From the NCBI RefSeq assembly GCF_006345805.1, contig NC_043000.1:55428001-55492000 (forward strand): 64,000 nucleotides of DNA, in the 5' to 3' direction. A model generated the notes under the pieces. That model was not told the DNA's origin. It ran no database searches and worked only from the letters and a program-made list of their open reading frames with translations. Shown here one piece after another: positions 1 through 64,000 of this stretch. Position numbers and translations under genes: made by a program. Each line of letters starts with the position of its first letter. The stretch's first letter is position 1. The stretch is from Octopus sinensis. Taxonomy: Eukaryota.

Positions 1-21
1 TATACACACACACACACACAT

Positions 22-128
<107 letters not shown>

Positions 129-256
129 TATAAGAGAGAATGGAAAGTTTATATTTGGAATAATCACAATAAAAGATATATTAATATATAGAATTGTAAA
201 ACTATATTAATGATTAAATAATAATGTACAGTAGAGAATATGAAGATATTTAAAAT

Positions 257-343
257 TCTTACGATCATTTCATGAATTATGCATCCCATTTAAATCAAAT
301 TGATAATGATAAACATTAAAGATGCATATACACTCTTCAGGGA
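257..343 (-). ncRNA. Type I hammerhead ribozyme motif, partly degenerate, copy 1
   Basis: Minus strand reads tcc-CUGAAGA-gtgtatatgcatc...gatgcataattcat-GAAA-tgatcg-UA-aga. Core is intact and stem II is long, stem III is near-palindromic, triplet is GUA. Stem I has a C.A mismatch next to the core. Confidence 0.6.
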
Positions 344-937
344 TATCGAGGGGAGAAAAAATCATTTTTAAAGGATTATCAATATTAATCAGTCTCTCAC
401 GATACATATAGTAGTTATATTAATTTGGAAGAAGCAACCATATATTGTGTATATGTATTTGTGTAAGTAGGTATGTATGTACGTATGTATGTATCAATAT
501 CATATTCATTACCATGACCAAAAACGACTCGAGGTAACACTGTCTTTCATATCTCTCAAACATTCTCAAAGCATTCACCATTGAAAGTCATCCCGCTCCA
601 ACACGCCAAACACGTCCCTATTTGTGATCAGAAAACTCGAAGGAAATCCCACTAGAGTCATACAAATACTGTCTTTCTGGACATCGAGAGAACACACATG
701 CTTTTTTACCAACATGATATGACCGCTCATCCTAGTCATGATGCACTCAGCTAGAGTTCTCTCAATCAATCAGTTTGTGGGAAAATATTAGCCTTCAACA
801 ATACTGATACACAGCTCAGATGTGTCTACAATGTAGCACTGATGCTATACCTGGGACCAGGCAAATGCTGCCAACATTTGCACACATACACACACACACA
901 CACACATACACACACATACACACACACACACACACAT

Positions 938-1041
<104 letters not shown>

Positions 1042-1171
1042 AGTATAAGAGAGAATGGAAAGTTTATATTTGGAATAATCACAATAAAAGATATATTAAT
1101 ATATAGAATTGTAAAACTATATTAATGATTAAATAATAATGTACAGTAGAGAATATGAAGATATTTAAAAT

Positions 1172-1258
1172 TCTTACGATCATTTCATGAATTATGCATC
1201 CCATTTAAATCAAATTGATAATGATAAACATTAAAGATGCATATACACTCTTCAGGGA
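1172..1258 (-). ncRNA. Type I hammerhead ribozyme motif, partly degenerate, copy 2
   Basis: Same sequence as 257-343, 915 bp downstream. Confidence 0.6.
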
Positions 1259-3232
1259 TATCGAGGGGAGAAAAAATCATTTTTAAAGGATTATCAATAT
1301 TAATCAGTCTCTCACGATACATATAGTAGTTATATTAATTTGGAAGAAGCAACCATATATTGTGTATATGTATTTGTGTAAGTAGGTATGTACGTACGTA
1401 TATATGTATCAATATCATATTCATTGCCATGACCAAAAACGACTCGAGGTAACACTGTCTTTCATATCTCTCAAACATTCTCAAAGCATTCACCATTGAA
1501 AGTCATCCCGCTCCAACACGCCAAACACGTCCCTATTTGTGATCAGAAAACTCGAAGGAAATCCCACTAGAGTCATACAAATACTGTCTTTCTGGACATC
1601 GAGAGAACACACATGCTTTCTTACCAACATGATATGACCGCTCATCCTAGTCATGATGCACTCAGCTAGAGTTCTCTCAATCAATCAGTTTGTGGGAAAA
1701 TATTAGCCTTCAACAATACTGATACACAGCTCAGATGTGTCTACAATGTAGCACTGATGCTATACCTGGGACCAGGCAAATGCTGCCAACATTTGCACAC
1801 ATACACACACATACACACATACAAACACACGCTATGTCTCTCTCACACACACACCTACATGCTAACTGAACTGCATTCAGCAAAGAGTCAACCCAACAGA
1901 TTTGTATAAAATTATTACTGTCACGCAATTCTGTGTGTTTTTCCTACCGGTGTTATAAAAGTTTCTGCTCCTTGGATACGCAACTCACGATACGCAAATG
2001 AGTTAGTCTTGATTTTCACATCTCAACCACTCTCGCCACGTTTCCTGCGTCTATCCTGCCAGGTCTCGTAATAATCACTATGTCCAGTGAACATAAATAA
2101 TTTCAGTAGGAGGTGACCAGGCATTTCATATCTGGTATTTTATAACTGTCTGCATAATAAAGATAATTAATAAATGAAGTTGTGTAGTGTTGAAGTGTGT
2201 CATATCGTAGTTCAGTAGATTTTAATTAGATAGGCCTTCTGAAATTTCCTCCCTAATCATGTGTTTACACTAAGTGTTGAATTAGAAAGTTTTCCAGGAA
2301 AAGAAAAACAATTTTTGCCAGTGTCGGTGAGTTTGCATAGGGTTAGGGGAGCTTCCTAATACATATATTCTCCAATCTGTTACAGTTAAAACTTTTTGAT
2401 AGAAGAAATGCATCTCAACACATGAATGCTAAGAATCTTTCCAATAATGCTACAGCACTGCAACTGCTTTTGTCTTTACTGTATATTGTCTACATACATA
2501 TGTGTATGTGTGTGTACTTAAATTAAATGCTTATAATAAATCATGAATTGCGGGCCCAGTTACAATTCCAAAATATATCTAGTTTGAATATCTCTATATG
2601 CTTTCAGTGGTTTCTATACACTACAATATTAATGAATATTTACTGATTAAGCCATTGCAAGTTATTTAGCAACAACCCCTTATAAATCTATTTCGATTTT
2701 CCTACAAGGGTTTACTTTTATAAGTACATTATTTAGTTATCGAGAATAACGGTTATCCGTACACAATATTTTATTTATGCCAAAATTAAACGTAAATTGA
2801 TTCATATTTTTTCTTGTAGTTTCTTTCCATGGATACCTTTAAATAGAAGTATTACCAACGTATGCATATGCATGCACACATAGCAATAGTGTTTATTTGA
2901 ATCGTTAAGTCAAAACAATGCTATTTAAAAAAAACATGAGGCCTGTCGATGACTTTTACTTTTAACTTGTACGTCGATATTTCTTTCTAGAACAAAGAAA
3001 TCAACTAACAACACCTTTTCTCCAAACATTTCCTGAAGAAGTGTTCCTAATCCTGAAGCATTCTATTTCTTATAATTTGCATTGCTTCGACTTTATGAAA
3101 AATATAATTTTTTTAAATATAACTATTAGGTAATTTTTCGTGTAAACCATACTACACAACATTGATAATGCTAATATCTATTATAAACACTATTTGAACA
3201 GTATTCACAAAATGCTTCTATGCTTAGTTTTG

Positions 3233-3307
3233 AACCGATAGGTTCAATTTATTACTAAATCAAATAACCTGAAATGGGGTATCTGTGTATCTGTGAGTGA
3301 GAGATAG

Positions 3308-3358
<51 letters not shown>

Positions 3359-4214
3359 CAGACAGACAGACAGACAGAGTGTGTGTGTATAGAAATTTGG
3401 ATTTGGATTTATTTAATGCGGTGAATAAGCGATTTATAGAACTTAGATGACTTAACACCATTTTCGGTATATTAGAAAATGTATGATTTAAACGGAAAAG
3501 ATAGATCCTTGTCGATAAAACTCATTATACAAGCATTTGTTTTGAGAATGAATTGAAATCGTTTTGTGTCATCATTCATTTGGAATTCACGAAGTCTACG
3601 AAATATATATTTTAATAAATAAAAATAAATGTGTAAAGATAATGTAAACGCTAGATTGTAAAATTGCAGTATGAATTATTTCATTTTATTTAAAACATTG
3701 TTGTCTTTGAGTTAAAGCATGAAACAATAAGCCTTTCTTTCTATCCTCTTATAACTTTTCAGCGTTTAACGTTTAAGCGAAAATATTTCAGACTCTAGCA
3801 TACTGCAACTTTACTATCTAGCGTTTACATTATCTTTACACATTTATTTTTATTTATTAAAATATATATTTCGTAGACTTTGTGAATTCCAAATGAATGA
3901 TGACACAACCCGATTTCAATTCCTTCTCAAAACAAATGCTTGTATAATGAGTTTTAACGACAAGGATCTATCTTTTCCGTTTAAATCACACATTTTCTGA
4001 TATACCGAAAATGATGTTAAGTCATCTAAGTTCTATAAATCGCTTATTCACCGCGTTAAGTAAATCCAAATCCAATTTCTATACACGCTCACATACACTC
4101 TGTCTGTCTCTCTTTCTCTATCTCTATCTATCTATCAATCTATCTCTCACTCACAGATACACACATACCCCATTTCAGGTTATTTGATTTAGTAATAAAT
4201 TGAACCTATCGGTT
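3233..4214. repeat. Long inverted repeat (fold-back): arms 3233-3673 and 3799-4214, ~125-bp spacer
   Basis: AACCGATAGGTTCAATTTATTAC... matches the reverse complement of ...GTAATAAATTGAACCTATCGGTT; inner ends AAAATTGCAGTATG / CATACTGCAACTTT; the (AG)n tract of the left arm is mirrored as (CT)n in the right arm. Confidence 0.93.
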
Positions 4215-5683
4215 GTAAATAACGTAATGTTAGGACGCTTGAGAATTGAACTATAGCCACATATTGGAATTCAACCGGAAACAAAAAAAAATTATTCAAA
4301 ATCTATTCAGAAACGGAATACTCTCACACACTAAATACATACATAATGTTTTTAATAATTGCAACACATATCTTCTATTCACCACGAGCGACAGCTTTTA
4401 CAGCAGTCACCTTTTACAAATTCACTTTCCATCTAAGATCACTTTCCAGCTAAGATCTCTGAACACCTCAACAATGCCTCAAAATGATGGAGTTGATAAT
4501 TAATTCCCTATTGGCAAATGGCAATTCATAACGCTCTGGATTGTATTCATTTCTGTATATGATGTATCCAAGATGTTCCATATCATTTAATGTAATTATA
4601 AGTTAGCAGTTAAATAATTTAAGGAAACAATATACGTGGTAAGTCGAGAGACAATTGGATGATATAGCTTTAGTGTCCGACTTTTGCGCCTTGTCATTAT
4701 TCGTTTAAATATTCATCGTTCAAAAGTCGATAAAGCACCAGTCCTGTAGGGACAGAGATGTTTAGATTGTTCTGAAAGGAAAATAATTTTTGCGTTTATC
4801 ATCAGTAGCAAGGTAATTAGAGGAAAGCCGATGGGTCACTAGTATTATAGTTAATTTATAAATCTTCTACTATAGACGTTATTATCTATCTACACTTGAC
4901 GTGCAGACAAATATGTTTATCGTAAATGCTTACGGTGTTTAATTTCACTTAATAACTATAATATAGAACATTTTCTATTCATATCCAAGTGTGTGGAAAC
5001 TATTATATAAATATACGATATTGACATAAACAACTCAATCTTCATTAAATGATATATTGCAAAATATTCTAAATGAATTTATAAAATGTTTATCCGAGTC
5101 AATAGTTTCTCTTCATTTCAATTAAATATAGATGATTCATTTCACATTAAATTCATTAAAATTTTCTTTGTGAAGATACATTCTATTTACTATCTTCTCT
5201 AAGAAGCCTAACAAAAGTGATGGGCAAGCATTGAAGATACTATATCGGTATATTTTGCAATTATATGACTCTAAATATAATTAATTTTCTAATTAATAAA
5301 AGAAGAGGAATTGATAGAATTAAAAGCATCTGAATATGTATTTCAACTCAGTTGCTAATAATCATAAGATTCCGGCAAAATAACAAATGAATGAGAATGT
5401 AAAAGACGTACTATTTCACTATTTTTATCATTTCTTTCCTCAGCTTAAGCATCTTAAAGTGACAACAAAACTCCCTGTAGTAAATCTATGAGCATTTTAA
5501 TTAGATGTAATAGCATTTATCGTTGCACTAAAAGACAATTCCATACTCACCAATGCTCGGAAACTGGTAGTAAAACCATTATTGAATCACGAAATATTAG
5601 AAAACCTATGTCACGGCGTAACTTTTATGGCGTAGGTAAAGAACAGAAAATTCTACATCTAACCTGAATAAAATTATATTCTA

Positions 5684-6922
5684 ACGAGTGCGAAGGGTAT
5701 TTAAGGCAAGTTTTTGGTATACAATAAAATAGCTATATTTCAGCATAAATAAATATGAATTTCAATAAACATTTTTTGCAATTAGTCTTGATAATGATTG
5801 TTTTAAGCAAACTATTCTATGAAACCGTCTTTGGCTTCAATGACTGCTTCACCCCGGGCCCGAAACCGCTGACATACTGACACTATATGTTTCCTATTCA
5901 TTTCGGACATCACCTGGACAATGGAGGCCTTCAGTGAAGCTATGGTATTATGAGGATGACAATTAGTCTCCCTTTCAACAGGGCTTCACACTGTAGTAGT
6001 CCATGGCGTTCAAATCTCGCAAGTTTGGAGATCACATATTGTCTGAGAACCATTCATGGGTGACTAGGGCTTTGTGAGGTGCTGAAACTTGTTGAAACAT
6101 GCATGGCCTTCCATTGCATACTTCATCAATCCATGACTTGATAACAGTTTCTAGTACCTCAATGTATCCTGCAGCATTAATTCTAAGACCCTGTGGAAAA
6201 AAGTGAGGAGACATCACATGATCTTCGCTACTCACCATTCCTAAAACCGTTACAGTTGCGGGAAATTTCGTATGTATTACTCTGAGTCCTTTAGGATCTG
6301 CATATAACCACATGTCATTTGTTCTGTTAGACTTTTGATCCTGGTCAAAGATTTTTTCGTCCGAGAAAAACCAAAGCATGATTTGTTCATGAGGGTTTTT
6401 TCACTTTGTTAGTAACCGTTTGAAACGGATGAGACGGTTTTCCTGTGTCTTTGCAGACAAGAATTGGCATTTCCTCATTACATAGGACTTGTATCGAATG
6501 TCACGATGTACCGCAATTCTGATAGTCCACTCGTGACACCTGAGGTTTTATAGCGATTGACCTCATTGATCTTCTGGGGTTTTCATCGATAAAATTTTCA
6601 ACATGTATAAATTCCGATGTCCTTTTAGTGTCTGAGCGTTGTGAATGATTTTTTTTTCTTTTATACAGGCGAACTATTATCATCAAGTGCTTCCAGTTTC
6701 AACTGAACTTCGTGTAAAAATGATTTTGCAACATTTAGGAAGTTGCTAATTTCTAAGTCACTGTGGTTTGCATGTAAAACAGCTATGACTGCATGACTTT
6801 TCCTTTAATGACTTAACATGATATCTTGAAAGGGTTATTAAAAAAAAACAAATGATGCATTAATTAATTTGAAGGTTTAATGAACTACAAACGAAATGTC
6901 TTCAAATACTCGACGCACCCTG
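5684..6922 (-). mobile_element. Tc1/mariner-superfamily DNA transposon (maT/DD37D-like), ~1.24 kb, decayed transposase
   Basis: ORF 6032-6379 has FSDEK...TKFPATVTVLGMVS...MFQQVSAPH. Downstream frameshifted pieces give DLNAMDYY and ...EAVIEAKDGFIE*. The end CAGGGTGCGTCGAGTATTTGAAG (minus) is followed by TA; a degenerate partner ACGAGTGCGAAGGGTATTTAAGG lies at 5684. Confidence 0.88.
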
Positions 6923-7765
6923 TATATAAAAGAAATGTATGATATATATATAAATATAGATTGATAGATCGATAGATATATATATTTATTTTTAGATACA
7001 TTTATATATTTATATATACATATATATATATATACATGACTATGTATGTGCGTATGTATATACATATGTATGTGTGTATGTACGTATGTATAAGTAAATA
7101 CATATATATACTTACACAAGACGTGATTTCTGTAGATTGGAAAATCTGTATACTGGCGAGTGGGGTCGCAACAATTTAGATATTGTCTATAAATGCTTTT
7201 TTTGTGTCTGTGAAGCTGAAGCCTCTACTTCTTGGCAGGTCTCAGTGAGCTTAATTGTTCTGGTGGCAAATACTTCAAAACAATTTGAAGAGGAATATTA
7301 TACCAGATACTCTGCCTTCGGGGACCTTGGGTAAGTGTGACTTTGCTTCAGCTATTTCACAGGATTTCGATTTCTCAATATAAGAATACAAAACGATATT
7401 AGCACCTGCCTGAGTTTCCATATCCATCTTTCCTCAAGTCGACTCCCGGAGCTTCCACTCTGCTCCATCATCTACTCTTCTCTCTTTCTCTCTCTCTCCC
7501 TCTTTATGTCTCTTTCTTCCACTTTGTGTCTACTTTTCAGACACAAACATATAAACACATATCATACATATATATACATACACACAGACACACACACGCA
7601 CACACACACATACACACACATACGTAGACGCACGAAGAAAAGGTACAAAAAAAATATAAAACATAATTGGCTGTTTTGTGTTACTGTCTGTAAATTGTTG
7701 ATTGTAGTATTATATTATTTTATATTATAATATATTATATCATATTATGTGTGTGTATATATATA

Positions 7766-8586
7766 CAGGGAGGGGCAGAGGAGACGGACGTTTTTGAAAT
7801 GGCTGTAACTCAGCCCTAGAGGGCGTGACATATGTCCTACAGTTGCCATTTGGTACGTGATGTCTTAACATTTTTTTTTATTCAGGTGAAACCATTGCGC
7901 TTTGGACCATAGAGCATCGTGTGTTTGCCTACGACAGTTATAAGAAGAATAACGAGTCACCAAAATCATGCTGTTCTCATCCGTAACACAATCTTAGGTT
8001 TGGTGAGTGCACTTCGTACACGAGGTACACTATTGAATAGTGGGGCGCCACAAACGGTACTGAGCCCGGAGGATATGGAACGTGGAGGCATTCCACTGAA
8101 CTTCTCATCGGTAATCCATCGGTAAGCCGTATTTTGCATAAAGACCTGCATCTCCACCAGTACAAATTGGTCATTGGGCAACAGTTGAAACCATAGGAGT
8201 AGGCACAGCGGCTCAACTTCGCCTGTCAGATGGAAACAATTTTTGAGGCAAATGACTACCCCATTTTGTTCATGACAGATGAAGGTCATTTTCATTTTAA
8301 TGGCAAGGTGAATTAACAGAACTGTCCTTATTGGTCACTTGAAAATCTGAGAGAGCAATGTTGCACAAATCGACAGAGCGATTCTGGAGACAGAGGAGGC
8401 CAACTTCCAAGGGCGCCTTCAGATACACCAATGAAAACAGACACCACATGATGGATGCTTCTTTCCACACTTGATGTTCGCAAATGCTAATTCAATACAA
8501 ACAGATTGATGTCAATAAAATTTGCTTGCATCTAAAATCAATGATTCTGTGAATTTTTCAAAAAGTCCATTCTCTGCCCCACCCTT
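7766..8586 (+). mobile_element. Internally deleted Tc1/mariner-superfamily element (rosa/DD41D-like motif)
   Basis: TIRs CAGGGAGGGGCAGAG..GGACGTTTTTGAAA and TTTCAAAAAGTCCATTCTCTGCCCCACCCT, flanked by TA. The + strand encodes ...QRLNFACQM...LFMTDEGHFHFNGKVN*QNCPYWSLEN with stops; later catalytic motifs are missing. Confidence 0.82.
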
Positions 8587-8619
<33 letters not shown>

Positions 8620-8834
8620 TTTGTGAAATAGAAAGATGAATAATCTTGTTGCAGATTAATCAAAAGTTAAACCGATAGCTTGGTAGCAAAAATCACAGCA
8701 GAAGACAGCACGGTTGGAGGTACAACCATATGGTGTTGCAACCATGCGTTGGTGCGGATAATTGAATTTTAATATTATTAGTGAATTGAAGAAATGGAGT
8801 TGAACGAAGATTGAACAGAAATCGTTTTATTGCA

Positions 8835-8914
8835 TTCTACACGTGTTTCAAAAGCCACAATTTACCAAATTCCGATTGAATAAGGAGACCATATTGTGTC
8901 TTTCTCTTCAGGAA
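8835..8914 (-). ncRNA. Type I hammerhead ribozyme motif with intact core
   Basis: Minus strand reads ttc-CUGAAGA-gaaagacacaat-(loop)-attgtggctttt-GAAA-cacgtg-UA-gaa. Stem II pairs 11 of 12 positions, stem III is the palindrome CACGTG, triplet is GUA, stem I is ttc/gaa. Confidence 0.75.
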
Positions 8915-9215
8915 GAAATAGGAAATCCGTTGGCAAAAACAAAAACAGAACAGAGGCGGAGCAAAACAAATCGAACGAGGCTCCTAAGAGCCCATGGCCA
9001 AACTGTTTATCAATGTATGTTGAAATCGGGTGGTGGGTGCGTTGAAGACTTTAACAGGTCAGGCAGCGGTCATTCCGGTGGGTGAGAGCACGGGGTGCGT
9101 AGATATTCTTTGTGACCGAGACTAAAGTTCTGACTATTTAAAGAATATTAGGTGTATTATATGGGACGAGCCAAAATCTACTTAGAAACATGTGTGTATG
9201 TACTGTTCTATATGT

Positions 9216-9988
9216 GCGCGGCCGCAAGTTGGTAAGAAGCGCTACACACTGGTCACTGCTGAGAAATCCGTCAGGGGGTAGAAAATATTTTATGTGTTCG
9301 TATGTGCGTTTAATCGCGCGGCCGTCAGTTGGTAAACAGCCCTACACAATGGTCACTGCTGGGGCATCGAAAAGCCGACTGTAAAAGTCCGTTTACCATC
9401 CGGTCTCTGGCGAACAATATATGGAAGAGCTCGGAGACACAAGGTTGCACTTCCTTCTGCCCCTATCAAATGGGAGGGGCAACCGACAAAATTGACCATT
9501 CCAGCCTGTAGCTTGAGTTCGTATTCTTCAATCGCCATATTAGCTTGCTAAGTCCCGTGGTCTGGCATTTATTCACGTCTCGAAAAGTTGCGTAATGGTT
9601 GGAGATTCGTAAGGCCGATGCCCCATTGGCGGCGTTATACTTATCTTGCTTATAAATAACGCTTATAAATAATACCTGCACCCGGTTACACTACTTATAT
9701 GAAAATAGCCCTTGGAAATAAATTTTGAAAAAGCTGTTAAGAGAAATATTGCAAGGGGAATTACTCCCAGGAGATGAATGGTGTTTTGTTTTGACGACGA
9801 GGGGTTTCTTTGACAAGGCATGATTAGACGAACACACGCACACATAAAATATTTTTCTGCCGCCTGACGGAATTTTCAGCAGTGACCATTGTGTAGGGCT
9901 GTTTACCAACTGACGGCCGCGCGATTAAACGCACATACGAACACATAAATTATTTTCTACCCCCTGACGGATTTCTCAGCAGTGACCA
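9216..9988. repeat. GC-rich element with ~100-bp subunits, tandem on the left and inverted on the right
   Basis: GCGCGGCCG..TTGGTAA..CTACACA.TGGTCACTGCT at 9216 and 9316. 9251-9360 is the near-perfect reverse complement of ~9878-9988, with a further partial inverted subunit at ~9826-9888. Inner GGGGCATCG / CGATGCCCC pair at 9361 and ~9620. Confidence 0.85.
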
Positions 9989-10115
9989 TATATGTATATA
10001 TAGCCTCCGCCTGTGTACATACACATATACACACATGTGTATGAGTAATATATATATATAGCCTCCGCCTATGTACATACATATACACACATGTATATGA
10101 GTATATATATATATA
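9988..10115. repeat. 60-bp tandem duplication
   Basis: ATAGCCTCCGCCT.TGTACATAC..ATATACACACATGT occurs twice with a 60-bp period. Confidence 0.8.
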
Positions 10116-10117
10116 TC

Positions 10118-10185
10118 GCCAACGGTACACACGCGGTCACATTATATATATATTATATATATATATAATATATATATATATATAT

Positions 10186-10246
<61 letters not shown>

Positions 10247-10459
10247 TATATATATAATGTGACCGCGTATGTACCGTTGCCGATTTTTTTTCCTCTGTCT
10301 TCCCATCTTTGGATCTTTCCTTTTCCTATGTTTCTGACGAAAGATCCGCTCGAATCGTTGAACCCTCATTGTTTCCTTCTTTCCCGAGCGTCCAATAACT
10401 TTATACTTGTTCCACATCCTCGCGTTGTTGTGTTTTCTCTTTGTGTTTTCATGTTTGGA

Positions 10460-10465
<6 letters not shown>
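10118..10465 (+). mobile_element. Short interspersed repeat with an inverted 5' piece across an (AT)n tract and a decayed hammerhead motif (Penelope-like terminal repeat?)
   Basis: CAACGGTACACACGCGGTCACATT (~10120-10143) is inverted as AATGTGACCGCGTATGTACCGTTG (10257-10280); gttt-CUGACGA-aagatccgctc-GAAU-cg-UU-gaac at 10330-10363. Confidence 0.5.
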
Positions 10466-10490
<25 letters not shown>

Positions 10491-10544
10491 ACAAATTTAA
10501 ATGAGTGGTTTAGTAGTAATTAGAACCTAAAAGTAATATTAATA

Positions 10545-11057
10545 GATGTCACGAAAGTGACAGCGGGTACTGACTAGCACCACTTTTGCTAAACATAAGA
10601 ATTAGAATAACTCAAAAGCCACAAAATCACTGTCTTAATGAATGACAAATGGAGGTAGGTGCCCAGCCTACATAGCTGGATCTTGATTTCGGATTTTGAT
10701 GTAAACCATCTTAATCCTCATTCAGCGGCTCTTAATGTTTTGGTTTAAACTCAACTAACTCTGTCAGTCGTATAAGGAAAACCGTTGGAAATATTTGCTG
10801 ATTTTCAAAACGGGAAAAGTATAAACAACAGATTAAAAAGTGCGACTTATTAGCAATAAGAACCTAAAGACAAAATTAATTGAGATCACAAATGTGACAC
10901 AGGGTAATCCGTATTCGGGGTCCGGTTATGTAGCTTGGGGACTTACCTCCCTTTGTCAGTCATTAAGACAGTGGTTTCGTGGATTTTAAGTTATTTTACC
11001 TTTTATCTAAAGCAAAAGCAGCGCTAGTTCAGCCAGTCTGTCACTTTTCTGACAACT
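10545..11057. repeat. Diverged inverted repeat, ~150-bp arms (10545-10694 and 10906-11057), plus a direct copy of the arm start at ~10848-10906
   Basis: CACTGTCTTAATGAATGACAAATGGAGGTAGG vs CTTACCTCCCTTTGTCAGTCATTAAGACAGTG; AGAACCTAAA..ATTAAT..TCAC.AA.GTGACA occurs at ~10522 and ~10859. Confidence 0.75.
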
Positions 11058-11081
11058 CTCTATCTCTCCCCCCTCTCTCTC

Positions 11082-11146
<65 letters not shown>

Positions 11147-11177
11147 TATATATATATATATATACATATATATAAAC

Positions 11178-11364
11178 AATTGCAGCGTTGAAGGTGTTTA
11201 TAAGCCATTTAAAACTAACAGAAACCGTTAAATTCACTTCAACATTTAAATTTAATTGGCCAAAATATTTTCGTCGCTTTGGCAAATTAGATTTAAATGT
11301 TGAAGTGAATTTAACGGTTTCTGTTAGTTTTAAATGGCTTATAAACACCTTCCACGCTGCAATT
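11178..11364. repeat. Near-perfect palindrome / hairpin MITE: 87-bp arms, 13-nt loop
   Basis: 11178-11264 vs 11278-11364 differ by only three mismatches by eye. Confidence 0.95.
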
Positions 11365-11413
11365 ATTTTCGTTCTAGCACTCACGATCTCACATCAGGTC
11401 ACTTGCTATGCAA

Positions 11414-11453
<40 letters not shown>

Positions 11454-13390
11454 ATATGTACATACACACATAACTACAATATTGCTCTGCATCCTCTCTC
11501 TTTTTTTATATAAAGCATTATTGTAAATGTATGTTTATGTCAGTGTCTGTTTGGTTGGCACCAGAATAGCGGGAATTTGAAAGGAAAGAGTAACCACTTC
11601 ACAGTAATTTTGCAAATCTGGACCATTGTATGTTTTAGCCAAAATAGGATACAATTTTGCATTGAATTGTGAATACAGGTATATCTATAGTTGAATATTT
11701 ACTATTGTGTTATTTACAATAAAACAGAATGGAAAATGTGAAATCGATTTTGTAATTTTGTCTGTACAACTACGTACTATTGGTTTGCGTCCCTAATATA
11801 ATATGTTATAAGCTAATATAAAACCACGAAAGTAGAAACATCAAAAGTGTGCACATGATTAAATGCGAAATATTTACTGAAATAATATATTCTACGACTA
11901 ACTTTCTGTTATCTTGTCACTGGAACGGTGTTAATAAAATACACAGACAATATATTTCCTCTCCTAAGATAATATTTCAATGATTGCTCTTTGTCTTTTC
12001 AAACTGGACATAAGGGGGGAAAGAAAAACAGACAATGCATATAAATATATAAATATATTGTATAATATAAATGGAAAATAATTAAAATCATTATAACCGT
12101 GGCAGGCGGTTTAAACAATTTTCTGGTGTACTTGAGACTGAAATGCATCGCAAACGCACATTTTTCTCCACATGTCTAACAGATCTGATTCATGTTTACG
12201 ATGATTGAATTAATTTAATAAGTCATTTAAACAATATGTCAGCTACATACTAACTAAGAGATATTAGGTAAAAAAATCATCTCAAAAACCATATTCTCCA
12301 TATTCATCAATTCTTAATCCAAATGAACATTTTTCTTCAATTTGTGCATACTGAAATTTATCATCCCAGGGTAATTAAACATTTTAAGATGTCGATGAAT
12401 TGCACTAGATTGCAATTGATTTAATTAACACTATTATCAAACGGCAATATTTCTTAGTAAACCTATGGTTTTTTTAATTAAATTAAAAATATAGCGAGAA
12501 ATAAACGAATGATTTGTGATTTTTTAGAAGTGGAATTTCGTTATTTTGCTCGAAAATCTTTCTTTTCTCTTTCACCTGCATCTTCAAATATATATTCATG
12601 AAGCTTGTCTTAAAATTTCATCTAGTTTCATTTACTTTGTAAATATATTTATGAAGTTGGTAATTATTATGTTCTCAGTGTACAAAAAGTATACGTAACA
12701 CTTAAGATATTGTATTTTCTAAAATTGTGTGCGTTTCTTTATGATAATTAAATGAAAACATCACCGTTTAAAATCCACTTATTTGTCAAGTTCTTGTGAT
12801 ATGCCGAACATGAACGAAATCTTAATTTTTTCTCTTTGTCGTATTGTTGGTTTCTTATATATGGGTAATCTAATACACTATAAACGATGTACTTTCTAAA
12901 TGAGTAAGCTATTTTTGCATATAACACATTTAAATATTGATTTAGATATATATCTCAAAAATTATCAGAAGGTTTCGAGAAGGTACATTCTTTCATTGCA
13001 GTGTACAGCGGAAATAAATATTCAAATAATAATATTGTCAGCCAGTCTACTGAGTCAATCTACAAATATACTTCACGCATTTTAAATTATCTAAACTTTG
13101 AACGTAAGGTTTTGTAGCGCTGTTTTAGAACAGCTTTAACATTTTTAAGATGGCTTATGCCGCTTTATAAATTCTGCCTGAATCACTGCAGATTTGCTAC
13201 CAGGTTTCTTCAATTGTCTCAAGACGCTTTTGGCAAGCATTATATTGGACATATGCATTTATTGATAGTTGCGCGAGCGCTGAAAGGCTGGTCGAATATC
13301 AGTTGAAGTCGACGAACGCTGAGGTCAACCAGTTTCTAGTTTTAGTGTGATGTTTGGAAACGCTTTAGAATATAGTTATGGTTAAAGGAC

Positions 13391-13866
13391 TGAACCGAAG
13401 TGCAGCTGCAATTAGTTGTTGCATCCTGACAGCATGTCATTCCATAACTCCCTCCAAAAGGAAGCAACATTTGAAAATGGACAACATGATGTTCGTTTAA
13501 CATTCTACATAATTATTCGGCCTACTTACATTGACTTTGCAATATTTTCCAACATAATATTGAAGCAACTTCAAGACTATTCTCTTTTGTTTGATATTTA
13601 AAGCGTTAGTGCTTTAAACCACTAACACTTGGAAAAATTCGTGTAGTGGGTCTTTATAATTGATTTATGTTGAAACACTCATGGAAAGATTTACAGCTAA
13701 AGTACAGAACCGAAGGGCAACTGAAATTGGCTGTTGCATCATCACAGCACGCCTTTCCACACCACTTTCAAAAGGTAGCAAGATAATATTTATTTCATAC
13801 CTTTGCTAATCATCCGGCCTACATACATGTTACACTGCAATATTTTTTCAACGAAAATTGAAGCTG
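13391..13866. repeat. Old diverged direct duplication (~170-bp segments, ~314-bp offset)
   Basis: GAACCGAAG.GCA.CTG.AATT.G.TGTTGCATC at ~13392 and ~13707; shared CGGCCTAC.TACAT and TGCAATATTTT downstream. Confidence 0.7.
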
Positions 13867-16010
13867 AAATATGTGGAACCCACGCGGAGCCTCGGTTGTA
13901 ACTTGTTGGTTTCTAAAAGCAAATAATATAATTTAAATTGCTTCTTTTTAAAAACAAATATACTGATAACAAATTGTGAACTGTATATGTGTGGGAGTTA
14001 CATTAAGTAGTTCTTTTTTTTTAACATAAAACGAATGTTTCAAGCAAATATTTTAAGCAGATCAAAGAAAAAGTTAGTATGGAAAGGTTTTATTCTCGGA
14101 ATGTAAAAGAAGATAATTAGTCCATGATAGCTAATATATATTAATTTTTAATGTTATGTTTTGGTTGAAATTATATATTTATGAATTGTTAAGAACTGCA
14201 GTATATTTTGTGTGGTTTGTTACAAGGAATATGTTTCAACTTTTCAAAAAACGGAAAGAAAAATCTTATGATTGTAATTGCTCTTCACCACACACCAATA
14301 TTAGTGTAATTCTTCGGAAAGGAAATTATTTTATACGCAGATTATCTAACTTTTATTTCTACAATATATTCTGACAGACAAGGCACTTCCCTGATATGAT
14401 TACTATCAGGTTTACGTTTATCTTCTATTTACTATATTATATTTATTTTGTTTCCTGACCATTCTGTCTGAACTCGAATTTACAAATGATTTACTTAAGT
14501 TTGAAAATTCGAACAACATTGTTTTCTTGTTTTATATAAAGTCGCTTATCACGAAAAGAAAATCTTACTAATTATTAAAGATGTTCTGCCAAAGACGTCT
14601 CATCATTTAAGCGAAGTGGAGCAAATAAAATCTCGATGTCTACAAGTGCTGATTGTGATATGTTGTTTTTTTCCATCACATTATCAACAGACTGTAAAAT
14701 GATCTGATTAAGAAATATCACGATAACAAATCAATGCATTTGAAGGCTAAAAAATTGCCACGTCAAGTACTTACTTTCTTTTTTTTCACCCATTTGTCGA
14801 CCGAAATACAAATTGATTGTGACAAAGTGACAATATTATCAATATAAAAAGGAAGTTCTCATCAACTGGAAAACGGCGATTAGCTTTCAATATCTGGTTG
14901 AAACGATTTTCATGCACATGCAGCAGCACTATATCTACCTCAGAGCAGGCGGTGCGTATATGTGATTCTATGTGGGTTATGGTGGGTGGCTACAGTACCT
15001 TTACACTCACATCCGTATTATTTTCCTATCCAGTTTTCAGTGCCACGCTGACAGAAGTAGATTCTACATCACTCTGCAATAGGTGCAAACATAAATTCAA
15101 ACTCCACCTCTTTTGATCCTAATAGAATTAAAACTAACCGGATCCCATAAATAAAGATATTTTGCATTGCAATCTCAATTGAAAAACTACAACCATTCAC
15201 GACTGGGACATTATTAAGATATTATTGGTTAAGTCTTGCTCCATAATCACAGCAGCATAAATTTTGCGATTTATGGTTACATCTACATGTAGATGTGGTT
15301 GATCGGTGCAAGTATGTGTCCCATTGTTCCTATAGATTCAGAACATCTGACTCAAATATTGATGGCAGTTGTTACAGTTATTTTCGAGATACCAAGATAT
15401 AGTTATAACAACAACTCATGATTAATCTGTTATTGGCCGGAGTATTAAACAATGTGACACCGACATGTATGTCTTTCCATCCAGGGTGCTGTATTGCTAA
15501 GTGAAGAAGCGGATGATTTTCTTCCACTGAGGACTATTGCCAATACTGTTAGGGGTTATTGTAACCACACATTTACAAAGATCGCTTCTTTTACATTTGC
15601 AATGAATCTTGCAGCAGAAGTTAAGATAAAGATATATTCAAAGATAAACTATTTTTGTGTGTGTTACAAGGTACCAATGAGCAGTGGATCATACATCTTC
15701 ACTTTTTAATACTGGACACTGATTTCAATATAACGTCGTCATAAATCAAGTTTATAAAATACACATGCACACATAAAGACACACACATACACATACACAT
15801 ACAATACATACACAAACACACACACATATATATATATATACGCGAGTATGTGTTATATATACATGTACGTGTATATATATATATATGTAGGGGTGTATCC
15901 ATATACGCATACACACACACATTCACACACATACAGTTATATATGTGTGTGCGTATATTTTTATATATAATATATATATTTCAACATACATACAGATATA
16001 TATGTGTGTA

Positions 16011-16058
<48 letters not shown>

Positions 16059-16113
16059 TAGATAGATATATATATAGATAGATAGATATATAGACAGATA
16101 GGTATATATATAG

Positions 16114-16150
<37 letters not shown>

Positions 16151-16528
16151 GAGAGAAAGAGAGAGACGTTCATGCTCATATAGACTAAACAAGCTTATAA
16201 CGACTCCAATAACCTAAATGGACCATATAAATGAACCTGTTACTAGATAAGCATCGTGAAATCTATATTACTTTCTATTTCTCTATCAAAAATAAAAGAA
16301 TTTCGAATGGAGATATTATTAATCGAACAGATACAAACATATACAAAATACTTGTCTAAATAATAAAGATATGTATATATACACGCACATGTACACATAC
16401 ATAAGTAAAAGGAAACATAGGCAATTTATTCACATATATGCCTATGTATGTTGATATATAGAGAATGTTGTACTTAAGTTTCGGCAGAAGTATAGTTTCA
16501 TATATACAAGCATATCATGATACACATG

Positions 16529-16746
16529 TTGGTTTCAAATTTTGATAGAAGACCGGCAATTTCAAATGAGGGACCAGGTTGATTACATTGATCCCCAGTG
16601 TTGAACAGCAACTTATTTTATCGACCTCAAAAAAGGAAATGCAAAATCGAGCTCGGCGAATTTGAACTTACTACGTAAAGGCGGACAAAATACTGCTAAG
16701 AATTTTGTCCAGTGCCGGCGTGCTAACAACTCGGCCAATTCACCGT
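16529..16746 (-). mobile_element. tRNA-derived SINE, family A
   Basis: Reverse complement has GTTAGCACGCCGG, B-box-like AGTTCAAATTCGCCGAG, GTCGATAAAATAAGT core and AAAATTTGAAACCAA tail, all shared with other copies in the window. Confidence 0.8.
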
Positions 16747-17062
16747 ATTATCGTGAAAGACATATTGGTAATCAAACATGCAAATTAAAAAACTACTTGA
16801 TATAAAAGAAGTAGATTTGCGCAGTTGCATATTTTATGGTCGATTGTAGCGATCAGATTCTAATCTCTCTCGCCGCGTGACCTATATTAAAATTTAATTA
16901 AAGGAGACTATAGGACCTCAGATCAGTTCATTTTATTTATTTTACAGTTATCACCGCGGATTTGTTTAACTCCATTCAACAGTGTTCAACGGAGTACAAT
17001 GTCGGTTAGTGAAAACTATGCATGCCAAATCAGCATCTTCGTTCGTACATCATTTTACTCCT

Positions 17063-17480
17063 TGTTTATACTGTTTGTCTCTGTCATCAGTTTAATCAGT
17101 TAACACAGACATCTTAGAGCTTAAAAGCCAGGTACTTATTCCATCGTTACTTTTGCTGAACTGTTAAGTCACGGGGATGTAAACACACCAACGCCGATTG
17201 TAAAGCAGAGGTGGAGGGCAAAAACAGAGACAAAAACGCAGATACACACACACGCACACACATATACACAGATACACACACAAACATATCAATAATATAG
17301 GACGGGCGTCTTTCAGTCTACCATCTCCAGTTACAAGGCTTTGGTTGGTCAGAGACTATAGTAGAAGCCGGTTGCCGAAGGTGCCGCGCAGTGGGACGGA
17401 ATCGGGAACCATATGGTTAAGGAAGTAAGCTTCTTACGACACAGCCTAACCTGCACTTTTGCCACACGGCCACACCTGCT
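17063..17480 (-). mobile_element. tRNA-derived SINE, family B
   Basis: Minus strand head GGCTGTGTCGTAAGAAGCTTACTTCC..CCCACTGCGCGGCACC, an internal (TG)n, and a tail sharing ATAAGTAC and ACTGA..ACA with 22600-22771. Confidence 0.75.
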
Positions 17481-18033
17481 TTAATGTCACAGAGCCACGC
17501 TGCGCTTATACCAGACATCCACGCCTGCGCCTATACTGTACTTATCCTGAAAAAGGGAAGGATATACAGAAAAGTGAATAGGAGATGGACGATTAAGTTG
17601 TACAACGTTAATCATATGTCTACACACCTACGTCATGGGTTATTAGGCAAGGAGTTTAATATTCTGATAGAAAACAACTTTCTATATACTTCTGTCATAC
17701 GACGTATATTTATATATTTATACAGGATATTACAGTCTTCACGTAATTATACACAATTACAAGAAAATGCACAGATCATTGAATCAAGCTGAGAACGTGA
17801 TTGGTATTTAAAGTATTACACAAAAAAATCACCCTATTACCCACCAAAAAGTTTTAAAAAAAGCAGTGTCGACATCTGAGAATTGCAAACAGACAGAACG
17901 ATAATGCAATATTTACTGATGGGAAAATAATTTATCCAATGTATCCTTCCAGTAATTATAGCATTCTACTGTGTCACCGTATTAATACTAAATGAAACGA
18001 TTGCTCATACACACATACACACGTACATATATA

Positions 18034-18071
<38 letters not shown>

Positions 18072-18106
18072 TATATACACATATATATATATACATATAC
18101 ATAAAC

Positions 18107-18153
<47 letters not shown>

Positions 18154-18154
18154 C

Positions 18155-18209
<55 letters not shown>

Positions 18210-18382
18210 TGTATATATGTACGTACGTATATATATTTATAAAAATACACACCGGCTATAGTACTTTTTTTTACATCAGCTCAACGATACAAATTTATAG
18301 GCGTTAGTTATAGTCGATAAATCTAATTTATATGATTATGTATTATAATGACATCGGCCTTCTTCTTTCACAATAATATGTG

Positions 18383-18416
<34 letters not shown>

Positions 18417-18439
18417 ATGTGTGTGTGTGTATGAGTACA

Positions 18440-18840
18440 TGTATGTCATTCTTCAGTTTCATTTTAGTATTTGGTATTATGTATGTATGTTTTGCTTTAT
18501 GTATGTATGTTTAGTATGCTTTGCTTTATATATGTATTCTCATGTATATAGTTGTATATCTAGACATGCTGATATATATTTAATGGATAAACTTCTGATA
18601 AGTTTTACAGATTTTTACAGTTCCAGTGATGGACTAGATCTGTAGTGTTCGAACTAGCTTTCCCCTTTCTTGTTTTGAGAATCCTAATTTTTCAAGATTG
18701 ATATTTAGGCAGTGTGTTACATATCCCTGGGCCCCAATACTTACAGGTATAAATCTGAACTTTTAGTCTGGATAGAATAACTGCAGATTTCCCAATAGTC
18801 CTGGGTAGGTATTCTCTTTTCCATTGAACTTCAGCTTTAT
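18440..18840 (-). mobile_element. 3' end of an R2-group (R4/Dong-like) RLE retrotransposon within (CATA)n
   Basis: Minus frame reads KLKFNGKENTYPGLLGNLQLFYPD*KFRFIPVSIGAQGYV...SITGTVKICKT, an RLE C-terminus. Both junctions lie in ATAC/TATG repeats. Confidence 0.7.
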
Positions 18841-20248
18841 GTATGCATGCATATATGTACGTACGTATGTATTTATGTATGCATGTATGTATGTATGTTT
18901 GTATGTATATATAGAGGGATGGACAGCTGGATGTATACGCAAAATCATATTAAAAATATATATAAGCATATACAAACATATGTATAGTTATGTGTTTATG
19001 TACGATATAAATTCTTTTGCTATATGCATGTGAAAATATGAATACACATACTAACATATGTAGTGTATGTGTATGTGTGCTTGTGTGTGTGTATGTGTGT
19101 GTGTGTATACATAATCGGCATTATTACAGTTATTAGCGGTCAGTTTCATTCGTTTCAGAAATAAATTGTGTAAATTTATGCTTGTAAAATTCTGAATAAC
19201 GAGATAATGAAATATTGGCCTACTAAGAGAAATGTAATTATAAATAAATTGTATGCCAGACATATATGTTTATCACTCAATACACAATTTCACGAACAAT
19301 TGTCAACCGCCATAAATGACCAATTAGCTAAAGGGAAGATATGGAAGCCTACCAAGTAGTGTAACATTACTAGGTGAAATCATTCTCTGGAACCCAGACC
19401 ATGACATATGATAAGATTAATGGCTACTCCTTATCTGTGAAGGTGTTTACTGTTAACGATCATTAATAATAATATACATATATGTAATCTATGGAACTTG
19501 AAAGTGCCGATAATTGAAATAGAGGATGATCTGTGAATGTATGTCAAAGACTTTATAATAGAGAATTCTTATAATTTGTTATAAATACATTAAGACAGCA
19601 ATGAATATTCAAATTTTACCATCTTACATCTAATAACAGAATGTCAGAGTTTACAATCCATATATTATCTTCTAAAGGATGAGTTATGTTGTCGTGAGGA
19701 CAATATTTGCAGAATTATCAACGGATCAATTTGTATATTAAAAAATATTATCATGCTATTGATATCACATTGATATTAATATGGCAAGGAGGGGAGTTCC
19801 AAATAGATCTTGTCAACAAAAATCTCCATACGATTTAAATGCGCCATTTTCTGATATCCAAGTGGCTAAAAGTGTATACGGAAGCCCACTCAGGAGTTAT
19901 GATCTGGATGCGGCCCTGCCTTTTTAGAATGTAAAGCGTTAAGGGCGGAAAAACTTGCGTGGGATAATTTTTGAGCTTTATAAATTTATTTATTTGTAGT
20001 TGTAAGTCGGCAATACACCAATAAATAACTATAAAACCCATTCTTTATTCCTTTTCTTGTTTATTGTGGCCAGCCTTAAGATTACCTGGCGTTCTGCACA
20101 AATCAAAAAGGCTTTTGTTAGACTAGTGTATTTATATTAGCAGGTAGCGTAAGAAGTATTTTGTCCGGGTTGATAATCGCTTATTAATAACTATATGGAT
20201 GTTTGTGTATCCATGAATGTCTGTACATATATGTGTGTATGTGTGTGT

Positions 20249-20249
<1 letters not shown>

Positions 20250-20283
<34 letters not shown>

Positions 20284-20284
20284 T

Positions 20285-20382
<98 letters not shown>
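20250..20382. repeat. (GATA)n microsatellite
   Basis: About 33 GATA units with one interruption. Confidence 0.95.
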
Positions 20383-22599
20383 TTGAATTATGGAAAATTT
20401 AGTAGTTAGGTTTTTATAATTCTCGAATTAACAGCAACGCGATACTGCTTACAGTATAAGCAAAACTGCTACAATTTAAATATCATAGATCTAAATCATA
20501 TTGAAATGAACGGAAATTCGTAAAACTTAAAGCTTTTTAAGAAATGAGATTCAAATGCCCTGTAAATAGTGGTGGATGTTTAGCAACAACGGAAATCATT
20601 AACTCTCATGAGGCCATCAAGTTGCAAACAACCAATGGTAGTCCATATACATTATGCTACATTTGAATGCTGCAAGATACTTCTCGTGTCCAGCTGATCT
20701 AAAGAATTGAATTTGGCACACTGCGATATGTGCACAACTGATCGGCAATGTTGCATGTACAAAACGTGTATAAAGAACACACAATTATATTTAAAATAAA
20801 TGTATTTCATAGTAAATTCATAAGAATGTTTATGCTTATAATTGCATAGACATGCATAATTAAACGCTTTGTGTAATGAATATTGAAAGCATCCAACTAA
20901 GGTTGTATTATTTAACAGTAAATAGATAAAAAATATATTTCCTTTTAGCTGTGATGCAACTAAGGTAGACGTTTAATGTTTTATGACAGTAGTCATTCAA
21001 CAGCAGGCGAATGAAAACTTATTTATCTTGAACTAGGCTTTGGTAACCTAAGTAAAATATTTGTATTCGGTGATATTTATATCTAGTAGTGTTTCTTCAA
21101 TTTTGGAATGTCAAGTAACAAATTTATATAATATGACACAAAGAAAATGGCGGAAGTTTACTGTTTGTAACTTGACATCCATAGTATATTAGGGATATAG
21201 TTAAAATATGTAGTTAAACAGAACCACCATAGTAAATTATCAAGGGACTAAAAAGCAATCAGGAAAAGAATATAACAAGATAAAATTAGAGTCGCTAACA
21301 AAATATAATATGATAAATGTTTTCATAATACAATATAACATATGACAGTCATATGAGTATAGCTTAAATAAACATAAGAACATTATTCATAAGTGCTTTA
21401 TAAAATGTCATCTTAATTCTAACCACATACAATTCGTCTTTTCCATTTTGTCATATTTTATGAATGAAAAAATATGAAATATGTTTCCCTTTTCTATACA
21501 GAAAATATGAAAAACTTTCTTAAGTTCACTATGTCTTGAGCTAAAAGACTACCTTCAACAGAAATACAAATGTACATACATTTTAGGAATTAATGACATC
21601 GGTGTTATATCTTCAATGTTACTCTTTTTTGTGAAGACCCATTATTCACATTGCAAAATATAAACACACACACATATTTTATAATACGTACATGTATACA
21701 TACAACAATACATGCATACATATATGTGTAGGTATATGTACATGCATGTGCGCGTATGTAAACGAAGATAACTACGCCAATTATTTAAAAAATATATTCA
21801 CTTTTATGTCATTCCCGCCAGCCTTTACTCACCATCTCCATCGAATGATCTATGACCGAATAGTCTGTCATTTTCATTTCTCATGACAACCAAAGCTGTT
21901 CATACTCCTAAATGCGTCGAAATTATCGAAATTATACATTCGTGCAACATCTTCCTTCCACCCAACTCCCTAACAAGCCTACCCGCCCACTAAAAGCTAA
22001 ACCCTGCGGTAGAGCATTAACCCAATGTACTGCACAAAGGTATTTGGTAGCGAAAATATATTCTTAAGAAACAATACATAATATCTGGGATAAAGTAGAG
22101 TATATGCGGTAAATGACGAATGCAGAGAAATACAAAGAACTATATTAAAATATATATAATATTCTGCGCAAGAGTAAATGTAAGAAAGCGGAATCTATAT
22201 TGAAATGAAAATTTTATTGCTGCCTTCTCAATGCTTGGTAATGTACAACACTATATGTCTTCAGAACATCCATATATTTAGTATGATCAGAATGATATAT
22301 TTCAATACTAGTAGTTTTTCACAATAAGATAAAAATAAGTGATTGTGAAACTAAGAATTTTCAAAACAAGATCTTTCCGTGTAAGAGATTTTCTTATAAA
22401 TCTAAAAAGATCTTACTTTTAAAGCCCTTACTTATTCGAAAATGAAATACTTTAATTCTTATATAAACACAACATACATTGATCTCCTATGATGTTATTG
22501 ATTTCATTTGCGTTTACAATGAAACATATTTATATATAACGGAACACAGTCATCAAAAGTAATACATATGTGTGTGTGTGCATGCGCGTGCGTGCGTGT

Positions 22600-22771
22600 G
22601 TGTGTGTGTGTGTTTGTGTGTATGTGTTTGTCTCCTGACATTGCTTGACAAGATACCGATAAAATAAGTACTATCTTACAAAGTATAAGACCTGGCGTCG
22701 ATTTGCTCGACGAAAGGCGGTGCTCCAGCATGGCTGCAGTCAAGTGACTGAAACAAGTAAAAGTTAAAAGA
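22600..22771 (+). mobile_element. SINE family B, 3' portion
   Basis: GCTTGACAA..CGATAAAATAAGTAC..GTCGATTTGCTCGAC.AAAGGCGGTGCTCCAGCATGG..GACTGAAACAAGTAAAAG. Confidence 0.75.
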
Positions 22772-22813
22772 ATATATATATATACACACAAACATACATA
22801 CACACACACACAC

Positions 22814-22887
<74 letters not shown>

Positions 22888-22924
22888 GTAATATAATATG
22901 TGACAATTATTCGGTTGTCATAAT

Positions 22925-22984
22925 ATAAGTCCGAGTTTCGGATGTCGGGTCGGGAAAACTGCTTCGGCATCTCGTCAGTTATTA
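22925..22984 (-). ncRNA. Degenerate type I hammerhead motif
   Basis: ataa-CUGACGA-gatgccg...cgacatc-c-GAAA-ctcgg-ac-ttat. Core, stem II and stem I (ataa/ttat) are present, but the cleavage triplet is not NUH. Confidence 0.45.
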
Positions 22985-24599
22985 AGACAAACAAAAACGC
23001 TATCGTTACAGATAAATATATTACAGATATATATTACAGATAAATTCCTCTATTTACATAATATCGAGGCCTCATTCATTCTTTTGCTGTCATACTATTA
23101 CTCAGAGTAACATGTTTTGTTGAATTTTCTGCTGCTTTAAATAAAGTGTATATATATATATATATGTGTGTATGTGTGTGTGTGTGATATATATATAGAC
23201 ACATATGTATGTATGTATCTATGAATGCAGACGAGTTTATGTATATCATGAAAGATTGGAATAGATATTTTTCATTTGATATTTGTTATTATAATGAGAA
23301 ATTGAAAATGGAATGAATCATTATAATATGTTGTTGATGATTTTACTGATAAATTGAAATAGAACATATCACATATGAAGAAAAGACAACTACAGAATAA
23401 ATGAAGTTAATAATATTTTCAAAGACTTGTGCTTTCGATATTCGATTTGGTGTTTCTAGCAGTTGCAGATTTGGTGCAAAATTATAGTTCTCTTAATTTT
23501 TTTTCTTACTTCACATATTTTATCGCTAACGCACCTCAGTGAAACAAAAATGTTGACAACTGCTATCATGCTAGAAATCTGATGGTCTATATTTCTGTAT
23601 AAATTCATGTGTGTAAATACAGCTCCGCGTTAATTCATACTTGATGTGTTAGTGTACACGTTGGTATACACAGTAGTTACACGATTCTGCAAAACATTAC
23701 GGTAATTATGCTGTATATGTGTATAACCAAACATAAATTGTCATGCGCGCAGAGAACAGCAACAAGCGAACCAAATTATCATATATTCATTCTTTATGGG
23801 TTCCAACCGATTCAAACCAGAATATGCTCACCATCGTTGAATTTCGTCATTGGAGAACAGCTTCACAGTTTAGGTGTCGTGTGTAATAGCATTAAATCTC
23901 AAAGGCGTCTGAGGTAATAGAACTTCTATTCCGTCCGAAACTGTTTTATTTACTTTAAATCTTTAGAGAATTACCTTTATACTGAATATTCCTCTCAATG
24001 ATAAGTCCTTGATAAGTGAATGTTTTTGTTAGAACACAATAATTTAATAATATTTATTTAGGATATTTTCCTTTTGATCGGCACGTCTAAAAATTCATTT
24101 TTGTTTTTAACTAAACAATTTCAAACTAGAATGTTTCAGAAAGAACATCTTTTACTCTTAGCGTTGTTGAGAAAAGTTCTATTTACGAAGTTATATCCTG
24201 TTAAATTTGTCGTATTTCGGTAATTTCAACCAGTCAATGGTGTGTATTCAGCTGAATAAAGTTACTGCTGTTGTTTGTCAACAACAACTTCCGGCGGTGT
24301 ACATTCAAAGAGCCAGCCTTTTCACATTGGGCAACGCTGACTCTCCTCACAAATACGTAATGAGACGCGTTCTTGTGGAGTGCGCAGACACTTGCACGTT
24401 AAGTTCATGGGAACGTTGTTTCGTGGATTGGCTCAACTGGAACACTCGTCTCCGAAACCGACAGGGTGACAGTATGTTCCTTTGTTTATCTTTTTAATTT
24501 AGTGTAAATTATGACAGGCAACCTGTGTGGTAGCAGTTTTGTGAAGGAAAGCATCTTTCATGCTTTAACCGTTATCCTTTTAAATCATAAGAAGGTCTT

Positions 24600-25185
24600 A
24601 TAGATTTTCATAGTCCCTGAAATCGTGATCATTTGTAGTGCATGATTAAAGATTTATATTCTCTCCCCAAGAATTCAAGTTCAACCATACTTTGATGGAT
24701 TGGTAGGTATCCTGTTGCCCCAATAATAATAGGTGTGGAGCTGAATATGTATCTCAGCAACTGGATTTACAAACTCCTTATCAATGGTCCACAAACGTCC
24801 TCTTTCGCTTGAATTTTTGTAACTATAACAGAACATATCTTTTCTTTATAGTGCCATACAACAATATTTTGTTGGATGTGTTTTAACTTTGTGGCTATTT
24901 TAATTTTTAAGTTGTCCCAGTATTCTTTTCACCCATCGGTATTAATATGATATACTTCGTCTGTAGGTGCTTTCTTTATGTTATCTTGTTCCAGACGGTT
25001 CTAGCTACCACGTCATGCCACATGAGAAAATAATATCTGGCAAACAAGCTCCTGCATTAGGCAATAATGTGATTGATGTATTCAGTCTTTTCTTGTACAG
25101 ATTACAGATGTCTGTCATCTTTCACTGCCTCTTATGCTGTAGGTACTTGGTGAGGAACTCTTGTTCTCGAATTTCTTTTAGGTAA
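24600..25185 (-). mobile_element. Decayed RLE-type non-LTR retrotransposon fragment (zinc-finger/RLE region), related to 18440-18840
   Basis: Minus frames read KEIREQEFLTKYLQHKR, LMWHDVVARTVWNKI (RHD-like) and KIQAKEDVCGPLIRSL..PIIIGATGYLP. Confidence 0.65.
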
Positions 25186-25322
25186 CCCTTGACGTGTGAT
25201 GTCATGAACTTGTCGGTATCCTATACCAAGCTTTCGGTATCCTATCCCAAGTATCCTATACCAAGCTTTTAGGTAACACTTGACGTGTGATGTCATGAAC
25301 TTGTCGGTATCCTATACCAAGT
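25176..25322. repeat. Local duplication (~57 bp) with short internal sub-repeats
   Basis: TTTTAGGTAAC.CTTGACGTGTGATGTCATGAACTTGTCGGTATCCTATACCAAG occurs twice, separated by extra GTATCCTAT.CCAAG copies. Confidence 0.85.
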
Positions 25323-25562
25323 TTGTGGCTTTCGTGCCGATTACCCATGTACTATCCTCTGAGTAAACCGGTACCATTTTTTTTTATTTTGTACTTCTGA
25401 TAAATAGATTTTACCAATGATCCTTGAGGAGAGATCTGTAAAAGCTCTTATTTAATACCTCCCCCCAAGTTAATTAGCTATCCTAATTATGTTGTTGATT
25501 TCATGTACACGAACTTGGGAAAGATATTTACCGGTCTCTGTCTTGTGCTGCATGTTACGTAT

Positions 25563-25718
25563 GTGTGCATGTATCTACGTGTGTATATCAATGAATATAT
25601 GATATGAATGTGTGCATACATGTATGGTAAGGTGCGTTCCGTGTGCATGTATCTACGTGTGTATATCAATGAATATATGATATGTATGTGTGCATACATG
25701 TATGGTAAGGTGCGTTCC
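25563..25718. repeat. 78-bp tandem duplication
   Basis: GTGTGCATGTATCTACG...GGTAAGGTGCGTTCC occurs twice with one mismatch. Confidence 0.9.
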
Positions 25719-26855
25719 TCCTCTCAAGAGGAGACTCTACACTAAAACATTATCTATGCTTAAGCTAGATCAAAACACAATAAATCAAAACTTTAGAAAT
25801 CTTTGTTTCGTTTTAAATTGAAATATGCGTTATATAAGATTTGATAAAAATGTATAAGACACTGTGATTTCATACTGATTATGAAATACAAGTAAAAACA
25901 TTATATCCGCCTTGAAAAATGTACTAAAATTGGCGATGAACACATTTCAGATTTTAATGATGGTTATTGTTTAAACGTAACGTTTGTAAGAACTTCTATT
26001 TTTCCTATATCATTATAGAATTCAAATTTGATTTATTTATATGCTTATGTATTTTTTCAATATTTGTTAGCATGGTTTGCATTAGAGTTACAACTTCAAC
26101 AAAGCTGTAAAATGGCTGGACGGAAAAGTTTTGTTTTGTCTGATATTGTGCTATTGATTTTCATCTGCACATTGTACATTTTTAATGTTGGTTCTCTAAT
26201 TTCAACATTCTCATAACAATTGAAATATATGATTTCTTTTGTTTTAACCCTTTGCAACTTGCAAACATGTAAATTAAGAAAGCAGTACATTGCAATAATT
26301 TCCATTTTCGAGATACAAATATTTTAGATATTTGGATTTGGTTGACGGAAACTGAAAAATCACATGGTATTGAAACTTATGTGTATGTATAGTATTTGTA
26401 AGTTCATGTATTACTTCGCCTTCACGTTTGTCCGATTATTGTTAAAAATGGCCTCGCTTATTACATGGACGGCCGGTGCTGGTTTTTGCAGCTCATCGCA
26501 AAAGCACATTCAGGATTCTTGGTAAATGTTGACATCTTACAGGGTCTTTATAAACAAAAGGCTCATTCATACGATGTAGCACTTTTTAGTCTCCTTGTAA
26601 CCATGTTTGTAGTTCGATAACATGGAGAACTATTACTAGCTTGGAAATAGATCGGTTTGGCATAAGGAAAAACATCCGGCCAAAGAAAACTCTGCTCAAC
26701 ATATTTTCATCTGACCAATTCAAAGTTGAAAACTTAGACATTAAAATGATAATATATATGTTTTTCTGTGCGCGTGTGCGTGTAAGATGTTTGTTAAAAC
26801 ACATGAATGCTGTAAGGGAACAAGAAAAGTTTTCGATAATGATATGATAAAGGAG

Positions 26856-27053
26856 TCGTCGAGATGGCAGAATCGTGAGGCCGTCGGGCAAAATGCTTAG
26901 CAGCATTTCGTCGAAGCTTAAATGTCACCGGAGTCGACTTTCTCTTTCATTTCAGGGTCTATAAAATAAGTACCAGTTGAACACTAGGATCGAGATAATC
27001 GACTTACTGTCTCTCCAAAAATTGCTGACTTTGTGCCAAAATTTGAAACCAAT
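26856..27053 (+). mobile_element. SINE family A
   Basis: TGGCAGAATCGT A-box-like head, GGGCAAAATGCTTAGC, ATAAAATAAGTACCAGTTG and TGTGCCAAAATTTGAAACCAAT tail. Confidence 0.8.
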
Positions 27054-30000
27054 AATGGTATGCTAAAATATATAGAAGAGCACCAAAAGAAAACCATTAG
27101 ACAACGAGACAAGAAGAACATGGTTCAATTCTCCAAACACATATAAACATTTCCATGATTATAGTAAAGTGTTTTGTAACAGTAATATGATCACATGTCT
27201 TCTTGTTTCAAATCTAAAAGCTACTTCTCTGAAGGTTAGAAATATAAGCTTAAATAATATTTGATCCGTATGTATCCATCAATAAAAATCTAGTTAGAAT
27301 TTCTTTCACCAAAACGTTAGTTTATAGCTGTGTCCTTAAAATTAAAAACTTGTTGGAAGTTCTGCTCTAATTTTCATTTCTATATAACGATTTCATATTA
27401 GTGCCCATAGTATACCTCATTCGTTGCTTACTTTTGCATTTTAGAATACATAATCATATCAAATTAAAATTACGTTTGTTTATTCAAGAGAACTATGTTG
27501 TATAAGGTATAAAACGTAAACGATTAAAGTCTACAATTAGGCGTTTACTTTCTTGACATATTTTCTGTTCGATTATGTGGTAACTAAAAATCAAAACTGG
27601 CTTAGGTTTATTTTTTTCACTAAGGAAATATTTCGTATGAAAATATTTTTAATAAATTCATGTACCGAATTAAAGAATATAGAAAACTTAGATAGGAGGA
27701 AATGGAATAACATAAAGAAACAGAATTTTAGAATTGTTAGACATCAGTTACCAATCTTTTTGTTTTTGTCTGTGTATAGACAATATTCGTCCACTGTGAT
27801 ATTAAATGTAATTACTATAAAAGCTAACTAGCTGCTTATAAAGGAATTGACGTATTCAAAATGAATTGTAGGCTAATTTCATGGTTTAATAGCGAATTAA
27901 TAGCTGTAGTTTCACAGAATTCTACACTTTATTGTTAGTATTGTTGATATGTATTTTTTTGTTCTTTTGTTTTTACTTTGCTCCACTTTTTCTCCCAAAA
28001 GAATACGTTTCTTGGAAGAAAAACCTTCTTAATCCCACTAGCTTTTCCTATTGACAAGTAGAATACGACTGTAATGTACTTAGAAATGTTACAACCAGAC
28101 TGATGGTAATTAAAACTGTTCAGCAGATTTATTATATTTATACTGACAGAGAATTTTGAAACATTGGTAATTTACGAATCATCATTACAACGTAGGCTTA
28201 GTTTCAAAAGCTAATTATATGTGTGTCTCATTATAGCCGACTTTCTGTCTACCAGATTATCGTCTGATAAATACAAATACTATATACGGAAGCATCAATT
28301 ACTGATGTGGATTACTTGTGAGGCTAAACGTGCGAATACAATGTTTTAGACTAATATCATTTCGAAAAGCAAAGCCTATTTATAGAGAATTAAGAAAACT
28401 CAGTTTTATTGAATAGAAAAATAAAAACGTGTGATATCTTACAAAGAAAATATTGACATAATTGAATTAAAATAGATTGAGCAAAGAAATAAATATACAG
28501 TTATCTTAGAGAAAAACAATATTTATTTGAAGCCATTATGACCAAGCATAGGTTATAGAAAAGATGATACTAATTTGCTAGGTATAGGCTAACTCGGTTG
28601 ATGTAATATCTCCCTTACGTCTTACAGTAATTATCGCAGTTATCAGCCAGTACTGAGGGCATTGCTATTTCATAAAATTTGTGCTTTCTGATTCTATAAT
28701 AATGTTCCCTAAAAAAATATTTACTTCCTTTGATTAAATTAAACATTTGATTAAATTAAACGAAATGGGTTAACAAGCAAATTTCTTTCAACAGTTGCCA
28801 TATTTATATATTCATATTGCATATTGTATTTAACATAATTAAAATTTTGAACGTCTTCATGTTTTTATCAATTGAAAAATAATGATAATTATGATGGAAG
28901 AATAGCACAGTTATTTCAAGCACCAGTTTATTTTAAACAACAGTTTATAGGAACACAGAATTTTTCAAGGAAATATATTGCAAATTCATTTCCAAGCTCC
29001 CTGTTTATTATTAGAATATAAATGCAATTATGAGAAAATAAAGATTCACTTAGAGGAAACGTATATTTCTACAAAAGCTTATATACAATATTTCTTTCCT
29101 TTAGCGCAAAAGACCGAATGCTCTTAAAGGAAAAAACGATTTTAACAACCTATGGAACAATGGTAACACCACAACTTTAAAGGGCTATCTGATCATTAAT
29201 ACTGTTTACATGTGGTATCCAAAATGGTATAAATATTTACATATTTTATGACTGGCATTCGTTGTCCTAAAAACCTGGAATCACAAATTAGCCTCTACTG
29301 CGTGTCAACATAATATTTTAACAAATAATTGAATTTTCTCCAATTTTAAAGATCTTCCGCCAAAAAATTTCCTCGTAATGACCTGACAGTTTTTGTACTT
29401 CTCATGATAATCTACGTTTGGCATTCTCTAAGAAATAATGGATGCCATATTAGTCAATATATTGTGGTTACATTATTTCTCTTTTAAATTTGCTTTCTCT
29501 ATGGCGTATTTGCCGATTGGAGAGGCGCATTCTTGGCATTTCCCTACATACATATTCTTTGTTTTTTTGCATATATTAACTGAGTCTTAATTAGGCAACA
29601 CATTTAAATAACAAAAATCAAATGATGTTTGAAAATCATTTTTATATCTTTTCTTAATAAATATTAAATTTTCGACAAATATTCCACCGAAAATTTTAGG
29701 AAAATAAAAATAAGAAATAAGTGGAAATTTTACCGGTGAGTGTGTTAAATAATAAGGCACTAAAACGGAATGACTCTCCCCAGACACAACAGATTCCACC
29801 TTTTATACAACTATTATATTTTCCTTCTACAAAAGGATTTCTACAAAAAATAGCTTCTATCAATAAGTCTTTCGATTAAATTGTCTTTTGACTTATATGC
29901 TTCCTACTCTTCAGATTTTGACGATTAGGATTTCCACAAATACTTCTAATACGTCTGTGAGTGTGTGAAATGTATACACAAATAATCCTGATTTTACTTA

Positions 30001-30686
30001 AAATATAGCTCTTTCTAGAGACTGAGATGTGACATAAATCTGATTTGCATTTTTGTGCGTATCTGATCAAAAGTTGTTGGTCTATGATGTATCCAAATGT
30101 ATAACTCATAGAGTATTTATGATGTTTCTTCCGTGCATTTCATGCCCACTTAATGTAAACATTTGGTTACTGATTAAGGTGAGTGTAGCGAATGAATAAA
30201 ATCCCAAACTTGCTACATTGTGTGTCATTGATAAAAGAAAAGAAAGGCAGAATACTCGCGTCCGTGATTTTTATTATGCCACACCTACAGAAGAGTGTTG
30301 TTAATGTCCCTTTCAAAATGCGAATACAGCGGTAATTTCTGGCGAATTTATAAGTGCTTTGTAATCACTCGATATTGGTATCAATATAACATTTAAAAGG
30401 CTGAAAGAGTAACTAAACGTGGTATTATGTAAGCTCCATCGATGAATTTGGTCCAAATTTGAAATGTATAACACACTTCAATTGCACACTTTTCTTCCAT
30501 GTTCATCCAGGTGTCTTTGAAAATTACTTGGCATTTGTTAATTCTCTCTTTAAAACTTTTAGTTACCTTTTGCTCATTCTAGTTGTACGTGTCTCTAAAA
30601 TCTGATTCACGCTGGCGTTTTTTTTTATTTGTTTAATTCTTTTTACACCATCAGTAAATTTGAAGCAATTATATAAACTTCGCTCT

Positions 30687-30890
30687 TGGCAGAATCGTTA
30701 GACCGTCAGACAATATACTTAGCAGAATTTAGTTTGTCTTCACGTTCTCAGTTCAAATTCTGCCGAGGTCGACTTTTCTTTTATCCTTTTGGTGTCAATA
30801 AAATAAGTATTAATCAAACACAAAGGTCGTTGTAATCGACTTACCCCGTCTCCCAACTCAGCTGGCCTTGCGCCCAAATTTTAAAATAAT
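30687..30890 (+). mobile_element. SINE family A
   Basis: TGGCAGAATCGTTAG, AGTTCAAATTCTGCCGAGGTCGACTTT, ATAAAATAAGTA. Confidence 0.8.
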
Positions 30891-30910
30891 ACTATAAGAT
30901 TCGCTCTAAA

Positions 30911-31116
30911 GCGCTGAGTTGCCAGAATCGGTAATACGCCGGGAAAAATACTTGCCGGCATTTCGTCCGTCCTTACGTTCTGAGTTCGAATTCCGCAGAT
31001 ATCGACTTTGCCTTTCATCCTTTAGATGTCGAGAAATTAAGTACCGGTTGAGTAACGCGTGCGATATAATCGACTTAGACCAATCCCGAAATTGCTAGTC
31101 TTGAGCCAAAATTTGG
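30911..31116 (+). mobile_element. SINE family A, tandem with the previous copy
   Basis: CAGAATCGGTAATACGCCGGG, GAGTTCGAATTCCGC, GACTTTGCCTTTCATCC, TAAGTACC. Confidence 0.8.
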
Positions 31117-31380
31117 TTTCACTGATTCTAGAATCGTGAAAAAAGATACATGACAATATTTTCCGTTGAGGTATGCTATTTTGTTTTGCTTGCCATAGTG
31201 TCAGAACATCAATTAAATTGGCTTCGTGTGGCCTATCATCTATTACGAATGATGGATAACATGTCGATGGGTGTATCGTTAAATCTTTCTAGTTGTACAT
31301 CACAAATACTTCTATCGGAAAAAGTTTTGCGCATCATTTTGGCTAAATTAAAGGTGATATTGTGTTTATATAATTATAAA

Positions 31381-31617
31381 CTGGGTTGGTGCATAATTAT
31401 TGCGGTTTGTTTTCAACAAATTATGTTTAACAAAAACAACAATATTTAATAAAATGATGGTTTGACCGTCTTCCAACCAAATGGGAAGCAGCAATTGAAG
31501 AAGATGGTGAATATACTCCGGAATAATCATTTAAATATACTTTTGTTACCTATTGTTATTGTTATTGTTTTTGTTGAATATAATTTGTTGATAAAGCCGC
31601 AATAATTATGCACCAAC

Positions 31618-31621
<4 letters not shown>
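31381..31621 (+). mobile_element. Mariner-derived MITE (internal deletion derivative)
   Basis: TIRs TGGGTTGGTGCATAATTATTGCGG and CCGCAATAATTATGCACCAACCCA followed by TA, similar to the Hsmar1-type TIR. Retains transposase C-terminus FDRLPTKWEAAIEEDGEYTPE* at 31461-31526. Confidence 0.85.
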
Positions 31622-31657
<36 letters not shown>

Positions 31658-34600
31658 CTTTCGGGTGACACGAATATATAGTAGGTACTATTCCAAGCTT
31701 GTAATTCTGTTGTGTACGTCCATCGCAATTCTTGCATTTTCGTTCATTAATGAAATATCTAAAAATATTTAGTTTCTCTTGTCTATATTCCACTTAGAAT
31801 TGAAGATATGTATGTCATTAATTGATATATTCAATTCATTTAAATTCCCTATACTTTTATTCCATGGAAATCAGACATCATAAAATCTTTGATTTATTTT
31901 TTTAATTCTGTTTTCTTTATTGACTGCATTTCAGTATTATTCTAGCCTTTCTTCATAGACTGTAAATTCCAAATATCGAAAATATAAGCCACATATCAAT
32001 CGTGATATTATTAGCCATCAGGAATGTGTAGCAGAAGTTAGCTGACGCTTAGTTGGGTCTGAAACTTAGTAAAATTAACATGTGAAACGAACTAAATTAC
32101 TTTACTGCTGATACCTGTCATAACAGAATTAAATTCAAATTTAATTTCCGATTTCTTATACGTGTGTGACATTCCACCAAAATAAAAGTTCACTTCGACT
32201 ACCACATAACTCAATTACTAAAATATAACTAGCAAAAGTGATTCTACGAACAGAGTGAAAACAGTAAAAGTGTTAGAAATAACAAACAACTCGGCTTCAA
32301 AACACTCAGATAAAACTACGTTAAAAGCTTTGATCCTAAATTACCTGCACGAAGGAAAAAGACGTGATTTTCATGTAATGCCTTTAATTATAGATCTTCT
32401 CAATAAGAACATACCTCATGCTAAACACCAAGAGCACCTTTGGTAGAAATAAACTATTCTCAAAGGATTATTACTTCTGCATACTTACAGATTTAACTCT
32501 TCTAGTGTAATAAACTATCTTTAGGTCAGCGGAGATATATATCAAATATATTCCAAACATAGTAACGAGTTTTATTTTGTCTCTGTTAAGAAAAGGAGAA
32601 ATTAAATGATTTTACTCATTTTATTTTTGCCTAAGTGTTTGGTGTATATTAGGCTATTACATGTATAACAGTTTTAACGCGATAAATTATTCGCTGAATG
32701 AAATTTCTCTGAAGTGATACATACATATGTATACCTGAATGATGATGATGTTGATGATGATTACGACGATGATGATGATGAGGAGGAGGAGGAGGAATAC
32801 GATGATGACGATAACTATGAGCAGTCTTTCTACTATTCGAGGAAAAGAGACTATTCATGTCTGTGGAATGTTAACAATGGTGCAGACTCATGTAGATATA
32901 AACAAGTCTTGGCTACTTTACTTCCGCCAAACTGGTAATATCCAATTGAAGGAATGTAATGCCTACATACACATTATCATTATCTCATATTAACATCCAT
33001 AATTGTTTTCTTTATCCTTTTCTAACTTTCAATTCTACAGATTTGTATCTCTTTCTACTTCACTTACTACTTTGGGCTTTCTCAATATCTTACAACTTAA
33101 CAATTCTACCCCGCTTCTCTCTATCACTACTACTTCTATTACTGGTCATATATTTCTAGAATTTTCTTTATATCTATCTGCCCTTTTCAGAATCTCCTCT
33201 TCTACTGTTAGAATATTGAACAGCTTTTTGCTCCCACTTCAATTAATCACAGTTATTAGGAAATTTTGTTATTGGCAAAATGTCCTACTCAATTGGCGCC
33301 AAGTAACCAGCCTTTGATACCATTTGAAAACACTCAAATTAATAGAATATCAGTTTTACACTTTGTTTGTTACGGATCAGTCTGTAATTCAGGAAGGACG
33401 CCGAAGCAACGTTTTCACACGGCAGTCTTTTGTGGACAGCCATATTTAGTTACAGCGATATTTAGTTACTTCAATACGTGCAACTAACAAAAAGTTTATT
33501 TTGCCTTACCTCGTGCAGCTGTTTACGCAGGCATTACTTTCATTCTTTTTGTTATGCTAATAGCTTTGCGTTTATTTGTTTACCTCCTCATTGTAATATA
33601 TAATCTGATGACTCATGTTAAAGTGAAAAGTATTTTCTTTTAAAATTCATTAAATTCTAGTTGAATATCAAATACCATTTCAACAGAGAAACATAAATAA
33701 AGACACGAAGTGACATAACAAGTGTCAACGCGTATAAGTTACTCAATGTAGATCGACACATTATTCGAAGTACTGTATTTATTTAGAAACATAAAACCTC
33801 TACTAAATTGAGAAGCATTACGTATTTTTCATATGATGTTTTACAGCTTATTTTCCTTATAAGTCAACATTTCTATGTTTTGTAGTTCTTTATACTAAAT
33901 AAACAGCGATTAACCATAAAATCAGAGCGCCCCGGCCGTATCTATCCCATCTTTTATTCGGTCAGCGTGTCCAGGAGTTCAACTATCTAATATAGCTAAG
34001 ACAGAAAACTCTAATTCAAAGAAGATTGTCTTCTATGACTCATGTAAGCTCTTCTTTACTGTCTTTATTTATTCTTCTGTTAATTATTAAATACTCAAGT
34101 ACACACATTCTGAAATGTCTTTTACTTTATTAATTTCTTTCCTTATTTCAGAAACTAAATGTCAGAAATTATACAAATATTTCTGGCATTCGCTATTAAA
34201 CTTATGATTACAGCTGACAATTCCCACATGCAAAGAGTTCAGATATCAACATAAATTTGTTTTTATTTAAGAAATCCCACCAGAATTTAAAACAAGAAGA
34301 GAAAAGATCACCAAAACAATCTCGAGGTAAAGAAAATTAGTTTAAAATATAAACCATCTAAATAAAGTAACAGACCCGAGAAAATTATAAAAGAATACAG
34401 GAAATATTTATCTAGAAAAAGTACATTTGCAAATTATAGAAAGGTTGGAAGGAATATAATAAATTTATTAGGGTAGTATTTTAAAATGCAGACATGTACG
34501 GTAATTGCCGTCAATAACCATGCTATTCACGTAATATGATACATTTACGCATTTTCCAATGATATCCCCAATTTCTTCGGCTGCAAAGTTATATTTCATA

Positions 34601-35347
34601 ATTTTTTTCAAAATACTATTATGATGTAACAATGATAATTTTTAACTGAATCACAGGTTCATATATTTTGTAAGCAGCTGAGTGAATCGGTTAGCATGAA
34701 CGAGTAAACGGTTTATCGCTTTTGAAAGACTTAAAGGAAAAGTCACCTCATTCGATGATATTCGAACTCAAAATATCATAGACCGTAAATAATATACGAC
34801 AAACCCTTTTGTCTGCTCTACTGTAGTGAATTTGTCAATCTACATTATAAATGATAACGTCCCATTTATCTCTTAATTCAATAATAAATTATTTGCATTG
34901 TATGCCATGACATTATTTGCCAATGTTATCTCTCGCGGATACTAATATTCGCAATAAAGATTATATAAAAAGGAATATGTAAATACTAGACAATTGATAT
35001 AAATAATAACCGAAATATCTAAAATGAAAAGTGAATAAGTGATTTCGAAAATAAATGTCCGCCATACTTATTGTATTTCAATAAAGAATTTCAGTAAAAA
35101 ATATATCAACTCTTTATCATGCAACAATAGGTTTTGTGGAAGAATTAATTTTAATGCATTACAAAGAGCTTTTTAATATTGTGTATCGCATTATTTATTT
35201 AATAAATGCATTTTAGTTACATATTTGAAGCTGTAAAGGGAAATATTTTTGAGACAAAATGGTAATTTAGATATTGAAATAAAACAACAATGCTAGCTTA
35301 TTTACAAAAAGAGAACTACTATGTACAGATACATGTTTGAATGTGTG

Positions 35348-35397
<50 letters not shown>

Positions 35398-35619
35398 TGT
35401 CATATACGAGTGAATGCGATGCATACATACATACACAAACATATACATACATACAAACGCAGTGAAGGCACGTAGCCTAGTGATGTACTATATTGGTGTT
35501 GCACTCACGATCGCAATATTGTGGTTTCAATTTCCACTTTCAGTTCCGTCATTCTGCGTCTACAATTTCTAATTATCCTTTTATTGACTAACAAGTGATC
35601 TTATGTTACCCTACTTTAT

Positions 35620-36595
35620 TTCCTGCATCCATTCTGTTCTTCTGGTAGTAGATTGTTGCATTCCAAAAGGTTGTAATATTCTTCCGACAATACACCAGTC
35701 ATAAAAAGTTTATAGGTCGAAAATATTTGATGCTAAGTACTATTTCAAGCGATCCTTGAGGCATAGCAGCATCCGTCCACTTATCATCCAGACAGAGATG
35801 TGACCTTGCTGCAGGCAATTATCCAATTGCGCAGTGGTCCTTTCATGCAATTATATAAAGTTTTCAGCCAATAGCCTCGTACTCCATCCGGGCATAGTCC
35901 TTTCCAGTTTGCTACTGTTTTCAACTTCTGTCTCACTGTATATAGACTAATTCTGTCCTTTTGTCTTGGTACAGTTGCAAGTTGTCTTTTCACCTTCGTT
36001 AGCCACTCTGAGCTTTCTTTAGGCCTCGCCAGCTTCTTCCACAGCCCTCCCCCAAATTCTATAGTTTCTTCCGCATCTGGAATCAGCTCCTGGTGTTGGT
36101 CTCTCTCTATTTCCTCAAATAAACGCCTTTGTTTGGAACAGTCTATTCTGTTCGAAACCTTTGCATTTAACATCATATCTTTTAAATTTGACCTTTAATA
36201 CTGTTACCTTTTGTGTCAATGCTTCATGTACTGTTTGTCTTCCCTTTTCTTCTAGTATCTACTGTCCATTAAATTTTCTGATTACTAAATTATCTTTGAG
36301 TTCCCTCGCAATATCCTATTCAATTGCTCCAGTTATTTCCGTGTCTTTTCCGTCTTCATTTGTATTCTCTTCCTCCAGTTTGGTTCTTTCTTTTCGTTTA
36401 CTTTTATACCTTCAATTTATCGCTTGTAGCTACATTAGCTGCAGCTGTGGTTAGCTGGTTTGTATCAGGGATGCTTTGTTTTAATCAAATAGCTTAAAAT
36501 GTCATTTACTTTGCCTGTGGTTCTCCTCACTTTTCTATGTCCATATATTTGACATTTGGTGAGATTTTATTGTTTCTATCCAACATTTTAGGCCA
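35620..36595 (-). mobile_element. R4/Dong-like retrotransposon fragment (region just upstream of and entering the RT domain)
   Basis: ORF 35784-36176 reads KQRRLFEEIE..IPDAEETIEF..LW..NWKGLCPDGVRGYWLK; its 5' side abuts a (TAA)n tract. Confidence 0.75.
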
Positions 36596-36658
36596 TTATT
36601 ATTATTATTGTTATTATTATTATTATTATTATTATTGAGTGAGAGAGCAGTTCATGCC

Positions 36659-36694
<36 letters not shown>

Positions 36695-36751
36695 TACTAC
36701 TACTATTATTCCTTCGTAAAATAGTGTAGGTAAAAATGCACCTGAGTCTAC

Positions 36752-36800
<49 letters not shown>

Positions 36801-36822
36801 TAATAATCATAATAATAATAAT

Positions 36823-37318
36823 ATTTTTACTATTTTCTTTTGTTGTAGCATCTGGAGTCTTGAATGCGAAGCGGGTATACTACCTGCAGCTTACGATACC
36901 ATGGTATTCGTTCTTTTCAGCTATCTAATATTTTCCTGAATATTCTGACCGTGCCAAGGAGGCAAAACATTTGTAACAATTTTAGTGGGCACTCTATTCC
37001 AGTTTCCCTTATATTCCTCTTGATATATTCTGATGCTGTTTCCAAGGACCAAACAATAACTGGCGCTATCTTCACATTCTTCATTTTCCATAGTAGGGCT
37101 ATTTCGTACTTAAGAGCGTTGTATCCATCTTGATTATTCGTGGGTCAAAGGCGCATGCAAAATTAGCTAAGCTATATAGCATATGTCGTGCACCTTGTCC
37201 ACCAATACTACGTCCGGTCTATCATACTCTAGCACCCGATCTGTTTGGATTGGGAAATTCCAGAGGATTTTGCTAGTGTCCGACTCTGCCACTCTCACTG
37301 GTTTGTGCTAATACCACT
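36823..37318 (-). mobile_element. R4/Dong-like 3' fragment (RLE domain plus 3' UTR)
   Basis: Minus frames read WY*HKPVRVAESDTSKILWNFPIQTDRVLEYDRPDVVLVDK and LLQMFCLLGTVRIFRKILDS*; bounded by TAA-type tracts. Confidence 0.8.
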
Positions 37319-37339
37319 ATATTATTATTATTACTATTA

Positions 37340-39940
37340 TTCTATGTTTGATTTTTGCTTTATGTTTGTACAAGTTGGCTCCAATTCTCACCCAGAGACC
37401 TTAAGAGACAACAGGTTGGAAGTTCACGTTGTTGTTATGCCTTACTTCCCAAGCTAACCTGTAATTTCTATCGGATTTTCTCTCTTATCGCATAACTTGT
37501 CAGCTGGGTATGCTATATCTATGATCCAACATCATTTGCTTTCTTACTCAATTAACACTATATCTTGTTTCCTATTCTCTATCTCATGGTCACACTGAAT
37601 CATAAAATCGCATAAGATCTTCGCATTATCATTTTCGGTGATGCCTTCGGGTTTATTTTATATTCGTACGACTTTTTTGCTCTGTCAAGTCCATACTTGT
37701 TGCAAAGTTTCCAATGCTATATTGTCATGACGTCTCTTATATTTTCTTTGGGCTAGTGGAGTACATTGACTGGTAATATGCCATTCGGTTTCCCAATTTT
37801 GTCCACAAATTCTGCACTTATCTCTTTCTGATGTATTGTCTATTCTGTATTTAATGTAATTTGTACTTAATGCTTGCTCTTGGGCAGCACAGATTAGAAT
37901 CCCCGTTTCCGGTTTTAAATCACTTTTAGCCATCCATAGCTATCTTTTTTCTCTGTCTTATCTTCAAAATCCCTATGAAATTGTCCATGCATTCTTTTCT
38001 TCATCCACATATTTTCAGTTTCATTCATTTCCACGTCCTTGTACTGTGCTTTATATTTGCAATTATTTCCAATAATAGTGGTTCTGTGGCTTATTTTATA
38101 TACCATGCTATATTGTTTTCTTATGCTCTAACAAGGTGTTCGTATCCAGTCACTCCTCTTCCCCCTCTTTTTCTTAGTACATACAATCTGTATGTGTTAC
38201 TTTTTGGGTGAGTATCCCATATCTAGTTAGCGACTTCCTTGTCTTTCTGTCTAAGTTGTTTAGTTGGTCTAACGTCCATGCGATTAACCCTGCTCCATAT
38301 CTAAGGAGTAAAACTACCCAGGTGCTGATAGCTTCAATCTTATCCCGTCCATTTAAATTTAACTTAATGATCTGTCTCAGTCTTTGTAAGTACTCCACCT
38401 TAAATCTTTCAGTCATTTCTTTCTGCATCAATTTATCAATTTCCAATATCCGCAAGTACTTATAGCCCGTCTCTTCTATCTGGTTCATAACCTCCCCCGT
38501 CGGTATCCTTATCTCGTCCATACATTTGATTTTGCCTCTCTTCATCCCTATCACACCACAATTTTTCATTCCAAACTCCATTCTGATATCAGCACTGAAA
38601 GTATACATCGTATCAACGTGGGAACTGACTTGTGATTCATCTTTACCATAAAAATTTGAGGTCATCCATGAACAAGTGGTTGACATTCGTTGGTGACTTT
38701 TGAATACTTACCCAACCATTGCTTTCCCCAAAATCAGTGTTAGTGGTACCATGCACAGTACAAGGCAGTCCCCTTGAAAGATGCCTCTCCTCATTTCTGT
38801 TGTCCCTAAACATCTTCCATATGCTGTCAGTTCCGTCCTCCACTTCACCATAATTTTCCAAGCAATCGCTCATCATTCGATGCAATACAAAATAGGTTCA
38901 TACGTTCCATAATCCAAGAATATGGGATCATATCGTATGCCTTACAATAATTTATCCATGACATAGCTAAGTTAGTTTTCTTCCTCTTGCATTCTCTAAG
39001 TACAGTTATGTCTAACAGGAGTTGATTGTTGGTGCCTCTGCACTTACGCTTGCAGCCCTTCTGCTCAAGAGGGAGAACTCCATTTTTCCAAATGTCCGTA
39101 CATTCACTCTGCCACTATTCCAGTCAATATTTTCCACATAAATGGCAATAATTTTCTATCGTATTGTCTTTTTTGATGTTTTACAAACTGAGCACTCTCC
39201 TACCTATTGTCAACCACTCTGGTGATACTTGGTCGGCATTTAACAAGGTGTTGAGTTATGCAGCTATTCGTGTATAACATTCACCAAATCTATTGATCCA
39301 GTAGCCTTGAACTCTATCTGGTCCATGGGCCTTCCAGCTGCCCGTGTTTTTGCCGATTCCTTCCCTTCCCTAACTGAAATGACTATTTCTGCTTGATTGT
39401 AACAGACTGCTGCTTGTTTCAGTTCTTGCAACCATTCCGCATCCTTCTTGTGCTCCAAGCCTTTCTCCAAATGTTACGCCAAAATCTTTGACTATCAATG
39501 TTGTATGGTATCAACTGTTCACCTGTACAGTCTCCATTTATTTCTTTGTAGAATCCCTTCTAATCTACTCTGAATAACCTTTTCTGTTTACAACCCTTCA
39601 TTATTTGGTCGTTCTGCTACGAGATTACATTTATCAGTAGGAACTGTATTTTCATCGTTTCTTCCGCAGCTGTTTTCCAATACCCATATTTCGATAGCTT
39701 CGAGCTCTACTTCTGTGAACATAATCTCTGTTCCGTGAGTTGAAACAATCATCATTCTCTCTAGTGATCATATATACGTTGTCGGTATCCCCTAAGTTGA
39801 ACACCATTTTTGTCTTCGGTGTTGCTCAGGCAGTAACATTCCATGACCACAGCATTGATTTTTTTGTTCTATCTACGCCTTGTGTGCTGGTTCCTTGCCG
39901 GATGGAGTCCGACCAGTATCTCCGAGCCTGCCGGGTGTAA
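37340..39940 (-). mobile_element. R4/Dong-like non-LTR retrotransposon (RT, CCHC finger, RLE), decayed and internally deleted
   Basis: NHLFMDDLK (RT catalytic motif), IRMEFGMKNC, YKYL, LRYGAGLIAW, MHGQF, AAQEQAL.TNY..CRICGQ..E..WHITSQC..RRHDNI, KILCDFMIQCDHEIENRK; the 3' end abuts (TAA)n. Confidence 0.88.
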
Positions 39941-40924
39941 CACTATTACTATCAAGGGCTTCAATTTCATTACCACCGTTATTCACAATATTTGTTTTTT
40001 TTCATGGTCACTTATATGAGGTAGCGATTATCAGTTTGCGTAATTACCAATGACACTATCACTAGATGTATCATCAATCAGAGCATAGACAGATTCCAAC
40101 CGCTTCCTTTCATTATTATCATCACTGATATTATTATTTTCATTTTTTACTACTATTTGTCAATGTTAATATTTCCTCTGATCCGACATGTATTTTGGCT
40201 AAATTATTATTATTATCATTATTATTATTATGACTAATAATACTATTATTATTATTATGTCCATTTATTATTAAAATGTACTATGGAATGTTGTTTAGTT
40301 TCACCTTTGTCTTGTACTTGAGATGGTCGTAAATATATGAGTGCTTAAGGGAAAAGTAGGAACAAGATAGACATCTTGTTGAACAGACTAAATCCCACAG
40401 GTTTGTAAATAAATTCAGTAAATGGTTAAGAGATCAACAATGAGTATTCCTGTGCGATGAGGAGACAACAACGGCCTCACACCCTTAGGATCAGCAGTGG
40501 TCAAACGTGTTTACTACAACTAGCGACCAATGAGAGCGTTCAACTTGGCCTTGTAAAGAACCAAGTCATCTTGGTCTATTTTCATTGCTATATATATATA
40601 TATAAAATACATACATACATATATATATATATATAGGTATGTATTAGAAGAGTTTAAAACCTCTAAGGGATATTTAAATGCAAAGGCGCTCCTGGTGATT
40701 ACCTGAGTAGTCCTTTGTAAAGTTGTGCGGCTGCAGGTAGTTCGGTGGGTAAACTGTAGTTTAGGTTATGTACGAGAAGAAAATCGATGTAAAGAACAAA
40801 GAGAAACCCGTCGTTTTCGCTGGTTTTCAGTTTTTGTAATTATGCAGTTTGTATATATTGCCTGGTGCTCACCTCCTTAATGTATAGTTGTTTTGTTTAT
40901 CTTGCATTTATTTGTATTGTTACA

Positions 40925-41340
40925 ATAAAAGGCATGTTTACATATTCGGGTAGTCGGGTGAAAAAGGAAGATAAAATTTTCACACAGAATTGTAGATATT
41001 AAACTCTCTAAATATTTTTGAGATGTTTGTATGTCCGATGAGAGAAGACTGCGGTGTTTTTGCAATAAAAAGGATGTTTACATTTTCGAATACTCGGGGA
41101 GGAAGGAAAGGAAATAAAAGGAGAGCAAAATTTTCACAAAAAATTGTAGATGTTAAAGTTTTAAAATTTACTAAAGATGATCTTTTATATGTCCGAACAG
41201 AGAAAACTGTAGTATTCTTAGAATATAAAGGATGTTTACATTTTCGAATACTCAGGGAAGAAGGACAGGTTAGGTATTCACAGAAGTTTTAGATATTAAA
41301 GTTTTTAAAGCTGATCGCTTGTGAGTTCGAAAACAGTAGA
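40925..41340. repeat. Diverged minisatellite, 3 units of ~140-158 bp
   Basis: AATAAAA.G.ATGTTTACAT.TTCG..TA.TC.GG...TTCACA.A.AA.TT.TAGAT.TTAAA at ~40925, ~41065 and ~41223. Confidence 0.8.
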
Positions 41341-41511
41341 TATGTAAGTTTCCTACATTATTTTGAGGGACATTTAAAGTACTCACAGGAAATTGTACAT
41401 ATTCCACTTTTTGAAAGTTATTTTTCAGTTTTCCTGGTGGCTTGTAGTAGTGTTGCTGTGTCTTCAGCTGCTGACTGGTCAGACCAGCGAAGAACATTAT
41501 TATTTTTTTTT

Positions 41512-41657
<146 letters not shown>

Positions 41658-42381
41658 TTCTGCAGCTACCAAAATAATTTAGAAAAGTTAAAACATATTT
41701 GAAGTTCTGATATAGAAAACGTGTAAATTGCAAACCTTTGTGAGAACAAAATATTAACTTTCTCTGTCTTACGTGTTGTTTTCGGAATTTTAGTCGGAAA
41801 AAAAATTATGAACTGAAAAAAATATATCGTATGAATGATGCAAAAAAGGTAAAATATTTTCTCATTAACTGTAAAGAATAATTGAAAAGATATTTATTTC
41901 TTTTAGTTTTGTCATTTCTTCGGGATTAACAACTGATAGAATTCGTGACATTGCTTTATTAGTTTCAGACAAAGTCAGAATATATTGTGTTTAATTATTC
42001 GCTTATTTTGAATTATTTTCCTTTTCTTTGCAATTTTAATGCATTTTTATATATATTTTTGCATTGCAACCAATTAATTTATGTTCACTCTACATATATA
42101 TTTTAAAAAAACACCGATTACTGTATAAATTAAGTTGCCATTGATTTAATTTCATTCATGTTAATTTTCATCTCATATAAAATTATCACATCTAACGTTA
42201 TATATACGCTATCTGATACAGGCACGCACTCATACGCATAAATATAAATGCATGCATCTTTGCGTTTGCGGGCGCATATGTATGTGTGTGTATATGTGTG
42301 TGTGTGAGTCTGTGTTAAATAAAATGAGAACAAAGCCAAGGTTATGTTGGATTTTCAGGACAATTATAAAGAGAAAGTTAG

Positions 42382-42427
42382 TCTTACCGCTGTTTCTGGG
42401 ATATCAGGGATATTCCTTCATCAGAGA
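42382..42427 (-). ncRNA. Minimal type I hammerhead ribozyme motif
   Basis: tct-CUGAUGA-a-ggaatatc-cct-gatatccc-a-GAAA-cagcgg-UA-aga. Core is exact, stem II pairs 7 of 8, triplet is GUA, stem I is tct/aga. Confidence 0.7.
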
Positions 42428-43078
42428 GAATGTGATATGGTTAAATAGAGGTAAATAGTAGAGTTCAATATATGAGGAATTATTCTGAAAAAGGAAGGAA
42501 ATAAGAAGTATAAAGTAAAATAAGAGCATCGAAGTAAACATTAAAATATATATAGGATGTTATATTTGCAGTTCCATTATCCAAGGAAAAGTGGTGCGTA
42601 GAAATAGTAAAAATACTTCTTAGATCTACCTTAAAGCTATCCTACTCCTCAGTGCCCAACTTTAACTCTCTCATAATAACCTCTAATAGACGAAAACTTT
42701 TCTCAAAACTTACACTGGAACAACTCTGAATACACGAGCGCCCAGCATATACATAGCAGCATGCTCCATAGTAGATTCAGGGCTTTCATACCAGGTCAAT
42801 GCTCAGTCTGTAAGCTATGCCCAAAGAGGCATTCCACATATTAAAACACAACTCTTCAATACTACTGAATATATATAGTGAGATCCAAGGTATATGTAAC
42901 CTCCGCTTTTTTCATATGTCCAAATTTGACCACATATCTAAATGCAACCTGTCACCACACAGTACATATCACGAACACCTCTTCGATAAACTCCAGCAAT
43001 CCTATTTGACAATCCATTATCTCAGTTTTTAATTGTTTCCAAATACACATATGGACATGTAAGTATGTGTGCGTGCAC

Positions 43079-43115
<37 letters not shown>

Positions 43116-43117
43116 TA

Positions 43118-43154
<37 letters not shown>

Positions 43155-43182
43155 ATATGTATGTATACGTGTGTATATGTAT

Positions 43183-43672
43183 ACAAGAGGAGACATTGAA
43201 GGAAGCGCAGAGAAAGGAGGGAGTATGGACAGTTGCTGGGAAAAAGAGAAAGGACAGAAAGAGGTGGAACCACAAACCGCCCCACCCCACTCACACCCGC
43301 TCAGTCCCACCCCTTATCCGCAGACACCAAACTCACCCATTCCCCTTCTTTACAAAACAAAAAGACAGAAGAAAGGAAAGTGTACGCGAACTTAAAAAAG
43401 TTACCGGATAGTACGAGGTACAAAGACTTAATAAAGTAGCATAGATAGGATATATTAAGGGACACACCTTATAAATGGTGAAAGGAAGAAATGAGGCTGC
43501 TTGGTGGGGCAAGTAGTCCATTTTCATATTCATTTCATTGTTTCAATGCTTGTACATCTTACGCTTTCCATTTTAATTTGTATATTTATTTAATTGTCTG
43601 TGTTATTTTTGCATGTCCCCACGTATGTTGTACTAAAACCTGTATATACCCGTTATGGGAAATAAAGAAATA
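43183..43672 (+). mobile_element. 3' part of an ORF1-only retroposon, diverged relative of 43689-44854
   Basis: Shares AAAGG..AATGA.GCTGCT..GTGGGGCA, TTTTCAT..CATTTCA and CCCCAC.TATGTTGT, and a terminal AATAAA, with the downstream copy; ends at AGAAACGTTAGCACGC. Confidence 0.65.
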
Positions 43673-43688
43673 AGAAACGTTAGCACGC

Positions 43689-44854
43689 TATTCGGTGTTT
43701 GTTAGTTATTTTGATAGTAATCTTCACGGTGTTAATATCGTTGTGGTTTTGTGTCCGTGTTTTTTTAATATTTTATAAATCTCTTTGCTGCTTTGCAGCA
43801 ATTTGTCTGTGCTTCCCCTCCTCATAGATGAGGGACCGTTTAGTGAAAAAAATGTCTGAAGAAGATTTCAGCTTTTCAGATATGTTGTCTACAGATATGT
43901 CGTTCGGAGTAGTGGAGGTGAGTTTCAAGGGAAAATCAACAGCAAAAAAGCACTCAGCGACTACCATTAAGAGTGAGGAAATGGTGCTTTTGCCCACTTA
44001 CCGTGGATAACGTGCGACCACAGTTAGGGTGGAGGGAAAATCCGCCTGAGATAGATGTAGCCTGGATAGCAGCCGCTGTCCTTCTGGGAAATGAGGACAA
44101 CATAGCGGTTCTCCAGGCCACAAAAACGCAAAGTGTTATATGGAAGGGACAGATACTGGACATAATTATTCAAGGTTCAACCGAAACCCTAGAAAACTTT
44201 ATAGAAACAATAATTATGGACGACGTGACACTGTGGGTCAGGGTGGAGGACAGAATCAATCGATGCTTTAAATGTGGTCTGAAAGGCTAAACCAGGGCGG
44301 ACAGCCCTTCACAGACCGAAAGGACGGATATACAAGCGGAAGAGCCCCAGAAAGAGAAAGAAAATAAACAGAAAACAATATCAACAGAAGTAGAGAAAAA
44401 AGAAAGACAACGAATGGGAAACAATAGGAAAAAGGAACAAGAGAAAAAGAAAAAACTTAAACCCCATAACCACATTATCCCCATGACATGACAACATAAA
44501 GGGATGGCACTGTTGTACGTTGTGCTCGGATGAACAGAAAGAAAAAAAAACAAGATTTACAAGAGGATATAGGTTTTGGGAGGTGAAATAGGATTGGGAC
44601 GTATTACAACACTATATGACATACGAGGAAGTGGTGGAAGAATTTTTAATCTATATTCTAGCGGGAACGAAGTTTAAAAGGTACTAATGAAGCTGCTATG
44701 AAGTGGGGCAGAGTGGCTTCATTCCATTTTTCATTTCACTTTTCATGTCATTTTTTCATACGTTGGTTCTAATTATTTCCTCTGTTTCTATAACCCCACA
44801 TGTTGTGTGTTGTTCCCTCTGTGTTCGCCCCGTAGTAGGTAATAAAAAAACTTT
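43689..44854 (+). mobile_element. ORF1/Gag-like (zinc-knuckle) non-autonomous retroposon with 16-bp TSD, inserted in a SINE head
   Basis: AGAAACGTTAGCACGC at 43673-43688 and 44855-44870. Broken ORF from 43828: FGVVEVSF..LLPTYRG*RATTVRV/PPEIDVAWIAAAV...RCFKCGLKG*TRADSP (decayed CX2CX4HX4C), then a K/E-rich tail. AATAAA lies near the 3' end; no RT is present. Confidence 0.75.
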
Positions 44855-45050
44855 AGAAACGTTAGCACGCCGGGCTAAATGCTTAGCGGCATTTCGTCTG
44901 TCTTTAGGTTATGAGTTCAATTTTCGCCTCCGTTGACTTTGCCTAGGCGATAAATTAAATACCAGTTGCGAACTGGAATCGATCTAATCGACGGGCTTCC
45001 TCTCCAAAAAAACTCGGGCCTTGTGCCTAGAGTAGGAAAGAATTATTATT
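44855..45050 (+). mobile_element. SINE family A, interrupted at its A-box
   Basis: GAAACGTTAGCACGCCGGGCTAAATGCTTAGCGGCATTTCGTC..GAGTTCAA..GACTTTGCC..GGCCTTGTGCCTAG. Confidence 0.82.
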
Positions 45051-47524
45051 CTACCAGTATTCGTGTTGACATTGTTTATTACTACTTTTGTGCTCATTGA
45101 TGTCTCTAATGATCGTGTAAAGACTCGTCTGAGTGTTGTCACATATTTCTTGCATTCGTTTCATTAAATGTTTCAATATTGAACTTTCCCATAGGTAAAC
45201 TGATTATTCACTGCTTTGTTGTTGTGCTAGTGTTTGGCATTACGTCCTTAGTGATATTTCTACTGTGGAGGTATTTGTCACTTATACATTAATTGCAGTT
45301 TCCCTTACATGGTTTGGATTTTACCATAGTGCTCTACTTTGGAGTGGTATCGTCTACTTCCCGGTTTCTATTTATTACATATATTTCGTGAGAGTAATAC
45401 TGGTCTTCTAAATGTAATTTTTTATAAACATTTCATAGAATAACGAATATTATATTCAAATATGCTGACGGCTATGTTGTACGGATTTGACAATTTCTAA
45501 GCCATGCGTCCGAACTTAAGATCGTATACCACAATTAAATACAATAAGGTTTCATCTTTGTCTCTTCAACGTTTGATACTTCCACCCGGTTGTCATTGCC
45601 ATCAATAAGTATTACTCAGCAATATTTTAGAAAGTTTGATAAGTTCTATTAATATGAACAAATGCTATCACACATCATATATTTTCAAAGCATATTAATT
45701 GTATAATTAACTGCTATCATTAATTACAAAAGACAGGTCTCTGAACATATTAGGCTTTTGCATATATGCTTTAAAACGTTCTAGAAAGACATAACATGCG
45801 TATGTGTAAGTATATATATATATATATATATATATACATAATACATATATATATATACATATATATATATACACATATATATTATATATATATACATATA
45901 TATATATGTATATGTATATATATATATGTGTGTGTGTGCGCGCGCACATATACATATATGCTAACGCGCACATGGTTGTGTAAGGATGTCTTGTTCTTTG
46001 GAACTAACACAAGTAGTAATAATATTATATATGCAGTCTTCCAAATATATTTATATTTGGGTATATGTGTATATATGTGTGCATACCTGAGTGTATGTCT
46101 GCCTTTGTGTGTATGTATATGTACGTCTGTGTGGCTGTGTTTATTCGTATATATGTTTATATGTATGCATGAGCACTTAGACGCAAAGGTTTATATTTCT
46201 TTCACAACAAATTATCATGGATTGCTGCTTATGAATTAAATATATCGATATATGTTTCTTAATTTACTAACAATAAATTCTAAATTACACTGCGCTAGGA
46301 TACTACAATTAATAAGTTTGCACGGCAAACTGTATTACACATGGTTGCATCAGACCTTTAGATTCAGTTTATACATAAAATAAACACATAGTAACACCAT
46401 ATAAAATATTATTCCCAGTTGCTAGGTAAACGAAACAGATTCTTAACACTCTTTGACAAACCTTTTGTAATATTGATTTAAAAGCTCTATGCCGTGGTAA
46501 TGGAGCTGATTAAATAATATAAATTTATAGATTATTGCATAGGATCAGTAGAACACATATGCATAATAGCTAAAGTAGCAAAATATCACATAGCTTTATT
46601 GTTTTGTTATTGGCTATAATTACCAGAGGAACTTATTAACACTACCTTTACTTAACGAAATCTTCTGTTATGAAATTTCAACAGCAGCGTTGTTTTAAAT
46701 GTAATAATCACCCTCACGTCTTTATAACTAATCGTAATCGCTGTACTTCCAGTTACATGGATGTTAATGGTAATTTGGCTCCGAAAGCACACTGTATGTG
46801 TGACGCGCATGTGCGTGTGTGTGTGCGTATGTTGCGTGTACGTGTGTGTGTGTGTGTGTGCATGTAGAAGTTTGAAAAGTAACACTCGAGTTATGTATAA
46901 GGAAAATAAGACAAGGTAGAAAATGCTAACATAATTTTATCGTGAAATATATTTTGTCATGGTTGGTACCAGCTGCAGTCTTTTCGAGTTATTCAACATT
47001 TAAACAAAGGTGGACATTAATTGAGGAGAAAAACAAATTTAAAAGAGAATTTTAAAGAAAAATTTTTATCAAATGTTTTGTACATATTTCCATAATCTTC
47101 AAATAGGATGACTTTTTCCTTTTTTCTATAACTTTGTCTTTTCCTTTGGAAGGCTCGGTGGGTAGTAGCAGGTCTGAGAAAATAATGTTTATGGGTGCAA
47201 AGAAATACTTGGTTTTGAAATTTGATAGTTTAAGTAGCAGCAGCCGAGCAAAGAGAAAAATAATAAGAAGAAGAACAAGAACAAGAAGAAGAAGAAGAAC
47301 AACAACAACAACAACAAGAAAAGAAGAAGTCGGGTGTGGTATGTCCCAGTAGTAGTGGTTGTTCGTGATAAAGATATATATATATATATAATGTTAATAG
47401 AGTTAGAGGTTTTACTACCGCTATAATTACCTATGTTAACCCTGGGCATACATATGCAGGCATATTATGCTCATAGGTTACAGGCTATTACAAAGTTAAA
47501 CATGAATTTATATAGAATCAAATT

Positions 47525-48230
47525 TAAAGTAAACAGAAAATGGAGAACTATTGATCAACAACAATTGAATAACGCCGATTATTACTCTTTAAAACAAACA
47601 GACTTTATGCCATCTAACAGCTGTTTCTGCTTCCAATGTTCCACAGAGTTGCCATTGAAAATTCTGAAAATAATATTCATCATATTTGGCAACACATCCG
47701 ATCTCGAACATGAATCTTCATCCAAGTGAAGAAAAATACATATGAGAAAAGAAAAGAAGAACAAGGAGGAGGAGGGCTTAATACATTTAAATCGTATCAT
47801 TTAGCATATGTGACACTTCAGGACATTCAATAAATTTTACTTTTGTATTACTTATACACCCTTTTACCCCTATAGAAAAATTAACCCACCAATTAATATT
47901 TTAAGTTTAGTCACTTACTCAACGTCCTGAAACGTCACATACGCGAAATTGTATGATTGAATTATACTAAATCTTTCTTCTTCCTCTCGAGGCTCTTGTT
48001 CTTTACTTTTCTTCTATGTATTTTTCTCTACTGTGATTAAGATCCGTGTTCCAGATCGGATGTGTTGCCAAATATAATGTATATCATTTACAGAATTTTC
48101 AGTGGCAATACCGTGGAACATTGAAAGCAGAAACAACTGTTAGATGGGATAAAGTCTTTTTGTGTTAAAATGTAATAATCGATGTTAGTCAATTTTTGTT
48201 GATCAATATTTCTCCATTTTTTGTTTACTT
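47525..48230. repeat. Long diverged inverted repeat: arms ~47525-47850 and ~47894-48230
   Basis: ATCTAACAGCTGTTTCTGCTTCCAATGTTCCAC vs GTGGAACATTGAAAGCAGAAACAACTGTTAGAT; ATTTGGCAACACATCCGATCT vs AGATCGGATGTGTTGCCAAAT; ATGTGACACTTCAGGAC vs GTCCTGAAACGTCACAT. Confidence 0.88.
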
Positions 48231-48261
<31 letters not shown>

Positions 48262-50389
48262 TTGTGCTTCTGTGGATAAAGATTTCGTTGACTCTTATTT
48301 CTAGAAAAGCTGGTGTTTCCTGCACCATTCGACATTTTTTGGTGACGGTGAATTATTTCCTTCTTGGTTTTGAATTGCATCAAGCCACCTTAATTATTAT
48401 ATAATTTTCACATTACCATTTTGCGGAATCAGCCACTGATTCGTCAGGCAAACTCAATATACACTGACCGGGTGGAGTCCAGCCTCACCACCCGCGATCG
48501 AATAAACATTATGATGTGAATTAAATTCCATGCGAAATTGGCATCACAAGTTGGGTATTTACACTTAGAAGACGGAAAATAGGTCCCAACAGGCATATAA
48601 ACATATGCAAATACTTATAAGAAATATGCATACGCAGTAGAATACATGAAAATTAGTTTTGATCTAATTGTATCGAAACATTTCAACAGATCTTCATACA
48701 AATTAAATATTTTGGGCTATAATATAGCTTTGCAATTATTTTTTGATATCTTTACAATATCAGTTGAAATACATCAGGGATTAGCAGTCTTCTAACATTT
48801 CGGAGTCGATAAAGAAATCGATAATATTGATGCATTCTATGCTATTTAAACTCCTCGACTAACTGGATATTTTGGTTTTGCGTGCCCATCATGAAAAGCA
48901 AAGTTTTTATAATATGGTTCCATTCTTACAAGAATGAGTTTTATGAATGAATCTTAGAGCAGAGACAACAGATTTCTCAATCACACACCCTCTAATATTT
49001 TCCTTAGCTCTTATGTTTCAGTGTATTCTGTATATATTCAATAGCCGAGATAATTTTAATATACATATCCCTAAGTATTTTCAGTTTTTCGGACAAGTGT
49101 AAATACTGACTCTTGTTCCTATTTCTTTTTATTCAATTCTCTTGAGAAGAGGCATCGGAAATTTGTCATATTATATTCTTCTATATATTTTCTCTGATCA
49201 AATTAAGTTTTTGTTCCTCTTTATAACGTCTGTTTTCATATTATTGGTTGATTTACTCTAAATCCAGAATTCCTAATAAATTTTTTATTGCATCGAATTT
49301 TCTACACTGGTACATCTTTTTTTTTCTAAATATTTTGTCATATTGCTTTATTCTTGAGCTAAATTATTGATAATTTCCTCTAACTTGCAGCGCAACGGAT
49401 CGTTAACTTCTTCCTGGTTTTTTTATCTTTCGTTCAACAAGTGATTTTCCTAATAATTTTTCTTGAGCTATTGTGAGATTCACTCTTTCTCTACATAGCT
49501 TCTAACTTTCAAATAAGGAATATAGTTCCTGAAAAGTCACTCAAATAAATCTTATTTAAGTCAACGTGTGCATTCTATAATTCTTATTTCAATTGTTTGT
49601 ACACGTTTTTCTCTTTTGTCTCCTAGATATTTGTTATATAACTTCTAGAAGGCAGGCATAGATAAGCTTCTTTTCATTTCTCTTAAAATATATTTCTTGT
49701 ACCATAATAGCCAAGGGTACTCTATTTGCGACATTAGCAACTAATATATCTTTTCACTTCATGAATTTGCTTCGTTCATTGTATAAAACTTCACTCGGTA
49801 TGAATATTCTTTAAGTTGATCCTTTTTAATGATTTTCTTTATGGTTTAGTTTTTCTTCCAGTGATATTTACTTTCTGACATGAACTTTGACTGTTATTTC
49901 CCTTTGTTTAACCATGTCATTCTGCAATCCTCCCTCATATCTATGCCCCACACCCATACTTCTTTGGTGATCATATTGCTTTGTTATTTGGAAACTTATC
50001 TCCTTTAGACGTAAATTCCATTTCTGTATTACATGTTTGAATACGTGTTAATATTACAATATATTACAATATTGTGACCGGTAGAGATTAAGTAAACGAT
50101 TTACAAGAAAGAGATAAACATCCCTTCAAATCGTAACTCGCCGACCTGCGAAGAATATGCCCATCATTAATAATACATTTCGTGATTCGCTATATATGCA
50201 AAGTACATAAAACGCTTAATCCTAGTATACATTCGACCATATTCCTGTTCAATTAGAGTACACAAAGAACTAATCAACAAGAACAACATGACAATAGACT
50301 TAGCGAAAAACCCAGGTCCGTTCTAACATTCTAAATGCATTATAAAGTAATCGTTGATTTTTACTCGGTCCTTTAACTGATATTGCAAT

Positions 50390-53070
50390 CAGAGATGCGA
50401 CTGATGGGTTTTTTCACCTAGATCTGGGTTTTTTGAGCAATGATGATTTTATGGGTTTTAATTTCAAAATTTATATTAAATCTAGATTTGTAAGTTAGTT
50501 TTGGCTGCAAAGTTATATTTTAAAGAGAATTTGGTGTTATACACATTGTGTGTAATATGTACCAAAGTTGCACCTCTTCTAATACTTTGTAAACTTTCTA
50601 TATATCATCCATAATCATCTCACGTAATGAATAAATATTGTATGTGACGTAATTACTGATTGTAAGCATTCATTATTTGTTTATACTTCTATCATACCGG
50701 GCAACTACAAGTTACAACGCGTTGGTGACAGCTTGTACAACTGTGTCTGAGACTCTGACATCGCCAGTTGACAGCTTGACGGTGTTGATGGTGTACGCTT
50801 CGATTGTTATTCGCAATTTAAAATTTAACAACATTTTGAATGTGTGTTTTTGTTTTGTAACCCTTTGCAAAGTAATGGCAGACAATTGGGTGTCCAAAAA
50901 GAGGAAGTGGTACTCCAAAAATTTCAAGAAGTTTTGGTTGGAGGATACTGACTTTTAAGATTGGTTACGGCAAGATGATTAAAATTTTGACACCTGCTAC
51001 TGTGTTTGTTGCAACGATGTGTTGAAAAATGCTAACAAATCAATGCTGTTAGCCCATAAAAACACTGACAAACACAAGAAAGCTTTTGATTGTACGAAAT
51101 CTTCTATTAAATTAATTTCAGTTATTGTTAAAAAATCAGATGATACATTAAATGAAAACTAGCTAAGGCAGACTTGCTACAAACAGGTTATGTTGCTAAA
51201 ATCACGTACTTCTCGTCCATATAAATCACTTAGCTGAAATTTGTAAAAAGGCCTTTCCTGATAGTGAAATAGCTAAAAATCTACAAATGAAAAAGCATAA
51301 TTAACATATATTATGCAAGACGGAATTACACATTATGAACGAAATGACATCTTGGAAATTCTCAAGGAACAAGTTTTCATTACTGATAGATAAGAATACG
51401 GACATCTCAGTGACACAAATATTAGCAATAGTTGTTCGCTTTTTTTATGAACAATCGCTTAATGTCGAGGATGCTTTCTGGATGCAATTGTAGTAGAAAA
51501 TGTTTCGTCTCAGGATTTGTATGAAGCTGTCAAGTCTACACTTACAAAAGATGTATCTATGAACAGCGATAATTGCTCAACAATGATGGGTAATATGAGC
51601 GGGTTTCAAACGTTTATTGAGAAACAATATTCCGACTGTATTTAGAATAGGCTGTGTTTGCCATTCGTTTATACTTTACTGAAGTCATGCAGTAAAGACG
51701 TTACCTTCGTATCTCGGGTCCTTTTTAAAGGACATAGCTTCTTACTTCTCTTGAAGTAGCAAACGTCAAAATGACTTCAATATGATACAAAGTGTTGTTG
51801 GCAAAAAGAAAACAAAATTCTAAAGCTTTCGCAAACTAGATGGTTGTCGCGTGAAAATGTAATTAACGTTATAATACAACGGTAGGATGCCCTTGTACTT
51901 TATTTTCAGTCCGAGGCTGAAGTAGAAAAAGTGGACGGATGAAAAAGGATCTATGAAACAATGATTAACAAAGGAAGAAAGCACATGCGGCTCTTATTTT
52001 ATACATTATAGATAGTGAATGCTCTTAATGTCGAGTTTCAAACGGAACACTTTCGACTGCATCTGCTGCATGCACTCGTATCCAGTGAATATAAAAGTAT
52101 CCTTACTTGCTTTATAAAAGAAGATGTTTCAGTGTTATCTAAATTATCAGATATTGATCATAATAACACAACAAATCACAAAGATATGAATGATATTTAC
52201 CTCGGTGGATTCGCAATGAGATATCTTGAGCAAAACCCATCGTTGTTTACAAAAACTTTCAACTAGAAATATGCTCCCAAATAACAAAAGCGCTTTCACT
52301 CAATGAAGTTGGAGTGTTTGCTCTCTTAGAAGTACTTGATCCAAAAGTAGCGCGCGATCTCACTAACTCTCCTCAATCCATAATTCCCTTGGCATCAAAC
52401 TTTCCAGCAAATGCACTAGAAAACTCACTTGATGGAGTAGGCAATGAGTGGAGAGGATTTCGGCAATATAATGATATTCCCGTTTCCTCAAAAAGAATCC
52501 CTGAATTCTGGTATTCCATAAGCAATCTTAAAGACGGGCTTGACCACTTTAAATCTGAGATGCCGTCATAATTCATGACTAATTTAATGGTGTTACCTCA
52601 TTCATCAGCATGCGTGGTGCGCATATTTTCCCAAGTAATTTTCACAAAGACAAATTTCACTAACAGGTTGAATGCTGAAACAATTACCGATCGACTACTC
52701 GCTAAACAAGCTATTGCAAGAAAGGGAGTATCATACATTTCTTGGGAGCCGAAAGCTAAATTTATTAAAGATGTAGTGGATGGGTCTTGTCATCGTAGAT
52801 ATACGAATAGATTGAACCTCAAAAAGGAAGAAAATGAGTCTATCACAATTGAAGGCGTGGATGAAGATGATGTGGATATACACGAAATTGACAATTACTT
52901 ACCATATGATATAAAGTATTACATTCTATATTGATTTTGTCATATAACATATTTTATGATTAAATTAAAAATTATATACTTATTTTTAACATCTGGGTTC
53001 ATAAAATAGGATCTGGGTCAACAGCAGCAAATAATCTGGGTGTTTTATTATTTGATAAGTGGCAACCCTG
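50390..53070 (+). mobile_element. Full-length decayed hAT DNA transposon
   Basis: Ends CAGAGATGCGACT and AGTGGCAACCCTG (consensus CAGGGTTGCCACT); TSD ATTGCAAT (50382-50389) vs ACTGCAAT (53071-53078); subterminal ATCTGGGT repeats at both ends. Confidence 0.88.
50875..52934 (+). pseudogene. hAT transposase pseudogene (many stops and frameshifts)
   Basis: N-terminal CYCVCC..H..TDKHKK zinc finger, LIDKNTDIS (DESTD-like), SDNCSTMMG, GCVCHSF (CxxH), QTRWLS, and the C-terminal dimerization motif LPHSSACVVRIFS. Confidence 0.85.
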
Positions 53071-53299
53071 ACTGCAATTAGTAACTTCGTTTGATGCTTT
53101 GTTATATACACACCTAAATATCCAGAAACCTTACAAAAATAGTACAATAATTGATAGTTTCGGAAAATGAAAATTCTCAGAAATTATTGTGATTCTTCTA
53201 AACTATCAGTCCTTAAAATACATGAGGACAAATATATTTCTGAGTTACTAGCTTCATGCCCTGGAGGAATGATTAAAACAACAGGTTAATTGCAGACCT

Positions 53300-53800
53300 A
53301 AGACATAGGTCTGAGATTAACATAGGTATGAAATTAACCTCTCATTTTTCCTCTATAGTATCTTCTTTAGCTGCAACTTCGTTCCTTTTATCCCTTACTG
53401 ATAGTTTAATTTGGTCAATCCCTAATTCAGTTAATAATTTCCTGTTCAAAATGTTTTTTCTGACGTTGGCAAGTTTGTTGCTGTCCATGTAGGGTCCTAC
53501 TTCAAGGTGCTTCTGTCTCCAATTTAGGTAGATTTGTACAGCATTAGATTTATTTGTAGGGAAATATATGGCATGATACAAGGCCTTAAGAACATTTTTA
53601 TTATCTTTCCTACACCATTTTCATTCTTTTCTTTTGGTTATTTGATGACGAGCATAGATCGCCATCTGTTGGAATATTCTGGTTGTGGGGTACTTCCAGC
53701 TGCTGTGTTTCGGGAGGATTTGAACCTGTAGCTGATTTTTCGTACCCGGTCTAGTTCCTCACTGGGATGCGCGGACCTTGGTTAACCGGCTGACGGCAGA
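53300..53800 (-). mobile_element. 5'/N-terminal fragment of an R4/Dong-like element
   Basis: ORF 53342-53581 reads QIYLNWRQKH..PYMDSNKLANVRKNILNRKLLTELGIDQIK, resembling (from recall) the N-terminal DNA-binding region of this clade. Confidence 0.5.
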
Positions 53801-54330
53801 ATCAGTTTGTATTTTGCTTTGTTATCATTTGGGCATGATGTGCTTGGACGTTGACATTAGGGGATCAATCTGTCTGTTTAGGGTTAATTTTTTGAGACAA
53901 CACTGCCTCCGAATTCTTTGAATGAAAACATTGCTTGTAACATAGCTTCTTGAGGATAACAGATCTGTATTCGTCTGCTTTTGTTTTTTTTTTTATTTTG
54001 ACAGATTTATCTCCGGGCATAGTATTTGTGGTATTTTTAAACTTATGAATTGTTCACGTTATCTGTGTTATTTCGAAAAAAATTGTTTTATTATATTTTT
54101 GCTTCGTTTGTAACACATGCTTTCATATGCGTGCATCTGTGTCCTGTAAATTTCACGTAGTTATGTAAATATTGGGATGTATATGTTGTCGTACGGGTAT
54201 TATTTTCGTTAAAAGGCCGCTTCCATCAAGTCTTCCACAGCTTCCTTAGATTTGTTTTTGGATGGAGAGTCCGGTATAGCACATCCATGTTTTATTCAGC
54301 GCGGAGCTCCTTTTGTTATTCAGCGTGGAG

Positions 54331-54591
<261 letters not shown>

Positions 54592-55131
54592 GAGTGAGAG
54601 AGCAGTGCATCCCATCAAAGTGACACTAGGGTAGAATATACGAAGCCCAGTATACCAATCTGATAAGGGCACACTAGGAACATGCATCACAACCATATGT
54701 GCGCGACATTGTGATCTAATATCAACACAAACAGCACATGACCTTGCAGGTGGGGCCCAGTTAGAATATTCTTCTGATTGAGTAACCCATCCCGCTCAAA
54801 AGATCCCTGAATAATGATTGTTTAAGGATGTTGAACGAAACACCCGTGTTTCCAGAGGTGAATTATTCAAACCCCAAAGAATCCCTCTCAACACATGGCT
54901 ATGATGCTCCCCCACTACTTCTGCTCATAATCAGAGATGCACATATCGTCAGCCAATAAAGGACATGCTCAACTGGTTAAGGTCAAACAACTGTCAAGCA
55001 AATCTGTTGTATTGAGCAGAATATTTGCTGTAGCCCATCTTTTATACCAAGACAAAGCAATGTACATGGTAACACTTCCAATCAGTTAAGATCAGAAACC
55101 ACGGGAACCACTTCCTGGTACTGCATCAGGG

Positions 55132-55132
<1 letters not shown>
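54592..55132 (-). mobile_element. ~540-bp non-coding retroposon embedded in (ATT)n
   Basis: Bounded by ATT repeats on both sides; same left end GAGTGAGAGAGCAG as the copies at 55307 and 36637; strand inferred from the truncation pattern. Confidence 0.75.
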
Positions 55133-55198
<66 letters not shown>

Positions 55199-55306
55199 TA
55201 GTTTTATTTTTATAGCGTGCTTTCACTTCACTACCGAGCGCAGCTCTGTGTGCCTTGGGTATGTGCTGTGATTTGTTGTGATGCTCTTATTATTATTATT
55301 ATTATT

Positions 55307-55638
55307 GAGTGAGAGAGCAGTTCATGCCATCAAAGTGACACTGGGGTAAAATATACGAAGCCCAATATACCCATCATGACTACCCGTCTGATAAAGGTAC
55401 ACCAGGCACATGCATCACAACCATATGTGCGTGACATGGTGATCTCATATCAAGATAAACAGCACATGACCTTGCAGGTGGGGCCCAGTTAGAATTTTCT
55501 TCAGGTTGAGTAGCCCATCCCGCTCAAACGGTCCCTGAATAAGGGTTGTTTAAGGATGTTGAAAGAATAAGGGTTGTTTAAGGATGTTTCCAGAGGTGAA
55601 CTATTCAAACCCCAAAGAATCCCTCTCAACACATGGCT
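55307..55638 (-). mobile_element. Truncated second copy of the 54592 element, with a small internal duplication
   Basis: Colinear with 54592-54900; GAATAAGGGTTGTTTAAGGATGTT is duplicated; flanked by (ATT)n. Confidence 0.8.
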
Positions 55639-57689
55639 ATTATTATTATTATTATTATTATTATTGGATAGTAAAAGTTGTTTGAACATCGAAGAAATTA
55701 ACTTAGATGTTTATTTCGTCATTTTACTTTCAGAGTTTAAATCCCACTGAGGTTAGTTTTGCCATACTTCTGGAGTCGACAAACTGATTTACCAAATAAG
55801 TACTGTACGGACGTTAATGCAATCTGCTGGCACTTCTTGCCAAAATAGCTAGTCTTGTGTTAAAATTAGCAATCATTATTATTATTACGTTTGTTGCTGG
55901 TATTGTTAAGAGACTAATATTTTTCAGTAGCCTCTGCATTTGTTTAGTGCTCTGTTTTATTCCTTTATTTAGTACTGTTGAATTCAGAATATTCTATTAT
56001 CAGTTCAGCGTCTAGTAAAACTATTTGTTCTTGGGTGTGCGCTATTTCTAAGTCCTACAATTTTTGGGCATATAGTTTTTCTTTATATTCAATCATCCAC
56101 ATTGTGTGTGGTCTTTTCTATTGTATCTTTAAATCGCCATTGTTTTCTTTACTATTCACAATGCAGGCATACCTTTCTGTGTGTTAAAGCTCTATGACAT
56201 GTCTCTTGGTATATTCTTTTTATAGTTAAGTTTGAACTCTTAGAAAATCATTTTATTTCGTCTCAACCGCCACATGGTCTGCAGTTACTTAATGGTCTTT
56301 CTTTCCTTCACTTTTACTTTCATTCTCTAACACCATTGTAGGTTAAGTTTTAGCTTTTTACATTTTTTTGTCTTGTTTCTCTACACAACTGTCTGTCATT
56401 TCAGCTCCTGGTTATTTGACGGCTTTCTTGAAGAGGGAAAACAGGTTTTCTTGTTCGTGTTTTGTAGCTATTTGAATTGAATTTCCATTATTCTTCGGTA
56501 GATAGTTTCGTACTTCTACATTAGATATTTCATAATAGTTTTCAGGTAACAAGTACTCACTTTCTTCCAAAATACGTAGGCTGTTATACCCAATTGCAAA
56601 TGCAGTTATATTTTTTTTGTGTTTCCTTTCTCGTCTTGTTAATGTAGTCTGCAGTTGAAAATACAATGTCTAAAGCAATGGAAAGACAGGAAATTTTGTA
56701 CCTACTACATCTTAGCATTTAGCATTCTTTTAATGTAAACCCAATGCATCTATCAATGTCGCTAATTAATTTTCCTCTCTTTAATGTTGACTTTACACAA
56801 TTTTCTAGAATGGCTGTGATATATTCAGGCAGTGTCTCCAACACTGTTCACAATTGTTTGTCACCTGCAGTCTATCACTCGATGTCATCTATATACAAAA
56901 GATTGTTGCTAACCCTATCTGTAGCATTTGCATGTTTCATCATGTTTAACATACGTCTTAAAAGATATAGTATCAGACAGAAAAGAGTGAAATGAGAAAA
57001 TTCATCTTCTCATTGCGGTGTTTAAATTTTTTATTTTTCTATTTTGTCCGTATGTGAAGAAAATTATATGCTGTTTAAACATAACGAGTTTTAATGCAAC
57101 TCATATTGTCTGTCCCATCATTTCGGATTGTAAGGTCATTTACCTGGCATTTTATATTTTCTCTGTTTACTAATACTAAAACAGGCCCTTCAGCTTCTCT
57201 TAATCGATCAGTCTAAATGTTAAAATCGCATATCTTATACATCTTACTTTCAAAATTTTTACTTGGTTCATGTCCATACCCACTTATTGGTAAGTTAATA
57301 TGCTAACTTTTCAATATAAATCCCAGTGTCTTATTCTCCCTAAGTTATCGTGTCTTTTCTAATACGCTAATTTCTCACCATACTGTGGTTCACCCATCGC
57401 GGTTCACCTATCGCAGTTTATTATTTAAGTTTACGTCGATTACTCCGTGCTGTTGTTTTGCATTTATAATAAATATATATATATATACAAATTATAAAAA
57501 TAATAAAAAAATATACTGTACTGTTTCTACTTGTTTCTACTGTGGACTTTCACATATCAGGTGGGGTTGAACGTAATACCTGCGATAGTCGAGAGATTAC
57601 TTTATTCTTTCTGTACCAGCATACTACATTTGCTAAATATATGAGTTACCTTTCTTCCCTTGATCGTTTGTGCATCGCAGAAAAGACCT

Positions 57690-57870
57690 TCCGATATTTC
57701 TTCCCCGGTTCGTTGCGTTCTGTGTTCAAATCCTGACGAAGTAAACGTTACATTTTATCCTTTCGAAGTAGATAAAATAAAATACTAGTCAAGTGTTTAA
57801 ATCGATGGTATCGATTATTCTTTCTCCTTATATTTGCTGGCCTTGTGCCCACATCAAAAACAATTATTAT
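57690..57870 (+). mobile_element. Degenerate SINE family A
   Basis: CGTTCTGTGTTCAAATCC, TTTATCCTTTCG, GATAAAATAA, GCTGGCCTTGTGCC. Confidence 0.65.
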
Positions 57871-59763
57871 TGATTGCATCATTATTATCAATAGCATCGT
57901 CATCATCATCACGATCACCATCATCAATAGAAGCAGCAGTAGTAGTATTGGCATAAAATGTAAAATGCATTTTAAAGTGATAATCAGCGTCATGTAAATA
58001 TGTGTAAGTGTGCAGATGGACGGTGTAAGTACAGTTGTGCGGGTATTTGTGTGTGTGTGACTGTGTCTGTGTGTCTGTAAGTGTGTGTCTCTCTGTGTGC
58101 GTGAACGTGCTCTGCATGTTAAATTTGCGAAATCTAATTTCTTGTAATGTTTGACATTTTGAATAAGATAGGACATCATATATGTATATACATCAGGCTG
58201 CTTATGTAACCGATACAAAAAATAAATGCCAAGATATCTTATAAATATATTATTTTATACAAATGAGCGTATAATACAATATCGTTGTTTTTTTTCCTTT
58301 GATAGCATGAGCATAGGAACTATAATATTTACGAAACGTAATCCTTCTTACTTAAAATGTTGTTGAAACAATTTCAAATTTTATCATGTAGGAATTAGAA
58401 TAAATCATTACATCATATGAAAATACTATTTTTTATTTTCCTTCACTTAACAATCACAAGTGATTTCCGAACAAGTATTCGTAATTTAAGATTATCATAC
58501 AGGACTAAGTTAAACTCAGTATTTTAATCATCGGATAATGAATCACACCATGTTCATTAGGTTTCCCTACCCACGACTATGCCGCATTTAACTTTTGAAA
58601 CTTAGTATCATCCGTTTGATTTTTCAGCAGCAATCATCTCCAGTGAAAATTATTATTAGATTTTGTTCAATGAGTATTCTAAGCAGAACACATTATTTTT
58701 CAATGACTGACACATTAAACATTGAAACGAAACTTCTTGTTTTTCTTTTTAATTCGTGACTTGATTATGAGGGTGTGTATTTGTAGAAGTCCGAAAAGCA
58801 AAAGCAAGTGTAAACATAATCAGAAACCAGTTTATTTTGTAATATTTAATGAAATAGAATAAAGTGAATTGATAATAATTTGAACTCAACAGTTTGATTT
58901 TCGATTTGCATATCCGAATTCAGTAAAAAAGAAAAATAGAAAGAAGAAAAAACTAAGATAGTAATAAAATGCAGCTATTCTAATAAAACCATATTTTGAT
59001 TCAAAGCAATGCTGTTTTTCAAAATGTTATCACAATTAATCGATCAAGCAGGTAACAATTTGGAAATTTTAGTAACAACTTCAGCATATTTCCTTAAAGG
59101 TACCACATAATCCTTGTGTCAAATTGAAAAATATTTATCCACGTCATCGCTATAGTAATTTTGCTATTTATATATTACTCCAACACTGGATATACCTACA
59201 GAGAACTAATATAAAAGAGTCGGTTTTAATAAACTGCCTAAAGTCGTAAAAAGTAATTCCAAATATATGGATTATGTTACATTGCGCTTCGCTTTCATCG
59301 TTTTTTCATCTCAATTAGCAATATTTCTTTATATTGAACAGTTGGTGACTAACGGTTTTTTTAGCTATACCGAAGATCATGTTAAAATGTAGCATGCAAT
59401 AAGTTACTTTGATCAAATATTTGTAATTGCAAAACACTGCTTTTGGCAACGTGTAATAAACGAAATTTCAGTACTTGGCATAACACCCCAATAAGAATGC
59501 AAGCAAAAATAAAATAAAGAAAATCACAATCAAATAGAAAATAACAATATTACATTAATAAGAGTAATAATAATTTCGAAGACAGTATGTAGACACATAC
59601 AAATTATAAGCATAAATTTGCTGAAAATTATTCAATTCTTATCAAAAAAATGATGAAAAAGTACAAAAGAGACGAAATATATATAATTTGGAAATAGTGG
59701 GCTTATATCAACCCCTCAAAACACTGTCTACACCATGTTACACTTTACTAACAAATTAATGCA

Positions 59764-60201
59764 ATTAATAGTTATCGCCATGCTAATATGGCAGTCCAGA
59801 AATATAGGACGAATGCTGCCGTTGATTAGCTCCAAGATGCCATCGCCTCTAGCTAGCAATGTGACACACGAACCTGTGTTCGTTATAACCTTCGAACCGG
59901 AGAAGTCAGTCTCTTCCCCTTGCTGGTCAGGCATCTGCAGACTAGTTTCAGGGTGTTTGCCCCTTATCAAGGCAGAGCAGCCGAACCCAGCAGGCGTCAC
60001 TACTGACCGTCTGTTCGAAGGATTATTTACCTAAATGACCAGCAAGGGGAAGCGGCTGACCTTCCCTGTTCGAAGGTTATAATGGACACAGGTTCGTGTG
60101 TCACATTGCTAGCTAGAGGCGATGGCATCTGGGAGCCCATCAACGGCAGCATTCGTCCTGTGTTTCTGGACTGCCATATTAGCATGGCGATAAATATTAA
60201 T
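59764..60201. mobile_element. Fold-back element: ~165-bp arms (59764-59929 and 60036-60201) around a ~105-bp spacer
   Basis: AGATGCCATCGCCTCTAGCTAGCAATGTGACACACGAACCTGTGT is exactly inverted in the right arm; both ends are ATTAAT. Confidence 0.92.
59934..59976 (-). ncRNA. Degenerate minimal type I hammerhead motif in the fold-back spacer
   Basis: tctgcc-UUGAUAA-gggg-caaaca-ccct-GAAA-ctag-UC-tgcaga. Two core substitutions relative to CUGAUGA, 4-bp stem II, palindromic stem III, GUC triplet, stem I pairs 5 of 6. Confidence 0.55.
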
Positions 60202-61234
60202 ATCCAGTACCGCTGCTGTAGTCTCCTTTAGAGAGACTTAGAAATAATAATATTTCTATTAATGCAATTAATTAGGTGGAAACGACGTAGTAATATATTT
60301 ACAATGTTGTTTAGTCAAAGGTTTGCCCACATCAAGCATTTCAGCCATGAGCATACAGTTTTCTAATAATATGCATCGTGACTCTAGGTCTACAATAGTC
60401 AATGAATTATGTTTTAATACAGAACTGTGTGATTTACGAACAATTGGTTGGGATTTTTAACAGACTGAGCGATAGCCTGGTGGCCCCTTCAACGTCTTAT
60501 CAAGTTAAGATGAGATTTATCTTTTTAGGCAGGCCCTTTAGCCGCTGTTCAAACAACATACTAGTTGTGATTTTTCAGGAAAATGTCTCCAAAAATGTGG
60601 GAAAAAATAAGAAAATATGGGTATTGATATACATAATTAAAAAAAGATGATAAAAGAAAAGTGTAAAATAAGTTTGTATTGAAAACCCAGTTAAATGCTA
60701 GATATTAAATTATAGATACCTAACAATAAGAATCACTCATAAACAACAACAATTTTAAAAATTTAATTGGAAGTGAATTTTAAGAGGTCCGGACGAACAT
60801 TCTCTCAAGCAGGTCTATGGAAATATTATTGTGTAACGTTTATTCAATTTTTCATTTTTGTAATTCAGACGTTTAATGCAGGAAAGATTTAATTGATAAC
60901 CCCCCTGTCAAAATCCTGGTTAAGTCTTGGAATATGTCTGGGACAATTCTTAGAAATAACCTAAGAAATTGTTGTGTAGACGCCCCCAGACGATGAAGTA
61001 GTTTAGCCCAATACGTTGATATAGAGAGAGAAGTCTAGCAGTCGTAGACTAGTCAGAGGGGAGTAGTAGTAGAGTAGTGTTGAGTAGAGGTCATCCGAAC
61101 GTGCGACATAACAGAAATACAATTATTTTAAGAAAAACCAGAAGAACTTTCCTTCCTCTTCATATGCACTTGGGGAACAATACTAATAAAAACTATTTAA
61201 TAGCTTGGCATGCAATTGAAGTACGAACTGATAT

Positions 61235-61277
<43 letters not shown>

Positions 61278-61889
61278 GATAAATTCATTTCGCAAAAATC
61301 TTTCACAAAGTCTGTCACAGTTTCAAAGTCATTATGCATATAATACACAAGACACGAATCTGTTCAAATGATTAGGTTGGAAATGTGTTATAATGGTAAT
61401 GAAAATCTTATTATAATTACAAATATATATTGCTATGAGAATATTAATAATAAGAATCATATCAAACTGTGGTACAATGCCAAACAGTTTTGGAGAGGAT
61501 ATAGTCTATTTGATCGAATTCAGTAACTGTTTCATATCAATTTTATCGTTTCTGGCAACTTCAAATGAAATATGGAGCTCGATCGGATTTTAAAAGGAAG
61601 GAAAATCTGCGTAAACACTCAGCATAGAGCATTTACATTGTCGCTACACCGGCTGAAACTTTGGCATAAAAACAAGTTTAGAAAGGAGGTTTGACGATTG
61701 CATCAAGCTCAGTACTTAAAAGATACTTTATTTTGCGGACATCGATAGAATAAAAAGGCAAAGTCGATCATGATATAATGTGAAAACAGAATTAACAGCT
61801 TTTCAGAAACACTGCAATGCATATTCCTGATGGTATAATGTGTCTATAGAGATCGCTTCATTAATAACAATGATGATCATAATAATAAT

Positions 61890-62088
61890 CCTGTCTACGA
61901 AAGGCACACGGCCCGAAATTTGTGGGGAGGAGGCTAGTGGATTATATCGACCCCAGTGGGTCACTGGTACTCGAAAGGATAAAAGGTAAAGTCGACCTCA
62001 GCGAAATTTGAACTCAGAACTTAAAGACAGACGAAATGCCGATAAGAATTTTTCCCTGTGGGCTAACGATTCTGCCAGCTTGGCGCCT
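61890..62088 (-). mobile_element. SINE family A
   Basis: Reverse complement reads GGCGCCAAGCTGGCAGAATCGTTAGC..GAGTTCAAATTTCGCTGAGGTCGACTTT. Confidence 0.82.
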
Positions 62089-62093
62089 TATAC

Positions 62094-62168
<75 letters not shown>

Positions 62169-62174
62169 TAATAA

Positions 62175-62265
<91 letters not shown>
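62094..62265. repeat. (AAT)n microsatellite
   Basis: Directly visible. Confidence 0.95.
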
Positions 62266-62266
<1 letters not shown>

Positions 62267-62445
62267 TCCTAGACTTGCCCAAAACCACTACATGTTGTGG
62301 CGACACGACCAGGTAGCGAAAGTGCTACACTGGAAACTGCGGAAAGTGGGGCTAAAGAGAAACAAGACGTGGTATGAGTACCAACCCCAGAGAGTGGTGG
62401 AGTCGGAGACTAGCAAAATCCTCTGGAATTTCCCAATCCAGATAC
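62266..62445 (+). mobile_element. R4/Dong-like fragment (RHD region), same family as 36823-37318
   Basis: WRHDQVAKVLHWKL..WYEYQPQRVVESETSKILWNFPIQ, starting directly after (AAT)n. Confidence 0.8.
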
Positions 62446-64000
62446 TCAATGTGCGTGCAGATACTCCAATGTTCGATTTCCTGGAGTCAGAAATAGAGGT
62501 CAATAATTCTCTAATAATCTTATTCCGTCTAATGGCCACAATAGGCAGCTGAGGAAATATCTGTTTGAAACGAGGATAATTTTTCGTTCATGCTGGTGAC
62601 TTTCATACAACACTTTTGAAATGCCATTATGGTTTACAAAAATGACATGTAACATTACAGCTACGCTGCTCCGCCGTTCTTGTGTCTATTGAATGGCTTT
62701 CGTTCTCTCATGTCTGTGAGTAAGTGCCTTATCTCTGACAATGCAAACTTCGTGCTTCGCGTCGAAAAAAGGGTGAAGGGCAAATCTTAGCGGAGCACGT
62801 CGGTTGCAAATCTTTTCCTAGGCGTTTTTCGAAGATTCTATGTCTCTATTCTCGTTCGTTTTCTCTAACGCAACGAAATCTTATAGATTGTACAGTTCCA
62901 AGGTTCGCCCAAATTTCATCACGGTATCTTTTTACTTTTAGTATCATGCTATGGTTTCCCAACCTACAAATTTCACCACTTGCTACTTCGGGTGATGTAT
63001 CTAAGATTTTTACTCGATTCACTTTCTGTTCTATGTAAATAGGAAGAAGTGTAAAATATTCAAATATTTGTGGGGCGGTGAAATACTTCTAAGCTAAAGT
63101 TTCCGAATGAAAGATATCTTGGATATATGCGAGATACTTATATGCATGAGCATGACACACAAAACTGATGCATAATCAAATGATTTTGTTTAAATTGTCT
63201 TACTTAGTCTGAAGGTATACGCTCCAATCTGTGTTTTTTCATAGATAAGCATATATACAGCATTGTTTTGCTTCAGATGTTATCTAAAAGGTGTCGTGGT
63301 ACATTGGTCGCATATTTTCTGTTTTAGTCTATTCATGTGTTTCTGCGCTCCATTTAAACATTCATGTTTATTGCGCAATAGGATGAAATGGAACAAGTTT
63401 GTTATCTTAGCAAAAAACAAAGAAAATTATTAATTGCTGAGGTTTCACTGCTGCTGTTGATTGCATTATCGTGATCACTGATTTTGTTGTTTCTCATTGA
63501 GATATTGGAGCTATTGTTGCCGTTGTTATTATTATTTTTATGTTGTTGTTGTTATTCTTGCTGTTGTTGTTGTCGTTGTTGCTGTTGTTGATATTGCAAG
63601 CTTATTTGATTGGCATGTCATTGTTTCTGTAATCACAACTGTTCTTGATTGCTTTTCTTGCTAGGGCCAATGCTTCTAAAATTATTAAATACTAATATGT
63701 ATGCCCCATTGTGATAATTGGTGACTGCAAAAAACGGTTTCAGCTTCAAACGCTTCTCCCACATTACTCTCTGGACGACACGGAGGACACCATTTTGAAG
63801 GTTTCGTTTCGAAAGGTTTTCACTCCTAAATCAATTTGCCCCATAAACTGAGTAACAGAAACGGTTAATCAGTCCTTTATGGTCTTAGGCAAATAAAAAA
63901 CACGTTAAAAGAATAAAATCAGCAAAACTCAAATTTCCATTTAGGAAAACAAGGCATAGACTCACGGTGTTTCCAAAACATGTTGGGTTTAGGAGATAAG

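Follow-up and report, generated by a model that had tools for sequence, protein, structure and literature searches.

A single SINE site in a 64-kb window of the Octopus sinensis genome (the window being the whole stretch of DNA that we analysed, 64,000 nucleotides) has received two insertions, each by a non-LTR retroposon that carries ORF1 only; the two belong to different families, which we refer to here as W and U. Both families insert sequence-specifically, and, judging by the tail and target that they share with autonomous elements and by arrays that contain both kinds, they likely borrow the ORF2 protein (ORF2p) of an autonomous LINE of Tx1 type that has this same SINE site as its target. 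In the mechanism that we favor, the RNA of each element would encode its own ORF1p, carrying RRM and CCHC domains, and this ORF1p would package that RNA; ORF2p acting in trans would then bind the 3′ hairpin-AATAAA tail, nick the SINE and prime reverse transcription there, and a second-strand cut ~16 bp away would give rise to a duplication. Because such a duplication would rebuild the site, later insertions would stack head-to-tail, and the two elements in the window would have arrived in succession. The element would gain a harmless landing site with >22,000 copies, and the SINE copy that it enters, with its A-box-like and B-box-like motifs >1 kb apart, would be silenced.

One SINE site and two ORF1-only families

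The locus is made up of the following features:

43183..43672, + strand: 3′ fragment of family U (ORF1 C-terminal remnant, 3′ UTR and tail), with 8 other loci at 81–88% identity to it
43673..43688, + strand: target-site copy 1, common to both insertions
43689..44854, + strand: copy of family W with internal deletions (full-length family members 1.62–1.69 kb)
43852..44690, + strand: decayed ORF1 with frameshifts, stops and two deletions (near 43896–43901 and 44473–44488)
44264..44305, + strand: broken CCHC zinc knuckle (PF00098 matched by 30/39 open relatives)
44815..44854, + strand: 3′ tail, a predicted short hairpin followed by AATAAA (44841–44846), without poly(A)
44855..44870, + strand: target-site copy 2, the 3′ part of the SINE A-box-like motif plus bases beyond it
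44871..45050, + strand: remainder of the host SINE, with a B-box-like motif at 44913–44925 and a second Tx1-tail insertion site near 44888–44898

An earlier note on this DNA had described a 1166-bp segment flanked by an exact 16-mer, followed by the rest of a SINE, and encoding a decayed ORF with the string RCFKCGLKG*TRADSP that ends near AATAAA, and all of this was found as described: AGAAACGTTAGCACGC stands exactly at 43673–43688 and 44855–44870 (spacing 1166 bp), the SINE continues from 44871 beyond the second copy, and both the string and the AATAAA are present. A chance match of the 16-mer was rejected; the window holds 3 matches at ≤3 mismatches against 0.21 expected. The note was also right that the segment lacks RT and endonuclease, as a tblastn search for ORF2 similarity anywhere in the 64-kb window came back empty; a Pfam search with three W-family fragments and the window frame matched no family, and the two named homologues of the window ORF are both from Octopus bimaculoides. 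Two of its other readings stood in part. The 16-mer, which it had equated with the SINE A-box region, overlaps the 3′ part of the A-box-like motif only; and the upstream segment, which it had taken for a diverged relative ending at the same target, does share the 16-mer but belongs to a separate family, U, with 63% identity to the W element across 218 3′-end columns.

Neither window copy is complete. The U fragment has lost its 5′ end beside a (TA)n(TG)n tract and carries a ~215 bp internal deletion near 43377, the W copy differs from the full-length copy L010 by two deletions (~320 bp and ~215 bp), and the SINE head is absent at this locus. Six W copies are 79–86% identical in pairwise comparison, from which it follows that the family is old; both window copies are old and dead. 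Elsewhere in the window, an open stretch of 177 codons (38177–38707, minus strand) resembles a LINE RT C-terminus by eye and has no Pfam match, four long inverted repeats are MITE-like (3228–4219, 9250–9988, 47522–48235 and 59764–60201; arms of 112–280 nt, 86–99% complementary), and positions ~1–500 and 900–1420 form a direct duplication at ~915 bp spacing.

SINEs are described as the largest repeat class in octopus genomes (PMC8967140, in the portion consulted). The SINE that hosts the two insertions is short, non-coding and of very high copy number: its exact uninterrupted head (a 29-mer) occurs 22,319 times in the 2.72-Gb genome (control 0), and at this density of ~1 per 120 kb a chance landing at exactly the insertion base of W is negligible. 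What we take to be its A-box-like and B-box-like motifs were labelled by eye against a consensus. Rfam gave no tRNA match for the SINE, ARAGORN made no call at thresholds 90 and 80 and two weak calls at 70, and the best z against 20 genomic tRNA sequences was 2.3; these comparisons do not confirm that the SINE is tRNA-derived. Insertion leaves the A-box-like motif upstream and moves the B-box-like motif >1 kb away, so the disruption of a Pol III promoter proposed in the earlier note holds as a separation of the two motifs, and the interrupted copy would presumably have lost its Pol III activity. Five further host-SINE copies in the window, uninterrupted and more diverged, lie at 16655–16727, 26869–27021, 30691–30776, 30924–31074 and 61881–62073.

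To place the window copy among its relatives, we scored the best 40 of 208 genome candidates, which resolved into 19 distinct W loci (the counts are therefore those of a sample), taking as members sequences with 77–86% identity to L010 and assigning weaker matches to other families. All W copies have a single common ORF1-to-UTR structure. No ORF2 was found inside the 19 W loci or the 8 U loci, and a lone ORF2 fragment sits 3′ of the truncated W copy L025, outside the element. W is a multi-copy, ORF1-present, ORF2-less family; its full-length copies contain no RT, and on this ground we rejected the possibility, raised in the earlier note itself, that the window element is a single deletion product of an RT-bearing element. 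At another W locus (L015, ~690–1000, reverse strand) the 5′ ~40 bp of the copy are tandemly repeated ~7 times. U, likewise ORF1-only, shares its target with W: the SINE site adjoins all 7 of its intact 3′ ends (two are shifted by 4–5 bp, and behind one of the seven stands another ORF1-only unit), the eighth locus is truncated onto the SINE body, and three full-length copies of 1.54–1.67 kb stand between SINE head and SINE body.

Both W and U insert sequence-specifically. The 3′ end is retained at 14/19 W loci (L025 was scored as missing it, its 3′ match being that of a neighbour), and 13 of these 14 intact ends adjoin the 16-mer with 0–5 mismatches and then a SINE body whose score exceeds that of each of 50 shuffles; ≤5 mismatches to the 16-mer were reached by 15/3000 random windows, two of the 13 positive ends are degraded (5 mismatches), and the sole exception, L302, ends at another repeat. 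Flanks elsewhere in the genome are thus related ones, and the idea of a non-autonomous, sequence-specific, ORF1-only family on a SINE, as first put forward in the note, is supported. Intact W 5′ ends are preceded by a target-like 16-mer in 10/10 cases, six behind a SINE head and four behind the tail of another element, with the qualification that four of the ten sites are poor matches or needed a 1-bp re-registration by eye. The insertion point lies directly before AGAA(A/T)CGTTAGCAC, the 3′ junction falls nearly always just before AGAA, and the target-site duplication measures 14–18 bp, its length varying by family.

These junctions also speak to a reading in which the SINE-like 16-mer and the body both belong to the element's own 3′ end and move together as one unit without any specificity. 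AATAAA stands only ~8 bp ahead of the junction, so that a transcript could run into the SINE, and a non-SINE junction variant of a young family recurs at different loci, which implies that the RNA carries part of the junction along. Nevertheless, we regard this reading as highly improbable, given that full-length copies have the SINE head on their upstream side, seamless with the 16-mer that precedes them, that the downstream SINE bodies are of different tail types, and that a SINE derivative and four or more divergent lineages have the junction in common. The alleles of the site point the same way: position 5 is polymorphic among the SINE copies sampled (A50:T19:C3), and its A/T allele is locus-specific, being equal on both sides in 13/15 paired insertions, which come from five lineages and include both alleles (of the two discordant pairs, one is a 1-bp registration error and the other, L015, is a true A/T discordance). 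The data support the 16-mer as a target-site duplication and not as an element end. When contigs of public runs were compared with a young single insertion, SINE copies elsewhere drowned the signal, and the skips seen in them are no demonstration of an empty site; no orthologous site lacking an insertion was observed.

The ORF1 protein and its lineages

The W ORF1 does contain the K/E-rich stretch with which the earlier note had it end, but a further C-terminal region of ~90 aa lies beyond that stretch and runs to 44690. In the window (44490–44690) and in relatives this region is fast-evolving and follows a proline-rich linker, and it may be present in autonomous elements as well. An alignment of 39 open ORF1 frames yielded a structure model (pLDDT 87), for which the top PDB matches were tandem-RRM folds (E ~3e-4, TM 0.3–0.45); zf-CCHC was matched in 30 of these frames and Transposase_22 in none of the 39. 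We therefore predict from the model an ORF1p with two RRMs and a CCHC knuckle, of type I and Tx1-like; type I proteins (RRM + CCHC) are linked to Tx1-type elements of non-mammalian animals in the excerpted text of PMC5203782. An LTR element or retroviral Gag was rejected as the source of this ORF on account of the RRM fold, nucleocapsid matches that span the knuckle only, and a search of the W element that found no terminal repeats other than the 16-mer. A link to the ZCCHC3-type ORF1 of fish was likewise dropped, as the ORF1 profile matches it at the knuckle alone.

The ORF1 query P0001 matches ORF1s that precede an APE-RT ORF2 at ~40% identity, and by this similarity the ORF1 of W is homologous to the ORF1 of autonomous LINEs. 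Among 18 ORF1 frames, which were chosen for being open, dN/dS is 0.05–0.18 between ORF1-only lineages where dS is finite (0.10 for family W vs. L062) and 0.23–0.65 between close copies; these ratios suggest that ORF1p has been kept under purifying selection. A young ORF1-only family of 1.75 kb (L220–L225, L233–L237 and L300; 93–97% identical) is found in long tandem arrays where many of the ORF1s are open. Relative to the locus L230, contigs from four public runs carry single-base insertions, and some frameshifts may be assembly errors.

Low dN/dS could also stem from autonomous ancestors, and would then be compatible with ORF1-only copies that autonomous elements shed again and again as short-lived deletion derivatives, and that never form a lasting lineage. 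HAL1 is reported to have arisen several times independently (PMC5753468, in the part consulted), and few autonomous families were sampled here. We consider this account quite unlikely, as it sits poorly with the one structure and the mutual identity of the W copies and with the open ORF1s that the young ORF1-only family retains in its arrays. A quick ORF1 tree (83/96 rows, unfinished, with frameshifted rows, few autonomous families, the window copy left out and some target labels misassigned by regex) puts eight autonomous rows together with one ORF1-only row (SH-aLRT 97) and outside two large radiations of ORF1-only elements, and the SINE target recurs in several clades; we take it as weak evidence for separate ORF1-only lineages.

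Autonomous elements and the choice of target

A driver for the SINE site exists. A tail-only pattern gave 234 genome matches, and reading 30 of these loci uncovered ORF2 elements that end at the SINE site. Other searches led elsewhere: an exact tail-plus-target pattern had 2 matches, both ORF1-only; among 45 tail-plus-target loci none carried ORF2 and three carried ORF1 within 1.5 kb, the rest being SINE-derived or truncated by eye; and the autonomous elements among 20 open-ORF1 loci lay away from the SINE site. Pfam finds APE, RT and zf-RVT in the ORF2 of two relatives, and the ORF2p of a copy of a sister subfamily has human L1 ORF2p as its best PDB match (E 5.5e-69). Judged by these similarities, the partner ORF2 is of a kind with the L1 group, having APE, RT and a C-terminal zinc finger as in the Tx1 clade, and membership of that clade fits, an assignment made by architecture and behaviour rather than by an RT tree against reference elements.

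The SINE-targeting autonomous subfamily is young (98–100% identical), and 4/5 of its copies start at SINE head plus target. At C2:57.14 Mb the order is SINE head and target, a 5.3-kb autonomous element, nine ORF1-only units and SINE body; at C2:169.36 Mb it is SINE head, autonomous element, two ORF1-only units and SINE body. The autonomous subfamily and the adjacent young ORF1-only unit have their first 73 nt (92%) and last 34 nt (97%) in common. The ORF1 of the autonomous subfamily is 33–37% identical to that of W, with which the subfamily has no DNA in common by blastn, and W against six autonomous elements gave two short blastn matches and nothing more; the hairpin-AATAAA tail is alike at the level of a motif among ORF1-only elements (W included), autonomous elements and the SINE derivative. 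The earlier note had called for an autonomous partner with the same tail and target, and one exists; because they are young, these APE-RT elements probably did not move the older W. Other autonomous elements occupy two more sites in the SINE (L235 and L300/L301 at site 2, L226 at site 3; ORF2p 69–74% to the others), and site 3 is where the SINE body meets its borrowed tail, which may record the origin of the SINE derivative.

Arrays of this kind could in principle be laid down in one event, by template jumping or by read-through of a multi-unit RNA, in which case both window elements would have arrived together. In 4/4 mixed arrays that start at a SINE head the autonomous unit is the 5′-most, and junction variants are common to different arrays, as a single event would predict. 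We nonetheless think it unlikely, because among 19 W and 8 U loci the U-W pairing occurs in the window only, W is preceded by different partners elsewhere, and the local T allele is found at all junctions of the array L218/L219. Successive insertion into a regenerated site remains our preferred account of the arrays.

The same target is used by more than LINE-like elements. Tail-plus-target junctions of one type have 1,341 exact genome matches (control 0), and the 30 that we read (L128–L157) comprise one ORF1-only element, no ORF2, and otherwise SINE bodies with a Tx1-type tail or truncations by eye; they look like a SINE derivative that took a Tx1-type tail and inserts into its own SINE family. 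By eye, one tail variant of this derivative goes to the A-box site and another to a site ~33 bp downstream. Other ORF1-only lineages end at other repeats, including a piggyBac transposase region (PF13843, E 5.6e-14). ORF1-only relatives sit at one site 5′ of this region in L028, L029 and L303 (in tandem in L029), and at least four more recurring targets of ORF1-only lineages were seen (L045–L048, L059 and L302; L064–L066 and L070; L194–L199; L207, L213 and L215).

The sister autonomous subfamily has an ORF2p 98% identical to that of the SINE-targeting one, and its copies are found at the SINE in 0/25 cases and at another repeat, with their own 17-bp duplication, in 18/25. Some of its loci (L243–L267, L348–L367) are tandem and a few lie at other sites. 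The two subfamilies differ in their 5′ ends and at a few endonuclease residues: residue 117 is N/S in 5/5 SINE-type copies vs. G in 17/22 others, and residue 198 is A in 5/5 SINE-type copies vs. V in 17/22 others, with A also in two copies at the other target. By motif, residue 198 falls in a loop that we equate with the target-selecting hairpin of L1 described in the excerpted text of PMC1950540. The two targets agree at 8/15 positions by eye. Two explanations are at hand: a minimal change in the enzyme could be what switches the target, or the RNA ends could contribute to its selection.

The second of these options can be pressed further, so that the RNA and not the endonuclease mainly sets the target: target-like sequence at the ends of the cargo RNA, from 3′ read-through or a 5′ extension, would pair with the nicked SINE and steer a loosely specific ORF2p. 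The near-identity of the two ORF2p with different targets would suit this, as would the differing 5′ ends (the SINE-targeting subfamily having those first 73 nt in common with the young ORF1-only family), the recurrence of junction variants at separate loci, and the pairing, by eye, of two SINE-derivative tail variants with two sites. Against it, residues 117 and 198 track the target, the likeness of the two targets means that a small enzyme change may suffice, and target choice is set mainly by the endonuclease according to the portion of PMC4494074 consulted; we hold steering by RNA to be doubtful, though worth entertaining. With similar reserve we mention a broader possibility, that the octopus hosts a modular Tx1-type community whose near-invariant ORF2p reaches different host repeats because the end sequences of the cargo RNA direct it there. 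If so, a trade in RNA ends would let autonomous drivers, long-lived ORF1-only lineages and a SINE with its own family as target move from one target to another, and the whole would amount to a naturally re-targetable reverse-transcription insertion system. The natural pair of ORF2 sequences, 98% identical and with different targets, isolates the determinant of target choice in APE-type retrotransposons.

Relation to known systems

In this system, LINEs and their ORF1-only hitch-hikers land on the promoter region of a SINE, which reverses the usual parasitism of SINE on LINE, and a SINE derivative appears to have taken a LINE tail with which it now inserts into its own family. ORF1-only lineages under apparent purifying selection would further provide a test case for why non-autonomous elements retain an ORF1p of their own. 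HeT-A, too, is arrayed in tandem together with an autonomous partner.

Several known systems share parts of this arrangement, and we compare them here as far as the excerpted sources describe them. HAL1 (half-L1), HeT-A and Ag-Sponge are ORF1-present non-autonomous LINEs that, like the octopus elements, consist of LINE 5′ and 3′ parts with ORF1 only and rely on the RT of a partner (PMC5786205, PMC5753468). Their origins lie in the L1, Jockey and CR1 clades, and a Tx1-type, TE-targeting, ORF1-only group does not figure in those excerpts. Mammalian L1 ORF1p is of type II (PMC5203782) whereas the octopus ORF1p is predicted to be of type I (RRM + CCHC), and since the ORF1 type differs, W is by this prediction not a HAL1 proper. 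Dada DNA transposons resemble the octopus elements in that their targets concentrate at the A box of tRNA genes, but they are DDE DNA transposons in real tRNA genes and the octopus elements are retroposons in a SINE (PMC8869645, in part).

Another parallel is Tx1L of Xenopus, which inserts into Tx1D (as cited in PMC4494074 and PMC1950540): it too has a sequence-specific APE endonuclease and a target in a piggyBac-type element, and a relative of W likewise targets a piggyBac transposase region. Tx1L is autonomous, however, and ORF1-only satellite families go unmentioned for it in the excerpts of these two papers. A parallel is also seen in the Tx1-Mar LINEs and SINEU-3 of crocodilians, with a 16-bp duplication and tandem insertions that sandwich it (Kojima 2015, PMC4494074, in part); there, as in the octopus, Tx1-clade elements and a non-autonomous client share one site in another TE. 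The target in that case is a Mariner DNA transposon (LTR elements and Harbinger in others) whereas in the octopus it is a SINE promoter region, and SINEU-3, a SINE that ends in poly(A), codes for no protein whereas the octopus clients encode ORF1p.

In the literature searched, whose scope stopped short of Repbase, Dfam, most subscription papers and supplements, we found no description of ORF1-only Tx1-type elements on a SINE or of the octopus system; a Repbase or Dfam entry for the octopus elements possibly exists, and the supplements of PMC4494074, which according to its excerpted text list Tx1 targets, may bear on novelty. Tx1 elements that target TEs have been described before, as have LINEs with ORF1 only; their combination on the promoter region of a SINE is what we did not find in that literature.
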